Positions 1 through 64,000 of a stretch of 64,000 bases of DNA are shown piece by piece. The notes under the pieces were generated by a model. That model made no database searches. It was given only the letters and a program-made list of their open reading frames with translations, and was not told the DNA's origin. The stretch is from Mobula birostris (Eukaryota). The translations under genes were made by a program, and so were the position numbers. The first letter of the stretch is position 1, and the number at the start of each line of letters is the position of its first letter. Location: NCBI RefSeq assembly GCF_030028105.1, contig NC_092373.1, positions 174,445,556-174,509,555 on the forward strand, written 5' to 3'.

Positions 1-430
1 TGTCTGTTCCTCTATTTAATCGCCTATCATTACAGCTCTTCTCTTGTCCCCCTCTTCCCTTCTGAGCCACAGAGCCAGACTCGGTGCCAGAGGACTAACT
101 GCTGTGGTTCTCCTCCGCTAGGTTATTCTACACCCCCCCCCCCCCCACCATATCCAAGGTGGTTTTACTGTTATTGAGACAGCCACAAGGGTACTCTGCA
201 CTGGCTGCCTATCGTCTTTCCTCTTTCTGACCCATCTACATGTAGCTTGCACTTCGGGTGTAACTACCTCCCTGTACGACCTGTCGATCAACCCCCCCCC
301 CGCCCCGCCCCCAACCTCCTGAATGATCTTGAGTTCATCCAGCTCCCAGCTCCCATTCCTTAATATGGTCTGTCGTCAGGGACACTGGAGGACACTGCTT
401 TCCCACATTGCACAAGAACAGCATTCCACT
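1..430 (-). mobile_element. CR1 LINE 5'/ORF1-region fragment (decayed)
   Basis: Resembles antisense CR1 ORF1-region sequence (gtaactacctccctgta...atccagctcc). No intact ORF; boundaries approximate. Confidence 0.4.
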
Positions 431-1389
431 ATCCTGTTCTCCACTGCTCTTGATCTCATGTTTTCTCGGTCTTGGGGCACTTTATTACAGTGTTGGTAAC
501 ATACAGTAAAGGAAAATTATCCAGACAACGTAAAATAAAGAAAAATTATCCAGTATTTGCATTCCTTACAGGAATATCATGCATTTGATCAGGTCTAACC
601 CCTGTGAACCTCACACCCAATAAAGGACATCTGAAAGTGGAGTCACTGTTGTAATGTAGAAAATATGGTTCAGTAGGATCATACAGTAAGAGTTCCAATT
701 AATAAAGAACAGTTGTTTTTCATTGTGCAAATCTCAGCTCACTGCTGTATCTAAACTACACCCCCTCTCAGCTGCTGACAGGCACCATCACCCAGTTAAG
801 CAATGTCACAACTCTGAAAATCTCAATGCCATTTTCACATGTTTCCAAGCCTTCACCCTTCCAACCTTTGCTCCTAACACACAACTCTCTGGGATCTTTG
901 TATTCCCCCAACTCTGTCCCAGGATCATACTCAAATCCAACTATTCCTTCAGCTGCCTGGCCCACAGACACTGGAACTCTCCTCCTAATCCTTTCCACCC
1001 ATGTACATCCCTAATTTAGCAGTCTTTGTTTATGTATAGTTTTTCATAAATTCTGTTATATTTCTTTATTTTACTGTAAATGTCTGCAAAAAATAAATTT
1101 CAAGATAATATATGGTAATATATACTTACCTTGCTAATTAATTTACTTTGACTGTAAGATACTCCTTCCAACCCACTAGATGTTGGGTTATCTGACCTCA
1201 TATTCGATCCTGGTCAAATTGTTTAATAACCTCTCACAGAGCATTTCAGTGTTTTCTCCACCCCCCTCTTGGGATGAGTGCAAAATCATTGATTTTGCAA
1301 GTTCACTACTTTCCTAAATAACTTGTACTTCACCAACCTGCTGCAGTCTTGGGGGAGACTCATGGCTGCAGCATAAAGTGCACCAGTGC

Positions 1390-1890
1390 CTCCAATTCAT
1401 CAGGAGGCGAAAGAAACTTGGTGTGTCTCCTTTCACCATGACCAAAGCATCCTATCCTGAAGAATCATGCTTGGTATGGCAACTGCTCTGCCTAAGAATG
1501 CAGGAAACTGCAGACAGTTGTGGACACAGCTCAGCCTCCTCTCCATGAACTCTGTTTACACACCTGATGAAGCAGCCAACATACTCCACCCAACCCAGAC
1601 ATTATCTTTTCTTCCCTCTCTCACTAGACAGAAGATACAAAAGCTTGAAAATATGAATTATCAGGCTCAAGGACAGCATCTACCCCACCGTTAAAAGACC
1701 ATTGAACATTCCACTAATATAATAAAACGGATCACACTTGAATCCAACTATGTCTTCAGCTGTCTGGTCCACAGACACAGGCATTCTCTTCTCACTCTCT
1801 CTACCTCTGTAAGACACTCCTTTCAACAATCAACCTCGTTATGACCTTGCACCTCATTGTCTGCCTGCGCTGCACTTTCTTTGCAACTAA
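1390..1890 (+). mobile_element. Rex-Babar-type LINE 3' remnant (old)
   Basis: Degenerate match to the same C-terminal region as the 2119-2709 ORF (LKKLGVSP...AWYGNCSA...KLQTVVDTAQ...AANI). Confidence 0.5.
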
Positions 1891-1892
1891 CG

Positions 1893-2704
1893 TTTTATAC
1901 TTTATACTTTATTGTCGCCAAACAATTGATACTAGAATGTAAATCATCACAGCGATATTTGATTCTGCACTTCCTGCTCCCTGGATTACAAATCGATAGT
2001 AAATATTAAAAATTTAAATTATAAATCATAAATAGAAAATAGAAAAATGGAACGTAAGGTAGTGCAAAAAAACCGAGAGGCAGGGCTGGATATTTGGAGG
2101 GTACGGCCCAGATCCGGGTCAGGATCCGTTCAGCAGTCTTATCACAGTTGGAAAGAAGCTGTTCCCAAATCTAGCCGTACGAGTCTTCAAGCTCCTGAGC
2201 CTTCTCCCGGAGGGAAGAGGGGCGAAAAGTGTGTTGGCTGGGTGGGTCGTGTCCTTGATTATCCTGGCAGCACTGCTCCGACAGCGTGCGGTGTAAAGTG
2301 AGTCCAAGGACGGAAGATTGGTTTGTGTGATGTGCTGCGCCGTGTTCACGATCTTCTGCAGCTTTTTCCAGTCTTGGACAGGACAACTTCCATACCAGGT
2401 TGTGGTGCACCCTAGAAGAATGCTTTCTACAGTGCATCTATAAAAATTAGTGAGTGTTTCAGGGGACAGACCGAATTTCTTTAGTTTACTCAGGAAGTAA
2501 AGGCGCTGGTGGGCCTTCTTGGCAGTGAACTCTGCTTGGTTGGACCAAGTCAGGTCACTTGTGATATTGACCCCGAGGAACTTAAAGCTTTTGACCTGTT
2601 CCACTTGCGCACCACTGATGTAAATTGGGTCGTGCGGTCCGCTACTCCTTCTGAAGTCAACAACCAATTCCTTCGTCTTGCTGACATTGAGGGATAGGTT
2701 ATTG
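1893..2704 (-). mobile_element. Rex1/Babar LINE, 5'-truncated young copy (RT C-terminus + 3' UTR)
   Basis: ORF 2119-2709 (-) reads NLSLNVSKTKELVVDFRR...FKFLGVNITSDLTWS...KKAHQRLYFL...FYRCTVESIL...NSFFPTVIRLLN, typical of the Rex-Babar RT C-terminus. Confidence 0.85.
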
Positions 2705-3010
2705 TGCATTCTGTTATTACTTCTCCCTTGTACACCTTAGTGTACTGATGTGATGAAGTTATCTGTGTGATGGCACATGTGACAATAATTAACCAATTAC
2801 CAAGACTTGTATTGTAAGAAATAAACATTGAGTGTACTCCCATGCAGAGTTAATACTCGCTTTAATACATTAAACCACAGTTCTACCATTCTTAACCAAT
2901 GCCTGAGCACGACTTTCTACAGCGACCTCCAAACAATAAAATATTTGACATCATGGACCTATTCTGCCACTCCACTTCTTTGTAGTTAATGTCCTTTTCA
3001 TTCCATTTAC

Positions 3011-3031
3011 CTTGGCATAGATACATTTTAC
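3011..3031 (-). CDS. Candidate 21-nt micro-exon (exon 3) of the minus-strand host gene: (G)KMYLCQ(x)
   Basis: Minus strand reads ttttttattag|GTAAAATGTATCTATGCCAAG|gtaaat. Phase 1-1, open and in frame with the 3276-3377 exon. Confidence 0.4.
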
Positions 3032-3275
3032 CTAATAAAAAACACCTACTCCCATAAAACCAACAGCTGAGGTGAAATGTTCTAGATTCCCGCTTGTTTT
3101 TAAGGTTCTCTTTGTCAACCCACTCGATTCCTTTCATCATTTTGACTGAATATCACATGATCTTCTGATTTCAGGACTAAACCATCTCAACGGCTTGTGA
3201 AATTCACCACAGCACACAAGTAATATCTGTGTAGCATTTTATTGTACACATGCTCTACCAGTTCAGCTTTCTTAC

Positions 3276-3377
3276 CTGTGCAATTTACCTGCTGCCTTTG
3301 TCCACATAAATACTTTTCTCCATGCATTGCGCTGGTAGAATTCATATCAGCAGCTGACTGGTTACACCAGGCAAAAC
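3276..3377 (-). CDS. Candidate internal exon (exon 2) of the minus-strand host gene: (G)FAWCNQSAADMNSTSAMHGEKYLCGQRQQVNCT(G)
   Basis: Acceptor cattctctttcctag| and donor CAG|gtaaga, 102 nt. Only the phase-1 frame is open, matching the phase of exon 26913-26961. Lies in sequence not recognised as repeat. Confidence 0.55.
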
Positions 3378-3439
3378 CTAGGAAAGAGAATGTCTTTAAA
3401 TTTACAGATCCAAAAGCAAATGTACTCATTTACATAACA

Positions 3440-3920
3440 GTCATAGGGCAATACAATAAAGATACAGGCACTTCAGCCCAACCAGTCCATCCCAACTCCA
3501 TTGTTCACAAAGCTAGTCCCAATTCCTGCATTCAGTCCATTTCCTCAAAGCAACACCACTCCAAATAATTAACAAAGTGCTTCTTACATAACACAATTGT
3601 ACCTGTCCCAACAACTTCCTCTGCCACCCTCTTCATGAAGGAATTGCCTCTCAGGTCCCTTTTAAATCTTTCCCTTCTCACCCTAAAACTATGTCCCCTA
3701 GGTTTGGATTCCCTACACTGGGAAAAAGATTGTTTGCATCCAACTTATCTATACCTCTCATAATTTCAAACACCATTATGTTCATCCCCCATTCTCCCAT
3801 GTTTCAAGGAATAAAGACCTAATCTGATCAACCTCTCCTTATAACTCATGCAATTTAATCCTGGCAACGTCATTGTAAATCTTCTCTACACTCTTTCCAA
3901 TTTAACTATGTCTTTCCTAT
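3440..3920 (-). mobile_element. CR1 LINE 3' fragment
   Basis: Antisense CR1 RT 3' end similar to 55779-56450. Confidence 0.65.
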
Positions 3921-5084
3921 GTGTCCCAGTAAATGCCAACTCTCACCCCCACCAAGTTTTCTTCAACTCCTCTCTCTTCCAGCAGCACCCTTACCTCTAG
4001 TATCCAGTACTGCTCTGTAGAGGGTTCAGTGGGTGTGTGATTGAGTATCACACCAGCCATAGGTTTCCCAAAGGCAGATCAGATTAAAAGTGGCACCCCA
4101 AAGCTCAAGCAACATGCACAAATAAATAACAAAATTATCTCCAGCATTAATCCACAAACATACAGATGAATTAATCTGTTCCCACGTCGAGTTAACACAC
4201 ACGGCAATAGTTTCTAATGATGAAATAGTAAAATCCATCAGTCCAAACTTGCACAATCAAGCCAGTGATGAGAGTCGGATACAGAGAACTGCTGACTTGT
4301 TACCAGTAAGTGATTAAAGTGATGTGGCCAGGAAAGTAAAAATGTTTAGACAGCTTACAGGAGTTCTGCACATTCCCAGATAAAGATGCCAGTTCTATTA
4401 ATCCTTGATGGAAATGGAATGCCTCAAAGTGATCTGCAACCACTTTTAAAGTGCAGTCACCATTCTAACGAAAACAGAACAGATAATTTGTGCACAGGAA
4501 CATTGTGTAAGCAGCAATGACCCAATAACACACTTTAGTAACACCGTATCAGAGCTAAACTATTGTCCAGGACTTCAAGAGAACTGTTGAGTTCTTTTGA
4601 TTTTAAAAAAAAAAGCAGAAAGGGTTTTGGTTCAGCAGTTTGTTTGCAATATAGTGCAGTCATGTCTCACTGAAGCTTCAGCGCAGATTTTTGCGTTGAA
4701 TGTTTTGCAGTGGAATTTAAAATAAAGATTTGTGATCATTCGCCACAGTTGACACTTCGTACAAATGAAAAATACTACAGATGCTGGAAATCTAAAGCAA
4801 AAAACAGAAATAGCTGGAAATACTCAGCAGGTCAGGTGTCCTCTACAGAAAGAGAAAACATTTCCAGGTTAAAATGGGTTATTTCAGATATTCAACATCT
4901 TTCAGGTTTTCTTTATTTTCGTTTTCTTGTTGAATTCACTGCCACTCCTGTTCCAGGGAATGCTGAACTTGAAGAAGCTCCAGACAGCTCTCCAATGAGA
5001 TTTCTGTCTATTTCTTTTGCCTTTTTCATGCTCAGTGGTTTCTATTTCCTCATATTTTTGATACAATTACAGCACATGTTAGAT

Positions 5085-5207
5085 CACAAGACACAGGAGC
5101 AGAATTAGGCCATATGGCCCATCAAGTCTGCTTCACTATTTGATCATGGCTGATTTATTTTCCCTCACAACTCTATTCTTCTGTATTCTCACCGTAATCT
5201 TTGACAC
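5085..5207 (-). mobile_element. CR1 3' end, left half; target of LTR element A (resumes at 12065)
   Basis: ggagcagaattaggccat...tttgacac joins seamlessly to cctgactaatcaagaacc at 12070. Compare the intact CR1 3' end at 49923-50070. Confidence 0.75.
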
Positions 5208-5323
5208 TGTAGTGATATCACGTGCAATGATGTGCCAGTACATGATTGAACAGAGCACTGAGCATGCACGGGATTGCCAGAATGTTCCAGCACGTGGCTG
5301 GGTTAAGGCGTGTTTGTTTATTA

Positions 5324-8300
5324 TGTAAGGGGGTTTCGTCTTTTACTGCGTAGGCTAATTAAAATGGCTTCTTTGTTATGTTATATTTGGGAATGCTTCT
5401 TTGTTATGTTAAATGCTGAGAAAGTCCTCCCGCTAGCAGTTTGTTGAATCGCGTTATCGATAAGATGTTATGAACCAACTGGGATAGTTGTTACGTTTTT
5501 GGTGTATCTGTAAGATTTGTATGCGTGGGGTTTTGGGGGGAGAAGGCGGGAGAGAGAGAGAGACAGAGGATGGACCAGGTGCTGTGATGTCCGCTAACAG
5601 GGTTGGACCCCAAGGAGAGTGTTCGGCAAGGAGACAGAGATGGACTCGTGTGGAGCGCCAGGTCAACCACCGTTGTTGGTCCTAGGCGGCCGGTCGAGGT
5701 GGTCTGAGGGGTCGCAGGGTGAAGAAGAGAGTCCTGAGCTCCAACTGTTTGTGCACGAAGAGATTGAACTTTGATAAGTGTGGCGCCTTTTATTTTCCTT
5801 TTATATTTTATTCTCTCTTAATTATATAGTTCCAGTCATATCTATAAACTGTATATCATTTAATCATATCTGGTGTACTGTCTGTTATTTGGGCAGGGTG
5901 GGGTACATCACACAGCATCCACACAAACTATTACCCAGTTTGGGGGGACCGAGGGCTGTTTCCCTAGACGACAGCGAGCCGAGCGACCCTGAGGGTGGCC
6001 GGGGGGCTACATTGTGGGGCCTTTCGTCCAGAATTGGATCTACTGGTACGCTGTGTGGTTGCCCTTTTTAAATCAGTAATGTGTGTCCCTGTGGGTTATT
6101 TGCTAGTTATTGCTGTATGCATGGTGGGTGAGGTCTTTGTTCGAGTTCAGACTAGCATTGACGAGCTGGAGGTGGAACTCGGCGCTGTCCATGCTGTTGG
6201 GAGAGAGAGGAAAGAGTGGTCTGATTCGGAGGTAGGGTCTGCGAATAAATGTTCTAGCTCTGGCAGGCTCCGCCTGGTACTTGGGATAGTGTCCACCCCA
6301 AGAGGGGCGGAGGCGTGCGAGACGAGGGCGGAGCGGATCTCTCAGTTGTTAGATGAGTGGCAGTGCTCGGTTGAGGGAGAGCGACAGGGATTGGTTGAAA
6401 GTTTAAGTAGGTGGGCTGGTGACGGTGTTAGAGCTGTCAGGTTCACTTACACCGTAGTGACAGCTGTCAGTTATTTGAACGAGGGGGGAAAGTTTTCAGT
6501 GTGTCTTCTCTGGCTAGGATGGAGGCTAAATTGCTTGCAGTGCCAGGGGGATCATTTCAGGGGATCAGCCCCTCCTTCAGTTGTTCAGCTGATCAGAGAG
6601 GTGTCAGGAAACTCAGTGGAGGCCCAGTGGGGGAACGGCTTGGGGTCTCTGGGGAAGCACGTTCCCAGCAATGTACCAATGAACTTCTGCAAGGAAAAGA
6701 CCCTATTCCTGAAGGCTTGGAGGGACCACGTCCCAGGGTGTCGTTATGGATTGAGGAAAGTGACGCTAAAGCCATCCTCGACCCCGGGGCGCAGGTCAAG
6801 TTGTTGTACAGTTCATTTTACAACCAGTATCCGAAGCATTAACCCTTGACAACCCCAAGGGCACCAGAGATTTTAGGTACCAGTGCCAGTAGTTATCCAG
6901 AAGACGATGATTGGTTAATGACCCTGGAGTTCATGGGGGCATTGTCTGGGCACCCAGCATGTCGAGTTGCTTCTGAGGACGTGTGTAGCAGCCTTGAGCC
7001 AGTACCGAATTTAAGCGAGACCCAGCAGTGGTACAGCCTGGGGAAAGTAGCTGAGGGTGAGACCCTCTTAGTAGATGCTCCGAACTACCACGAGGGAGGG
7101 GAGTTGACCGCTGAAGACACCTCAGTGAGAGAGAGGTCGCGGCAACTGGACCCTGGCGCCGTGGAAGATGTAGGCAGTGGGTGTGTGGATTATGCAACGT
7201 GGTTTAATGTGCTAGATCTGAGGGGTGGATGTTGCCAGATCCCGAGGAGTGCGGCTGTTGAGCCGAAGGCGGCCGTTATTAGTTCCCTAGGATTCTTCTG
7301 AGCCAAAAAGATGCCCAAGGGCATATCCGGAGCCCCTGCATCCTTCCCGCGGGGCATGAGGAAGACCATGGGGGAAGTGAAGGTGTGTGGAGTTTTGACG
7401 TATGTGGATGACCGCCTAGAGCTTGGATTCGCCTGGGGGGACTATGAAGCGAGGCGAGTGGCTGAGCCTGGGCGACAGAAGCGAAGTGTCAAATGTGGAG
7501 GAGTTTTTGGCCAGAGGAGTTTGGTGCAATGTGAGAAAATTGACCCGACATACCAGTTGAACTTCCTGGTGTTGGAACAGACAGTGGTGGACCTGGGGAT
7601 GGAAACCCAGGTCGTCAATCTGAATGAGACACAGGAGAGAGAGGGGATTTCCACCGTTGAACTGAGTGCTCAGAAATGCCGGCCAGAGACTGAGTGCTGC
7701 ACTTGTGGGACGACCATTGCAGACTTAGAATTCACGCTCGTCAACGTGGAGAAGGAGCAACGGAATTCCAAGCCAACACTGCGGTCATGTACTGATGAAT
7801 TAATCCAGCGAGAAGAAACAATGACCCACCTTCGAAGGGATCAGCAGAAACTCAAGACATCAATTCAGAAAAGATTGGAAGACTTACAAGTTGGAGAAGA
7901 TCAAGGAAGTGTTCTGACTAAGGCCAACCGAAAACCGAGAGCCCAGGGAGGGGAGTTTGACTACACTCCCGAGGAGGTGAAGAAATGGAGGACAGATCTC
8001 GGAAAAGGGAGGCGGACGCTTGAAAGGAACCTGAAGATGACCATCAAGAGTTTAAATGAAGGGGAAAATCTGAAAGTTGACCGGGAAGACATCATCAGGA
8101 AGTAAAAACTGGAGGCTGAACATCCTTTAACTGCTGCTTTTCAGGTCAGGATGGAAGAAGCTGGTGGGGTAGATGCGTCCCAGATTGAGATGGCCAAGAA
8201 CCCTGAGTCAGAACTGCTGAGGCTGTGGCGAGGGTTGAAGGAGTCCCCGAAGAAGCTGACGTCCCGACTGCAGGAGGCTGAAGGGATAGCCCCGGCTAAA

Positions 8301-9536
8301 TGTTTCAGTTTGGAGAAACTTAAACAGCAGCTACCGATCGAGGGAATGAGGAAGAATACGGATTCGAAGGATGGTGTGCTGCACATGCTGCCTATGTGGT
8401 ACATGCTGCCTTTCGCTAACTTCCCTGTGATTGAGGAAGAGACCTTTGGTCCTTCTCCCACTGAGTCAGGTGTAGTGGAGAGGGCTAGCTGTGGGCAGTC
8501 TGAGTTACGGCAGGATCAGGAAGGAAAAGAAGTGGGGCCCCGGTCACGGGACAGGGGGCTCTGAGCTGTAATGGTGGCCTGAGTGAGAGAGGAGTTGGCA
8601 AGCAGGCCTGAGGTATCCCTAGTAGTGTCAGAGCCTTTTGGGTTTAGGTGAGGGGGTACGGAGGTCTCGGAGGGTTAAGAAGCTCCCAGATAGGTTGGCC
8701 TATGTAGCGCCCGTGGGACAGGCGTAAGGTCCACTGTTTGGGGAGCACTGTCGCTGTGTGTATCTGTGTATGTGTGTGTTGTGTGTCTGCAGGACTGGCT
8801 GGCGAGTTATTTAGAAGTCATGAGGACATGACTTTATTTGGTGGGGGCAGAGTGTAAGGGGGTTTCGTCTTTTACTGTGTAGGCCAATTAAAATGGCTTC
8901 TTTGTTATGTTATACTTGGGAATGCTTCTATGTTATGTTAAATGCTGAGAAAGTCCTTCCGCTAGCAGTTTGCTGAATCAGGTTACTGATAAGAAGATGT
9001 TATGTATGAACCAACTGGGATAGTCGTTATGTTTTTGGTGTATCTGTAAGATTTGTATGCGCGGCATTTTGGGGAGAGAAGGTGGGAGAGAGAGACAGAG
9101 GATGGACCAGGTGCTGTGATGTCCACTAACGGGATCGGACCCCGAGGAGGGCGTTCGGCAAGGAGACAGAGACGGACTCATGTGGAGCGCCTGGTCGACC
9201 ACCGTTGTTGGTCCCAGGCGGCCGGTCGAGGTGGTCCGAGGGGTCGCAGGGTGAAGAAGAAGGGTCCTGAGCTCCAACTGTTTGTGCACGAAGAGATTGA
9301 ACTTTGAAAAGTGTGGCACCTTTTATTTTCCTTTTCTATTTTATTCTCTCTTAATTATATAGTTCCAGTAATATCTATAAACTGTAAATCATTTAATCGT
9401 ACTGTCTGTTATTTGGGCGGGGTGGAGTACATCACACAGCATCCACACAAACTAATTACCCACTTTGGCGGGGCCAAGGGCTGTTTCCGTAGACGACAGC
9501 AAGCTGAGCGACCCTGAGGTTAGCCGGGGGGCTACA
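5324..9536 (+). mobile_element. LTR element B: non-autonomous Gypsy with PNMA-like gag, inserted in the 5' LTR of element A
   Basis: LTRs 5324-6011 and 8853-9536 (TGTAAGGGGG...GGCTACA); TSD ATTA at 5320-5323 and 9537-9540. Degenerate tRNA-Pro-like PBS after 6011; purine tract before 8853. Gag QLLDEWQCS...LVESL, protease [11 protein letters not shown] remnants VLDLRGG / MPKGISGAPASF / YVDD. Confidence 0.92.
7521..8342 (+). pseudogene. Captured sarcomeric myosin heavy chain rod fragments (MYH16-like) inside element B
   Basis: [71 protein letters not shown] and [11 protein letters not shown]...[13 protein letters not shown] match recalled myosin II rod motifs (IDDLELTLAKVEKE, LDDLQAEEDKVNTLTK, RLEEAGGATSAQIEM, KKLAQRLQEAE...AKCASLEKTKQRL). 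Confidence 0.85.
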
Positions 9537-10245
9537 ATTACTGTAAATAAAAGTTCTCTAATTCTTTCAGAATATGATTCTTTACTGTTAACTCACGGTA
9601 TGTTTAAACAGAAGTAACATAACATGGTGTCAGAAAGCGTAGGAGAACATGCGAGTTTGGATTGCTCACAGACTCTCTCATTAAAGATAGATTTGTTTGT
9701 GGCATTCGAGATAATGCTTTGAGAGAAAGGCTGTTGAGAGAGCAAGATTTAAATTTTGAAAAAGCTCTGGCGCTTTGCAAAGTTTCTGAGACTGTGACGT
9801 TGCAGACTGAAGAGCTTTTTATCGAAAACTGCAATGTAAACGCTGTAAAAAAAGCGCAAATACATCAAAAAATATAATAATACGTTGACAAAGCCAACAG
9901 AGAACAAGATGGCATTGGAAAGAAAAAAGTCATGTGATCGCTGTGCGCGGGAACATCGTCCAAATCAGTGTCCCACATACAGCAAAATTTGCAATGGCTG
10001 CGTTAAGATTAATCATTTTTCACGCTGTTGTTAAAGTAGAAAGAAGGAAAATAAAATGAAACAAGTAAATACTATGCTTGAAGATGAACGTGAGGAATTT
10101 TACATAGATGTGCTTTATGAAAGTAAACAAAGTAAGAATGACTGGACTATTCCGTTGCAAGTGAATCAAAACAATATTCTGTTTAAATTTGATACTGGAG
10201 AGCAAGTAAATGTTCTTGCAGAATCTGAGTTTAATGCTTTAAAGC

Positions 10246-11078
10246 TGTGACAACAAACCAAGTTATCGGAAGATTGATGCTAATGAGAAAGAGATAAGGG
10301 AGACAATGGAGGAACGTTCAAAATGTTAATGAGAGAGAAGAGAGAGATAACGGAAAAGAAACACAGTTCAGAATATTGACAGACCGGTTGCTTTGAACCT
10401 GAACTGTTTGAAGTTTGATGGACAGGCGATACCCCGGCAGGGGGATAAAAAGAACAGGTTCGCTAAGGCACGACACACACCACGAGATCACGAGATAATG
10501 AGACCCTGGAAGAGCGGTGTGCCCCCACAAGTTGGTGGGAGCTTGGAGGTCTGATCGCGGGAACCGACCATAGACGCACAGGGTGAAAAAGGTACGATCG
10601 GTGGGAACCTGGTGTGTGTGTCCGGCCTTGCCTGGGTGCCGGGTTCACCGCGGAAGAATGGTTGTATCCGGAACGGAGGGGTCTCAGTCAGTGACCACAG
10701 AAGACATAAAAAAGGGTCCGCCCGAAAGCCAACTGTGAAGAACATCAAAGGTCTGTCTGAATCAAAATTTGCATTCTCTCTCTCTCCAACGGCACAACAG
10801 CGATTACTGCGAACTGTACTAAGCTGAACTGAACTCTGCGTCACTTAAGACTGATCATTTTACCCCTAGACTGCGATAGAGCTTGGTTGATTCCTGTTAC
10901 CCTAGTTCTGTGTACACGTGTGTATTATCATTGCTAACCTGCTGCATTTATATCCTTACGATTAGAGTACTGTGTTACTTACTTCTTTAATAAAACTTTA
11001 TTAGTTTCTGTTAAACCAGACTCCAACTAAGTGGTCCATTTCTGCTGGTTTGGCAACCCAGTTACGGGATACGTAACA
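10246..11078 (+). mobile_element. Solo LTR (element C, 833 bp) inserted in the protease region of element A
   Basis: TGTGAC...GTAACA termini; TSD AAGC at 10242-10245 and 11079-11082; AATAAA near 10989. Removing it restores EFNALKPRPKLHQT. Confidence 0.85.
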
Positions 11079-11276
11079 AAGCCAAGACCAAAGTTACATC
11101 AGACAAATATAAAAGGTATTCAGGTGCAGACATCGTGGCCAAGGTATCACACAAAAATATTGTGCATACGCTTTCATTTGTGGTCGTACCAAAAAAATGT
11201 ACAATCAATTCTGGGTTTATCTGCCTGTGAAAGTCTTAATTTGGCGAAAAGAATTTTTGTCTTGGATAGTGACACA

Positions 11277-11491
11277 GAGCTGAAGCGACAGAATGTTGCA
11301 CTACAGTCGGCAGAAGGTGATGTAACTCGACTGCAGGTCCAGCTCAAGGAGGCAATTATGATATGAAAAAGCAATGGCAGGAGGAGGTTGCTTCAATGCA
11401 AGCAATAATGAAAGAGACACTGAGAGAATACAAGATTCAGTTTCATCACTGTCTAGAGCAAGAACGCTCACAGTGGGCACAGTATAAGGAA
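11277..11491 (+). pseudogene. RABEP1: Captured Rabaptin-5 N-terminal coiled-coil fragment inside element A (resumes 11621-11665)
   Basis: ELKRQNVALQSAEGDVTRLQVQL..EAI..MKKQWQEEVASMQAIMKETLREYKIQFHHCLEQERSQWAQYKE versus recalled human DLKRQNAVLQAAQDDLGHLRTQL...EAIDEVKRQWREEVASLQAVMKETVRDYEHQFHLRLEQERTQWAQYRE. Confidence 0.9.
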
Positions 11492-11620
11492 GAAGTGAAA
11501 GCACGAGTGAAGGAATTGAGACATATTGAAATGAAGTCTCAGCATAAAAAAGAGATTACACAGTTAATGAATGAATTAGATGAAGAAAAGAAGATTTGTA
11601 TTTCATTACGCATGGAAGTG
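11489..11620 (+). pseudogene. SH3KBP1: Captured CIN85 C-terminal coiled coil inserted within the RABEP1 fragment
   Basis: [44 protein letters not shown] versus recalled human [46 protein letters not shown]. Confidence 0.85.
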
Positions 11621-11665
11621 CAATGTGAATCAACTGATCTAAGGAGACGTTTGTCTGAAGGACAA
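11621..11665 (+). pseudogene. RABEP1: Second RABEP1 fragment
   Basis: QCESTDLRRRLSEGQ versus recalled human EREIADLRRRLSEGQ; followed in frame by an integrase C-terminal-like tail GDKVRIQ...RSYMIQTEEGAVLRKNRK. Confidence 0.85.
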
Positions 11666-12064
11666 GGAGACAAAGTGAGGATACAAGATAAAAGGAACAC
11701 ATGGACACAGACCAGATCATACATGATCCAGACAGAGGAGGGAGCGGTGTTAAGAAAGAATCGCAAAGGCTTTAAGAAAGAGCCAACTTCAGAGTTTCAG
11801 TTATCTGATATAGATGAGTTTTGATTAACATTGTTAATTGTTTTTCTTTTTAAGGAAAGATAGATGTGGTGATATCACGTGCAATGATGTGCCAGTACAT
11901 GATTGGATAGAGCACTGAGCATACGCGGGATTGCCAGAATGTTCCAGCACGTGGCTGGGTTAAGACGTGTTTGTTTATTACCGTAAATAAAAGTTCTCTA
12001 ATTCTTCCAGAATATGATTCATTACTGTTAACTCAAGGTATGTTTAAACAGAAGTAACATAACA

Positions 12065-12485
12065 GACACCCTGACTAATCAAGAACCAATCAACCGCTGC
12101 TTTAATGACTTGGCCTTCACAGTTATCTGTGGCAATGAATTCCACAGACTTACCACCTTCTGACTAAAGTAATTCTTCCTCATCTCTGTTCTACATGGAC
12201 ATCCTTCTATTCTGAGGCTGTGCCCTGTTGACCTGGACGCTCCCACTATTTGAAACATCCTCTCCACGTCCACTCTATCTAGGTCTTTCACTATTCTGTG
12301 GTTTTCAATGAGATCCTCCCTCAGTCTTTTAAACTCCAGTGAATACAGGCTTAGAGCTATAAAACACTCATCATACATTAACCCTTTCATTCACGGGATC
12401 ATTGTTGTAAAACTCCTCTGGACCCTCTCCAATGCCAGCACATCTCATAGATAAGGGGCTCAAAACTACCCACAATACTCTAAAT
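12065..12485 (-). mobile_element. CR1 3' fragment, right half (continuation of 5085-5207)
   Basis: ORF 12079-12390 LYSLEFKRLREDLIE...RGHS-like...FSQKVVSLWNSLP is the CR1 ORF2 C-terminus. Confidence 0.8.
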
Positions 12486-14499
12486 TGGAAGGTTACAAGG
12501 GAAGAGCAGCGGAATGGAAATAATGGAGTTTATGCAAATAGTATCTTTTTGTGCCATAATAATTCTACAGTTCTGTAAAAAGTCTGTAACATTGATCATC
12601 TGGCAATTTCATAAACATCATAGTGGCCATATCTGCAGTTTGCAAATTAACTGTAGTGACCTTAAACGAGCAGGTAGATGTATATCAGAGTCAGTTTATG
12701 GCTCAAGTCCAGAAGCGATCAAGTTTAATGAGAGAACCAAAGGCTTTGCAAATTTAAAATGTAAGAAACAGACAGAGAGAAAGGTGGAGGCAGGCTAGGT
12801 GAAGGACAGAGGCAGACAGGGAGATGGAAGCAAGTGGGGGTGGGCGACAGAGACAGACAGAGGCAGACAGAAATGAAATGTATTTGCTGAAGTTTAACCA
12901 TGTCCTTTCTTCTCTGACCCCTTGTGGTTTATGAATATCCACAAGTATGTTGTTCACAACATAGTCATAAATACAGGCTCCATGTGTCTGGGTTGGTAGC
13001 CAGGGCTTTGGAAATAATAGCCTGAAGCAATTGAGTCAAAAACCATTAAGAATACTTTAAGCAAATAAACAGAGACCATAATTGGAAACGCTACTGTGTA
13101 ACTCAAAGATTGTTTATTTACAAACAATATTTCACATTACTATGTGGTTAGATGGTTTCAACAGAACTATAAATGTAGAAATTTTAAAGACTGCATTTTC
13201 ACATTTGAAATGCAACCCCATTTTGAATATTTAATTCCATTGAAACCCACTTCCCATCAGAAAACCCATTGAAACTACTGAAATTGTCCTCAACCATTGG
13301 AATATAATTCATAATTGTGATTTTATAACATTAAAATTCTATTGAATAGCCACTGCAGATGCCAGACAAAGTGTGCGAGAAGGATTTACGTCCCATTTGC
13401 TAAAGCCAGGAGGGGATGTTTGTGTGAGAAGCTGCCTTGGAGTAAAGGAGAAACTTAATATCAGCTGTTTAAGGATACTGAGGTTTTACCTTAAACGTAC
13501 GATCTCCCAGATACAAAGGCACTGCAGTTAGATAAAGGTCAGTCACCAGCAAATGTCAACAGGACCACTGCAATAGAGATGCAGTTAAGGAAGGGTGACC
13601 AGGTCAAGTCACCAAAACTCACATTCATTGGTTCAGCCCCAACCCCAAGGATGTCATGAGTAAATGTGGTTTCAACTCATAGTGTCAAGAGCTAAAGAGA
13701 AAGGGAGAGAAATTGCACTAACAGCTGTCATATTAAGATTACCAGGTTACCATAACAAATAAAAGCTTAAGCTTTTATTTGTTAACGTTATGGAATAAAG
13801 CATTCTGTTTTTTTTATTAAACTCCCTAATCAAGACTTCTGCACAATTGTGGTTGCTCAGTTACTAACTAGTTGTAAACATGGACAGACAGGAAAAGACA
13901 CCATTCCAACTGGGTCCACTGAGAATCTTCACAGGTATTAGGGACTCCATCATGGCCAAGAATGGTGAATCAAAATTTAGTTAGTGGTAATTTGGTTTAT
14001 TACTGTCACATGTTCCAAGATACAGTGATAAACTTTGTTTTGCATGCCATCCTTATAGATTATTCCATTACATCAGTGCACTGATGTGGTACAAGGGAAA
14101 ATGGAAAACAGAGTGCAGAATAAAGAGTTACAGTTCCAAAGAAAGAGTAGTGCAGATAAACAATAAGGTGCAAGTCCATATCAAGGTAGATTGTCAGGTC
14201 ATGAGTCCATTTTTATCATACTAGGGCAGTGTTCAAAAGTCTTATGACAGCCGAATAGAAGCTGTCCTTGAACATGGTGGCAAGTGCTTTCAGGCATCTT
14301 ATATCTTGCATCACACCTATCTTAATCTACAAATTGTGAGGCATTTCATTTTACGTTAAGTACAGTTAGCTGTTACTAGACTGTCATTATAACTTAGTAA
14401 CTTCTGTCTCACAAAGCACAGAGTATAGGAAACAAGACAATTCCACATCTTTATGATTGATAATTAACAAGCTGTTGAACAAATAACCCAGTCAACAGT

Positions 14500-17390
14500 G
14501 GGAGAAAGTACGAAAGGGAGGATAGGCAAGTGATAGAGAAGGGACGCGCTCAGACCGATGGTTTGGGATGTGTCTATTTTAATGCGAGGAGTATTATGAA
14601 CAAAGCTGATGAGCTTACAGCGTGGATCAGCAGTTGATGTTGACTTGGATGGTGCAAAGGCAGGAATGGCTACTTTAAGTGCCAGGCTTTAGATGTTTCA
14701 GAAAGGACAGGGAGGGAGGCAAGAGTGGTGGGGGCGTGACACAGTTGATCAGGGATAGTGTCACAGCTGCAGAAAAGGAGGAAGTCATGTAGGGGTTGTC
14801 TACGGAGTCTCTGTGGGTGGAAGTTAGGAATAGGAAGGGGTCAATAACTCTACTGGGTATTTTTTATGGACCACCCAAAAGTAACAGGGACATCAAGGAG
14901 CAGATAGGGATTCAGATTCTGCAAAGGTGTAATAATAACAGGGTTGTTGTGCTGGGAGATTTTAATTTCCCAAATATTGATTGGCGTCTTCCCTAGAGTG
15001 AGGGGGTTTAGATGGGATGGAGTTGTTAGGTATGTTCAGGAAGGTTTCTTGACACAATATGTAGATAAGCCTACAAGAGGAGGCTGTACTTGATCTGGTA
15101 TTGGAAAATGAACCTGGTTAAGTGTCAGGTCTCAAGGTGGGAGAGTATTTTGGAGATAGTGACACAATTCTATCTCCTTTACCATAGCATTGGAGAGGGA
15201 TAGGAAAAGACAAGTTAGGGAAATGTTTAATTGGAGTAAGGGGAAATATGATGCTATCAAGAAGGAACTTGGAAGCATAAATTGGAAACAGATGCTCTCA
15301 GGGAAACGTACGGAAGAAATGTGGCAAATGTTCACGGGATATTTAAGTGGGGTTCTGCATAGGTATGTTCCAATGAGACAGGGAAAGGGTGGTAGGGTAC
15401 AGGAGCCATGGCGAACAAAGGCTGTTGTAAATCTAGTCAAGAAGAAAAGAAGAGCTTACGAAAGGTTCAAAAAACTAGGTAATGATAAAGATCTAGAAGA
15501 TTATAAGGCTAGCAGGAAGGAGCTTAGAATGAAATTAGGAGAGCGAGAAGGGGCCATGAGAAGGCCTTGGCAGACAGGATTAAGAAAAATCCCAAGGCAT
15601 TCTACAAGTATGTGAAGAGCAAGAGGATAAGACGTGAGAGAATAGGACCAATCAAGTGTGACAGTGGAAAAGTGTGTATGGAACCAGAGGAGAAAGCAGA
15701 GGTACTTATTGAATACTTTGCTTTAGTATTCACTTATGGAAAAGGATCTTGGCGATTGTAGGGATGTCTTGCAGCGGACTGAAAAGCTTGAGCATGTAGA
15801 TATTAAGGAAGAGGATGTGCTGGAGCTTTTGGAAAGCATCAAGTTGGATAAGTCACCGGGACTGGACGGGATATACCCCAGGTTACTGTGGGAAGCAAGG
15901 GAGGAGATTGCTGAGCCTCTGCCGATGATCTTTGCATCATCAATGAGGGCGAGAGAGGCTCTGGAGGATTGGAGAGTTGCAGTTGTTGTTCCCTTATTCA
16001 AGAAAGGGAGTAGAGATAGCTCAGGAAATTATAGACCTGTGAGTCTTACTTCAGTGGTTGGTAAGTTGATGGAGAAGATCCTGAGAGACAGGATTTATGA
16101 ACATTTAGAGAGGCATAATTTGACTAGGAATAGTCAGCATGGCTTTGTCAAAGGCAGGTCATGCCTTACGAGCCTGATTGAATTTTTTGAGGATGTGACT
16201 AAACACATGATGAAAGTACAGCCATAGATGTAGTGTATATGGATTTCAGCAAGGCAGTTGATAAGGTACCCTATGCAAGGCTTATTAAGAAAGTAAGGAG
16301 GCATGGGATCCAGGGGGACATTGCTTTGGGGATCCAGAAATGGCTTGCCCACAGAAGGCAGAGGGTGATTGTAGGTGTGTCATATTCTGCATGGAGATTG
16401 GTGACCAGTGGTGTGCCTCAAGGGTCTGTTCTGGGACCCCTGTTCGTGATTTTTATAAATGACCTGGATGAGGAAGTGGAGGGATGGGGTAGCAAATTTG
16501 CTGATGACACGAAGGTTGGGGTGCTGTGGATAGTGTGGAGGACTGTGAGAGGTTAAAGCAGGATATTGATAGGATGCAAAACTGGGCTGAGAAGTGGCAG
16601 ATGGAGTTCAACCCAGGTAAGTGTGAGGTGGTTTATTTTGGGAGGTCAAATATGATGGCAGAATATAGCATTAATGGTAAAACACTTGGCAGTGTGGAGG
16701 ATCAGAGGGATCTGAGTCCATAGGACACTCAAAGCTGCTACACAGGTTGACTCTGTGGTTAAAAGAAGGCCTTCATTAACCGTGGGATTGAATTTAAGAA
16801 CTGAGAGGTAATGTTGCAGCTTTATATGACCCTGGTCAGACCCCACTTGGAGTACTGTGCTCAATTCTGGTCGCCTCACTACAGGAAGGACGTGGAAACC
16901 ACAGAAAGGGTGCAGAGGAGATTTACAAGGATGTTGCCTCGATTGGGGAGCATGCCTTATGAGAACAGGTTGAGTGAACTCGACCTTTTCTCCTTGGAGT
17001 GACGGAGGATGAGAGGTGACCTGATAGAGGTATGCAAGATAATGAGAGGGATTGATCGTGTGGATAGTCAGAGGCTTTTTCCCAGGGCTGAACTGGGGAG
17101 TACGATAGGGCATAGTTTTAGGGTGCTTGGAAGTAGGTACAAAGGAGATGCCAGGGGTAAGTTTTTTACGCAGAGAGAGGTCAGTGCTTGGAATGGGTTG
17201 CCAGCGGCGGTGGTGGAGGCGGAAACGATAAGGTCTTTTAAGAGACTCCTGGATAGGTACATAGAGCTTAGAAAAATAGAGGGCTGTGGGTAAGCCTAGG
17301 TAGTTCTAAGGTAAGGACTTGTTCGACACAGCTTTGTGGGCCAAAGGGCCTGTATTGTGCTATAGGTTTTCTATGTTTCTGTGTTTCTAA
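14500..17390 (+). mobile_element. CR1 LINE, near-complete degenerate ORF2 (APE endonuclease + RT) and 3' tail
   Basis: [62 protein letters not shown]; tail tttctatgtttctgtgtttcta. Confidence 0.92.
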
Positions 17391-17784
17391 CTGTGACCAA
17401 CAGTTATAGAAATGGAAGGGGTTGATGGCTGTGATCTATAGGAGAGTGTGGTACCTGAGACATGGGGCAGGTGGTTAGAGACCCCAGTATAATGTCATAT
17501 TTTTGATAGAGTGAGAATTTCTTTGTTGGAGCTTTGCATTCATTAAAAATAAACATTGATAATAGAGTTTGCAAGTTATATCATGAGGGGAAAATTTGGA
17601 GACACAGAAACTGCAGGTGCTGGAATATGGAGCAACAAACAAAATGCTGAGGAGCTCAGTAAGTCAGGCAACATTTGAGGAGGGAAATAGGTGGTCAATG
17701 TTTCGAGTGAAGACCCTCTATTAGGACTCAAAGACAAAGCAGAGATAACTAGATAAAGATGTGGACAGGAAAGTGTGAGATGTT

Positions 17785-18670
17785 GCATTTTGGGAGATCA
17801 AATGTATAGGGAAAGCACACTATTAATGGCAGGACCCTTAACAGTGTTAATGTACAGAGGGATCTTGGGGACTAGGTCAATAGCTCCCCAAAAGTAGCTG
17901 TACAGGTTAATAAGGTGATAGTGAGGCATATGGCATGCTTCACTTTATTAGCTGAAGCATTGAGTTCAAGAGTCAGGAAGTTAAATTGCAGCTTTATAAC
18001 ACTCTGGTTAGGTCAAACCTGGAGTATTACATTCAATTCCAGTCACCCCATTATAGGAAAGACGAGGAGGTTTTAGAGAGGGTGCAGAAAAGGTTTACCA
18101 AGATTCTGTCTGGATTACAGGGCATGTGCTAGAAGAAGTTGGATAAATTTAGGTGCTTTCTCCAGACTGGTAGAGGCTGAGGGGAGACCAGACAGAAGTT
18201 TAGAAGATTATGAAAGGCATAGATAGCTGGTATCTTCCCCCACCCCCCAATCAAAATGTCTAATACATACAATATTTATAACACTGGAGGGCATAAGCTG
18301 AGAAAGAAAGTTGAAAGCAGATGTGCAATGTCAGATTGTTTTTTTTTATACACAGGAGTTCCCAACCTGGGGTCCACAGACCCCTTGTTTAATGGCATTG
18401 GTCTATGGCATAAAAAAAATTGGGAACCCCTGTTTATACACAGGAAAGCAGTGGGTACCTGGAATGTGCTGCCAGTGATCGTAGTGGTAGTGAGATAAAT
18501 AGCGATAGAGGCATTTAAAAGGCTCTTAGATAGGCATATGAATGTGCAGAAAATGGAGGGATATGGACATTGTGTAGGTAGAAGGAATTAGGCATTTAAT
18601 TACTAGTTTAATTAGTTTGGCATATTATCGGCCAAAGGGTCTGTTCCATGCTGTACTGTTCTATACTGTA
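17785..18670 (+). mobile_element. CR1 3' fragment (old), interrupted by a MITE
   Basis: Degenerate copy of the 16640-17380 region. Confidence 0.7.
18353..18432. mobile_element. 80-bp hAT-type MITE
   Basis: TIRs CAGGAGTTCCCAA / TTGGGAACCCCTG; 8-bp TSD TTTATACA on both sides. Confidence 0.85.
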
Positions 18671-20164
18671 TGGAAATGGTGGAGCAAGAACTGGCAAGCA
18701 ATAGGACAGGAGAAATCACACAAGGAGAGAATAAATGGAATTCTGACCCAAGTCAGGGTGAACTGTTGTGAGGGTAAGGAATGAGCTGCCAGCAAAGTAG
18801 TCCATGTGAGCTCGATTTCAACTTTTAAGAGAAGTTTGGATAGGTAAATGGATAGTAGGGATATGGAGGGCTATAGTCCAGGTGCAGGTCAATGAGAGTA
18901 GGCAGGTTAAATGGTATTGGCATGGACTAGATGGGCCAAAGGTCCTGTTTATATGCTGTACTTCTCTATGACTCTAAGCAGTTCGAGTCCTTCATCAGAG
19001 ATATTGAATATATATTCCAGTCTGTTCTTAACTGTGATATTGCAGAGCACAAAACTATAAGTGCAGCTGCCTCTTAAATGAGACTCTATTAAGACTAAGG
19101 CCTCTTTTGCATTACCAGATTAATGCTTTGATAAAAGGAAGCAGCAATCCCCTAAGAATCTAACCTCATGCTTATCACTCAAATGAAAACAAACTGTGCA
19201 TGTTCAATGGAAGATCAAAGTTAACAGAACTGAGGTTGATAGGTTTTGTTGGGCAAGACCATTTCGAGTTAAGAAACCAAGGCAGAGAAATGAGTCAGAA
19301 TAGAGATTAGCTATGAACTGATTGAGTGGTAAAACAAGCTTGAAGGACTGAATGGCTTTCAGTTCTACTGTCTATTTGTGCTACTACCAAATCTTGATCT
19401 ACTAAAGTCTACCCATCTGGATACCATCTTAAAATAATTCACAGTTCTCAAAATTTGTCAAAAATTATTTGCATTAATAAGAATGAGGGTGGTGAGTATA
19501 TGGAATGAGCAGCCAGAAGAAGAGGTTGAGGCAGGAACAAAAGTACTATTTAAGAAGCACTTGGATAGGTACATGAAGGGGTGAGGCTTGGAAGAATATG
19601 GGACGAAGCAGAAAATTTGGGACTAGCTGTCTTATTGCATTTTCTGCTGCACATGAGGGCCTGCGTTACTGGATAGGCTAGGAGTATTTTCCCTGGAACA
19701 TAGGAGGCTGAGGATTGATCTTATAGATAGACATTTGGACAGGTTCATGGATTGGAAAGGTCTAGGGGGATATTGGCCAAATGCAAGCAAAACCTGCAGT
19801 ACATGGATACTTTGATAATAAATACAAACGTTTGTATACTTTGTATCTTTGAGAAAGGCAGCTTGTTCAGCCTGGATGAACAGGGTCAAAGGACATGTTG
19901 CATGCTGAATTTCTCTGTAATCATACCTCATAAATGTCAAGACTTGTGACTATAGCTTGAACAGCTTGCAACTGTACACCTCCTTTAATATAGTAACCTA
20001 TGGCAAAGCATGTGACACAGAGCTTTAATAGCACAGAAGTGAAAGATATATTTAGAGATACTGAAGGCAAATCATAAAGTGTTGCAGCAATGACCACTGA
20101 TAAAACACAAAATCTCAAAACGAGAGGGTTGTTGGGATGGTGGAAAAATGTGGTTTGGTGCAGG

Positions 20165-20970
20165 ACATAGAACACCACACAAGAGCAGACAATTTGGCCC
20201 ACTATATCTAGGTTAATCATGAAGCCAATCTAACTAATCCTATCTGCTTACTTGTGGTTCATATGTCCCCCTTGCCTTGCCTGTTCATATATCAGTGTAA
20301 ATGCTCTCAAATGTTACTATTGTGTCTATTTCCACCGCTATCCCTGGCAGCTGGTTCAAGCAAAACATTTTCTATGTCACAAACTTTGCCTCATAAATTT
20401 TCTCCCTTCTCACCGTAAATCTATGTCTTCAAATACCCTGGGAAAAAGATTCTGACTGTCAACTCTATTTATGCCTCTCAAAATTTTATAAAGTTCCATC
20501 AGGTCACCCCTCAACTTCCAACACTCCAGGAAAACAATGTGTTTGTCCAGCCTCTCCTTATAGCTAATATTTTCTAATCCAGGCAACATCATGAAGAAAC
20601 TTCTGCAGACTCTCCAAAGCCTCCACATCCTTTATGTAATGTGGTGACCAGAACTGCACACAATATTCCACATATAGTCTAAGCAAAGCTTGATACAGCT
20701 GCAACATGACTTCCTGAATTTTCTACTCAAATGCTCTGACCAACAAAGGAAAGTATGCCTTTAGCCTTCTTTACCATCATATCTGGTTGTGTTGTCACTT
20801 TCAGGGAGCTATAAACTCCCACCCCAAGATCCCTTTGTACCACAGTGTTTTCAATGACCCTGCCATTTACTGTGTACTTTTCTTTTACAGTTAACCACGC
20901 CAAGTCCAACAAATTGTACTTGTCTTGATTAAACACCATCTCCCATTTCTCCACCAATATTTGCAACAGC
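20165..20970 (-). mobile_element. CR1 3' fragment
   Basis: ORFs 20410-20628 and 20727-20966 (KLRGDLMELYKILRGI, EKWEMVFNQDK, QRDLGV). Confidence 0.8.
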
Positions 20971-22059
20971 TCTTTCTCCCACTGGCAAGGGTGATGAGTA
21001 AAGGATTTTTAAACAAAATTGAGAATTTAACCCCAAGGACTAGCTGGGTACAGTGGGGGGCACAGCATTGGCATTTTGGATAAGTTCACAGTTATGTTCA
21101 AACGTAATCTATCCCTGTGGATTTAATTGTTCTAGGACTTCAACCCTATAAGCATCAATGTCAGAAATTGAATCTCAATATTGCACTGCCAAAAAAAAGC
21201 ACATTAAATGAAAAGACCTCAATATAATTTTTTGTAAGGAAAGTTCACTGGAGTTGTTAAAATTAAATGACGACTACACTCTTGCTTACAAGAGTAGCCA
21301 GGAAAAATGATTCAGCAGATTCCAGAAGGTACTCCTACTGACCAACAGTGTCTTATACAACAGAAGGGACAAGAGAGTATAACTGGGTTTGAAAACCTGT
21401 GGGCATTGCAATAATGCAGCACGTTTGAGCTTAGAGGGAATATTGGTCAGTCAGCTGCTGATGAACAACTGAATCTTAGACCACAGAGGCATATCCTGCC
21501 TACTTGTCCTCAGTATCACCTGGGACAAGCTTTGCCACTATTCTGGGAAAGCACCAAAAGTGCAGAACCACCAAAGATGGAAGTAAAGAAGCGTACAATG
21601 GGGATAGTAACTGAATAGGGTTGGACATTGCCCAGAGGAACCTCAAGGTTCTACAGAAAGGCGTCATTTTTCCATCACTTCTAGATAAAGAATAAACATA
21701 CTTGCACTTCCCCAGTGTCCCTGCCACGAACACTCTGCCCATGATTGCACTGGTCAGACATCATATTGTCCTTACAGAGACAAGCTCTACTTCAACAATG
21801 AGTACACTATCCAGTATGAACTACTGTATGTAGAGTGGATTCGGAGCATCACTTGCAGGTTAAATCCATGGAGACCACCTACAATACCAGTCTCATCTTA
21901 ACCTGGTTCAGCCATCCCAATCCAAAGCCTAAATCCAGAGAGAAACAAGATTCCAAGAACAAGACATTTTGAAAAAGTCCTGGCAGAAATGACTGTTCCG
22001 AATGCATATTAGATGAAAATGCTAACATCAAGACTTATATTGGATAATTGTATTATGGA

Positions 22060-22710
22060 TTACAGAACCTGGATATAAAAATGCAGTTGTTTCCAATTAA
22101 TTAGGACACATCGGGACCATTACATTTTAGCCCAATTAAGCAATTGCCCAAATTAGCTTAAGTTTCATGGAAATCTTTAAAAAGATATTTAAAAAGACAA
22201 ACTACCATTTAACTGAGTAATAAATTTTTAAATGAAATACCAAATAAATGAGAATACTACAGTACTATAAAACTGTGTATTAGTTCCTAATAGTTATTGA
22301 CTGAGGAATTCAAAAAGATTACGCTGCTGTGTTCTTTTGATAGACTAAATGAACAACATCAACTCAGACACCTAGTGCAGATCATGGACTGCCTTCATAG
22401 CATCCTTTCGACAACTATATCCTCCAAATCTTCATTTACAGGAGGTGATTGTTGATCCCCTCAAATTTTTCATAGTTCCTCACTATTGCAGTAGTGAAAT
22501 CATTTCAATTTCACTCCCGGCTGTTTCTGGCAACTCCAAGCCTAAATGCTTGAAACCACAGTTCTGAATGGTCTTACTCCTTATTTCACTATCAGTGTCA
22601 AAAATCACTGCTTTTTGAACACAAATGCATACAAGTGATGCTACTTAAAAACTGTTCATTCTAAGTACGGAATAGTGTCTAACAGCCACACATGTGCATG
22701 TGCATGGGAC
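22060..22710. mobile_element. Probable Tigger/pogo-like DNA transposon remnant
   Basis: Subterminal-like repeats (ccaattaattaggacac...cccaattaagc...cccaaattagc). No TIR pair or TSD confirmed. Confidence 0.3.
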
Positions 22711-24369
22711 TGACATACATCCAACCAAGTGTGGCATCAATGACTCCTGGTAAAACTGATCAACGGGCAATGTTTAGTCTCATAGCCTCTCACAAAATAT
22801 TTCTGTGGTTACTAGTCCATTGTTGCAATCCCAGAACATCACTGCAAGAGTCCTTGGTCCAACCAACATCAGCTGCTTCATTATTAACTTCTTTTGTTCA
22901 TGAGGTCAGAGGTGGGAATGATCACCAATGATTGCATTGCACTCAGTTCTATCAAGAACTTTTTAGTAAACTAAGCAGCCCATGCTAGATGCACCAGTGC
23001 CTAAGTAATCACTGTTAAGTGTTAAACATAGCCATCGCCAATAAGCGTTTAACCACCTTCCTTTCACATCTCACTGCATTACATTCACCAAGCTTCTTAC
23101 CAGCAACATTCACAGGATCAGTACTAGCCAGATCACCACTAATGTCACAAAACAGCCACATAAATACTGCTGTTCCATAAACCAGCGATTTCCTATGCTC
23201 TCCTCCAAGAATAACTGTTAGAATCAAAACATTGACTGGAAATGATTGAGACGGATATACTTTTGTTGGATAAACACACTGGATCATCAGAGCCAGGGCT
23301 GGTTGTGATATGAGATGGATCACCAATGAGATAACATGATGACAGAAGTTGTTCAGTCAATACCTAACTAGCTTTCTCTTGACCCGACATACCAAGTCTA
23401 AAGCCTGCCTGACCAAATGACTTGAAATGCAATTTTCAAACAGAATGAAACTGGGAAATGTTACAGTGACACAGAATACAAACTTCCAGAAGATTCTCAA
23501 GGTGTGTATGAAAAAATGCTGCACAATGAAAGACATTTTGGTCCACTTGCCTGGGCCTGTACATCTGCAGGTTGAAAGCACTGCTATGCCAGTTGGGTGC
23601 AGAGACGACTGGATTCAAGGACTAGTCAAAGGAAATCAACCCCAACGTCCATATGTGATCTAAATCCAGATCACAATGTAAGTAGCAAAGTTTCTGCCAA
23701 GTGATGAGGCACCACTTAAGATCACACAATTCAACTTATTGCCTCGGGGTGCCAACTGAGCCTCTCCTTTCCCAACAGTCTCCTCTACATTTAACACAAA
23801 GAGCAACACATTTAAACCAGCTCTCTTTGTTCAAAGTTCAAAATAAAATTTATCATCAGAGTACATACATGTCACCACATACAACCCTGAGATTCTTTTT
23901 CTGCAGACATACTTAGCAAATCTATGGAACAGTAACTGTAAACAGGATTTGTAAACTGTAAGCATCAGGAACTGTGTAAATGTAGATAATAAATAGCAAA
24001 AAATAACAAACATGAATTAACAAGATAAAAGAGTCCTGCTGAAAGCTCCTTTGTAAAGCTGCTGAATTTACCCACTGCAGTTCCACACAGCCCATAACAT
24101 GTCAAAGCCACTTCACATGGAAAAGAAAATCTCTTCTCTCTGGTTCTTTTGCTGAATGTCTTAAATTTGTAATTTTGTCATCAACATCCCTGCCACAGCA
24201 AACAGTTTCTCCTCAATTACACTTCCAAAATGTATCATGATTTTGAATTTATATTAAACTTTCTCTGAGATAATAATCCCAGTTACAGCTAGCTACAGAA
24301 CCTCAGTTTGGTAACAAAGGAGTCAGAACAAATTGGCAAGTCATCAATTCAAATACCATCAGACATAAA

Positions 24370-25650
24370 TATTGAACAGTACAGCACAGGAACACGCCCC
24401 TTAGCCCACCATGCTTGCACTGACCAGGATGAAAACCTAACAAAGCCCATGTGCCTGCACATGGTCCTCATCCCTCAATTCCATACCTGTTCACGCATTT
24501 GTTTAAATTTCTCAAACGTTGCTGCTGTATCTCCTTCTGCCGTCTCCCCTGGTAGCCTATTCCAAGTACCTATCGTTCTCGTAGAAAAAACGTACCTCAT
24601 AAGTCTCCTTTAAACTTTGCACCTCTCAACTTAAACCTATGCCATGTGGTATCTGAATTTTACACCATATGAAAAAGACTCTAATCATCTAAACTATCTA
24701 TGCATCTCAGTTTTATAAACTACTATCATGTCTCCCCTCAGCCTCTGACGCTCCAGAATTTGTCCAATTTCTCCTTTTAGCTAATACACTCTAATCTAAG
24801 CAAAATCCTGGTAAACTTCTTTAACACCCTTTTCAAAGCTTCCACAACTTTTGTGAACATAATATAGCACAGTACAGGCCCTTTAGCACACAATGTTGTG
24901 CTGACCTTATCTACTCCAAGATCAATCAAATAATTCCCTCTCAGATAGACCTCCCATTTTTCTTTCATCCATGTGCCCATCTAAGAGAAATGTCCCTAAT
25001 GTATTCACCTCTACAAACATACCAGCAATACATTCCATGAATTTACCACTCGCTGTGTAAAGAACACATCTCTGACACTCCCCCACCCCCATACATTCCT
25101 CTGATCACCTTAAAAGTATGTCCTGTCATATTAGCCATTGCCATCCTGGGGTAAAAATGCTGGCTGTTCATGCCTTTTATCATCTTGTACGCTTCTATCA
25201 AGACTCCTCTCATCCTCCTTCACTCTAAAAAGAAAAGCCTTAACTTGTTTAACCTTTCCTCATAAGACGTGCTAATTGAGCCATATCTCCTCTGCACACT
25301 CTCTAAAGTTTCCACATCCTAATGAGGTGAACCAGAAATGCACACAATACTTTGTGGGTGACCTAACTACATCTTATACAGCTGCAACATGACTTGCCAA
25401 CTTTTAAACTCAATGCATACACCAGTGAAGACAAGCATGCCATACACCATCTTTACAGCCCTGTCAACTTGTGTTGCTACTTGCTGTATGATTTCCCCTC
25501 GTATTTGATCTCTCAAAATGTACCACTTCACACTTGACCCAAATTAAACACCATCTGTTATTTCTCTGCCCAATTTTCCAACATATCTATATCTTGCTGT
25601 ATCATTTAACAATCTTCCTCACTATCTACAACTCTACCAATCTCTGCAAC
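24370..25650 (-). mobile_element. Nested CR1 3' fragments
   Basis: Two antisense CR1 3' ends (from about 24370 and 24880) with RT C-terminal remnants. Confidence 0.7.
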
Positions 25651-26329
25651 AAGCTGCTAGAGATACTCTTTGGATTGCGCAGCATCTGTGGCAAGAAAGG
25701 ATCAAAATCCTGCATCAGGATTGAGAGTGGAGAGGGAAGGTACGTAGCTGGTGTACAGATGAAAGAGGAGGAATTGAGACAAGGTTGATGGGCGATAGAT
25801 ATATGGACAAAGGTGGGATAAACAAAACCCTGTTGCTAGAAAGGATGAAGGTGGAGATAGAGGCTGGAGGAAGATGACTGGAAACACAAAGGGCAAGGAT
25901 CTGATATGGAAAATTATAATGGCCCTTCAAAACAGACAGCAGTGCTCAGCCCAGTGAGTTCCTTCGGCAGTTTGGTTTTTGCTCCAGTTTCCAGCATCTT
26001 CAATCTCTTGTATCCACTAAGTCTTCCCCCCCCACACACACACACTCAGATGTCTCTTACTCCCCATCTCTTCCTCGTCTTTACCTGCCCCGTAGCACTT
26101 CTCCCCCTCATACCTCACGTCTCACCCTCACCCTGCCTGCCCCCTCATCTGTCTCTCCTTCCCCTCACCTGTCATTCACTCACCGGTCTCCTCCTCACCT
26201 ATCTCTCTCATACCTTCACCTTTGTCCCCTCCCCCTCAACCACATCCCACCTGTCTCTCTCAACCCTCACTTCCCTCCTTGAGTGTCTCTCCAAACCCCT
26301 CACCTATATCTTCCACCCATTCACCCACC

Positions 26330-26886
26330 CCTCACCTGTCTCTCCCTTCCCTTCACTTGGTCCCTCTCACCTGTCTCTCCCTTCCCTTCGTCCCGCTCCC
26401 CTGTCTCTCCTTCCCTTTACTTGGTCCCGCTCACCTGTCTCTCCCTTCCCTTCACGTAGTCCCGCTCACCTGTCTCTTCCTTCCCTTCACTTGGTTCCCT
26501 CACCTGTCTCTCCCTTCCCTTCACTTGGTCCCACTCATCTGTCTCTCCCTTCCCTTCACTTGGTCCCGCTCACCTGTCTCTCCCTTCCCTTCACTTGGTC
26601 CCTCTCACCTGTCTCTCCCTTCCCTTCGTCCCACTCCCCTGTCTCTCCCTTCCCTTCACTTGGTCCCGCTCACCTGTCTCTCCCTTCTCTTCACCCGCCC
26701 CCTCACCTGTCTCTCCCTTCCCTTCACTTGGTCCCGCTCACCTGTCTCTCCCTTCTCTTCACCCGCCCCCTCACCTGTCTCTCCCTTCCCTTCACTTGGT
26801 CCCGCTCACCTGTCTCTCCCTTCTCTTCACCCGCCCCCTCACCTGTCTCTCCCTTCTCTTCACTTGGCCCCCTCACCTGTCTCTCG
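26330..26886. repeat. Polypyrimidine minisatellite, 33-35-bp units (ctcacctgtctctcccttcccttcacttggtcccg), about 16 copies
   Basis: Directly visible tandem units. Degenerate pyrimidine-rich precursors extend back to about 26050. Explains the long low-complexity ORFs. Confidence 0.95.
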
Positions 26887-26909
26887 CCCTACAGCCTTCA
26901 CACTGTCCT

Positions 26910-27270
26910 CACCTGTCGCCAGGACGAAGCTAAACGCGCGGCCCCACTGCCAGCCACTCATGATCTGTGCGTCCGGACGTGACACAGCCACTCGAGTCGG
27001 GATCCTGAGTGCGTTGTTGTTGCCTCCAGCCGGGACTAGGCCCGGAGCCACGAAGGCCGCTCGGCCGGTCAGCGCTGCCGTAGCGCCGAGTGAGGGGCAG
27101 TTCCAAGCCGTTGGCACCCTGCGCGCATGCGCCAGTAACCCGCTGGTGTAGACCAGGAGAGCGAAGTGGTTTCAGTGCCGCAACCTCCAGTGCAACGCTG
27201 TAGAGAATTCCTCCGTCCTTTAATCCTGAGAAGATAAACAGGGTCGGTCAATCCCCACCCGACCAGTAGG
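26910..27270. promoter_or_regulatory. CpG-island promoter with NRF1-type motif
   Basis: Dense CpG in an otherwise CpG-poor window; GCGCATGCGC at 27123-27132. Confidence 0.75.
26913..26961 (-). CDS. Candidate first coding exon of a minus-strand gene, signal-peptide-like MSGWQWGRAFSFVLAT(G)
   Basis: ATG at 26961 (context atcATGa), strong donor ACAG|GTGAG, phase 1, inside a CpG island. Confidence 0.6.
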
Positions 27271-28389
27271 TCAACAGTTCCAAAATTCTAGTCCAAACCC
27301 CTAACAAGATCGATATAACTGGCGTGGCGGTGTTTGTAAAGTGTTCAGCCCTTGCATCACCAGCTTTGTGATAGAGGCTGGCTGAATCCCAAGTCTCTCT
27401 CACTTGTTAGTGAGAGATGTGTCCGGATAGGGCTTAAAGTGGAAATTCAGGCATAGGCAGAAAATTTGCAGTAGTTCCGTGGTGTTGTTTATTTTGCACA
27501 CTTGTGAATGATGTATAGTTTCTGCTTTTCCTTAGCTTGTAATATACCAAGCTACTGCAAAAATAACTTTTTCAAGGCATTTATACCATTTTATGTATGG
27601 CAATGACAATTTGATGAAGCACGTCAAGCAACATCTTTGGCGGGAAAGGGCTTGTCGACGTTCTGCGTCAAAATCCTGCATTAGGACTGAGGGGAGGGGG
27701 TTGAAAGAGGCTCAATAGAGGGGAGGTGGATCCATAAGGGACAGATCTGCCGGAGGAGCTCAGTGGGTTGGGTAGCATCTGTACAGGGGAAAGAACTTGT
27801 TAACATTTTCGATCAAAATCATGCATGGAACCCTGGAATTCTCTCCCAGGTTTTGAAGTGGAGATGGTTAACTATTTGCTGGGTCAAGAAACAGAGGAGT
27901 ATGGAGAATTTTGTTTTAGTTACCCAAGGGGTGCGGGCTTCTCAGGTAGAGCCAGCATTTAATTGCCCATCCTTAGTTGTCTGTGAGTAGGTGGTAGTGA
28001 GCTGCCTTCTAGAATCTGTAGTCCTTGAGGAGTGGGTGTACCCACAATGCTGTTAGGGAGGGAGTTCCAGGATTTTGATCCAGTAACTGTGGAGGAATTA
28101 CAATATATTTCCAAGTCAGGATGGTGTATAGTTGAGAGGTGGTGTTCCTCAGGCTTTTGCTACTCTTGTCCTTCTATTTGGTTGCAGTGGCGGGCTTGGA
28201 CCTGACATAGAAGAAGAGTTGACACCAGCCTACATCTGCCAAGGTAATATTAAGTGGAGGGACTGTATGGCCTGCTCCTTTTCCCATATTGTTTTTGTGA
28301 TGCTGCTCTTCTGGAGCGGTCCAATTCAGCCAGGTGAAAGTGTTGTATTTTGTTTAATTTTAACCATAACTTTCTTCTTCCCCTGATTT

Positions 28390-29265
28390 GAGAGCTCAAT
28401 TCCACGTCTGCTGAAGGTATGACAATAAATGGGATTGTGAACAGGGGGAATGTAAAGAGGCTTCAGGGGGATATGGACCAGCTTAGAAAGTAGGGACGAG
28501 CATGGCAGATGGAATATAGATTCGTAGAGATATACAGCATGGAAACAGGCCCTTCAGCCCAACTGGTCCAAGCTGCCCCATCCAGGCTTGTTCCATTTGC
28601 TAGTGCTTAGCCCATAACCTTCTAAACCTTTCCAATCCATGTACCTGTTCAACTGTCTTTTAGAACTTGTTATTGTGCCTCCCTCAACCACTTCCTATGG
28701 CAGCTGATTCCACATAGCATACATCAATGTTTGTGTTTAAAAAAAAGTTGCCCCTTAAGTTCCTATTAAATGTTTCCCCTCTCACCTTAAATCTATGCTC
28801 TCTCGTTCTCGATTCTCCAATCCTGAAAAAAAGACAGTGCATTCACATCTATACACCTTCTATGAGATCACCTAACACTCTGAGGATTAAAGTCCAAACC
28901 TGTCCAACCTCTCCCTACAACTCATCCCCTTATGCCCTGGCAAAGTCCTTGTATATCTTTTCTGCACTCTTTCCAAAGTCCTTGTATATATTTTCTGCAC
29001 TCTTTCCAATTTCATATAGGAGGGTAACACAGATTGGGAAATGCAAATGTTTAAACCAGTGACACCAGAGTGTACACAAGTCACCAACAACAATTAGGAA
29101 GACAATCAATTTGCTGGCATTTATCAGAAGAGAAATTAATTACAGGTGTAATAATGTCTCCATTCAACTCTTCAGGATGTTGACGAGAATATACCTGTGG
29201 ATTACATACAATTTTGGTCTCCTTATCTAAAGAAGATAGAGGGGGTGCAACAAAGATTCACCAGG
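28390..29265. mobile_element. Old plus-strand CR1 fragment interrupted by a minus-strand CR1 3' fragment (about 28520-29035)
   Basis: CR1 RT remnants on both strands; the inner piece has a tandem duplication of about 34 bp at 28941-29008. Confidence 0.6.
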
Positions 29266-31009
29266 AGACACAGACTGGAATTTGCAGCATCAAACAATCT
29301 GCTGGAGGAAATCAGCAGGTTGAGCAGCACCTATGGGAGAAAAGGAATTGTTGACATTTTGGGTTAAGACCCTGCATCAGGACTAAGAGGGGAGATGGCC
29401 AGTATAAAGAGGAGAAGGGGAGAGGTAAGACAGATGTTACTGGGTGATTGATGGACCGAGGAGGGGGTGAAGGTAGATTGAGCCAATTAGGGGGGAAGGA
29501 GAGTGGGTAGAGTTGCAAAACAGAGGTGCGTGGGTGATAGATGGAGACAGACAAAAAAATGTGCGAGGGAGATGGAGTGAGGTGGCGGAGGGAAATGTGG
29601 TTGGAGCCAGCTGCTGGAGGGAGATAAGCAGGAACATACAGTAAAATGCGACAAAAGATTGAATCTGATAAGTGAAGAGAAGGTAATGGGATCCATTAGG
29701 GGAGAGGTAAATGTGGATGGAACCAGAACAAGATGTGGGGTGGGGGAGGGTGATGCTTTGAACACCTTGTCTTCTTTGCAACATATACAAAATGACGGCG
29801 GAGTTTAGCATGTCAGGGTGCGTCTATGGAGAGGAATAAAAAGGGCCTTGGCCCAAAGCACCAACTCTTCAATCCTCTCCATACTATACATAATTTTTAT
29901 CCATTTATCTGTCCAAGTGTGTTTCTTCTTAAGCCCATCACTTCTGATTGATAGGCCACCAACAGCAGCTTGCCAGAGTCCTCTGTCCTGCCCTATCTTT
30001 CAAGATTGCCCAAGTGTAGCTTATTTTCTTGGTGTATCCTTCCTTTCCCAGAGATAAACTCTTTGGCGCTTCTGTTGGGGTTTCTGTGGCACTGGGACTT
30101 TACAGGATGGGCTTGCTAGCCCCATGCCCAACCCTCCTCCTTTTGCAACCGGGCTTGGGACCGTCCATGGCAGAGTTTGTCCAAGTGTCCTTATGTATTG
30201 TTAATTTCCCTGCCTTAACAACAGTATCTGGCAGCTCATTCCATATACCTTACCACCCTGTGGATGAAAAAGCTGGCCCTTATACTTTATTAAATATATT
30301 TTAATATGCATTTTATTCTTCAGTCTGAAACATTGACTGTTTATTCATTTTCATTATTGCTGTCTGAGTTCGTCCAGCAATTTGTGTGTGTTACTTTGGA
30401 TTTCCAGCATCTCCAGACTTTCATGATTTTTATACCTTGTCTACCTTGCCTTTTTTTGCTATAAACAATAAACCAAAGTCCTCTAAATCCTTTTCATTAA
30501 ATTATACAACTTCTTTTTGCACTGATGTTCATCTTCCTGGACTTTGCTTGCTTTTGTACATTGGGTCTTAAACTGTCATTCCTGGTGACTCCAAGGTATG
30601 TTGAGAATGGAGGCTGTTACAACTTTGTGTGATTTGGAGTTGGTTTGTCATTTTAATAAGCAGTCGGTGTCCTATGAGCTTTGTCTGCCTGTTACACAGT
30701 CTGACCATGCTTTACATCTCCTTCACCACTCCACATGGTGAACTGGCGCATGAAAGAAATTGCCCCTCTCCCTCACCTCCCAACTCACGTCCAATGTTAC
30801 AGGCATCCATAACTGCTCATTACCTTGCTAGGTGTGTCTGGATGTTACAATAGATGTTACCATTCAAGTGCTCATCTCTGGTTCTCCCTCAGAAAGTTAC
30901 TAGGTGGTAGGATCATAGAGACAGAAGGAGGCCATTCAGCCCCTCACACCCATTCTGCCACCCATGGCTGATCTGTCAACAATTCTTCCCACTTGGCTTG
31001 GCTCTATAT

Positions 31010-34000
31010 CCTAGTACAAATCTGCCTGGCCAAGATTCACTGCTGGGTTTCGGCCTATTAATTGAGGTCCACTATTCTTGCGGGCAGGTTTTCTCGAGCT
31101 GTTTGGATTGGTTTGATCTAATATAGCAGGAGTGTGGGAACCAGTATGATAGAGCTGAGGATGAGCCAGCCGGTTTACAAGTAGATCATGGGTGTAACAT
31201 GAATGTAAGGAAGGACAAGCCAATGACTGCGTACAAATTCAGACAGAGCAAAGAGTCAAATTGTACCACAAAGGCAAATTTCAAAAGGGTGAAGAATACA
31301 GGACTGAAGGTGCTGTATTTAAATGTACGTAATGTTCAGAATAAGGTGGATGAACTCATGACGCAATTAGAGATTGGTTGGTATGACGTGAGCGTTACTG
31401 AGTCGTGGCTGAAAGAAGGTAGTTGGGAGCTTAACATCAAAGGGTATTCTTTGTATCAAAAGGACAGGCAGAAAGGTATAGACGGTGGTGTGGCTCTGTT
31501 GGTAAGAGATGGAATTACATCTTTAGAAAGAGGTGACATAGAGTCAGACAATGTTGAAACTTTGTGGGTGGAGTTAAGAAACAGTAAGGGTGAAAAAAAC
31601 ATTATGGGATTCATATATAGACTTCCAAATAGCTAAGATATGGGGTTGAGATTGCAAAGGTAGCTGGAAAAAGTATGTAATAAGGGTAATGTCACAATTG
31701 TAATGGGGGACTTCAATGTGCAAGGGGATTGGGAAAATCAGGTTGCTGTCAGATTGCAAGAGGGAATTTGTTGAATGCCTACAAGATGGCTTTTTAGCGC
31801 AGCTTGTGCTTGAGCCTACTCGGGGAAAGGCTTTCTCAGATTGGGAGTTGTATAATAAGCCAGTTCTTATTTGGGAGCTAATGTAAAAGAATCCTTAGGA
31901 GCCAGTGATTATAATATGATTGAATTCATACTGCAATTTGAGAGGGAGAAGCACAACTCAGTATTGCAGTGGAATAAAGGGAATTACAGAGGCATGAAAG
32001 AGAAGCTTGCCAGGTGGATTGGGGGAAAATACTGGCAGGGATGGCAGCAGAGCAGAGCTGGTTGAAGTTTCTGGAGATTGTTCATAAGGCGCAGGATAGA
32101 TATGTCCCACAGAAGAAGTTCTCAAATGGCAGGGGTAGACAACCATGGCAGACAAGGAAGTTAAGGACTGCATAAAACCCAAGGAAAAGGCATATAAGGT
32201 AGCAAAAGTGAGTGGGGTTAGATGATTGGGAAGCTTTTAAAATCCAACAAAAGGCAACTAAAAAGCTATAAGAAGGAAAAGATAAGATATGAGGGCAAAC
32301 TAGCCAATAATATATAGCAGGATACTAAAAGTTTTTTCAGTTATATAAAGAGTAAAAGGGAGGTGAGAGTTGATATTGGACCACTGAAAAATGATGCTGG
32401 TGAGGTAGTAATGGAGATTAATTTAATTAGTATTTTGCATCAGTCTTCACTGTGCAAGACACTAGCAGTGTGCCAGAGGTCTATGAGTGTCAGGGAGCAG
32501 GAGTGAGTGCCTTTGCTATTACAAAGGAAAAAGTTCTTAACAAACTCAAAGATCTTAAAGTGGATAAGTCACCTGGGCCAGATGGACTACATCCCAGAGT
32601 CCTGAGAGAGGTTGCTGAAGAGGTGACAGATGCACTGGTCATGGTCTTTTAACGATCATTTGATTTTGGCATGGTCCCGGAGGACTGGAAAATTGCAAAT
32701 GTTAATCCATTCTTTAAGAAGGGAGGAAGGCAAAAGAAGGCAATTATAGGCCAGTTAGTCTAGACTAAGTGCTTGGGAAACTGTTGGAGTCTATTATTAA
32801 GGATAAAGTTTTGGGGTACTTGGAGACTAATGATAAAATAAGTCAAAGTCAGCATGATTTCTTGCCTGATAAATCTGTTAGGGTTCTTCGAGGAAGTAAC
32901 AAAGTGGATTTCATTTACTTGGATTTTCAGAAAGCGTTTGATAAGGTGCCACACATAAGGCTGCTTAACAAGATAAAATCCCATGGCATTACAGGAAAGA
33001 TACTGGCATAGATACAGGAATGGCTGACAGGCAGGAGGCAGTGAGTGGGAATAAAGGGGCCATTTTCTGGTTGGTTGCCAGTGACTAGTGGTGTTCTTCA
33101 GGGGTCAGTATTGGGACCGCTACTTTTCACATGGTTTGTCAATGATTTAGATAATGGAATTGATAGCTTTGTGGCAAAGTTTGTGGATAATATGAAGAAA
33201 TGTGGAGGGGTAGGTAGTGCTGAGCAAGCAATGCGATTGCAGCAGGACTTAGACAAATTGAAAGGCTGAGCAAAAAAATGGCAGGTGAAATACAGTGTTA
33301 GGAAATGTACGATAATGCATTTTGGTAAAAGGAATAATAGGGTAAACTTTATTTTAAATGGGGAGAAAATTCAAACATCAGAGGTGCAGAGGGACTTAGG
33401 AGTCCTCATGCAAGACTCCCAGAAGGTTAACTTACAGGCTGAGCTTGTGGTAAAGAAGGCAAATGCAATGTTGGCATTTATTTCAAGGGGAATAGAATAT
33501 AAAAGGAGATAATTTTGAGGCTTTATAAGACACTAGTTAGGCCGCTCTTGGAAGCTTGTCAACAGTCTTGGGCCCCATATTTCAAAGGATGTGCTGTCAT
33601 TGGAGAGAGTCTGGAGGAGGTTCATGAGGATGATTCCGGGTATGAAGGGGTTAACATATGAGGAGCACTTGGCAACTTCAGGCCTGTACTCAGTGGAAGA
33701 ATGCAGGGGAATCTCAATGAAACCTACCAATACTGAAGGGACTAGATAATGTGGATGTGGAGAGGTTGTTTCTCCTGGTGGGGCTATCCAAAACTAAAGG
33801 GCACAGCCTCAAAATTGAGGGGTGACCTTTTAAAGGCAAAGAGGCATTTTTTTAGCCAGAGAGTAGTGAATCTGTGGAATGCTCTGCCACAGACTGCGGT
33901 GGAGGCCAAGTCTGTGGGTATATTTAAAACAGAAGTTGATAGTTTCCTGATTGGTCAAGGCATTGAAGGATATGGCGAGAAGGCAGGTGTATGGGGTTGA

Positions 34001-34091
34001 GTGGGATCCAGGATCAGCCATGATGGAATGGCAGAGCAAACTTGACAGGCTGAATGGCCTAATTCTGCTCCTACGGCTTGTGGTCTTATGG
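31010..34091 (+). mobile_element. CR1 LINE, degenerate ORF2
   Basis: LKVLYLNVRNVQNK...VTESWL, ETLWVELRN, KSPGPDGLHPRVL, YLDFQKAFDKVPH, SGVLQGSVLGP, FFSQRVVNLWNALP. Confidence 0.92.
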
Positions 34092-34439
34092 TCCAACATA
34101 CACCTTCTTCCTGAGAGGAGATCACACATTCACCAATCGGTGCAGATAAAACTGCCCAACTTCCCTCCTGATTGTATTGTTTCATCTTCTTTTCCAGCAG
34201 GAAGAATCCCTCTCTATTCTGTCAGTGTTTTCCAAGATGAGCCGGCATGTTCCCAATGCATAGACCAGGTTTTCAATACAATCCCGAGTTTTTGTTCCCA
34301 ACTATGAGAAGTCAAGGGCCATGATTTTCAGGAGTCGGTGAGAATGTAATAGTCATAGAGTCATGCAGCATGGAGGAAGACCCTTCAGCCAAACTGATCC
34401 ATGCTGACCAAGATTCCCATCTAAGCTATTCCCGTTTAG

Positions 34440-34777
34440 TCATAGTCATATTTTATTGATCCCGGGGGAAATTGGTTTTTGTTACAGTTGCACCATAAAT
34501 AATTAAATAGTAATAAAACCATAAATAATTAAATAGTAATATGTAAATTATGCCAGGAAATAAGTCCAGGACCAGCCTATTGGCTCAGGGTGTCTGACCC
34601 TCCAAGGGAGGAGTTGTAAAGTTTGATGGCCACAGGCAGGAATGACTTCCTATGACGCTCTGTGTTGCATCTCGGTGGAATGAGTCTCTGGCTGAATGTA
34701 CTCCTGTGCCCAACCAGTACATTATGTAATGGATGGGAGACATTGTCCAAGATGGCATGCAACTTGGACAGCATCCT
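34440..34777 (-). mobile_element. Rex-Babar/L2-type LINE 3' fragment inserted in a CR1 3' end
   Basis: LSKLHAILDNVSHPLH...RCNTERHRKSFLPVAIKLYN; (atgact)n-like tail. Confidence 0.75.
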
Positions 34778-35923
34778 CCTTATCCACAGGAGGTTCTTAT
34801 CTCTCTCTCTTTCCTGTCCATTTACCTGTCCAAATGCCTTTACATGTTGTTAATGTATGTACCTGCCTCAACCACATCATCTGGCAGCTTGTTCTATATC
34901 CCTACCACTTTCTGGGTGAGAAAGTTGTTCCCCAGGTTCCTATTAACTCTCTCCTCTCTCACCTTAAATAAATGCCCTCTAGTTTTTGATTCCTCAGTTC
35001 TGGGTAAAAGATTTTGCAGATGTTGCATATCTTCAAGGAGGTTTTGAGTTTATCCTTGGATCTTTTCCTCTGCCCATCTGGTAATCTGTTCCTGTGACAG
35101 GGCTGAGAACAGAATCTGGTGTCGGGCATGGAATGACATGAATCAAACTGAGAGTAACTGGGGTCTCAATTCTGTGGCCGTTGGCTTTGGAGAGGACGCT
35201 GGTTCACTGATCTTTCAGTGTGTTTGGAGGATTTTGCAGAATCCCCCGTATTGGTGGTATTTCCCCAGCACCTGGAAGGGCCTGCTGTAGATAGCCCAGG
35301 TCCCAGGAGCCTGTGGAAAGGTATGGTCAGGTGAGATGCAGAACTGTGGTGAGAAAGATTGAGAGAAACATTGGGGCAGTGACACAGCTTTGTTTGACAC
35401 CAATCAATTGGTTCTTTGTGGACTTGTTGGCTAGGGTCACAGCTTGCATGCCATCATGTAGTAAACAAGAGGGCAGCTAAACCTAAGGAGGATATTCCAC
35501 ACACCCTCCATATCAATGAAGTCTTATGTCTTCAGTGAGGTCGGCATAGTGGCTAGTGCTGCTGCCACTATTTCTTTTGGAGTTGCCACATGGTGAAACT
35601 CACGTTTGGATGGAAGGAGTCCTGTCTACAATTCAGGAAACTCTTCCACTGCTGGAGGGAGAGTGAGATAGATCCTGGTGGTGACCTTCCCTCTGGCAGA
35701 TGGTAGAGCAACTCTGCTGTAGTTATTCCAAATCACCCAGGTCACAAAACCTCAGCACTGCAGTTACTAGGACCAAGTGGATCGGGAAGGTTATGGTGGA
35801 AGGACAATTGGCAATCAGTGAGAGACACTGGAGGCAGTTCTCAATAGGTGGAGAGTGAGGGAGAGGATCAGTGGATGGGTGTAGCGAGTTTGGGTGGAGG
35901 TGGTGAATGGTAGGGGGTGGTAG

Positions 35924-38900
35924 TGTGGTGGCCTGCACACGCGGGACTCGAACCGGCATCGGGAGCCACGGGCAGACACGCGGTAGCGCGTTTGGAACTA
36001 CCCGCTCAGGGCGGACCTTCTGGGGACAGTCTGACATCATGTCCGACCATGTCCACCATCAATAATGGTGTTTCTATTACCAAAGATGGGGCTCAGGCAT
36101 GTGCCGCTGCCGCCCACCATGTGCTTTTCTGGGAAACGCTGGGGCCAGCCGTCGCTAATGGTTATGATGGCTGGCCACTGAGACAGCCTCCTGTACCTCT
36201 GGAACCGACACTCCAGGCAGTGCTTCCTGGTAGACACTGGGGCCGAAGTCAGCGTACTACCCCCCTCGAACATGGACACTCGTAATGCGGTTCCAGGCCC
36301 CGAACTCACCGCTGCAAATGGCACCAGTATTCAGACGTACGGCCCGTGAACTATCTCACTGCATTTCAGGTCCAGCCGTTTCACTTGGACTTTCCCGTTG
36401 GCAGTGGTGTCACAGCCACTACTAGGGGCAGATTTCCTACGAGCCAACTGCCTCCTGGTCGACCTAAAAAGCCGGCGTTTGGCCAACACTGAGATGTTCC
36501 AGACTTTACAGCTCAAGAAGCCAAGCTGCTGGCCCTCCACCTGGATTCCATGACCCCCTCAGGTAATGAATTCACCAGGGTGTTAGTGGAATTCCCCTCC
36601 ATAGTCACCCTGCAGTTCTCCATGGCCAACCCCAAGCACGGCGTGCAGCACCACATCCCCACGCAAGGACTGCTGCTACACGCCCGAGCTCACAGGCTCC
36701 CACCCGACAAGCTCCACCTCGCCAAGGAGGAGTTCCGTAAGATGGAAGAGATGGGAATCGTACGCCGCTCAGACAGCCCGTGGGTATCCCCGCTGCACAT
36801 GGTGCCCAAGTCCTCAGGAGGATGGAGGCCCTGCAGAGACAACAGAAGGCTCAATGATGCCACAACCGCCGACAGATTCCCGGTACCCCACATCCAGGAC
36901 TTCATGGCAAACCTGCATGGAGCGACCATCTTCTCGAAAATCGACCTTGTCAGGGGATACCATCAGATCCCAGTGCACCCCGACGACGTGCCCAAGACAG
37001 CCCTCATCACCCCGTTTGGTTTGTTCGAATTCCTGAGGATGCCTTTCGTTCTCAAGAATGCAGCCCAAACTTTCCAAAGGCTCATGGACTCGGTGGGACG
37101 CGGTTTGGATTTCGTTTTCATTTACTTGGACGATATCCTGGTGGCCAGCAGTTCGCACCAAGAGCACGTGGCACATTTGCGCCAGCTCTGCCAATGCCTG
37201 AGCGACCATGGACTGGCAATCAATCTGGCGAAGTGCCAGTTTGGGCTGACGGAGATCGACTCCTTGGGCCACAGAGTCAACCGACATGGCGCAGTTCCCC
37301 TACCGGACAAGGTCCAGGCCATCCGCCAGTTCCCCAAGCCCAGCACGGTCAAGGGCCTGCAGGAGTTCCTAGGGATGGTCAACTTTTATAATCGGTTCGT
37401 GCCTGTGGCGGCACGCATCATGAGACCCTTGTTCAGCCTGATGGCCGGCGAGGCCAAAGAAGTGGCATGGGGCGCAGAGTCCACGGAGGCGTTCGAGCAG
37501 GCCAAGGAGGCGCTGGCAAAGGCAGCCCTCCTAGTGGAGGGACACGGAGTCCACGGAGGCGTTCGAGCAGGCCAAGGAGGTGCTGACAAAGGCGCCCTCC
37601 TAGTGCACCTGAGAGTCGACGTATCCACGGCACTCACAGTCGACACTTCCGACACGGCAGACGGCGGAGTCCTGGAGCAGCTTGTCGAGGACCAGTGGCG
37701 ACCACTCGCTTTCTTCAGCCGGCACCTACGGCCACCGGAGGTGAAGTACAGTGCTTTTGACAGAGAGTTGCTAGCACTCTACCTGGCTGTCCGGCATTTC
37801 CGGTACTTCCTCAGGGGAAGGGAGTTCACCGTGTATACGGACCACAAGCCCCTCACCTTCGCACTGGCCAAGGTATCGGACCCATGGTCGGCTCGGCAGC
37901 AGAGGCACCTGTCCTTTATTTCAGAATTCACCACGGACGTCCGCCACATCGCAGGGAAGAACAACGTCGTCGCCGACACACTGTCTCGCCCCTGCCTCCA
38001 CTCAGTAGGCATATCGTCCTCAGGAATAGACTACGCAGCACTGGCGGAAGCACAACGGTCAGACACCGAGATCCCGGCTTACCGCACCACCGTTTTAGGG
38101 CTCCATTCGGAGGACGTCCATCAGCCTGACAGCGGATCGACTCCTGTGCGACGTGTCTACCAGCAAACCCCGACCCATGGTACCAGCAGCACGGAGGCGC
38201 CAGGTGTTCGACATGCTGCACGACCTGGCCCACCCGTCCATCCATCAACCTGGTAGCAGACAGATTCGTCCGGCACGGTTTGCAAAAACAGGTCGGACAC
38301 TGGGCCAGGACCTGCGTACACTGCCAGACCGCCAAAGTCAGCGGCACGTGAAGGCTCCCCTCCAGCAGTTCCAGCTGACGCACAGGAGGTTCCAACACAT
38401 CCACGTGGACATCGTCGGACCCCTGCCAGTCTCCTGGGGCGCCAGGTATACCTTTACCATTGTAGGCAGGTTCACCAGATGGCCGGAAGCCGTACTGCTC
38501 GCAGACATGTCCACTGAGTCCTGTGCCAGGATGCTCATTGCAAACTGGATCGCCAGGTTCGGCCTCCCAATGGACATCACCTACTACAGAGGGGTGCAGT
38601 TCATGTCGGGTTTGTGCACAGCACTGGCACAGCTCCTGGGCACCCAGCTGCATCACACCACAGCGTACCATCCCCAGTCCAACGGTTTGGTAGAGGGATT
38701 CCACCGGCATCTCAAGTCGGCCCTGATGGCACGTCTCAGGGGCCCCAACTGGGCAGATGAGCTTCCCTGGGTCCTACTGGGCATCCACACAGCCCCCAAG
38801 GAGGACCTGGACACCTCAGCAGAATTGGTCTACGGTGCCCCCCTGACGGTCCCAGGCGAGTTCGTACCAGAGGCCCGAGGTTCGGAAGAAACTCCAGCAG

Positions 38901-39507
38901 TGGTGCTAACGAGACTGCGGGACAAGGTAGGGACCCTGGCACCGGTCCCGACCTCCAGGCATGGTCCCACGCCATCCTTCACCCCTAAAGACCTCCCAGA
39001 CTGTGAGTATGTTTTCACTCGCAGGAGCATGCCCAGGTCACCTCTACAGCAGCCGTACGAGGGACCCTTCGAGGTGATCCGGTGTTGTGGAGGTGGGTGG
39101 CTGGGAAGAGACTTTTACAGTGGACCACCTCAAACTGGCGCACTGGGACACTGAGCAACCAGTGAGGGTACCCGCACCGCGCCGGCCAGGCCGGCCACCC
39201 AGGGAAGCCACACAGACTGGGGGCTCCACTTCCCCCATGGATGTTTCTTGGGGGGGGGTGTCGGCCCGCACACGCGGGACTGGAACCACCATCGGGAGCC
39301 ACAGGCAGACACGCGGTAGCACGTTTGGAACTGCCTGCTCAGGGCAGACCTTCCGGGGACAGTCTGACGTCACGTCCGCCCCGCGGATCGCAGGGGTCCG
39401 TGGGAGGGGAGATTTAAGCGCGCTATTTTGAATCAGTAAAGGCATTCTGAGTTCAGCTCTCTCTGTCTCCGTGTGTTTCTTTAGTAGTGCGTTTGCGCGT
39501 GACTACA
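35924..39507 (+). mobile_element. Gypsy LTR retrotransposon, CsRn1-like clade, internally deleted
   Basis: Partial 5' LTR 35924 to about 36040 matches the 3' LTR 39259-39507 (ends GACTACA). TSD GTAG at 35920-35923 and 39508-39511; G-run PPT. CHCC-like WCFYYQRWG..C.C.PPC, protease LVDTGAEVS, RT YLDD, RNase H, integrase HIHVDIVGPLP...HPQSNGLVE. Confidence 0.92.
36550..39154 (+). pseudogene. pol (RT-RNase H-integrase), frameshifted
   Basis: ORFs 36550-38256 and 38153-39154 carry FSKIDLVRGYHQIP, FIYLDDILVAS, YSAFDRELLA, YTDHKPL, FTRWPEA and PYEGPFEV. Confidence 0.9.
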
Positions 39508-40319
39508 GTAGCCTCAGTTTTGGAGAGTGGGCATCTAGCAGGAGAAAGGTGAGAGGTGGCCAGCTTATGGTGCTGGGAAGACATCAGAGGTGGGGGCAAA
39601 ATTTGGGAACTGAGAAAAAGAGGGAAGGGGCCAAGAAGCAGCTTAGTGAACAGGGAAGAAGGGAGACCAAGACAGTTGGGGAACAGGGAGACAGTTAGGG
39701 GCAGCAAAATGGACATAGGGGTCTGAAGAAAAGGGCCCGGGTAAGGTTGTATAATGTGCACGTGGGTATCTATCTTACATCCATGTAACAGAGCCTGGTC
39801 TTTGTTACCTTGAACCTCCTTGCTATCGGACTAAGATCCTCACTCTGTGGCCAATGGTCTGCAACGGGTCACACCACGTAAAGAGAATTCATGGATGAGC
39901 AGGTCACACCACGTAACACCAGAGTGTGACCATCAACGGGTCACACCACATAAAGAGAGTTCATGGATGAACACCTCCCACTCCCCAGAACTGGAGAAGT
40001 AGATCATCCTCAGTCCTGAAGAAGAAGCCAACTAGCCACCAGAAATGGTGTTGAATCTGTGTTGGGTTTTTTCTTCGGCCTGTGGGTACTAGTGGTTAAG
40101 TGGAAGATGCTTAAAGAGAGAGGCAAGAAATGGAATTTGACTCTGACAGAGGCATCCAAGTATGTTGTCAGGATCAGACCATTTATCTTACAGCATGATC
40201 ACACTGGGAGTAGAGGCTGTGAAATGTTTTCCTTATAAGGTGAGCAAGTCCCTGGTGTGGAAAGGCGTGCGTCAGAACCTTGCAATCCATTTAATTTCAC
40301 ACTTCGAGTTAGAGAGGAA

Positions 40320-41000
40320 AACAGTACAGTTACATGCCCTATAGCCCAGCAAGTCCATGCCAACCACTGTACCCAGCCAGCATTTGGCCTATATCCCTCT
40401 AAGCGCCTCCATGTACCTATCCTAGTACTTCTTAAATGATACTATTGAACTTGCCTCAACTGCTTCTTCTGACAACTTGTTCCATCACCCTCAGCCTGAA
40501 AATGCTTCCTCTCGGGTCTCTTTTAAATTTTTCCTCTCACACTATATCTTCTCACCTGGGGTGAAAACATTACCATCTACCATATCTATGCCACTAATGA
40601 TATTAAACATTTCTCTAAGCTCCCTCTTATTCTCCTATGCTGTAATGAATAACGACCTAGCCTGGCTCATCTTGTCCCATAACACAGGCCCTCTAGTCCT
40701 GGCAACATCCTCATAAATCTTCTCTGCACTCTTTCCGGTGTAACCACACCTTCCCAATAACAGGGTGACCAAAACTGTACGCAATACTCCAAAGCGGCCT
40801 CATCAATGATTTCTACAACCGTAACATAATGTTCCAACTCAATGCCCTGACTAAGTGCCTTTTTTCACCACCACATTTACCTGTGACACCAGTTTCCATG
40901 AACTCTGCACTTGTATTCCTAAGTCACTTTGTTCCATTACACACCCTTGTGTCCTACCATTTACAGTATAAATCCTACACTGTTTTGACTTTCCAAATGC
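40320..41000 (-). mobile_element. CR1 3' fragment (old)
   Basis: Antisense CR1 RT C-terminal remnants. Confidence 0.6.
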
Positions 41001-43164
41001 ATCACACAGTTACACACACACTCACACATCTCAATGTTCAATTAATAAACAACATCTGCTCTTTTATTTGTTTGTTTGTTTATTTATTGAGATGCAGCAT
41101 TGAATAAGCCCTTCCAGTCCTTTGAGGCACAGCCCCTGGATTTAATTCTAGCCTAATCACAGGACAATTAATAATGACCAATTAACCTACCAACCGGTAC
41201 GCCATTGGACTGTGGGAGGAAACCAGAGAACCAGTAGGAATCACGGGGAGAAACTCAAGTACAAACCCCTTAAGGCAGCAGGAAACACAGCAACGTTCAA
41301 AATAACTCTTTATTACAGTTAAAGCCTGAGAAAATATAGTCAGTGTACATTCATTTACAGATTAACGGTAGAAACTCTCTTCTTCTGACTATCAACTGAT
41401 GCCCTCTGACAGCCCTCCCAAAGTGTTTTGAAGTATTTTATGATACGAAGGATGCTCTGTAGTAATCCTGTCTTTCATTTGTCAGACAATCTATGCCTGC
41501 CTGATTATCCATCTGCCTTCTATCTATGTGTCCTCTGTCTTTTCTAGTATAGAAATCTGTTATATATTAAACCAATTACACCTGATTACACGTGCAATCG
41601 GACAGCATGGAAACAGACCCTTCAGCACACCACATCCATGCCACCCATCCTACCTATCTACACCTCTTTCCTCTTGTCTTAGACACCCACAGTATAGAAA
41701 AAAATTATGATACTCCATTAAATCACTTTAGTAATTTTGGCTGAAGCTTTATACCGGGGTATCCTTATAACTGAACTCCTATTGTGCTACACCATGGAAA
41801 CAAACCCATTAGCCCAACACATCCAAGCCAATCATATTCTCCATCATCTCAAGTATATACATGAAAAGTTACCTCAAGAGGGCAACATCTGTCATCAAAG
41901 ATCCCCATCATCCAGGCCATGTCATCTTTTACCATTGAGCAGGAGGTACAGAAACTTGAAGTCCCACACTAACAAGTTCAAAAACAATTACTTCCCTTCA
42001 ACCATTCAGTGTTTGAACCAACTGGCTAAACATTAATCACTACAGTTCAGCAGCACTTTGACCACTTTTAATTACTTTGCACTAAAATGGATTTCATTTA
42101 TTTCGTTCTGTGTTTTCTCTTGTGAAAATTGTGTATAATTTTGAATTTCTAATTTTCTCGTGCATGTTGCTTATATGATGCTATGTGATTAAGTGCTAGT
42201 GATGCAGCTGCAAGTAAGTTTTTCATTACACTTGTGCATACATGTATTTGTGCATATGACAATAAACTCCAATTTCACTTGGAGAAAAAAAACACAGGAT
42301 CTAGTCCATGGTAGGGCAAGGGGTCTTCTATTGTTGACGAAGGGGCAGGAATCAGGGATGTAGAAAAAGCTGGAATTAAAGGAGCTTAGAAACCTTGGAG
42401 TGCTGTATGGATGAAGGAGGTTCCAGAGACTGGGAATTCAAAAAACAATGGAATTTAAAAAATGAAGCTGTTGCTGAAATTTCCGAATTTGAAAACAGAA
42501 TTCATATGAGGAGAAGAGGAGGACAGAACATAATGTGGAGAACTGGACAAAGGGTCAGTGAATTAAACACAAAAACTAAACTAAAATATTGCAGAAGCTG
42601 GAAATCAAAAATAATTGTAATGGGAAATCTGCCCAGTTTCCTATTTCAATTATTGACAGTACCTGTGGATGGCAGCAAAGGCTCTTTATCAACAAATGAT
42701 GTTAGAGGAAATCAATTGGTCAGGCAGGATCTGTGAAAAGAAAAGTACAATTGAATCCAGATGAAGTGTGTCTACAAAAAAAAAGTTGACTGTGTATTTT
42801 CCTTCATAGGTGCAACATGAATCACTGAGTTCTTCCAGCAGATTGGTCCATATCCCAGCATCTACGGTCTTGTGTCTCCACTGGGCTCTTTGAGCATACA
42901 CAAAGTGTTGTTGCAGGAAAGCAGCATTCATTACCAGGGTCCCCCACCACCCAGGACATGCTCTTTTTTTGTTGCTGCCATCAAGAAGAAGGTGCAGGAG
43001 CCTCAGCACTCACTCTACCAGGTTCAGGAATAGTTATTACCCCTCAACCGTCAGGCTGTTGACCAAAGAGGATAACTTCAGTCAACTTCACTTGTCCCAT
43101 TATTGAAATGATCTCACAACCTATGGACTCACTTTCAAAGATTCTTCATCTCATGTTCTTGATA

Positions 43165-43702
43165 CTTTTGGGCCCCTTATCTGAGAAAAAATGTTCTGGC
43201 ATTGGGGAGGGTTCAGAGGAGGTTCATGAGAATGATTCTGGGAGTGAAAGGGTTATCGCATGAGGAACATTTGGTGGCTCTCGGCCTGTACTCACTGGAG
43301 ATTAGAAGAATGAGGGGATCTAATTGAAACCTACCAAATATTGAAAGGTCTCGATAGGGTGGATGTGGAGAGGATGACTCCTATTGTGGAAGAGTCTAGG
43401 ACCAGAGGACACAGCTTCAGAATAGAGGGACGTCCATTTAGAACAGAGATGAAGAGGAATTTTTTAAGCCAGAGGGTAGTGATCTGTGGAATTTATTGCT
43501 ACAGATGGTTGTGGAGGCCATGTCTTTGAGTATATTTAAAGCAGAGGTTTGATGAGTTCATGATTAGTCAGGGTGTCAAAGGTTACTGGGGAAGGCAGGG
43601 GAATGGGTTTGAGAGGGATAATAAATCAGCCATAATGGAATGGCGGAGCAGACCCAATGGGCCGAATGGCCCAAATCTGCTCCTATTTCTTACAGTCTTA
43701 TG
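43165..43702 (+). mobile_element. CR1 3' fragment
   Basis: KGLDRVDVERM...SRTRGHSFRIEGRPFRTEMKRNFLSQRVV. Confidence 0.8.
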
Positions 43703-44739
43703 GATTTGTCAGGGAAAGCCTTACATTAATGCCCCCTGGTTTTGATCATCACCACAAATGTAATCAAGACTCCTCTCCCTCTTTGTTCATCATCAACACT
43801 CTACTGACGTTTAGGCTGTTCAACCTGTGAATTCTTCCTGAAGAATCAGCCTATCTCTGGCTACGCTCTCTCCATTACCTCAATTTAAACCTTTTTTAAA
43901 AAAGTAACAGAATTTTCCCCATAAGGTTTAACTGGCTTCTGTACTTTTTAATGTTATCCTTGGAAGTAAAGTGATGTGCCCGGATTGTTTCTTTTGAGTC
44001 CTTATTAAACTTTATTACATCTTTTATTGATCATTTATTTGATCACTCTATCCTTCACTTGTTCACTGATTCCACTGCATACTTCCCTCTCTTCTTTCTC
44101 TGTAAACTTCTACTTTTCCAATACTCCAATTTCTCTGCTCTCCTCCAATTCCAGCCTCCTGTTCATCCTAGATTTCAACCTTTCAACCATCAAAAGCTGT
44201 ACCTCCGATTTCTGAGCTCTACTCAATAAACTCCTCTATCTCAACACCAAAGGGGCTACCACTGCAGCAAACCCATTATTCTCATTCACCTCTCATTTCC
44301 CTCTACTCTTATTCTCTCTCCCCTTTGATTCCTTTTACCACTTACATACTCTAATGGGTAGGTTACATTAGCTAACCCTCCAGAGTATTGTAACCCTCCA
44401 GAGCTAACTGATCTCAGGTTATTCTTTTGTTTTTAGTCCCAGGGTTGAAAATTGGCGAAGCTAATTTAATGTTCAACCCAGTAGATGGCACTGTGTCCTT
44501 ATACTATGGTAGATAGTGAGCAGAGAGATAAATCCAAGCTGCAGGCATATTATAAGAGTTTTCAGATTCAGTTACAGAAAGGGGTCTGTTGTATTGAACC
44601 TTCAACTTCACAGAGGCACCATCAAACAATGTTAGATACCAAGACCTAATAAGAGATACTGGGCAGGTGACTGAGAGATTGATCAAAGAGTTAGTTTAAA
44701 ATGAGGAAAGAGACAGGTATGTGCGGTGGCACAGGAAGG

Positions 44740-44935
44740 CTGGCACAATGGTGTGGCAAGTGGTACTGCTGCCTCATAGCTCCTGTGATCCAGGTTCGAT
44801 CCTGACACCGGGTGCTATCTCTGTGGAGTCTGCATGTTCTCTCTTTGACTGCCTGGGTTTACCCCAGGTGCTACAGTTTCCTCCCACATTCCTAAGATGT
44901 ACCAGTGAATCAACTGGCTGCAGTAAATTCATCCC
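44740..44935 (+). mobile_element. tRNA-derived SINE (HE1/V-SINE-like)
   Basis: B box GGTTCGATCC followed by gctatctctgtggagtctgcatgttctc. Related antisense copies near 41140-41270 and 54330-54570. Confidence 0.7.
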
Positions 44936-45069
44936 TCAGACAGGACAGCAGAAATATATCATTTGGGCAGAAACACATTGCTGTGAGTGGAAACCTGCAA
45001 AGTCATTTTGATATTTTTTACATTTTAATGAAATCCCTCAAATAAAAAAGTCTTCACAAGCTCTAAATT

Positions 45070-48000
45070 CACGTTATAATTTCCAGTACACAAGTGCAAA
45101 GGCAAACAAAATAATTGTTACTCCAGATCTAATGCAGCGCAAACACAATAAGATAAAGAACTCAATAATAAAAACACAATAAATATAAATACATAAGAAG
45201 GCTTATATAAATAGATTGATTGTATGTCTATAAGGTGACACTAGGCACAGGAGTGTTTCTACATAAGATGACTGACAGGAAATAATAAAATAGTGTTGGT
45301 GGATGGTGTGGAGGGATGAGTTAGTGCAGGGGTCCCCAACCTTTTTTGCACCACGGACCGGTTTAATATTGACGATATTCTTGCGGATCAGCCGACCAGG
45401 GTGGGGTGGGGGGTGTTCAAGTAGGGGTAAACTCACCTCAACATGTCTTTTACAGTTAGGGTTGCCAACTTTCTCACTCCCAAATAAGGGACAAAAGTAG
45501 CAGTCAAATCCCGGGACACTTTACCCCAGGAAAGGCTACCATGACCATGAAGCCTTGCGCGGGCACCTGTGTGTGCACGCGTGATGTGCACATGCGCGTA
45601 CGTGCTGATTTTTTCCCCACAAATTGGTTTTGCCTTCATCTTCCCAACTATACTGTACATACATTATTTCTACTTTATATAGGTTGTGTATTTATCATGT
45701 CATTCCTGCTCTTACTATATGTAGTGTTATTTTAGGTTTTATGTGTTATTTGGTATGATTTGTTAGGTTATTTTTTGGGTCTGGGAACGCTCAAAAATTT
45801 TTCCCATATAAATTAATGGTAATTGCTTCTTCGCTTCACGCCATTTCGGCACGAAAGGTTTCATAGGAATGCTCTACCTTGGCGGGGGAAATACGGGACA
45901 AGGGCGGTCCCGTATGGGACAATCCAATTTAGCCCAATGTACGGGATGTCCTGGCAAATATGGGACAGTTGGCAACCCTATGTTCAAGTTCAACAGTGCG
46001 TGACAGGGAATGAGGAAAGGTGTAGCTGACTCATATCATTTCCTCGCGGCCCGGTGGTTGGAGACCGCTGAGTTAGTGGGTGGAGGTGTTGATAATCCTT
46101 ACTGCTTAGGGAAAGTACAATAACTGTTTTTGAGTCCAGTGGTCCTAGTGTGGATACTACATAGCCTCTTCCCTGATGGGAGTGGGACAAACAGTATGTG
46201 ATCAGGATGGGTGGGATCCTTCATGATGTTACTGCCCTTTTCTGGCACCTTTATGTACATATGTCCTTGATGGTGGTAGGCTGGTGCCACATTGGGGAAT
46301 TTTGACTACCCATTGTACAGCCTTCCTGTCTGCCGCAGTGCAATTTCCATACCATGCAGAGATGCAGCATGTTAGGATGCTCTCTACTGCACATCTGTAG
46401 AACGATGTGAGTATAGATGTGCATAGTCCAGTTCTCTTCAGCCTCCTCAGAAAGTAGAGGCATTGGTGAGCATTCCTGATTGTGTAGAGTATGTTCTGGG
46501 ACCGTGAGAGGTTGCGCAAGATGTGCACTCCCAGGAGTTTGAAACTGTTCACAGTTTCCACTGCTGTGCCACCGATGAAAAGAAGGTTGTGAGTGGGATG
46601 AGTTCTCCTGAAGTTGATAAGCATCTCCTGTGCCTTGTTGACATTGAGGAAGAGGTTATTTGCCTGGCACAAGGCTTCAAGCTCTTCCATTTCCTCTCTG
46701 TGGGCCGTCTCATTATTGTTGTCCCACCACTGCTGTGTAATTGGCGAACGTAACAATGTGATTACTTGGGTGTTTGGCCCTGCAGTTGAGTGTGAACAGA
46801 GTGTACAGCGATGGGCGCAGCGCGAGGCACTTGTATTGAGGATGATGGGAGGGGAGGGAGGAGCAGTTGTATATCCTGACTGTCTGAGGTCTGTTGGTTA
46901 GGAAATCCAACACCCAATTGCACGGTGGTGTATTTGGATTAAAGAGTAGAAGTTTGTTCACCAAGGTCTGTGGGACAATAGTGTTGAGCGCCGAACTGAA
47001 ATTCAGAAAATATATTTTGACATAAATGCCCTTGTTTTCTAGGTGTGTCAGGGCCAGGTGCATGGGATCGGTTATGGAGTGGTTCTGTTGGTAAGCGTAT
47101 TGGAGATTGTCCAATGTGGCAGGAACGGAGTTTTTGGCATGTGGCATTACCAGCTAGTCAAAACACTTCATAATGATTGACATCAGTGCCACTGGTTGGC
47201 AATCATTTAGTTCAGAAGGTATAGATTTCTTTGATACAAAGATGATGGTGGCTGATTAGAAGCCTGTGGGGCCAGAAGCCTTTATGAGTGGAGTGTTGAA
47301 GATGTCAGTGAGCTGGTGTGCACACTCCCTGAGTAATTGGCCTGGGATGTTGTCTGGCCTGGCTACCTTATAGAAGTTGATTTTCTGCACAGTCCTTCTC
47401 ACATCTAGTGCTGTTACAGAGAGTGGCTGCTCACCTGAGAGGGGGGTAGCATTCATGGCCGGCGTTGTGTTGTATTAGAGTGTCAAGAAAGGAAGCATCA
47501 CAGATATAATTGACACTGTTTTCCCTTGCATAGTCGGTAATGCCCTTGACACCCAGCAACATATGTCAGAGATTGTTATCAGACAGGTGTTCCTGATTTT
47601 TTTTTTGTGTGTAGGTGATCTTTGCCCTCTTGATGCCCAAGATGAGGCTCAGAGGGCTATTCTGTCTCTATACTTACAGGCAGCATCACAGGCTTTCAGT
47701 AGGGAGTGCACGTCTGCAATTAGTGAGGACTTCGGTTTGGGCCAGAAGATGACTGTGCTTGAGGAACCAATGTCATCTACGTGCTTAATGATGTAGCGGT
47801 GACAAGTAAGCCATCTTCTTTGAGGTGTGTGTCTTCTCCATTTGTGGTGGGCTCCTTGAACATCTGCCAGTTAGTCTACTCAAAACAGTCCCGAAGCATA
47901 GAGATTGCCTCATTAGGCCATACTGTGATGGTCCTCTTGACTGGTTTCTCCATTTTCAATAGCGGTCAGTATGCTAGGATTAACATTATGGAGATGTGGT

Positions 48001-48390
48001 CAAAGAGGCCAAGGTGACAGAGTTGGGATGGCTTTGTAAGTACTGCATCTGTTTGTTTTTTGTAGTCCAGTCTGTTTGTTCCCCTAGTGGTAATATCAAA
48101 ATGCTGTGTGATATCCTGAGGTGGTGGTAGAAATGCAACTCTGTCTTGGTTTTAATGTCCCCTGGTGACCTGAGTGTCTCCCTCCCTATGGATTAGCGTG
48201 CCTGATGTAGACATGGTTCTGAAGTCAAGCGCATCAATCATAGTGAGGAGAAAGCTGTCAACCCCGGAGACAGCTGCGAGAGCTGGTAAAACATTCAAAG
48301 ACAACTCTAAAGCAGAGCCTGGGCACATCACCACAGAACGACACCAGGGGGAGTGCTGGCTGTCAGTAACAGGGGACATCAGCTCTTGCC
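45070..48390 (-). mobile_element. Rex-Babar LINE, long degenerate copy
   Basis: LDNLQYAYQQN, FLNFSSALNTIVP, CNWVLDFLTNRPQTV, NNLFLNVNK, LYFLRRLK. Confidence 0.88.
45327..46070. mobile_element. Composite hAT MITE containing an inner element (45422-45980)
   Basis: Outer TIRs CAGGGGTCCCCAACC / GGTTGGAGACCGCTG with TSD AGTTAGTG (45319-45326, 46071-46078). Inner element flanked by TGTTCAAG (45414-45421, 45981-45988) with inverted repeat TAGGGTTGCCAACT / AGTTGGCAACCCTA. Confidence 0.85.
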
Positions 48391-48711
48391 AGGTCTGATG
48401 ACATTTCTCCTTCAATCCTGACATTCACAGTGGTGCGATTTCTCTCTCATTTCTTGTCCTACATTCCACCTTCAATTCCATCACCAAGAAAAGATTAATG
48501 GGCCAGTAACTTAATCTGATTTTCCCAGAAACTTGCTGGATGACATTCGCTGTACATCCAGTAATAAAATATGGGTAAGTAATCTGATAGACTAGCTGTT
48601 TGGTATGTTGAGATTTCATTGAACATACGATAGTACAGCACAGGAATAGGCCCTTAGGCCAACAATGTTGTGCCAAAGTAATTAAATTAATGAGGCTCAA
48701 GTATATTAATC

Positions 48712-49922
48712 CAGTGTTTCCTAACCTTTTTAGCCCGATGCCTTCCTAACACACTTCCATACTTGTCAATGCCCCCCTAAAGTACCTTCGTACTTGCCAA
48801 TGCCCCTCTTGGACAAAATGTACTTTCCAGTGCCCCCATAGTGTAAAAATATGTTTACGGTATACTAACATGAAAAAAATTATTCTGCTTTAATTTTTTA
48901 TTAAGCTCAAGGATCACATTATCACATTGTACAGCAGCTTCGATATCAATGCGATAATGTGATCCTTCAGCTTGATGATTTTTAGCAAGAAATGTCTGGT
49001 CAAGTTGTGGCAGCAAAAGCCTGAAGTCCCCACGTGTAACAATCTGCAAGCAGCTTCTGTTTTTTTTTGTCAGTATGTGGTTCACTGCACTGAAGCCTCT
49101 TTCAACAAGATAGGAGGATGGAAATGCAATGAAGAGAAGTTTTGCTCTTCTCCAAAGACCAAGAAACTTCGTATGACAGTATAGCCACATACCATTAAAC
49201 CCCATATTTTTGAAAAGCATTTCTGCTTCTTCGTCATTCTAAATTTCGATGCTTTCTTCTTGCAAGCTCTCTTCCTGTCCTTCCACCTAGCAGAGAAATG
49301 GGTTAATTACACAGTCCAGAATTACCAGATCATTCAAATCCTTGAATCAATTCTGAAAATCCTTCTTCAGTGACTGCAGGTGTAAGCAGTACTCTTGCAA
49401 ATCACTGTCTGTGAAAGGGAGTGCCATACTTTCCATGCAGGGAAACTGTGAGAACATCCTTCTCCCAATGTTTTGCTTATATATTTCCATTTTTATGATA
49501 AAAGTGGATAGTGCACCTTTTGCCTGGATTAAACTGAAATTCTCACACTGCAGATTCATATGTAGAATGTTCATTTTGTCATACAGATTGGATAGATATG
49601 CCACATCTCCATGTAGAAGTTCAATTTTGTTTCCCAAGCTCTTGCCGATTTTGAGCAAAAATTCAACCACAGTGTCAAAAAGATCAAAGAAACATCTTAA
49701 GCAGCAGCTTTTTGACAGCCAATGCATTTCAGTGTGATGAAGCAAGTGCTAACACTCCTCAATGTTATCTTGGCATAACAGGCAAAATATTTGGCATTTG
49801 GCTATTTAATGGATGAACTTTAATTTTGTTGATAGCAGATATTACAAGAGTCATGCTGTAAAAAAGTCACTGGCTAAGATTTTTGGCTACAAGATGTTGA
49901 TGATGAATTACACAATGGATTG
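48712..49922 (-). mobile_element. hAT Charlie/Buster-type transposon 3' part (SCAND3/ZBED8-like transposase), continues at 53336-53477
   Basis: TIR CAGTGTTTCCTAACCTTTT; SIHCVIHHQHLVAK, LHHTEMHWLSK, FPSSYLVERGFSAV. The upstream piece YNELK...ISCSTGGAPYMTG lies beyond the CR1. Confidence 0.85.
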
Positions 49923-52900
49923 ACCATAAGATATAGGAGCAGAAGCAGGCCATTCTGCCCATCGAGTCTGCTCTGCCATTCAATCATGGGCTGGTCCAAT
50001 TCTTCCAGTCATCCCCACTCCCCTGCTTTCACCCCATACCCTTTGATGCCCTGGCTAATCAAGAACCTACAGTATCTACCTCTGCCTTAAATGCACCCAG
50101 TAACGTTGCCCCCACAGCTGTCGTGGCAACAAATTCCACAGAGATACCACCCTCTGACAAAAGTCATTTCTCCACATCTCTGTTCTAAATGGACGTCCTT
50201 CAATCCTGAAGTCGAGCCCTCTTGTCCTAGACTTCCCTACCATGAGAAATAACTTTGCCATATCTAATCTGTTCAGGCCTTTTAACATTCGGAATATTTC
50301 TATGAGATCCCCCCTCATTCTCCTCAACTCCAGGGAATGCAGCCCAAGAGCTGCCAGATGTTCCTCATACAGTAACCCTTTCATTCCTGGAAGCATTCTT
50401 GTGAATCTTCTCTGAACCCTCTCCAATGTCCTTTCTAAAATAAGGAACACAAAACTGCACACAATACTCCAAGTGTGGTCTCACAAGTGCCTTATAGAGC
50501 CTCAACATCACATCCCTGCTCTTATATTCTATACCACTAGAAATGAATACCAACATTGTATTCGCCTTCTTCACAACCGACTCAACCTGGAGGGTAACCT
50601 TTAGGGTATCCTGCACAAGGACTCCTAAATCCCTTTCCATCTCTGCATTTTGAATTCTCTCCCCATCTAAATAATAGTCGGCCAATTTATTTCTTCCACC
50701 AAAGTGTATGACCATTTGCCACTTCTTTGCCTATTCCACTAAACTATCTAAGTCTCTCTGCAGGCTCTCTGTTTCCTCAACACTACCCGCTCCTCCACCT
50801 ATCTTTGTATCATTGGCAAAATTAGCCACAAATCCATTAATCCCAAAGTCCAAATCATTGACATACATCGTAAAAAGCAGTGGTTCTAATACCGACCCCT
50901 GTGGATCTCCACTGGTAACCGGCAGCCACCCAGAATAGGATCCCTTTATTCCCACTCTCTGTTTTCTGCCGATCAGCCAATGCTCCACCCATGCTAGTAA
51001 CTCCCCTGAAATTCAATAGGCTCTTATCTTGCTAAGCAGCCTCATGTGCGGCACCTTGTCAAAGGCCTTCTGAAAATCCAAGTACACCACATCTACTGCG
51101 TCTCCTTTGTCTACCCTGCTTGTAATTTCCTCAAAAAATTGCAGTAGGTTAGTCAGACAGGATTTTCCTTTCAGGAAACAATGCTGGCTTTGGCCTATCT
51201 TGTCATGTGCCTCCAGGTATTCTGTAATCTCATCCCTAACAATCGATTCCGACAACTTCCCAACAACTGATGTCAGGCTAACAGGTCTATAGTTTCCTTT
51301 ATGCTGCCTCCCACCCTTCTTAAATAGCGGAGTAACATTTGCAATTTTCCAGTCATCTGGTACAATGCCAGAACCTATCGATTCTTGAAAGATCATTGTT
51401 AATATCTCCGCAATCTCTCCAGCTGCTTCCTTCAGAACCCAAGGGTGCATTCCATCAGGTCTAGGAGTTTTATCCACCCTCAGACCATTAAGCTTCCTGA
51501 GCACTTTCTCAGTCATAATTTTCACTTCACATACTTCACCTCGCTGTCACTCTTGAATGTCCGGTATACTACAGATGTCTTCCACTGTGAAGACTGATGC
51601 AAAATATACGTTCCTCTGCCATCTCTGCATCTCTCATTACAATATCTCCAACGTCATTTTCTATTGGTCCCATATCTACCCTTAACTCTCTTTTACCCTT
51701 TATATACATAAAAGAGCTTTTAGTATCTTCTTTGATATTAGTCTCCAGGTTCCTTTCATAATTCATCTTTTCCTTCCTAGTGACCTTCTTAGTTTCCTTC
51801 TGCAAGTTTTTAAAAGCTTCCCAATACTCTATCTTCCTACTAACTTTCGCTTTCTGGTATGCCCTCTCTTTTGCTTTTACTTTGACTCTGACTTCACTTG
51901 TCAGCCATGGTAGTGTCCTTCCATTTGAAAACTTCTTCTTATTTGGAATATATCTGTCTTGCACGTCCCTCATTTTTCACAGAAACTCCAGCCTTTGCTG
52001 CTCTGCTGTTCTTCCTGCTAGTGCCCCTTTCCAGTCAACCTTAGCCAGTTCCCCTCTCATGCCATTGTAATTTCCTTTATTCCACTGAAATACCGACACA
52101 TTGGATTTTAGCTTCTCCTTCTCAAATTTCAAAGTGAACTCATTCATATTGTGATCACTGTTCCCTAAGGGTTCCTTAACCTTAAGCTCTCTTATCACAT
52201 CCAGATCATTGCACAACACCCAATCCAGCACAGCCGATCCCCTATTGGGCTCAACAACAAGCTGTTCTAAAAAGCCATCCCTTAGACCAGGGGTGGCCAA
52301 CCTTTTACATTGCATGCATCAATTTTTTCACGCATGAGTTCAGATGCGATTTTTTTCACGCACGAGTTCCATATTAACATATTTTTACAGGAATTGAATG
52401 GGGGTACAAGAGTTGTATGGCGCATCTGAACTCGTGAGTGAAAAAATTGACACATGGAATGTAAAAGGTTGGCCACCCCAGCCTTAGACATTCTATAAAT
52501 TCTCTCTCTTGAGGTCCAGTACTGGCTTGGTTTTCCCAATCCAATTTGATGTTAAAATCCCCAATGATTATCATGATATTGCCCTTCTGACATGCCTTGC
52601 TATTTCCTGCTGTAATTTGTAATCCACATCCCAGCTGCTGTTTGGAGGCCTGTATACAACTGCCGTTAGGGTCCTTTTACCCTTGTCATTTCTTAACTCA
52701 ACCCATAGAGACTCTACACCTTCTGATCCTATGTCATCCCTTTCTAATGATTTAATATTATTTCTTATACACAGGGCCACACCACCTCCTCTGCCTACTC
52801 ACCTATCTTTCCGATACACCATATATCCTTGGACGTTCAGCTCCCAATGGCAGCCATCCTTTAGCCAAGTTTCAGAGATGGCCAGAATGTCATACTTGCC

Positions 52901-53335
52901 AATCTGTAGCTGAATTTCAAGATCGTCCATTTTATCTCTTGCATTCAAATATAACACTTCCAGTCCAGTATTTGTTGCTTTCTGTTTTAACTGCACCACG
53001 CCTCTATTGCCCTGTAACTCATCCCTCTGACTGTGATTATGCCTCATCTCTTGCCTGTCCTTTCTATCATCTCTGTTGCATGCCATCTTTGATTTATTTC
53101 TGTTTTCCCCTTCTTCAGCTCTATCACTCCGGTTCCCATCCCCCTGCCAAATTAGTTTAAACTCTCCCTAACAGCTCTATTAAACCTGCCTGCTAGGATA
53201 TTGGACCCCTTCGGGTTCAGGTGTAACCCGTCCTTTTTGTACAGGTCATACCTCCCTCAGTAGATGCCCAAGTGATCCAGGAACCCAAAGACCTGCCCCC
53301 TACACCAGACTCTCAGCCACACATTAATATGCCAA
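49923..53335 (-). mobile_element. CR1 LINE (degenerate ORF2 + ORF1 end) inserted in the hAT transposase
   Basis: ORFs 50076-53086 with LAISETWL, IIGDFN, GNYRPVSLTSVVGK, YLDFQKAFDKVPH, LVRPHLEYC. Confidence 0.92.
52288..52481. mobile_element. hAT-Charlie-type MITE inserted in CR1
   Basis: TIRs CAGGGGTGGCCAACCTTTTACATT / AATGTAAAAGGTTGGCCACCCCAG with imperfect arms of about 60-70 bp; TSD CCTTAGAC with central TA. Confidence 0.88.
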
Positions 53336-53477
53336 CAGACTTGGAATTTCTTTTTTTATAAATGCCACTAAACCTGTATGGTGACCTGTCATATATGGTG
53401 CTCCACCTGTTGAACAAGAAATCATGTTCCTAATCGGAATACCTTTATTCTCAATGTATATTTTGAGCTCATTGTAA
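53336..53477 (-). mobile_element. hAT transposase upstream fragment
   Basis: Translates on - as YNELKIYIENKGIPIRNMISCSTGGAPYMTGHHTGLVAFIKKEIPSL, collinear with SIHCVIHH at about 49920. Confidence 0.8.
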
Positions 53478-53830
53478 CACACACAAAATGCTGAAGGAAC
53501 TCAGCAGGCCAGGCAGCATCTATGGAAAATAGTACAGTCAACATTTCGGGCCGAGACCCTTCGGCAGGACTGGAGGAGAAAAAGCAGAGGAGTAGATTTA
53601 AAAGGTTGGGGGCGGGGGGGGAGAGAAAAACACAAGGTGATAGGTGAAACCTGAAGGGGGAGGGGTGAAGTATAGAGCTGGGAAGTTGATTGGTGGAAGA
53701 GATACAGGGCTGGAGAAAGGGGAGTCTGATAGAAGAGGACAGAAGCCATGGAAGAAAGGAAAGAGGAGAGGAGCACCAGAGGGAGGCAGTGGGGCTTGTT
53801 GGATAGTTCTCACAGACTCAAAAGCTCAAA
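53478..53830 (-). mobile_element. Penelope-like element terminal fragment
   Basis: Plus strand acacacaaaatgctgaaggaactcagcaggccaggcagcatc; mutated hammerhead core on - (cagtc CTGCCGA agggtctcggccc GAAA tgttgactg). Older copies near 17600, 25650, 27620 and 29270. Confidence 0.65.
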
Positions 53831-55193
53831 TGTCCTCCCCTGCATGGAAGTCTTTAGGATTCCAACTTTTGCAGGAAGCCTTTTGATCTTTCCACAATTA
53901 ATTTTACGACTCTATGTATCTCAGTCAGAAGGTTTTGGGATCTGTCTCAACTTCAAGGTCTGGAGCACAAAACTCTAGACTGATGTCAAAGCAGTACTGA
54001 TAAAGTGTTGCACCATCAGTAGCACTGACTTTGCTAGATGTTAAACTGAGGCTCATCTATCCTCCCAGACAAATATAACTGACCACATGACAATACTTTG
54101 TAGAAGTACAGTGAGTCCTGGTCTGATTACCCACCAACAACATGGATTTGCCATTACGGTTTCAACATTGGGAGCAGAAACATAAAGTATCTTGTTTTAC
54201 TAAATAGAGGACAAGAACATCCACCAACAAATATCATCATTAGCACATACAGTCATGGAGGCCCTTCTGCCCATCGAGTCATTCTGGCCACCAATCATCC
54301 ATTAAGAGTAACTGTATATCAATCATTACTCCTTTTTTTATTCTTTCACATTCCCATCAATTACACCCAGATTCTACCACTCACCTATACACTAGGGGCA
54401 ATTTCCATCAGGCAATTAATCTACCTCCCAGTACTTCTTGGGATGGGAGTGGAAAATAAGAGCACCTGAAGGAAATCTACATCTTCCCAGGAAAACATGC
54501 AAACTCCACACAGACAGCACATGTGCCAGGATCCCTGTAAGGCTGAAGCTCTACTAGCTGCACCACTGTTTTACCCCAAATCTGTAGAATTTTTGTGGAA
54601 TCACGATGTACATTTTGGCTGCTACATTTCCTACAGCACAGTAGTGAAGGCTGTTGAATGCTTTGGATGTCTGTAAGAGTGTTACATAAATGCAAGTCGT
54701 CCCTTTTTACATTTCAGTGAGAGAGTGTAATCAGTCTAATGACCCATGGAATTGTCTGAGGCTGATCTCATGCTGCTGACATCCTTACTAGATAAAAGTA
54801 CTGTGTGGGAAATTAATGAATAAACTGTTTCATGGTCCTGCCCTTTCACACCGACATTGATTAATTTCAGGAACGTACTGGTCTAAATACAGTGCGCGTT
54901 GGAATGCAGAGTATTCAAATGAGGAGCACAGTGAAAAGGGATTCTACTCTTGTACACGACCAAGTTACGATACAGCCTGGGGATTTGCACCATAGGTACA
55001 CATTCACCTCGACTTCATCATTTCCAGGAAAAGTCAACACAAGAGCGGGTGCTGGAAGCTTCCAACATCTGGTCATTATCACACTGCTGATGGTGGATCA
55101 TTCTGACACAAGTTGGTATGCTTCAGCTCACAGACCGCTCTGTTCTGCCGGTTCTAATGAAGAATCTTCAGACTCACGTTTATTATTATGGAA

Positions 55194-55394
55194 ACAACAC
55201 ACATCAAAGTTGCTGGTGAACGCAGCAGGCCAGGCAGCATCTCTAGGATGGGAGTTAGTCCTGACGAAGGGTCTCGGCCTGAAACGTCGACTGCACCTCT
55301 TCCTAGAGATGCTACCTGGCCTGCTGCGTTCACCAGCAACTTTGATGTGTGTTGCTTGAATTTCCAGCATCTGCAGAATTCCTGTTGTTTGCGT
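55194..55394 (+). mobile_element. Short Penelope-derived fold-back insertion
   Basis: Inverted arms of about 54 bp (55194-55248 / 55301-55354, one mismatch); flanking direct repeat TTTATTATTATGGAA near 55179-55193 and 55395-55409. Confidence 0.8.
55257..55292 (+). ncRNA. Minimal type I hammerhead ribozyme motif
   Basis: agtc-CTGACGA-agg(gtctcgg)cct-GAAAC-GTC^gact: stem I agtc/gact, stem II agg/cct, palindromic ACGT stem III. Confidence 0.75.
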
Positions 55395-55778
55395 TTTATT
55401 ATTATGGAATTTGGCCCAGGAGGGATTATCCAAGGTGCTGATGCCCAGGAACTTGGAGTCCATAACTAGAAACATACACTCTACTTCTCTCTCTATAGAT
55501 GCCACCTGATCTGTTGAGTGTTTCCGGACTTTCTGGTTTAATTCTTAATTCCTATTCTTGTCACTGCCTTGTTAAACAATGCTCATTATGTGCTTCTAGG
55601 TATATTGAGGGAAGTTGTTAATCAGTAATCTGGACCAATGATATAAAAGCAGTACAGTGCGATACATAAAATTGCTACAAACTACAAAATATAATCAACA
55701 CCATAAAAGGGGAATAACAGAATAGCATTCATGGGTTCATAGACAATTCATAAATTGTTCCTAAAATATTGATTAGAA

Positions 55779-58700
55779 CCATAGAACCATAGAAACTACA
55801 GCACAGAAACAGGCCTTTTGGCCCTTCTTGGCTGTGCCAAACCATTTTCTGCCTAGTCCCACTGACCTGCACACGGACCATATCCCTCTATACACCTCCC
55901 ATCCATGTATCTGTCCAATTTATTCTCAAATGTTACAAAAGAACCTGCATTTATCACCTTGTCTGGCAGCTCATTCCATACTCCCACCACTCTCTGTGTG
56001 AAGAAGCCCCCCCCTAATGTTCCCTTTAAACTTTCCCCCCCTCACCCTTAACCCATGTCCCCTGGTTTTTTTCTCCCCCTTGCCTCAGTGGAAAAAGCCT
56101 GCTTGCATTCACTCTATCTATACCCATCATAATTTTATATACCTCTATCAAATCTCCCCTCATTCTTCTACGCTCCAGGGAATAAAGTCCTAACCTATTC
56201 AATCTTTCTCTGTAACTGAGTTTCTCAAGTCCCGGCAACATCCTTGTAAACCTTCTCTGCACTCTTTCAACCTTATTTATATCCTTCCTGTAATTTGGTG
56301 ACCAAAACTGAACACAATACTCCAGATTCGGCCTCACCAATGCCTTATACAACCTCATCATAACATTCCAGCTCTTATATTCAATACTTCGATTAATAAA
56401 GGCCAATGTACCAAAAGCTCTCTTTATGACCCTATCTACCTGTGACAACACTTTTAGGGAATGTTGTATCTGTATTCCCAGATCCCTCTGTTCTACTGCA
56501 CTCCTCAGTGCCTTACCATTAACCCTGTATGTTCTACCTGGTTTGTCCTTCCAACGTGCAATACCTCACACTTATCTGTATTAAACACCATCTGCCATTT
56601 TTCAGCCCATTTTTCCAGCTGGTCCAAGTCCCTCTGCAGGCTCTGAACACCTTCCTCACTGTCTACTACACCTCCAATCTTTGTATCATCAGCAAACTTG
56701 CTGATCCAATTTACCACATTATCATACAGATCATTGATATAGATGACAAATAACAATGGACCCATCACTGATCCCTGTGGCACACCAGTAGTCACAGGCC
56801 TCCACTCAGAGAAGCAATTCTCTACCACCACTCGCTGGCTTCTTCCATCGAGCCAATGTCTAATCCAATTTACCACCTCTCCATGTATACCTAGCGATTG
56901 AATTTTCCTAACTAACCTCCCATGCAGGACCTTGTCAAAGGCCTTACTGAAATCCATGTAGACAATATCCACTGCCTTCCCTTCATCCACTTTCCTGGTA
57001 ACCTCCTCAAAAAACTCCAACAGATTGGTCAAACATGACCTACCATGCACAAAGCCATGTTGACTCTCCCTAATAAGCCCCTGTCTATCCAAATGCTTGT
57101 AGATTCTGTCTCTTAGTACTCCCTCCAATAACTTACCTACTACTGACGTTAAACTCACCGGCCTATAATTTCCCGGATTACTTTTCGATCCTTTTTTAAA
57201 CAACGGAACAACATGAGCCACTCTCCAATCCTCCGGCACTTCACCCGTAGACAGCGACATTTTAAATATTTCTGCCAGGGCCCCCGCAATTTCAACACTA
57301 GTCTCCTTCAAGGTCCGAGGGAACACCCTGTCAGGTCCTGGGGATTTTCCTCAAGACAGCAAGCACCTCCTCCTTTTCAATCTGTACAGTTTCCATGGTC
57401 TCACTACTTGATTCCCTCAATTCCATAGATTTCATGCCAGCTTCCTTAGTAAATACAGACGCAAAAAACCTATTTAAGATCTCCCCCATTTCCTTTGGTT
57501 CTGCACAAAGCCGACCACTCTGATCTTCAAGAGGGCCAATTTTATCCCTTACAATCCTTTTGCTCTTAATATACTTGTAAAAGCTCTTTGGATTATCCTT
57601 CACTTTGACTGCCAAGGCAACCTCATGTCTTCTTTTAGCCCTCCTGATTTCTTTCTTAAGTATTTTCTTGCACTTCTTATACTCCTCAAGCACCTGATTT
57701 ACCCCGTTTCCTATACATTTCATACAACTCCCTCTTCTTCTTTATCAGAGTTGCAATATCCCTTGAGAACCAAGGTTCCTTATTCCTATTCAATTTGCTT
57801 TTAATCCTGACAGGAACATACAAACGCTGCACTCTCAAAATTTCCCCTTTGAAGGCTTCCCACCTACCAATCACATCTTTGCCAGAGAACAACCTGTCCC
57901 AATCCACGCTTTTTAGATCCTTACTCATTTCTTCAAATTTGGCCTTCTTCCAGTTCAGAACCTCAGCCCTAGGACCAGATCTATCCTTGTCCATGATCAA
58001 ATTGAAACTAATGGTGTTATGATCACTGGAACCAAAGTGCTCCCCTACACAGACTTCTGTCACTTGCCCTAATTCGTTACCTAACAGGAGATCCAATATT
58101 GCATCTCCCCTAGTTGGTCCCTCTATATATTGATTTAGAAAACTTTCCTGAACACATTTTACAAACTGTAAACCATCTAGACCCCTAACAGTATGGGAGT
58201 CCCAATCAATGTATGGAAAATTAAAATCCCCTACCACCACAACTTTATGTTTCCTGCAGTTGCCTGCTATCTCTCTGCAGATTTGCTCTTCCAAGTCTCG
58301 TTGACTATTGGGTGGTCTGTAATACAATCCCACTAATATGGCCATATCTTTCCTGTTTCTTTGCTCCACCCATAAGGACTCAGTAGACAAGCCCTCTAAT
58401 CTGTCCTGCCTGAGCACTGCTGTAATATTTCCCTAACAAGCAATGCTACTCCCCCACCTTTCATTCCTCTGCCTCGATCACATCTGAAACATCGAAACCC
58501 TGGAATATTAAGCTGCCAGTCCTGCCCCTCCTGTAGCCAAGTTTCACTAATTGCTACAACATCATAATTCCACGTGTCAATCCATGCCCTCAACTCATCC
58601 GCCTTCCCCGCAATACTCCTAGCATTGAAATATATACACCTCAGAAGATTTTTACCACCACTCACAACCTTTCTATCAGCAGATTTGCTTAAACTTTCAA

Positions 58701-59205
58701 CATCATTTATTTTCACCCCAGCCACACTGTCAGCTCTGGCACTCTGGTTCCCATCCCCCTGCAAATCTAGTTTAAAGCCTCCCCAATAGCACTAACAAAC
58801 CTCCCTGAAAGGATATTGGTCCCCCTGTGGTTCAAGTGTAACCCGTCTCTCTTGTACAGGTCCCACCTGCCCCAGAAGAGGTCCCAATGATCCTGAAATC
58901 TGAAACCCTGCCCCCTACACCAGTTCCTCAGCCACTTGTTCCTCCTCCAGAGCATCCTATTCCTACCCTCACTGGCACCTAGCACAGGTAGCAATCCTGA
59001 GATTACCACCCTTGAGGTCCTGCTTTTCAACTTCCTACCAAGCTCTCTATACTCACTGTCCAGGACCTCCTCACTCTTCCTTGCTATGTCATTGGTACCG
59101 ATGTGCACCATGACATCTGGCTGGTCACCCTCCCACTTCAGAATGTCATGCAATCGATCAGAGACATCCTTGACCCTGGCACCTGGGAGGCAACAAACCA
59201 TCCTG
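55779..59205 (-). mobile_element. CR1 LINE, relatively young, with ORF1 SGNH-esterase part and ORF2
   Basis: ORF1 CLPGARV...VHIGTND...DGLHLN; ORF2 pieces 56026-58764; tail agaaccat x2; GATTAGAA at 55771-55778 and 59206-59213 is a possible TSD. Confidence 0.93.
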
Positions 59206-59604
59206 GATTAGAAGAATCCAAACAGCAAACTGGTAATAAGTCTTCTTGCATCCATCTGTGCGATTTTCTCTGGAGTGCTGGAGGCTGAAGGAAGACCTAA
59301 AGGATGTGTACAACATCATGAGAGGCATGGGTAAGGAAGCCGGTCAGAGCCCGTTTACCGAGGGAGAATGTCAATGCTAAGGGTATAGGTTTAAGGTGAT
59401 GTGGGAGGGAGTTTAAAGAAAATTTTTCTGGCAATGAAGTCCCACATAAGGAGTTAGTGAACTGGGATTAGAGTAAAGTACTGGCATGGACTGAGAATTG
59501 GTTAATCTACAACAAATATAGAATTGGAATGAACTGGACTTTCTCAGGGTGGAAGGTGGTAATCAATGGAGAACTGTGGGTTGTTTGGGTCTGTGGGGGA
59601 AGCT

Positions 59605-60127
59605 GCCTGTGACCTATTGGAGAGATAGTTATGGGAGGGTTCTGTAAGGGCAGGTGAAAGTGACCTGCAGTGGGGCAGGTGAGAATGATCTGTCGAGGTG
59701 TATGACCTGTAGAGGGGTGTAGGGGTGTGACCTGTAGGTGTGTGTGTATTGTGGGTGTTGGTGTGAGCTGTAGAGGGATTGATGAGTGACCTGTAGGGTT
59801 ATAGGGGTGTGATCTACAGGTGCATGTGACTTGTAGGGAAGTACATGTGGTGACTTATAAGGGTGTAGTCGAGGGTGATGTGTTGGGTTGTAGGGGTAAT
59901 GGTTGAGGTGTAGGTATGGCCTGTAGTGAGAGTGACCTGTTGGGATGTAAGTGTGTGACCTACAGGGGGTTGGTGAGCTAGGGTTAGAGGGGTGTGATCT
60001 ACAGGTGCATGTAACTTGTAGAGAGGTGCAAGTACATGTGGTGACCACAAGGCCACTAGGGGTGTAGGTGAGGGTGACCTGGTGGAGTGTCGGCATGTGA
60101 CCTGTAGGGAGGTAGAGGAGGATGACC
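59605..60127. repeat. Degenerate GT-rich repeat built on GTGACCTGTAGG
   Basis: More than ten recurrences of tgacct/tgacctgt variants; internal duplication near 59805-59855 and 59989-60045. Confidence 0.7.
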
Positions 60128-60533
60128 TTTTTGGGTATTGATGACGGTCACCTACTATCTTTCAGCTTCGGTGTCACTTACAATGGAAATGTCAGGTCCT
60201 CTCCACCTTCTCCTGAACATCACCCCGCCCCACACACAAGCACGAGATGCTAGACATCCTCAGCCGGTGACCCAGCGGAGCTTCCAGAAGGTTCTGGATC
60301 ACACATCCGCAGTGTCTCGGGACTCCCGGAGCTGGTGCATTGGTTTATAACCTGGCTTATCACCGGACCCGGCTGCCGGCTTTACTTTCGTTTCAGTGGA
60401 AGTGAAAGCTTTGGTGTGGGTGTGTCGGATCTGATCAGCCCCGCCCGCCCGGAGGCGGTGCTCCGTCGTTGGGGGGAGTCGGTCAGCGGCGGGAGGGACA
60501 GAGACAGTGAGAGCCGAAGCGGCACGGTCATCC

Positions 60534-60900
60534 CTCCTGATCCCGCACAGGGCAGTGTCCCCGCCTGATCCGCAGACGGCACGATCATCCCTCCTGATCC
60601 CGCACAGGGTACAGTCCCCCTCCTGATCCCGCACAGGGTACAGTCCCCCGCCTGATCCCGCACAGGGTACAGTCCCCCGCCTGATCCCGCACAGGGCAGT
60701 GTCCCCCGCCTGATCCCGCACAGGGTACTGTCCTCCTCCTGATCCCGCACAGGGTACAGTCCCCCGCCTGATCCCGCACAGGGTACAGTCCCCCTCCTGA
60801 TCCCGCACAGGGTACAGTCCCCCTCCTGATCCCGCACAGGGTACAGTCCCCCGCCTGATCCCGCACAGGGCAGTGTCCCCCGCCTGATCCCGCAGACGGC
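60534..60900. repeat. 29-bp minisatellite (cctgatcccgcacagggtacagtcccccg), about 13 copies
   Basis: Directly visible; gives the 29-aa periodicity of the minus-strand ORFs. Confidence 0.95.
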
Positions 60901-61021
60901 ACGGTCCATCGCTGGATCCCACAGACGGTGGCCCGGTTCCCCTGACCCGAACAAGTTGGTTCCGACTGAGTGACAGGAATCGATCCCGGGTTCCGAGGCC
61001 AAATCTACACCAACCGCCGCA

Positions 61022-61064
61022 ATGCTCCGCAACGTCTGTCTGGCCACTTTGCTGCTGATGGCAG
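61022..61064 (+). CDS. Candidate first coding exon, signal peptide MLRNVCLATLLLMA(G)
   Basis: Kozak-like gccgcaATG, hydrophobic leader, perfect donor CAG|GTGAGT, phase 1, in a CpG island. Confidence 0.75.
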
Positions 61065-61081
61065 GTGAGTTCATTGCTCCG

Positions 61082-61334
61082 NNNNNNNNNNNNNNNNNNN
61101 NNNNNNNNNNNNNNNNNNNNNNNNNNNNNNNNNNNNNNNNNNNNNNNNNNNNNNNNNNNNNNNNNNNNNNNNNNNNNNNNNNNNNNNNNNNNNNNNNNNN
61201 NNNNNNNNNNNNNNNNNNNNNNNNNNNNNNNNNNNNNNNNNNNNNNNNNNNNNNNNNNNNNNNNNNNNNNNNNNNNNNNNNNNNNNNNNNNNNNNNNNNN
61301 NNNNNNNNNNNNNNNNNNNNNNNNNNNNNNNNNN
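61082..61334. other. Assembly gap (253 N)
   Basis: Run of N. Confidence 1.
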
Positions 61335-62058
61335 GGCTGAGTGTGTTTTGGTTAGTTGGCATGGGTGAATGAGTGTGAATGTGTTTTGGCAGTGAAGGCA
61401 TGTGTGCAGTGTGGTAAGTGATTGTGAGTGTGAGGGTGTAGACAGTTACCGGGTGTGCGTCAATGTGTGGTGAGGATGTGGTGTACGTACATGTGTGCAG
61501 CCTAAGCACATATCACTGAGTGTGTGGGCACATGTGCACTGAGGGTGGGGCAGAAACGAAGACTTGAATTTCCCTTCACTATAGCAATTGCAATGACAGT
61601 GAGGGTTAAATTGAGGGATTGCCAAAGGTCACATCGAACAAAGGTGGGTGGGGAATTATGTGATCTGCCTAAACAAGGAAGATGAACTGGATCATGAAAC
61701 AGCTGAGAGGGGAAGAGTGAGATTTAGGTAATACTTATGTAGATATGTGATACATACATCCACAGATGTGTAGGGATGTTATCAACAGACAAGAGGGTAA
61801 ATATTGACCATCTGTTTCTCAAGACAACCATTAAAGAAAAAAACACCACTGATCTACCTACCTACATGGTCACATATTCCTCGACCCCTCTAATTGCCAG
61901 AAATTTATGGCTGAAACTTAAAACAGTGTTGAATAGGTTCTTGATGGTAAGGGTCTCAATGGTTATGGGGAGAAGGCAAGAGAATGGGGTTAAGAGGGAA
62001 AATAAATCAGCATGGCAGAGCAGACTCATTGAGCAGAATGGCCTAGTACTGTTCCTAT

Positions 62059-62972
62059 GGACTGAGTCACCCCAGTCTGCCAGGGTATAGCATGCCAAAG
62101 GTTCACCATTATGGATGGAGTCACCCCAGTCCCCCAGGGTAGAAGATTCCAAAGGTTCACCATTATGGACTGGGTCACCGCAGTCCACCAGGGTAGAGGA
62201 TTCTAGAGGTTCACCATTATGGACTGAGTCACCCCAGTCCGCCAGGGTATAGCATGCCAAAGGTTCACCATTATGGACTGAGTCACCCCAGTCCGCCAGG
62301 GTATAGCATGCCAAAGGTTCACCATTATGGACTGGGTCACCGCAGACCGCCAGGGTAGAGGATTCCAAAGGTTCACCATTATGGACTGAATCACCCCAGT
62401 CTGCCAGGGAAGAGGATTCCAAAGCTTCACCATTATGGACTGGGTCACCCCAGTCCGCCAGGGAAGAGGATTCCAAAGGTTCACCATTATGGACTGAATC
62501 ACCCCAGTCTGCCAGGGAAGAGGATTCCAAAGCTTCACCATTATGGACTGGGTCACCCCAGTCCGCCAGGATAGAGGATTCCAAAGGTTCACCATTATGG
62601 ACTGAATCACCCCAGTCCGCCAGGGTAGAGAATGCCAAAGCTTCACCATTATGGACTGAATCACCCCAGTCTGCCAGGGAAGAGGATTCCAAAGCTTCAC
62701 CATTATGGACTGGGTCACCCCAGTCCGCCAGGATAGAGGATTCGAAAGGTTCACCATTATGGACTGAATCACCCCAGTCTGCCAGGGTAGAGAATGCCAA
62801 AGCTTCACCATTATGGACTGAGTCACCCCAGTCTGCCAGGGTAGAGACTTCCGAAGGTTCACCATTATAGACTGAGTCACCCCAGTCCACCAGGGTGGAG
62901 GATTCCAAACGTTCACCATTATGGACTGAGTCACCGCAGTCCCCCAGGGTAGAGAATGCTAAATGTTCACCA
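62059..62972. repeat. 54-bp minisatellite, 17 copies
   Basis: Unit ggactgagtcaccccagtccgccagggtagaggattccaaaggttcaccattat with exact 54-bp period (for example, starts at 62221 and 62761). Confidence 0.97.
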
Positions 62973-64000
62973 CCCTCTTGAGATAAGGACGAGTTTCTTC
63001 ACTCAGTGGTAAACACCCACCCTGTTCTGTAAGAGTTTTGTGAATTTCCATTTGACCTCCGTTCATTCCTTCAGCCTCTCGAGATTAGAGGCCCTCTTCA
63101 TTCTACAAGCCCACCAGCCCCTCTGTGCTGCCTGTATGGCAAGATCATCCTTGTTTGGGTGAGGGTAGCAGAATTGTTTATGGTTCTTCATGAAATTATC
63201 TACATGTCAATGTCAAGCACAAGTGCTCTGTATGCACAGGTGCTCTGAAAATCTTGTTCACAGTAGCATCACATGCACATGGGATCAGGTAAGTATAATT
63301 CAAATGAAAAACAGGTTATACATTTTTACAAGAGGAAAACACAAATAGAACAAAGACAAACTCACACTTTGCAGTGCAAAGTGGTCATAGTGCTGCTAAA
63401 CTGCGGTGCGCCAGTTGGTTTTACAATCAAATGGTTGGAAGGAAGTAGTCATTCTTGATCCTAGTGGTGTGGCCCGTCAGGCTTCATTACTTCCTGCTGG
63501 ATGATAGCCGCATAACGATGGCATAGCTGGGATACTGCGAATCTTTGTTAGTTTGGAATTGGCTTATTAATTTTGTCTTGCACTGCTTTTCAAACAGATC
63601 AAATTACACAGTGCATTGAAATAGAACAAGGTAAAACAATAACAGAGCACAAAATAAAACTAACAGCTACAGAGAAAGTGCAGTGCAGATTGTGTGGTCA
63701 AGAGTCCATCTTATCATCAGTCCTTGGGGGAGGACAACAAAACTGTATATGATTCTCCATGGAAAGTCTACAACCACAGAAGTTCCTGCAGGATTGGAGG
63801 TGTGTCCTCCAGTCCTGCAAGTATCAAAACATTTGCATTCCACCAAGTCCTCGGTTTTCCTTCACTTTCTACATTAGGGACTATTCTCTCAGCCGCCAAG
63901 ATCCCAAATTCAGCATTCCTTGCCAAAACCTTTACAAATCTTTTAAGTTATTCCTTAAAATCCATCCTTCTGTTTTAGCCTTCAGTCTCTTGTCCTGTTG

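What the first reader, a model, noticed from the sequence alone, without database searches (positions are those of the whole stretch)
5208..12064. Two unrelated nested Gypsy elements each replaced part of pol with in-frame host coiled-coil cargo
Seen: elements A and B have different LTRs, PBS types, TSD lengths (5 vs 4 bp) and gag families. Both keep gag/protease remnants and an integrase-tail-like end, but lack RNase H and the integrase core. In their place sit fragments recognised from three host proteins (RABEP1, SH3KBP1/CIN85, myosin heavy chain). Every captured piece is coiled coil, and the capture and deletion junctions keep the pol frame. Known: LTR elements can capture mRNA by template switching during reverse transcription. 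Inference: repeated coiled-coil capture with frame preservation suggests selection on a Gag-Pol/coiled-coil fusion in the master elements. Possible roles are co-assembly into helper particles or an oligomerisation/trafficking module. A neutral alternative is selection only for an open, stop-poor transcript. I do not know of a description of this in cartilaginous fish.
Basis: partly seen in the sequence, partly recalled or inferred. Interest (0 to 1): 0.88.

Follow-up and report, generated by a model that had tools for sequence, protein, structure and literature searches.

The report
Ray retrotransposons carrying in-frame host cargo
Two kinds of broken jumping genes in a ray swapped their own enzyme genes for pieces of three host messenger RNAs and spread to hundreds of places, keeping one long reading frame open while the protein sequence drifts, which likely means the RNA has to be read by ribosomes to be copied rather than that the borrowed protein pieces do a job.

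Summary
Confirmed, and much larger than this window. A and B are old copies of two multi-copy non-autonomous Gypsy groups in a myliobatiform ray (486 and 1094 search candidates). Spliced pieces of RABEP1, SH3KBP1 and a MYH16-type myosin replace RT-RNase H-integrase, joined at short shared sequences where checked. Sister families carry RABEP1 alone, SH3KBP1 alone or other myosin deletions; named proteins from Hypanus, Hemitrygon and Mobula show the same chimeras. The frame is kept: 13 of 13 multi-copy joins in A's group; 713 codons without a shared stop in B, with about 11 breaks expected between B and a sister family. The amino acids are not clearly kept: dN/dS between myosin-cargo families (0.5-1.1) matches the neutral baseline, and B's coiled coil is eroding. 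Best reading: selection for a translated, stop-free RNA, as in mouse IAP I-delta-1, with cargo as in-frame filler (0.55). A coiled-coil role stays open (0.27): in a pooled tail-anchored sample all 26 shortened elements carry cargo, and A's group is too little diverged to test. B's gag is out of frame with its long frame, which is unexplained. No description found in 9 literature searches; the scan's look-ups showed no earlier report of these families.

The parts
5208..5323 (+). Element A 5' LTR, left part (5-bp TSD at 5203-5207 and 12065-12069)
5324..6011 (+). Element B 5' LTR (4-bp TSD); LTR pair distance 0.074
6079..6720 (+). B first frame: PNMA-type gag N-half from a shared ATG; 235 codons without a shared stop in 17 copies
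6432..8564 (+). B long frame (713 codons without a shared stop): degenerate protease, RT stub, myosin cargo, integrase tail; this copy has its own stops near 6840, 7300 and 8104
7570..8335 (+). Spliced, internally deleted rod fragments of a MYH16-type myosin heavy chain
8346..8852 (+). B integrase-tail region, 3' untranslated part and purine tract; 73-77% identical to full-length B-type elements
8853..9536 (+). Element B 3' LTR
9537..9624 (+). Element A 5' LTR, right part
9625..10245 (+). A primer site, K02A2.6-type gag with zinc knuckle, protease start; this copy lacks about 430 nt of gag held by sister copies
10246..11078 (+). Element C solo LTR, private insertion in A's protease (4-bp TSD)
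11083..11282 (+). A protease, second half
11276..11500 (+). RABEP1 cargo, first part, spanning a host exon joint; this copy has a private 64-nt loss here
11489..11623 (+). SH3KBP1/CIN85 C-terminal coiled coil, spanning two host exon joints, inserted in frame into the RABEP1 cargo
11624..11670 (+). RABEP1 cargo, second part
11671..11824 (+). A integrase C-terminal tail, ending at the family-wide stop
11865..12064 (+). Element A 3' LTR; LTR pair distance 0.052

Best explanation
These are non-autonomous Gypsy families in which spliced host mRNA pieces, likely gained by template switching, replace RT-RNase H-integrase, and whose source elements kept one long reading frame open while its amino acids drifted, likely because the RNA has to be translated to near its 3' end to be stable and copied by full-length helper elements, with the cargo serving mainly as in-frame filler. 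Shown: multi-copy families, intron-free cargo, short shared sequences at the joins examined, full-length relatives (same LTR and same age for A and S, a more distant relative for B), frame kept far beyond chance, neutral-like dN/dS and coiled-coil erosion in the myosin group. Inferred: template switching in the particle, helper-dependent copying, and the reason for the open frame (escape from nonsense-mediated decay or co-translational entry into particles, as reported for mouse IAP I-delta-1). Purine-rich coiled-coil mRNA would be favoured partly because it offers more, and more in-frame, short matches to purine-rich element RNA.
For: Frame: 13 of 13 joins seen in two or more copies of the A/S/R group are in frame in most copies, against 6 of 10 single-copy joins. 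The share of in-frame short matches is about 0.3-0.6 in most classes, giving 1e-4 at 0.5 and 1e-3 at 0.6 (my arithmetic). Stretches without a shared stop: A 626 codons in 17 copies, B 713 in 17, M3 686 in 5, M2 619 in 4. B copies gained 2.5 stops and 2.6 frameshifts each at private dN about 0.032, so 11 breaks are expected on the B-M3 path (P 1e-5; stops alone 4e-3) and 9 on the M6-B cargo path (P 1e-4). Protein: net dN/dS in cargo 0.50-1.08 and 0.62-0.96 against a within-family baseline of 0.40-0.64; RT stub, protease region and tail alike. Control: full-length parents 0.18 in gag-protease. Proline 0.2% to 2.9-3.5%, glycine 3.2% to 5.7-6.6%; crude heptad share 0.83 to 0.37. Amplified subfamilies lacking the protease exist (R4 5 copies, A' 2 copies). 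11 of 41 SH3KBP1-cargo loci show a 1-nt loss or an alignment end at the same spot near the end of the cargo, where a shift moves the stop little. Precedent: IAP I-delta-1 cis effect (passage of PMC6466679); decay of retroviral RNA with early stops (abstract of PMC2925335).
Against: No cargo-free derivative among 26 shortened elements in the pooled S-type tail sample of 48 loci, although a plain in-frame deletion should serve as well. Only single cargo-free deletions were seen, in two other samples (L298 of 30; L223 of 30). Three unrelated donors all include coiled coil. SH3KBP1 cargo was trimmed from its 5' side to nt 310-331, just before the coiled coil, and not into it in element-joined copies. 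Hints of constraint: young versus old B cargo 0.32 [0.13-0.90] and gag 0.42 [0.19-0.96]; gag M1-M3 0.26, P 0.02; host exon versus B 0.30, P 0.054. In B the first frame stops early and is offset from the long frame, so how ribosomes enter the long frame is unknown. M1 is unresolved at a variable G run. The break expectation assumes that source lineages mutate like inserted copies. Translation itself was not shown.
Confidence: 0.55

Rival explanations
1. The captured coiled coil is used as protein: fused behind Gag or Gag-protease it would replace the dimer contacts of the lost RT-integrase and help the element's own product, and its RNA, join helper particles; in the old myosin group the constraint would be weak or since relaxed.
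For: 26 of 26 shortened elements carry cargo in the pooled S-type tail sample, and 27 of 30 loci in the M-type tail sample (the other 3 are tail fragments only). Trimming of SH3KBP1 stops at the start of the coiled coil in L197, L204 and L214; under even spacing of 7 ends this has P about 0.05 (my arithmetic). A took the SH3KBP1 coiled coil alone (nt 333-474) into RABEP1 cargo. A's cargo keeps its heptad pattern (0.84). A leucine zipper behind HIV-1 protease raises Gag-protease multimerisation and cleavage (abstract of PMC3291649). Weak constraint in young B.
Against: Neutral-like dN/dS and proline/glycine gain in the myosin group. A versus R cargo net dN 0.009, dS 0.002, so no sign of constraint, at low power. 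B's gag is out of frame with the cargo. The coiled coil lies next to the fixed 3' join, so its retention may be positional. In the HIV study the zipper reduced particle yield.
Confidence: 0.27
2. The cargo acts as RNA: purine-rich, GAA-rich stretches would aid export, stability or packaging of the unspliced element RNA, and the open frame is a second, separate need.
For: Purine share of the cargo 0.64-0.69 against 0.55-0.57 for the parents' internal region and 0.56 for the trimmed proline-rich part. It would explain both the lack of cargo-free derivatives and the free amino-acid drift. That SR proteins bind such stretches is recalled, not tested.
Against: Synonymous sites are not held either (net dS 0.10-0.32 between myosin families). 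No motif test was run.
Confidence: 0.1
3. Chance and founder effects: a few captures happened to be in frame, short size let them spread, and the open frames reflect their start state and the in-frame bias of short matches.
For: In the A/S/R group the sources are almost identical to host and parents (net dN up to 0.013 between subfamilies), so little time passed. In-frame short matches reach 0.5-0.9 for some long classes. The finding was noticed because it was in frame.
Against: It cannot explain the myosin group, where sources diverged by dN 0.09-0.18 with no shared stop. R and S joins were found by searches blind to the frame of the join.
Confidence: 0.08

Closest known systems
LTR-mediated retrocopies in animals (Tan et al. 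2016, PMC5131818; passages read)
   Same: Part of the internal ORF replaced by mRNA; short shared sequence at joins (median 6 bp there); chimeras of several genes; further retroposition; the longest ORF in frame with the parent gene in 14 of 17 young Drosophila cases.
   Different: Here the chimeras became large families with many subfamilies, the cargo is in the element's own pol frame, and the frame is held over long divergence without amino-acid constraint.
Mouse IAP I-delta-1 (passage of review PMC6466679; Saito et al. 2008 itself was not held)
   Same: Non-autonomous element with a deletion that yields one gag-pol fusion frame, reported to act in cis and to outrun full-length copies.
   Different: I-delta-1 is a plain deletion in a retrovirus-like element with no host cargo. 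The cis effect was shown by experiment there and is only inferred here.
CrocERV29 (KIT ligand) and CrocERV31 (nectin3) host captures (PMC4299795; passages read)
   Same: Multi-copy endogenous elements of a vertebrate carrying a captured host mRNA with open frames.
   Different: Those are retroviruses with near-whole host ORFs, one in place of env, under purifying selection. Here fragments replace pol in Gypsy elements and drift.
Maize Bs1 (seen only as a passage in PMC5131818)
   Same: LTR element with pieces of three host genes.
   Different: Plant; one of its three pieces is out of frame; no coiled-coil theme known to me.
Extra ORF3s of bdelloid rotifer LTR elements (PMC5408684; passages read)
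   Same: Gypsy-like elements with added coding sequence, some with coiled coils.
   Different: Separate third ORFs in complete elements, mostly env-like or enzymes exchanged among retroelements, not host fragments in place of pol.

Membership tests
Ty3/Gypsy LTR retrotransposon (non-autonomous derivative) | Paired TG...CA LTRs with target-site duplication | tested here: met
Ty3/Gypsy LTR retrotransposon (non-autonomous derivative) | Parent with gag-protease-RT-RNase H-integrase order | tested here: met
   P0114 domain order matched by genomic copies; A-type and S-type LTR parents; B-type parent
Ty3/Gypsy LTR retrotransposon (non-autonomous derivative) | Placement in a named clade by RT tree; primer tRNA identity | not tested
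   Labels K02A2.6-type and PNMA-type come from record names and Pfam; the primer sites differ but were not matched to tRNAs
LTR-mediated retrocopy (Tan et al. 2016) | Cargo lacks host introns | tested here: met
   RABEP1 one joint, SH3KBP1 up to three, MYH16-type one
LTR-mediated retrocopy (Tan et al. 2016) | Short shared sequence at the joins; internal ORF replaced, not interrupted | tested here: met
   4, 4 and 7 nt at three A joins; parent and cargo alignments overlap at the S and R joins; B capture joins not resolved
LTR-mediated retrocopy (Tan et al. 2016) | Further retroposition of the chimera | tested here: met
   40 of 40 scored loci for each cargo; LTR pair distances 0.001-0.13 in A and B copies
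LTR-mediated retrocopy (Tan et al. 2016) | Sense transcription from the LTR | tested here: inconclusive
   Only contigs of runs not on record as RNA were available
IAP I-delta-1-like cis-translation element (works-like comparison) | One fused open frame across the deletion | tested here: inconclusive
   Met for A (626 codons) and for B's long frame; not met for B's gag-to-long-frame join
IAP I-delta-1-like cis-translation element (works-like comparison) | Translation raises copying in cis | not testable with these tools
   Inferred from purged stops
Functional captured host gene (CrocERV29/31 kind) | Purifying selection on the captured ORF | tested here: not met
   Myosin group at the neutral baseline; RABEP1 and SH3KBP1 groups lack power

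The most novel reading that the evidence does not exclude
Defective Gypsy elements in rays repeatedly hijacked host coiled coils (RABEP1, the CIN85 C-terminal coil, myosin rod) as plug-in oligomerisation modules that replace RT-integrase, swapped and stacked them between LTR subfamilies by recombination, and thereby came to match or outnumber their helpers: a retrotransposon parallel of gag-oncogene fusions, selected for parasitism of particles.
Probability: 0.25. Interest if true: 0.88.

Novelty: new variant of a known kind. Interest (0 to 1): 0.7.

Why it matters
It gives a natural, many-times replicated test of what a defective LTR element must keep in order to spread. Hundreds of copies in more than ten subfamilies separate selection on the reading frame from selection on the protein, a distinction I know to have been shown by experiment only for mouse IAP. 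It also matters for annotation: these elements are listed in public ray gene sets as RABEP1-like, myosin-like, MYH16 and TMEM192 isoforms, which can inflate gene-family counts. B-type copies with LTR pairs 0.1-0.4% apart show that the process is recent.

Tried and rejected
Cargo private to this copy: rejected. Chance coiled-coil likeness: rejected, since cargo is 89-98% identical to host exons at DNA level in the A/S/R group. Skeletal myosin cluster as donor: rejected for a MYH16-type gene; the dN/dS against skeletal myosin is therefore not used. dN/dS of RABEP1 or SH3KBP1 cargo against the host: the low values are not evidence, because the shared synonymous distance is the same for all subfamilies and zero between them, so it most likely lies on the host side. 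RNA: no RNA holder listed; four contig sets laid on one B-type copy cover it but cannot show strand, level or splicing, and no joint recurred between runs. Meaning of the nesting of B in A: treated as chance in a repeat-rich genome; A's LTR distance (0.052) is below B's (0.074), within the noise of 200 bp. In one search, 6 of 12 A loci were left out because the primer motif was not matched; one search used 17 other-cut copies. The A-type tail sample disfavours family A, which lacks part of the query, so it says nothing on A's share. The search of 1.84 billion representatives listed only three chimeras among the best 150, all named from stingrays. No structure or complex prediction was run. Literature: 9 searches gave no description in rays. 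PMC5131818, PMC5408684, PMC4299795, PMC6466679, PMC10924933 and bioRxiv 2025.06.08.657570 were read as passages, PMC3291649 and PMC2925335 as abstracts. No supplements were seen; repeat libraries in supplements or Repbase/Dfam could hold these families.
Full report
1. What is in the window. The nested anatomy is as reported. B sits in A's 5' LTR and a solo LTR (C) sits in A's protease. A has 200-bp LTRs, a 5-bp duplication and a K02A2.6-type gag with an aspartyl protease. B has LTRs of about 685 bp, a 4-bp duplication, a PNMA-type gag and an RT stub. The cargo matches Rabaptin (E 8e-23), the SH3KBP1 C-terminal coiled coil and the myosin rod. Both window copies are broken. The host is a myliobatiform ray, judged from its SH3KBP1 exons, which match the named Mobula protein best.

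2. Both are large families. A's cargo gave 486 candidates and B's 1094; all 40 scored loci matched in each. LTR pair distances are 0.04-0.13 in 22 A and B copies. A set of 12 B copies chosen for long open stretches has 0.001-0.027 in 11 and 0.064 in one short alignment, so B was copied over a long span and recently. Full-length relatives of similar age exist with A's LTR (L132, L137) and with a sister LTR (L128). B's full-length relatives are 73-77% alike in the tail. Public gene sets hold the same chimeras for Hypanus and Hemitrygon (P0005-P0007; P0112) and for Hypanus and Mobula. The Hemitrygon element P0007 carries SH3KBP1 residues that match Mobula rather than the Hemitrygon host protein, so that capture likely preceded their split.

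3. The cargo came from spliced mRNA. Host exons were located for RABEP1, SH3KBP1 and a MYH16-type gene (only two exons found in 60 kb). The cargo runs across exon joints without introns. Three joins of A lie at 4, 4 and 7 shared bases. This fits template switching as described by Tan et al. (passages).

4. A radiation of cargo families. Family S carries the last 125-145 codons of SH3KBP1, including its proline-rich linker. Family R carries RABEP1 without the SH3KBP1 insert (35 of 40 scored candidates; 20 fetched). A has R's cargo with the SH3KBP1 coiled coil placed inside it, on a different LTR type. Cargo differs by net dS of at most 0.004 between these families, while gag-protease differs by dS 0.24-0.33 between A and the S and R families. 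Cargo was therefore likely passed between LTR subfamilies by recombination. The myosin cargo occurs in B, young B and M1-M6, about 15% apart, with different deletions. In two tail-anchored samples pooled (48 distinct loci, 12 duplicates removed, both query loci included), 22 have integrase upstream, 23 SH3KBP1 cargo and 3 RABEP1 cargo; none joins gag-protease straight to the tail. Two of the 26 cargo loci (L189, L364) are cut upstream by other sequence. Single cargo-free deletions were seen in two other samples of 30.

5. The frame is kept. Joins seen in two or more copies and in frame in most of them: R1 10 of 11, R4 3 of 5, RABEP1-tail 16 of 16, A 5' 25 of 28, A' 2 of 2, S1 5 of 5, S2 8 of 10, S3 3 of 3, S-tail 15 of 20, S4 2 of 2, the two SH3KBP1-insert joins and A's 27-nt tail deletion. 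That is 13 of 13. Single-copy joins: 6 of 10. Short exact matches between real element and host sequences are in frame in about 0.3-0.6 of cases (0.17-0.89 in the small classes of 8 nt or more). Stretches without a stop shared by most copies are 626 codons for A, 713 for B, 686 for M3 and 619 for M2; M1 gave 288 plus 459, split at a variable G run where copies fall in all three frames. From the private break rate of B copies, 11 breaks are expected between the B and M3 sources and 9 between M6 and B in the cargo; none is shared in B or M3. M6 was not surveyed for shared stops. Exception: in B the gag N-half is offset from the long frame (modal state in 9 of 17 old and 6 of 12 young copies), and B has an in-frame ATG at 6918 (17 of 17 and 11 of 12; 1 of 14 in M1). 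In young B the part of the long frame upstream of that ATG has gained a shared stop, and two family-level deletions of 12 and 120 nt are in frame.

6. The protein is not clearly kept. Distances between family sources were taken as the mean between-family distance minus half the within-family distances. The method detects constraint where expected: 0.18 for full-length parents. Within families the ratio is mostly 0.4-0.9, the baseline for unconstrained decay with this estimator. Between myosin-cargo families it is 0.50-1.08 in cargo, 0.41-0.82 in the RT stub, 0.93-1.64 in the protease region and 0.39-1.69 in the tail, and 0.62-0.96 against M6. None is below baseline at P 0.05. Prolines rise from 0.2% (M6) to 2.9-3.5% (B) and a crude heptad score falls from 0.83 (one M6 copy) to a mean of 0.37 (30 B copies). 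Results against this reading: young versus old B 0.32 in cargo and 0.42 in gag, with intervals just under 1, and gag M1-M3 0.26, among several dozen comparisons. For RABEP1 and SH3KBP1 the sources are nearly identical to each other, so there is no power.

7. Mechanism. Shown: capture of spliced fragments, spread, purged stops and frameshifts, free amino-acid change in the old group. Inferred: copying by helpers and a need for translation of the element's own RNA. IAP I-delta-1 is reported to depend on its fusion frame in cis (review passage), and early stops expose unspliced retroviral RNA to decay (abstract). The recurring 1-nt loss near the end of the SH3KBP1 cargo (11 of 41 loci) fits a need to reach the 3' end rather than a need for the integrase tail; it fits a coiled-coil role as well. 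What the frame-only reading leaves unexplained is why shortened elements nearly always hold cargo, and why all three donors give coiled coil. A protein role (0.27) or a purine-rich RNA role (0.10; purine share 0.64-0.69 against 0.55-0.57) may add to it, above all in the A/S/R group.

8. Novelty. Capture by LTR elements and cis-acting fusion frames are each known. I found no account of multi-family, in-frame coiled-coil cargo in rays in 9 searches, and the scan's own look-ups by sequence were blank. Verdict: real, a new variant of a known kind, interest 0.7.

Noticed in passing
L174, L179, L180, L183 and further hits on contig C17: One damaged RABEP1-cargo element, with the same inner insertions, recurs at a dozen or more places on a single chromosome, apparently carried inside a larger repeated unit.
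   Followed up: partly
L322; G000:C28 18.08-18.14 Mb: Only two exons of the MYH16-type donor were found in 60 kb, and the Narcine proteins are short (225-234 aa); the gene may be truncated or have very long introns in rays.
   Followed up: partly
G000:C16:85153809, C17:52869143, C9:73021819, C8:50532253, C6:2100758: Long, apparently intron-free myosin-tail fragments with stops, probably processed pseudogenes or further cargo.
   Followed up: no
L098: An S-family element is nested inside a full-length B-type element, the reverse of the window's nesting; a second short LTR-like insertion lies in the same element.
   Followed up: partly
window 36673-37494: RT and RNase H region of another Gypsy-like element (RVT_1 E 5e-29).
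   Followed up: no
window 10246-11078; L018, L025: Element C's LTR occurs beside two other A copies; its family was not examined.
   Followed up: no
P0112, P0258-P0271, P0005-P0007: Public ray gene models named TMEM192 isoform, MYH16, myosin heavy chain-like or RABEP1-like are copies of these elements.
   Followed up: partly
window about 6482-6495: A G-GGA-AAG heptamer in B's first frame lies in the overlap with the long frame; its likeness to a -1 frameshift site is recalled and untested, and the overlap is lost in young B.
   Followed up: no

Follow-up and report, generated by a model that had tools for sequence, protein, structure and literature searches.

An Abundant Non-autonomous Gypsy Family of Rays With an MYH16-Class Myosin Rod Held in the Pol Frame

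Introduction

Why should a decaying retrotransposon in the genome of Mobula birostris hold a piece of muscle myosin in the same long reading frame as the remains of its Pol protein? The window (the whole 64-kb stretch of DNA that was analysed) contains an element, here called element B, which an initial annotation had described as a protease-RT-myosin fusion interrupted by point stops. Three matters are treated below: what the element and its cargo are, how far the family has spread, and what has kept the frame open.

Results

Boundaries and Classification of Element B

At 5324-9536 lies element B, an LTR retrotransposon of the Ty3/Gypsy group that is non-autonomous, has a PNMA-type gag and is nested within a second LTR element (element A). 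Its outer features are the following:

5320-5323, + strand: 5' TSD, ATTA, repeated at 9537-9540
5324-6011, + strand: 5' LTR (TG...CA), aligning to 8853-9536
6013-6033, + strand: degenerate primer-binding site, adjoining the 5' LTR
8853-9536, + strand: 3' LTR (TG...CA), aligning to 5324-6011
9537-9540, + strand: 3' TSD, ATTA, copy of 5320-5323

The intact 3' LTR of element A, used as an empty-site control, has ATTA once at the matching place. The two LTRs of element B align with 628 matches, 47 mismatches and 6 gaps (K2P 0.074), and 21 of 35 transitions lie in CpG context. Element A must be older, though its LTRs (190/200 matching) are no more divergent than those of B. Since no rate applies, CpG decay is heavy and the LTR divergences of A and B disagree with their order of insertion, the divergence of B gives no age in years. 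The primer-binding site is one that we take to be tRNA-Pro-like, by its likeness to the MLV site; no tRNA gene was found in the 64-kb window. A purine run, the polypurine tract, directly precedes the start of the 3' LTR at 8853.

Like PNMA-type Gypsy elements, B has a PNMA-like gag followed by the PR-RT-RH-IN order, collinear with P0164 (an intact ENA Pol used as reference) and P0043 (a medaka PNMA-type Gypsy element), in both of which Pfam gives the order RT, RH, IN. Unlike them, it is without integrase, which has been replaced, and without most of its RNase H, of which 29 aa remain; with an RT that is deleted and under the Pfam cut-off, the element lacks autonomy.

Gag and the Switch to the Pol Frame

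Upstream of the Pol frame the following features were found:

5968-6849, + strand: gag frame, open stop to stop, with a PNMA-type capsid remnant and internal deletions
6606-6612, + strand: near-slippery heptamer in the gag register, one mismatch from X_XXY_YYZ (pattern)
6620-6666, + strand: candidate H-type pseudoknot (pattern search), 7 nt 3' of the heptamer

The gag frame has ATGs at 6079 and 6121. Homology to gag lies at 6265-6441 and 6559-6603, in the frame of ORF 5968-6849, and these blocks align to residues 164-222 and 316-331 of the medaka gag P0043; the Pfam match (PF14893, E 0.004-0.007) is under the cut-off. The heptamer is the sole one of its kind in the gag register within 6540-6680, against a background of 38 such sites per 2834 nt in any register. 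Stem 1 of the candidate pseudoknot would pair about 6620-6624 with 6637-6641 and stem 2 about 6631-6636 with 6661-6666, and its score, which reflects pattern only, is equalled by 41/2679 other internal start points. According to the available text of the reports concerned, PNMA3/Ma3 and PEG10 use a -1 frameshift (PMC5009743; PMC11011659), and as in these genes a heptamer and an H-type pseudoknot, here candidates, lie between gag and the downstream frame, with a 7-nt spacer that is within the 5-9 nt of the Ma3/PEG10-type signal. Unlike that signal, the heptamer of B carries a mismatch and frameshifting is only predicted; in medaka P0043, unlike in B, gag and pol share one frame. Heptamer and pseudoknot together form a candidate -1 frameshift signal at the gag-to-pol switch. 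The single mismatch of this copy was counted against the frameshift step.

The Long Pol Frame and Its Remnants

As the initial annotation had claimed, 6501-8564 is a single frame; the other two frames over 6021-8850 contain 46 and 57 stops. Between 6501 and about 6612 coding is in another frame, that of ORF 5968-6849, where the gag homology lies; the long frame resembles Pol from 6633 on. Its remnants are as follows:

6633-6941, + strand: pre-protease and protease, 50% identity over 103 aa to P0164 3-105; stop at 6840-42
6942-7181, + strand: linker remnants with several in-frame deletions (P0164 156-191, 216-230 and 353-375; Hypanus P0016)
7182-7496, + strand: RT remnant with YVDD, in blocks on P0164 409-414, 441-525 and 532-545; stop at 7299-7301
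7506-7592, + strand: RNase H remnant of 29 aa, 15/29 identical to P0164 702-730
8343-8582, + strand: Pol C-terminal tail in the same frame, 39% identity to P0164 1341-1399, matching the ends of P0001 and P0009
8583-8852, + strand: remaining ancestral Pol tail, broken over three frames (P0164 1450-1474 and 1484-1521)

Instead of the three stops first counted, this copy has four (6840-42, 7299-7301, 8103-05 and 8562-64). The last is also copy-specific, because P0001 and P0009 extend 6 residues beyond 8564 and end at 8580-82, which is the family stop and the next stop in the window after 8562-64. The second, third and fourth stops are open in some other copies; the first lies outside all family proteins found.

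The RT with its YVDD motif is present as described, though weak (RVT_1 19.5 bits vs a cut-off of 29.6, E 9e-4). It has lost two internal stretches of 33 and 26 aa as well as its thumb and connection, and the first RT aspartate is altered in 3/3 M. birostris models that cover the site. The protease triad reads DPG in element B and DTG in P0164. The 29 RNase H residues correspond to a part of P0164 that falls inside its PF17917 domain (669-773), and the two matches beyond 8582 fall in the other two frames. With an RT lacking two blocks and its thumb, an altered protease triad and a rod that appears unconstrained (see below), a meaningful protease-RT-myosin fusion is doubtful.

The Myosin Cargo

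The cargo spans 7593-8342 and stands in for the rest of RNase H and the integrase, replacing P0164 residues 731 to ~1330 rather than interrupting Pol. It consists of five blocks, where three segments had been proposed:

7593-8114, + strand: rod block 1, 174 gap-free codons (MYH16 P0048 908-1081; MYH7 from 913); stop at 8103-05
8115-8147, + strand: rod block 2, after a 9-aa deletion (P0173 201-221; gap placed against P0010, P0015 and P0021, which are less deleted copies)
8148-8246, + strand: rod block 3 (P0048 1144-1176), 17/33 identical to P0048 and 19/33 to P0013
8232-8342, + strand: rod blocks 4 and 5 (P0048 1380-1398 and 1402-1416)

A myosin start at 7521 was not sustained, 7506-7592 being RNase H. 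The similarity to myosin is significant (MYH7 913-1087, E 2.2e-16, gap-free), and block 1 is identical at 63/174 positions to MYH16 P0048 and at 59/123 to Narcine P0173. The later pieces follow in native order and in frame, as first reported, when placed on P0048: a repeated motif lies where the end of block 3 and block 4 overlap, a ~205-aa deletion precedes block 4 and a 3-aa deletion separates blocks 4 and 5. Pfam returned no family for 7302-8102, 8106-8561 or P0005; PDB and HMMER searches do detect the cargo.

Absence of introns was judged by an MYH7 boundary and by Narcine isoforms. Further MYH7 boundaries are presumably at codons 1033 and 1082. Block 1 crosses without a gap both the site of the MYH7 intron that follows codon 974 (window 7778/7779), taken from c.2923-18 in the available text of PMC3546296, and the point where two Narcine isoforms diverge. 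The cargo is therefore of spliced-mRNA origin, which bears out the proposed mRNA capture.

The Donor Gene

Identity of the cargo to MYH16 is 36-41%. In a 37-row tree its sister is an intron-bearing, divergent gene of Narcine (support 100/98). A second tree kept 19 of these 37 rows; left out were four cargo rows that are short, rows of teleosts and invertebrates that were redundant, and P0018, P0025 and P0022, which are long branches. In it cargo and Narcine lie outside the jawed-vertebrate MYH16 clade (95/95), yet on the MYH16 side (100/99), and alternative topologies were compared. Cargo with MYH6/7/7B/fast was rejected (p-AU 0.01), as was cargo with skate and without Narcine (p-AU 1.6e-9); cargo, Narcine and skate together was not rejected (p-AU 0.084). 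A grouping of the cargo with P0018/P0025 (96/80) was distrusted on account of their long branches, and P0003 was discarded as an unrelated cluster member.

On sequence evidence the donor is MYH16-class and not clearly canonical MYH16, so that the MYH16 source first suggested stands as a class, with the Narcine gene and not skate MYH16 as sister. Because the donor groups in this way, part of the cargo divergence is older than capture; and since the Narcine relative is itself merely 52-53% identical to MYH16, the distance of the cargo from myosin, from which long mobility after capture had been argued, overstates the time elapsed. Searches for a full-length batoid donor gave none, either in proteins of 395-2000 aa, where the best were ~50% identical MYH16s, or in those of 123-394 aa; both searches were word-limited and are weak evidence.

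Spread and Abundance of the Family

Element B is a single dead member of a non-autonomous Gypsy family that is abundant in myliobatiform rays. Cargo-bearing RefSeq models occur in Mobula birostris, M. hypostoma, Hypanus and Hemitrygon and form one clade (100/97). In sequencing runs, 15,770 (run X1) and 16,959 (run X2) contigs match element B, with a summed/single contig depth of 735-2430 (X1) and 830-2230 (X2) that is read only as "abundant" and gives no copy number; all 30 bins of the element are covered in four runs from three organisms. The RT-RNase H-myosin join is common to P0002, P0004 and P0005, and the myosin-tail join to P0001, P0009 and P0035. The RNase H/myosin 5' junction has been secondarily deleted, since P0008, P0011 and P0035 retain more RNase H. 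Deeply split subfamilies carry different sets of in-frame deletions and retain different, partly non-overlapping rod pieces, and some copies have out-of-frame joints and gag frameshifts. The presence in four myliobatiform species, the deep subfamilies and the very many copies uphold a long mobility after capture. That element B is what is described here, that it captured an MYH16-class sequence and that it was amplified we hold to be nearly certain.

The family was not found in the literature, Repbase and Dfam being outside the scope of the search. The main text of a 2026 mobulid genome preprint has no match to "myosin" or "MYH"; its supplements could still include a repeat library with the family.

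Conservation of the Open Frame

The open frame is best read as the result of frame-only selection, that is, selection for a translatable RNA that escapes nonsense-mediated decay (NMD) and not for the fusion protein, a reading to which we give a probability of roughly 0.55. All 12 junctions in element B are in frame, with a chance of 2e-6 at one third and 7e-5 at 0.45, the highest in-frame share measured for short repeats (range 0.39-0.45 in the cargo and intact pol). Among the 10 small indels listed, none is within 6633-8582 and 6 are in the LTR. A point against the reading is that the 1.93-kb frame of this copy has no frameshifting indel vs 8.4 expected, though 6 indels separate its LTRs; neutral decay by itself does not account for this lack. 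For new stops, neutral decay predicts 1.5-2.8 and 3 are seen. Frame changes relative to P0164 are confined to the last 270 nt (P 0.015 for two). Three deletion joints recur between runs (78, 120 and 60 nt), all of them in frame. Less favourable are the joints listed in the frame region, of which only 8/11 keep the frame (P 0.009 at one third; 0.06 at 0.45), or 8/13 with those of table 5c (P 0.035 and 0.18, respectively), counts that rest on 15 of 76 joints.

Part of this could arise if the open frame were a by-product, with template switching at short repeats favouring in-frame deletions, and the scan and gene prediction picking open copies. The window was indeed chosen for its open frame, and any RefSeq model is open through the way such models are built; several junctions lie at repeated motifs, 4/8 in-frame joints share 3-8 letters, and the in-frame share of short repeats is high enough for the read-level joint count to lose significance at 0.45. 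The out-of-frame joints and gag frameshifts of some copies point the same way. Such a by-product fits poorly with the 12/12 junctions even at 0.45, with the 4/8 in-frame joints that have no common letters in this copy, with the clustering of frame changes at the end, with a frame region free of listed small indels and with subfamilies that differ in their in-frame deletion sets. We consider it unlikely, while granting it some weight.

Residue Constraint in the Cargo

A further explanation is that the Gag-Pol-myosin product is functional, its rod serving as a coiled-coil tether to helper particles or being used by the host, as proposed for maize Bs1. Myosin-constrained columns were not favoured between the cargo and Narcine (29/61 vs 39/82 conserved, 48% vs 48%; p 0.57), nor in 10 other cargo pairs (p 0.18-0.94), and hydrophobic core columns were not favoured in these 11 pairs; the control pair, Narcine vs skate MYH16, gave 46/62 vs 33/86 (p 1e-5). 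Judged from these alignments, the cargo appears to lack myosin-like residue constraint, and in this it departs from what a functional retrogene is expected to show. The 247 aa of this copy contain 8 prolines and four Mobula copies contain 6-7, vs 0 in four true rods; prolines are common to Mobula copies. The altered enzyme motifs and the differing rod pieces of the subfamilies likewise speak against a functional product. In its favour, 12/24 listed differences between B and other copies are synonymous vs 7.3 expected (P 0.03; best 40 of 404 rows), a hint of some residue-level constraint; 28/36 core columns remain hydrophobic; a single-sequence fold of low confidence (mean pLDDT 60.7) retains helices predicted with confidence at residues 63-104 and 126-158; and the adjacent element A also has a coiled-coil cargo, of Rabaptin and CIN85 type. 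On balance we regard a functional product as improbable. In the ESM Atlas, element A gave generic coiled-coil leads only.

A one-off processed myosin pseudogene in a dead copy, or an assembly chimera, as the single B copy in the window might suggest, is already refuted by the same joins in other genomes, by the read coverage and by a cargo that substitutes for Pol sequence with no interruption, and keeps a negligible probability.

Discussion

An ancestral Gypsy element took up a spliced MYH16-class mRNA in sense orientation, probably through template switching, and its descendants shrank through successive deletions while amplifying, mobilised presumably by the proteins of a helper element. 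Under frame-only selection, the copies that spread would be those with an RNA still translatable from gag, via the -1 frameshift, to the stop near the 3' LTR, and occasional ribosomes along the Pol frame may shield this RNA from NMD. In the available text of PMC7566565, low-efficiency frameshifting or readthrough can inhibit NMD. Selection would act on the frame and leave the residues free to change, with the myosin piece as stop-free filler, and the stops of this copy would be neutral decay after insertion.

More tentatively, ray non-autonomous LTR elements might generally be under frame-only selection, with a -1 signal and a junk frame of ~650 codons acting as an NMD shield, and only in-frame captures amplifying. 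If true, this would account for the in-frame host pieces of unrelated ray families, an MYH16-class rod in element B and those of Rabaptin and CIN85 type in element A; the rod kept in the cargo would then be that of an undescribed MYH16-class paralog, possibly itself decaying. In a bolder form, coiled coils may be favoured as tethers of the product to helper particles.

Acutely transforming retroviruses are alike in being helper-dependent, in fusing host mRNA in frame (gag-onc) and in progressive deletion. Their cargo protein is the selected trait, whereas the cargo of B decays in a germline retrotransposon without env. LTR-mediated retroposition chimeras in animals were described by Tan et al. 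(2016; PMC5131818), and as in the cases covered by the available text of that paper, B holds part of a host mRNA, in sense and without donor introns, within a discontinuous LTR element, where it replaces an internal part of the ORF between the LTRs; as there, B could move again non-autonomously and has undergone further rounds of retroposition. The cases in that text are young and few per genome, whereas the B chimera occurs in two ray families, with deep subfamilies and in high abundance, and unlike them it has passed 12 junctions without leaving the Pol frame, while its residues are under no such constraint. From the same source, maize Bs1 is also an LTR element with host gene pieces, partly in frame and with switch points common to all copies; it has 1-5 copies and is cited there as a likely functional gene, whereas B is far more abundant and its cargo shows no residue-level constraint. 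LTR-mediated gene capture is already known, and B adds to it an old, abundant vertebrate case, the published animal cases being young and few.

The many copies and subfamilies allow a direct count of selection on translatable RNA vs protein, and the cargo suggests that batoids have a divergent MYH16-class gene. RefSeq labels on the copies include "myosin-16-like", "putative uncharacterized protein MYH16", cardiac/skeletal "myosin heavy chain-like" and a GSTT2 isoform; such mislabelled copies contaminate annotation and would inflate counts of the ray myosin family.

Structure of Element B

Between positions 6501 and 8564, the Pol frame of element B is interrupted only by stops at 6840–6842, 7299–7301, 8103–8105, and 8562–8564; the remaining two frames contain 46 and 57 stops (over 6021–8850). 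With X at the stops, the frame matched residues 913–1087 of human MYH7 without gaps (E 2.2e-16), and more weakly those near 1155–1182 and 1388–1422. These results confirmed the long frame and the myosin match of the initial annotation; its frame start, myosin start, number of myosin blocks, and last stop had to be corrected. Since the PNMA-like gag (ORF 5968–6849) lies in a separate frame, the first ~40 codons of the frame read from 6501 are non-coding. Myosin, which the initial annotation placed immediately after the RT remnant, is preceded by a remnant of RNase H. The closest intact Pol found (P0164; ENA, 1522 aa; RT-RH-IN by Pfam) served as reference, and the long frame is collinear with it throughout:

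5324–6011 and 8853–9536: LTRs (628 matches, 47 mismatches, 6 gaps; K2P 0.074)
6633–6941: protease region, collinear with P0164; linker remnants follow
7182–7496: RT, lacking relative to P0164 two internal stretches (33 and 26 residues) and the whole region from the thumb onward
7506–7592: RNase H remnant by comparison with P0164, followed by myosin
8397–8555: Pol tail matching P0164, 3' of myosin

Myosin stands in for ~600 P0164 residues, comprising the remainder of RNase H and the whole integrase. An autonomous Gypsy element was ruled out, the RT being partly deleted, RNase H a remnant, and integrase replaced. Element B was inserted into the 5' LTR of element A, and its 4-bp target duplication is backed by an empty site, the 3' LTR of element A, which has the four bases once. 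Between the LTRs of element B, 21 of 35 transitions fall at CpG.

A programmed frameshift may link gag to Pol, judging from sequence features. At the required frame switch lies a heptamer (6606–6612, gag register) with a single mismatch to the slippery pattern, and a 7-nt spacer separates it from a candidate H-type pseudoknot (6620–6666), whose score is equaled at 41 of 2679 other positions. In PNMA3, a heptamer followed up by an H-type pseudoknot is described as giving −1 frameshifting of ~20% (PMC5009743). Contig 28 of sequencing run X2 covers 6488–6662 gap-free, so the gag/Pol frame relation extends beyond this copy.

Origin of the Myosin Cargo

Among full-length myosins, MYH16 proteins ranked highest against the cargo. 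Its nearest relative was a short gene of Narcine bancroftii (proteins P0019 and P0173), sister to the cargo with branch supports of 100/98; cargo identity was 48–62% to Narcine (three copies scored) vs. 36–41% to MYH16. MYH16 had been named as the closest myosin, which is right for the class, with canonical MYH16 itself the less likely donor. A 29-residue skip distinguishes the two Narcine isoforms, whose sequences diverge at a point equivalent to MYH7 codon 1112/1113, an intron position (c.3337-3; PMC3546296); the gene therefore resembles a host gene with introns, possibly a degenerate one. This alternatively spliced, divergent, MYH16-class gene is 52–53% identical to MYH16, yet constrained at myosin-conserved columns, and may be an undescribed paralog.

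In a 19-row tree, cargo and Narcine fell on the MYH16 side (100/99), outside jawed MYH16 (95/95). AU tests rejected placing the cargo with skate MYH16 in a group that excludes Narcine (p 1.6e-9) and placing cargo plus Narcine with MYH6/7/7B/fast myosins (p 0.01); cargo plus Narcine with skate MYH16 was not rejected (p 0.084). A separate paralog is the likelier donor than a fast-evolving MYH16. In a larger, 37-row tree, two highly divergent MYH16-like rod pieces (P0018 and P0025) joined cargo and Narcine at 96/80, possibly through long-branch attraction; the start of P0025 is presumably dematin sequence.

The first rod block (7593–8114) runs through 174 gap-free codons across both the Narcine skip point and MYH7 974/975 (window 7778/7779), the site of intron 23 (PMC3546296), which supports the proposed intron loss and an mRNA source. 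The idea of a muscle mRNA in the germline is based on mammalian MYH16, described as a jaw muscle myosin (PMC6402096), and may not apply to this donor. An in-frame 120-nt deletion (7656–7776), common to several Mobula copies, ends ≤3 nt from the intron-23 position, either by coincidence or as a trace of splicing.

Distribution of the Family

Cargo searches retrieved RefSeq models in Mobula birostris (P0001, P0002, P0004, P0005, P0006), M. hypostoma (P0007, P0008, P0009, P0011, P0021, P0035, P0042), Hypanus sabinus (P0010, P0015, P0016), and Hemitrygon akajei (P0014). The eight cargo rows analyzed fell into one clade (100/97) with subfamilies 52–59% identical; they have deletions inside the myosin, as well as the join from myosin to tail, in common and vary in other deletions. 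Because the element occurs in both groups, capture would predate the dasyatid/mobulid split, unless it was transferred sideways.

The family is abundant: 15,770 (run X1) and 16,959 (run X2) contigs fell on 5200–8852, counts that do not equate to a copy number. Coverage extended to all 30 bins in each of four runs from three organisms, and ~100 records per run exit the LTR ends into unrelated flanking DNA. P0005 is open across 450 residues, from the linker through RT to the myosin end. Not all of the stops are fixed in the family: the second to fourth are open in some copies, an observation limited by RefSeq gene models being open by construction, and the first lies outside every family model. 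P0005 (XP_072103657), entirely element B-family frame, bears the name "glutathione S-transferase theta-2 isoform X1," and further copies carry myosin names.

Proposed Maintenance of the Open Frame

Element B is a deletion derivative with captured cargo, amplified, its frame open and its residues eroded. All 12 junctions of non-adjacent blocks (six in Pol, one into myosin, four in myosin, one to Pol) are in frame, a result with a chance probability of 2e-6 if one junction in three keeps the frame and of 7e-5 if the in-frame share is 0.45, the largest value measured for short repeats. Ten small indels listed in other copies comprise six in LTRs, four in gag, and none in 6633–8582, and frame changes relative to P0164 are confined to the last 270 nt. 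At the residue level, cargo and Narcine shared 29/61 myosin-conserved vs. 39/82 other columns (p 0.57), extra conservation of the former was absent in all 10 other pairs involving cargo, and the control, Narcine vs. skate MYH16, showed clear constraint (46/62 vs. 33/86, p 1e-5). Eight prolines occur among the 247 residues of the cargo, against none in true rods. Enzyme motifs have changed too: this copy has an altered protease triad, and three models from M. birostris have a different residue at the first RT aspartate. The three stops match neutral decay after insertion (1.5–2.8 expected).

We favor, at a probability of about 0.55, selection for the frame only, that is, for translatable RNA escaping nonsense-mediated decay. 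Low-efficiency frameshifting or readthrough is described as able to shield RNA from this decay (PMC7566565). The gag stop lies 2004 nt upstream of the 3' LTR and the Pol-frame stop 271 nt; a Pol frame open to near the element end would keep more RNA for packaging, whatever residues it encodes. Such a model predicts the pattern seen: in-frame junctions, free residues, breakage tolerated close to the 3' end of the frame, and persistence of a candidate frameshift signal. Cargo would have been captured by template switching, the mechanism described in PMC5131818, and a helper would mobilize the element.

Several observations count against frame-only selection. Among the best-supported 40 of 404 differences, 12 of the 24 located within the frame are synonymous (7.3 expected, P 0.03). 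Deletion joints of other copies are in frame in 8/11 events (8/13 with table 5c; 15 of 76 joints listed), significant at one third and non-significant at 0.45. The window was chosen for its open frame, and this copy's absence of frameshifting indels, when its LTR pair differs by six, is unexplained; simple repeats may raise the LTR indel rate. Mutational bias with ascertainment is a possible, though rather unlikely, source of the open frame. Less probable still is a functional product, the synonymous excess standing beside the unconstrained cargo columns, and element B does not qualify as a Bs1-like functional gene.

In the features compared, junction microsimilarity lying outside them, element B works like the LTR-mediated retrocopy chimeras described in PMC5131818 (reviewed in PMC5470649); new relative to these are the age, abundance, and frame-only pattern of its family. 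Literature searches (Repbase and Dfam outside their scope) listed nothing published about the element B family; in the mobulid genome preprint, myosin goes unmentioned throughout the main text.

Other Elements in the Window

Element A (5208–12064) is also a non-autonomous LTR element (LTRs 190/200 alike). Past its protease remnant, the cargo (~11262–11670) is Rabaptin-type (PF03528, E 8e-23), fused with a coiled coil of CIN85/SH3KBP1 type (PDB 2n64, E 4e-8); thus both nested elements carry host coiled coils. Its cargo frame stops 41 nt short of the 3' LTR, and an LTR-like piece (~10280–11075) splits its protease region. A different Gypsy element (35925–39381; pol frames 36493–38256 and 38099–39154; terminal repeats 88% alike) is not closely related to element B at the DNA level. 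Tandem arrays at 60502–60987, 61948–63057, and 26327–26871 have periods of 29, 54, and 33–35 nt, respectively, and the 54-nt array holds a 378-codon open frame on the minus strand.

Follow-up and report, generated by a model that had tools for sequence, protein, structure and literature searches.

Within the window, the whole 64,000-nucleotide stretch of Mobula birostris DNA analyzed here, lies element A, which spans positions 5208-12064 and has two 200-base long terminal repeats (LTRs) flanked by a 5-base target-site duplication. Element A is a dead, non-autonomous Gypsy-type LTR retrotransposon in which the stretch from reverse transcriptase (RT) to integrase is replaced by spliced pieces of the host genes RABEP1 and SH3KBP1 (CIN85). 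Its parts are as follows.

5203..5207 and 12065-12069, + strand: left and right copies of the 5-base target-site duplication of element A
5208..5323, + strand: 5′ LTR of element A, part 1, 95% identical to 11865-11980
5324..9536, + strand: LTR element B, which is unrelated and sits nested within element A's 5′ LTR; 4-base duplication (5320-5323 / 9537-9540)
9541..9624, + strand: 5′ LTR of element A, part 2; taken whole, the two LTRs show 10 differences in 200 bases
9625..9635, + strand: primer-binding-site-like motif directly after the 5′ LTR, from sequence
9636..10130, + strand: broken gag remnant with a zinc knuckle; 5′ part absent relative to siblings; stops and frameshifts
10131..10245, + strand: aspartic protease, part 1; Pfam Asp_protease_2 weak here, clearer in parents
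10246..11078, + strand: solo-LTR-like insert of 833 bases splitting the protease (TG...CA, 4-base duplication)
11079..11279, + strand: protease, part 2, ending in a 6-base repeat (11274-11279)
11276..11414, + strand: RABEP1 exon 3, starting at base 2 of the exon; near 11355-11359, a 63-64 base deletion and a frameshift, both private to this copy
11415..11492, + strand: RABEP1 exon 4, 5′ part; a 9036-base intron is missing at 11414/11415
11489..11623, + strand: coiled-coil piece of SH3KBP1 (CIN85) drawn from three exons, without the introns of 1095 bases at 11547/11548 and 2011 bases at 11611/11612
11617..11670, + strand: RABEP1 exon 4, 3′ part, the last 8 bases (11663-11670) common with the integrase tail
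11663..11824, + strand: integrase C-terminal tail, in frame to the stop at 11822-11824, with a 27-base family deletion near 11710
11852..11864, + strand: polypurine tract, from sequence
11865..12064, + strand: 3′ LTR, 200 bases, 92-95% identical to full-length beta-type gag-pol parents

As in LTR-mediated retrocopies, both LTRs and the target-site duplication are present and there is no poly(A). The copy is dead; it is without RT, RNase H and integrase core, and its gag and protease are both broken. Its primer-binding-site-like motif is, we presume, of the tRNA-Leu type. An earlier sequence-only reading had the protease running in frame into RABEP1; the order of the parts is as it described, but the protease is split by the 833-base insert and frameshifted near 11190. 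The insert belongs to another family than element A and is missing from the sibling copies compared. As for element B, its LTRs differ at 47 of 675 bases, and an open frame at 7605-8095 encodes a stretch of myosin heavy chain rod about 160 codons long (PDB myosin-7 916-1078, E 4e-16).

The cargo as a whole (11276-11670) consists of RABEP1 exons 3-4 enclosing the CIN85 piece. Pfam identifies it as Rabaptin (E 4e-23), a PDB search finds the coiled coil of CIN85 (E 1.7e-8), homolog searches with it return ray RABEP1 and SH3KBP1, and a 46-residue piece of a sister copy is 98% identical to ray SH3KBP1. Both host genes were located in the genome and their exons read against the cargo: the four pieces in the window agree with the genome's own genes at 25/26 and 41/44 (RABEP1), 39/43 (SH3KBP1) and 14/17 (RABEP1) residues. 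The order of protease end, RABEP1, CIN85, RABEP1, integrase tail and stop read from the letters is borne out. The host RABEP1 piece itself agrees with the ray proteins at 111/111 (Mobula), 110/111 (Hypanus) and 110/111 (Hemitrygon) residues.

The cargo replaces, rather than interrupts, about 3 kb of parental RT-integrase sequence that is missing in cargo elements. Near 11355, a deletion of about 63-64 bases and an adjoining frameshift reads equally well as a 63-base deletion plus a 1-base loss or as a 64-base deletion plus a substitution; this change, noticed earlier as a loss of about 20 residues and of one base near 11358, is private to the window copy (1 of 35 family copies). The 44-residue CIN85 piece claimed for this locus is found in the siblings (44 codons), while the window copy has two 3-base gaps.

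Three host exon junctions are spanned in the window cargo with zero intron bases retained, and no fragment is accompanied by flanking intron sequence. This shows an mRNA origin, as the sequence-only reading had supposed on seeing no intron. DNA-level capture or a fusion of host genes, for which no support was found and to which only the cargo start near an exon edge, at the second base of RABEP1 exon 3, might point, is of almost negligible probability: the cargoes lack five introns, from three genes that lie on three contigs, with no intron base retained, and the copies have LTRs and target-site duplications. The exon junctions spanned without intron bases rule it out. An L1-type processed pseudogene was also rejected, the cargo being internal fragments between LTRs and not the 3′ end of a poly(A)-tailed mRNA.

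Related copies in this and other rays

Element A is one of many copies. The RABEP1-CIN85 joint occurs 143 times in the genome (at most 2 mismatches) and the joint at which RABEP1 returns 61 times (at most 3 mismatches), giving at least 61 copies; reversed-pattern controls for both searches gave 0 matches. Over 300 joint-bearing copies survive, in five cargo classes. They are dispersed, each with its own flanks and duplications and without RT, which fits a non-autonomous family multiplied in trans. Full-length parents carry protease, RT, RNase H and integrase in the Ty3/Gypsy order, and none of the 20 read has an unbroken frame.

Searching with SH3KBP1 brought up a CIN85-only family, which carries four spliced exons in the same slot and accounts for all 14 CIN85 loci fetched and for 29 of 30 further loci with the CIN85-integrase exit joint (3 of the 29 repeat places already fetched); this joint has 133 occurrences in the genome. 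The family has long and short 5′ entry points (L038, L039, L044, L198, L199, L203, L211, L214, L218, L219), L044 looking like a mosaic of the two. Twelve of 13 CIN85-only copies have Glu where the host SH3KBP1 (contig C7 near 81005315) and a Mobula protein have Asp; Hemitrygon and Pristis SH3KBP1 have Glu at this site, so that the capture is older than this change in the host.

The uninterrupted RABEP1-site pattern has 29 non-host matches, and all 11 that were read are RABEP1-only elements, which share the capture points of the chimera wherever these remain undeleted. Thirteen of the 29 lie on one contig (C17; L058, L236-L240) and appear to be duplicates of a single insertion: among the five fetched, four are 98-99% alike including their flanks and the fifth 87-95%, as in a segmental duplication of a decayed copy. 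About 17 independent RABEP1-only insertions remain.

Sixty extra copies with the RABEP1-CIN85 joint were read among the 100 matches listed, chosen as not previously seen and therefore biased against the RABEP1-CIN85-RABEP1 family. They comprise 34 that continue into SLU7, 15 that go back to RABEP1, 6 that end at the CIN85-only joint and 5 unassigned (two of the 60 having been reassigned by hand). The third cargo, from the splicing factor SLU7, covers three exons with introns of about 1.2 and 5.6 kb missing at the two junctions; the host gene lies on contig C8 at 121.967-121.992 Mb, and 51 copies of the RABEP1-CIN85-SLU7 family were fetched (L095-L153, L177-L193). Pfam gave no match for the SLU7 piece, and no SLU7-only element was seen in the 18 loci fetched by SLU7 (L176 being uninformative through a deletion). 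The reciprocal form, starting with CIN85 and ending with RABEP1, was found in 0 of 12 candidates, one of them uninformative. One locus, L102, has two RABEP1-CIN85 joints about 760 bases apart, in a complete copy followed by a fragment.

The joints are common with Hemitrygon and Hypanus entries (P0001, P0002, P0125) that have the same protease as the window element, which indicates that the events predate the split from those stingrays and are presumably tens of millions of years old. Judged by sequence, a "RABEP1-like" protein of Hemitrygon akajei and two "uncharacterized" proteins from stingrays are copies of the element, though annotated as genes, a practical issue for the annotation of rays. 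P0001, an annotated copy in another stingray, has all four joints and older backbone residues. A protease search of 1.84 billion representatives returned only three relatives at ≥80%, all known cargo carriers; ten more distant matches scanned showed no clear host cargo, a 1327-residue relative has the protease-RT-RNase H-integrase order, and a tail pattern approximated from the protein, an approximate query, gave no match. No RNA run was listed as holding the sequence, which speaks neither for nor against transcription. In four guessed RNA runs, host mRNA contigs supplied most of the depth; a single contig of low depth, from a decayed copy, bridged chimeric joints (57 other letters and 25 gap letters in 577) and does not serve as proof of transcription. 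Contigs of four organisms lie on the stretch, three of them bridging the RABEP1-integrase joint; under a 31-letter rule, none of the listed contigs bridges the RABEP1-CIN85 joint.

Joints, donors and order of assembly

Microhomology, given here as base matches without significance simulation, is present at every joint. For the original capture of RABEP1, 6 bases match at the entry, in the RT start, and 8 bases at the exit, in the integrase tail; 7 bases match where the CIN85 capture exits. What joins protease and RABEP1 in the window copy is not a capture joint but a later deletion between 6-base repeats, in which about 165 bases of the RT start were lost. Within the hybrid, the entry joint from RABEP1 to CIN85 (11489-11500) has 10 of 12 bases alike in both host genes and the exit joint back to RABEP1 (11617-11623) has 7 bases in common, both using one RABEP1 motif that resembles both ends of the CIN85 piece. 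RABEP1 resumes one codon further on, almost where it had left off, as the sequence-only reading described. Each gene was likely captured once from mRNA and then recombined between elements at look-alike sites of 6-12 bases.

The donors can be approached through derived changes. A silent change absent from the host occurs in 6 of 11 RABEP1-only and 30 of 30 RABEP1-CIN85-RABEP1 copies, and this element-only change ties the returning RABEP1 piece to an element. In the shared CIN85 segment, no base separates the CIN85-only family from the host gene; here, an element donor is argued from the exit joint, which is identical, and from how improbable two captures of one region would be. The most likely source of the CIN85 piece is therefore a sister element that carried CIN85, and not a second capture of host mRNA. 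Of the earlier proposal of successive mRNA template switches, the mRNA origin is supported, but most likely not the source of the CIN85 piece. Direct copying from host SH3KBP1 mRNA into a RABEP1-carrying element appears very improbable, even though the piece is equally close to the host gene and to the CIN85-only family, two different 5′ entry points into SH3KBP1 exist, and recurrent switching at one site is reported in Drosophila (Tan et al. 2016, PMC5131818); the lineage already had this region in more than 100 copies with packaging signals, and the single-crossover forms leave CIN85 at the very same joint.

In a backbone tree built from 61 rows (subsampled to no more than 14 per class, plus named copies), single-cargo families have an alpha gag and chimeras a beta gag (100/100 split). 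Cargo moved between alpha and beta backbones, for which recombination between elements is needed. The reading we consider fairly probable is that the hybrid was made when reverse transcriptase switched from the RNA of one cargo-carrying element to that of a sister, the shuffling proceeding stepwise by recombination. A point against it is the mixed alpha/beta signal at two sites of the tail beside the CIN85 joint. Each host mRNA would have been captured a single time, through two switches inside a particle supplied by an autonomous helper; one switch between both cargo RNAs would have given RABEP1-CIN85, a later switch with a RABEP1-only RNA the RABEP1-CIN85-RABEP1 family, and a new mRNA capture the SLU7 family, with crossovers with helpers putting the cargo onto beta gag and LTR. 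Less certainly, only products with the gag frame open to near the 3′ end would have multiplied, translation in cis or RNA stability probably having mattered, and the cargo would be in-frame filler.

RABEP1-CIN85 first, with one switch per round, is the simplest path. The gag of the single-crossover and SLU7 copies, with about 10% alpha states vs 2% in the RABEP1-CIN85-RABEP1 family, fits their earlier branching. The same donors may also have acted in another order, though this is unlikely: a double switch in one round would have put the CIN85 piece into a RABEP1-only element, and single-crossover forms would have arisen later by homologous crossover in the CIN85 segment. This order requires two non-homologous switches per round instead of one, but several observations favor it. 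Copies of the RABEP1-CIN85-RABEP1 family branch basally in the beta group, mingled with beta parents, whereas the single-crossover and SLU7 copies mostly fall in a clade nested within it; the stingray copy P0001 already combines all four joints with its older backbone; and the derived RABEP1 changes and protease deletion of six single-crossover copies are mostly absent from the RABEP1-CIN85-RABEP1 family, so that the sampled copies are not its literal parents. LTR divergence, with medians of 6-9% in all classes, does not order the families, and either the single-crossover form or the double-switch product may have come first.

The open frame from gag to cargo

Joints present in at least two copies are in frame in 20 of 25 automatic groups, vs 13 of 36 private joints (143 copies, p 0.0015). 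Curation dropped 2 duplicate groups, 3 reference artefacts, 1 joint after a stop, 1 triplet slippage, one partly detected CIN85-SLU7 joint and a shared 1-base loss, after which 15 of 16 shared joints are in frame (p 0.0002), or 15 of 17 counting the 1-base loss. This loss, just before the integrase joint in 9 of 40 CIN85-only copies, cuts the frame past the CIN85 end from about 89 to 33 codons, about 55 codons early. Another joint, present in 4 copies, keeps the frame in just 2 of them.

Among shared cargo variants, amino-acid changes are not depleted (2 silent to 9 and 2 to 7 in RABEP1, 1 to 5 in SLU7); among shared gag variants they are (about 0.5). Singleton ratios above 1 show the site weights to be rough, so that only the contrast of shared with singleton variants was used, and shared gag indels, mostly the reference copy's own, were left out. 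The cargo variants are few, making weak constraint compatible with the data, and the gag constraint may come from helpers. In the RABEP1-CIN85-RABEP1 family, the longest cargo-reaching frame has 384 codons (35 copies). The window copy has neither the intact frame nor the amino-acid constraint of a functional chimeric gene.

The continuous hybrid helix suggested earlier is what fold prediction returns: for one natural copy, with no alignment used, a single helix over residues 2-153 is predicted (mean pLDDT 93, pTM 0.47), and the hydrophobic spacing is kept at both joints, owing to their location at look-alike sequence. The importance that the sequence-only reading gave to two endocytic adaptors forming this helix is not supported, the third cargo being a splicing factor, the cargo amino acids showing no constraint and the copy being dead.

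What was likely selected, as the comparison of joints suggests, is the read-through frame rather than a hybrid protein. Selection would have been for read-through itself, as reported for the mouse IAP deletion type, or for RNA stability. Nonsense-mediated decay is a possible basis for the RNA stability of in-frame products. That no selection was involved, the joints being in frame by codon-phase bias and luck, is decidedly unlikely: microhomologies alone are in frame in 38-55% of cases (0.38-0.55) and one shared frameshift spread to 9 copies, but private joints fall well short of the in-frame share of the shared ones.

Selection on the Gag-cargo fusion protein itself, with coiled coils aiding Gag assembly or RNA recruitment, is quite unlikely. 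It would account for the persistence of charged helical segments in all three chimera cargoes with the proline-rich CIN85 part dropped, for the single predicted helix with its kept spacing, and for the direct Gag fusion that results from the lack of a protease in most SLU7-family copies. Against this, many in-frame deletions remove parts of the cargo, an in-frame derivative without cargo exists (L072), the cargo amino acids show no constraint, and purine-rich codons (A+G 0.64-0.70 vs 0.54-0.61 in the element) explain both the joints and the helical bias. In its broadest form, in which a cargo slot is selected and host coiled coils fused in frame to Gag act in cis for assembly or RNA recruitment, the in-frame myosin rod piece of the unrelated element B would be a second independent case; we hold this, too, to be quite improbable, but were it true, parasitic elements would compete by capturing and swapping host helices. 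Selection of the read-through frame remains the reading we prefer.

Comparison with known LTR elements

The ray parents share with Ty3/Gypsy elements of a single gag-pol frame the protease-RT-RNase H-integrase order, and have 200-base LTRs and 5-base duplications; they presumably belong to the Mag-like clade. The cargo elements share with LTR-mediated retrocopies spliced mRNA, internal replacement, microhomology and re-mobilization. In the available parts of Tan et al. 2016 (PMC5131818), partial spliced mRNA replaces internal ORFs with a median microsimilarity of 6 bases, and there are multi-gene chimeras (CG4799_CG11924_r and a four-gene mouse case) as well as re-mobilization as non-autonomous elements. 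The cases in those parts are single loci or few insertions, with the parental protein as the yardstick for their frame, and those parts describe no intermediates; in the ray, by contrast, more than 300 joint-bearing copies exist, the frame is kept through gag to the integrase tail, and intermediates survive.

Maize Bs1, as described in PMC13317346 and PMC5131818, resembles the ray element in having three host genes in one LTR element with a hybrid ORF. Bs1 is described as transcribed and translated, whereas the ray copies are decayed, their cargo is unconstrained and single-cargo parents are present. The mouse IAP deletion subtype, according to PMC6466679, is like the ray element a non-autonomous, in-frame internal replacement that outnumbers or rivals its helper, and its gag-pol fusion is reported to act in cis. 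Unlike the ray element, it carries no host cargo in that account and is retrovirus-like, not Gypsy; a cis effect in the ray would follow by analogy.

The mechanism is known from these systems; in the literature searched there was no description of the ray elements, and nothing of this scale or with surviving intermediates and such a frame control. Multi-gene LTR-element chimeras have so far had their assembly inferred from end products, whereas single-cargo parents, a one-crossover form and two later products in one vertebrate genome make stepwise assembly directly testable. In non-autonomous elements, selection on an open frame can be told apart from selection on protein function by comparing shared with private joints, which serves as a natural control. 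The series is likely a rare fossil record of exon shuffling, and its interest rests on the intermediates and the frame control, not on the dead copy.

Elsewhere in the window, a further pol of Gypsy type occupies 36493-39154, between repeats at 35925 and 39258, its long open frames covering RT, RNase H and the integrase core, and tandem arrays of 29- and 54-base units lie at 60502-60987 and 61948-63057.
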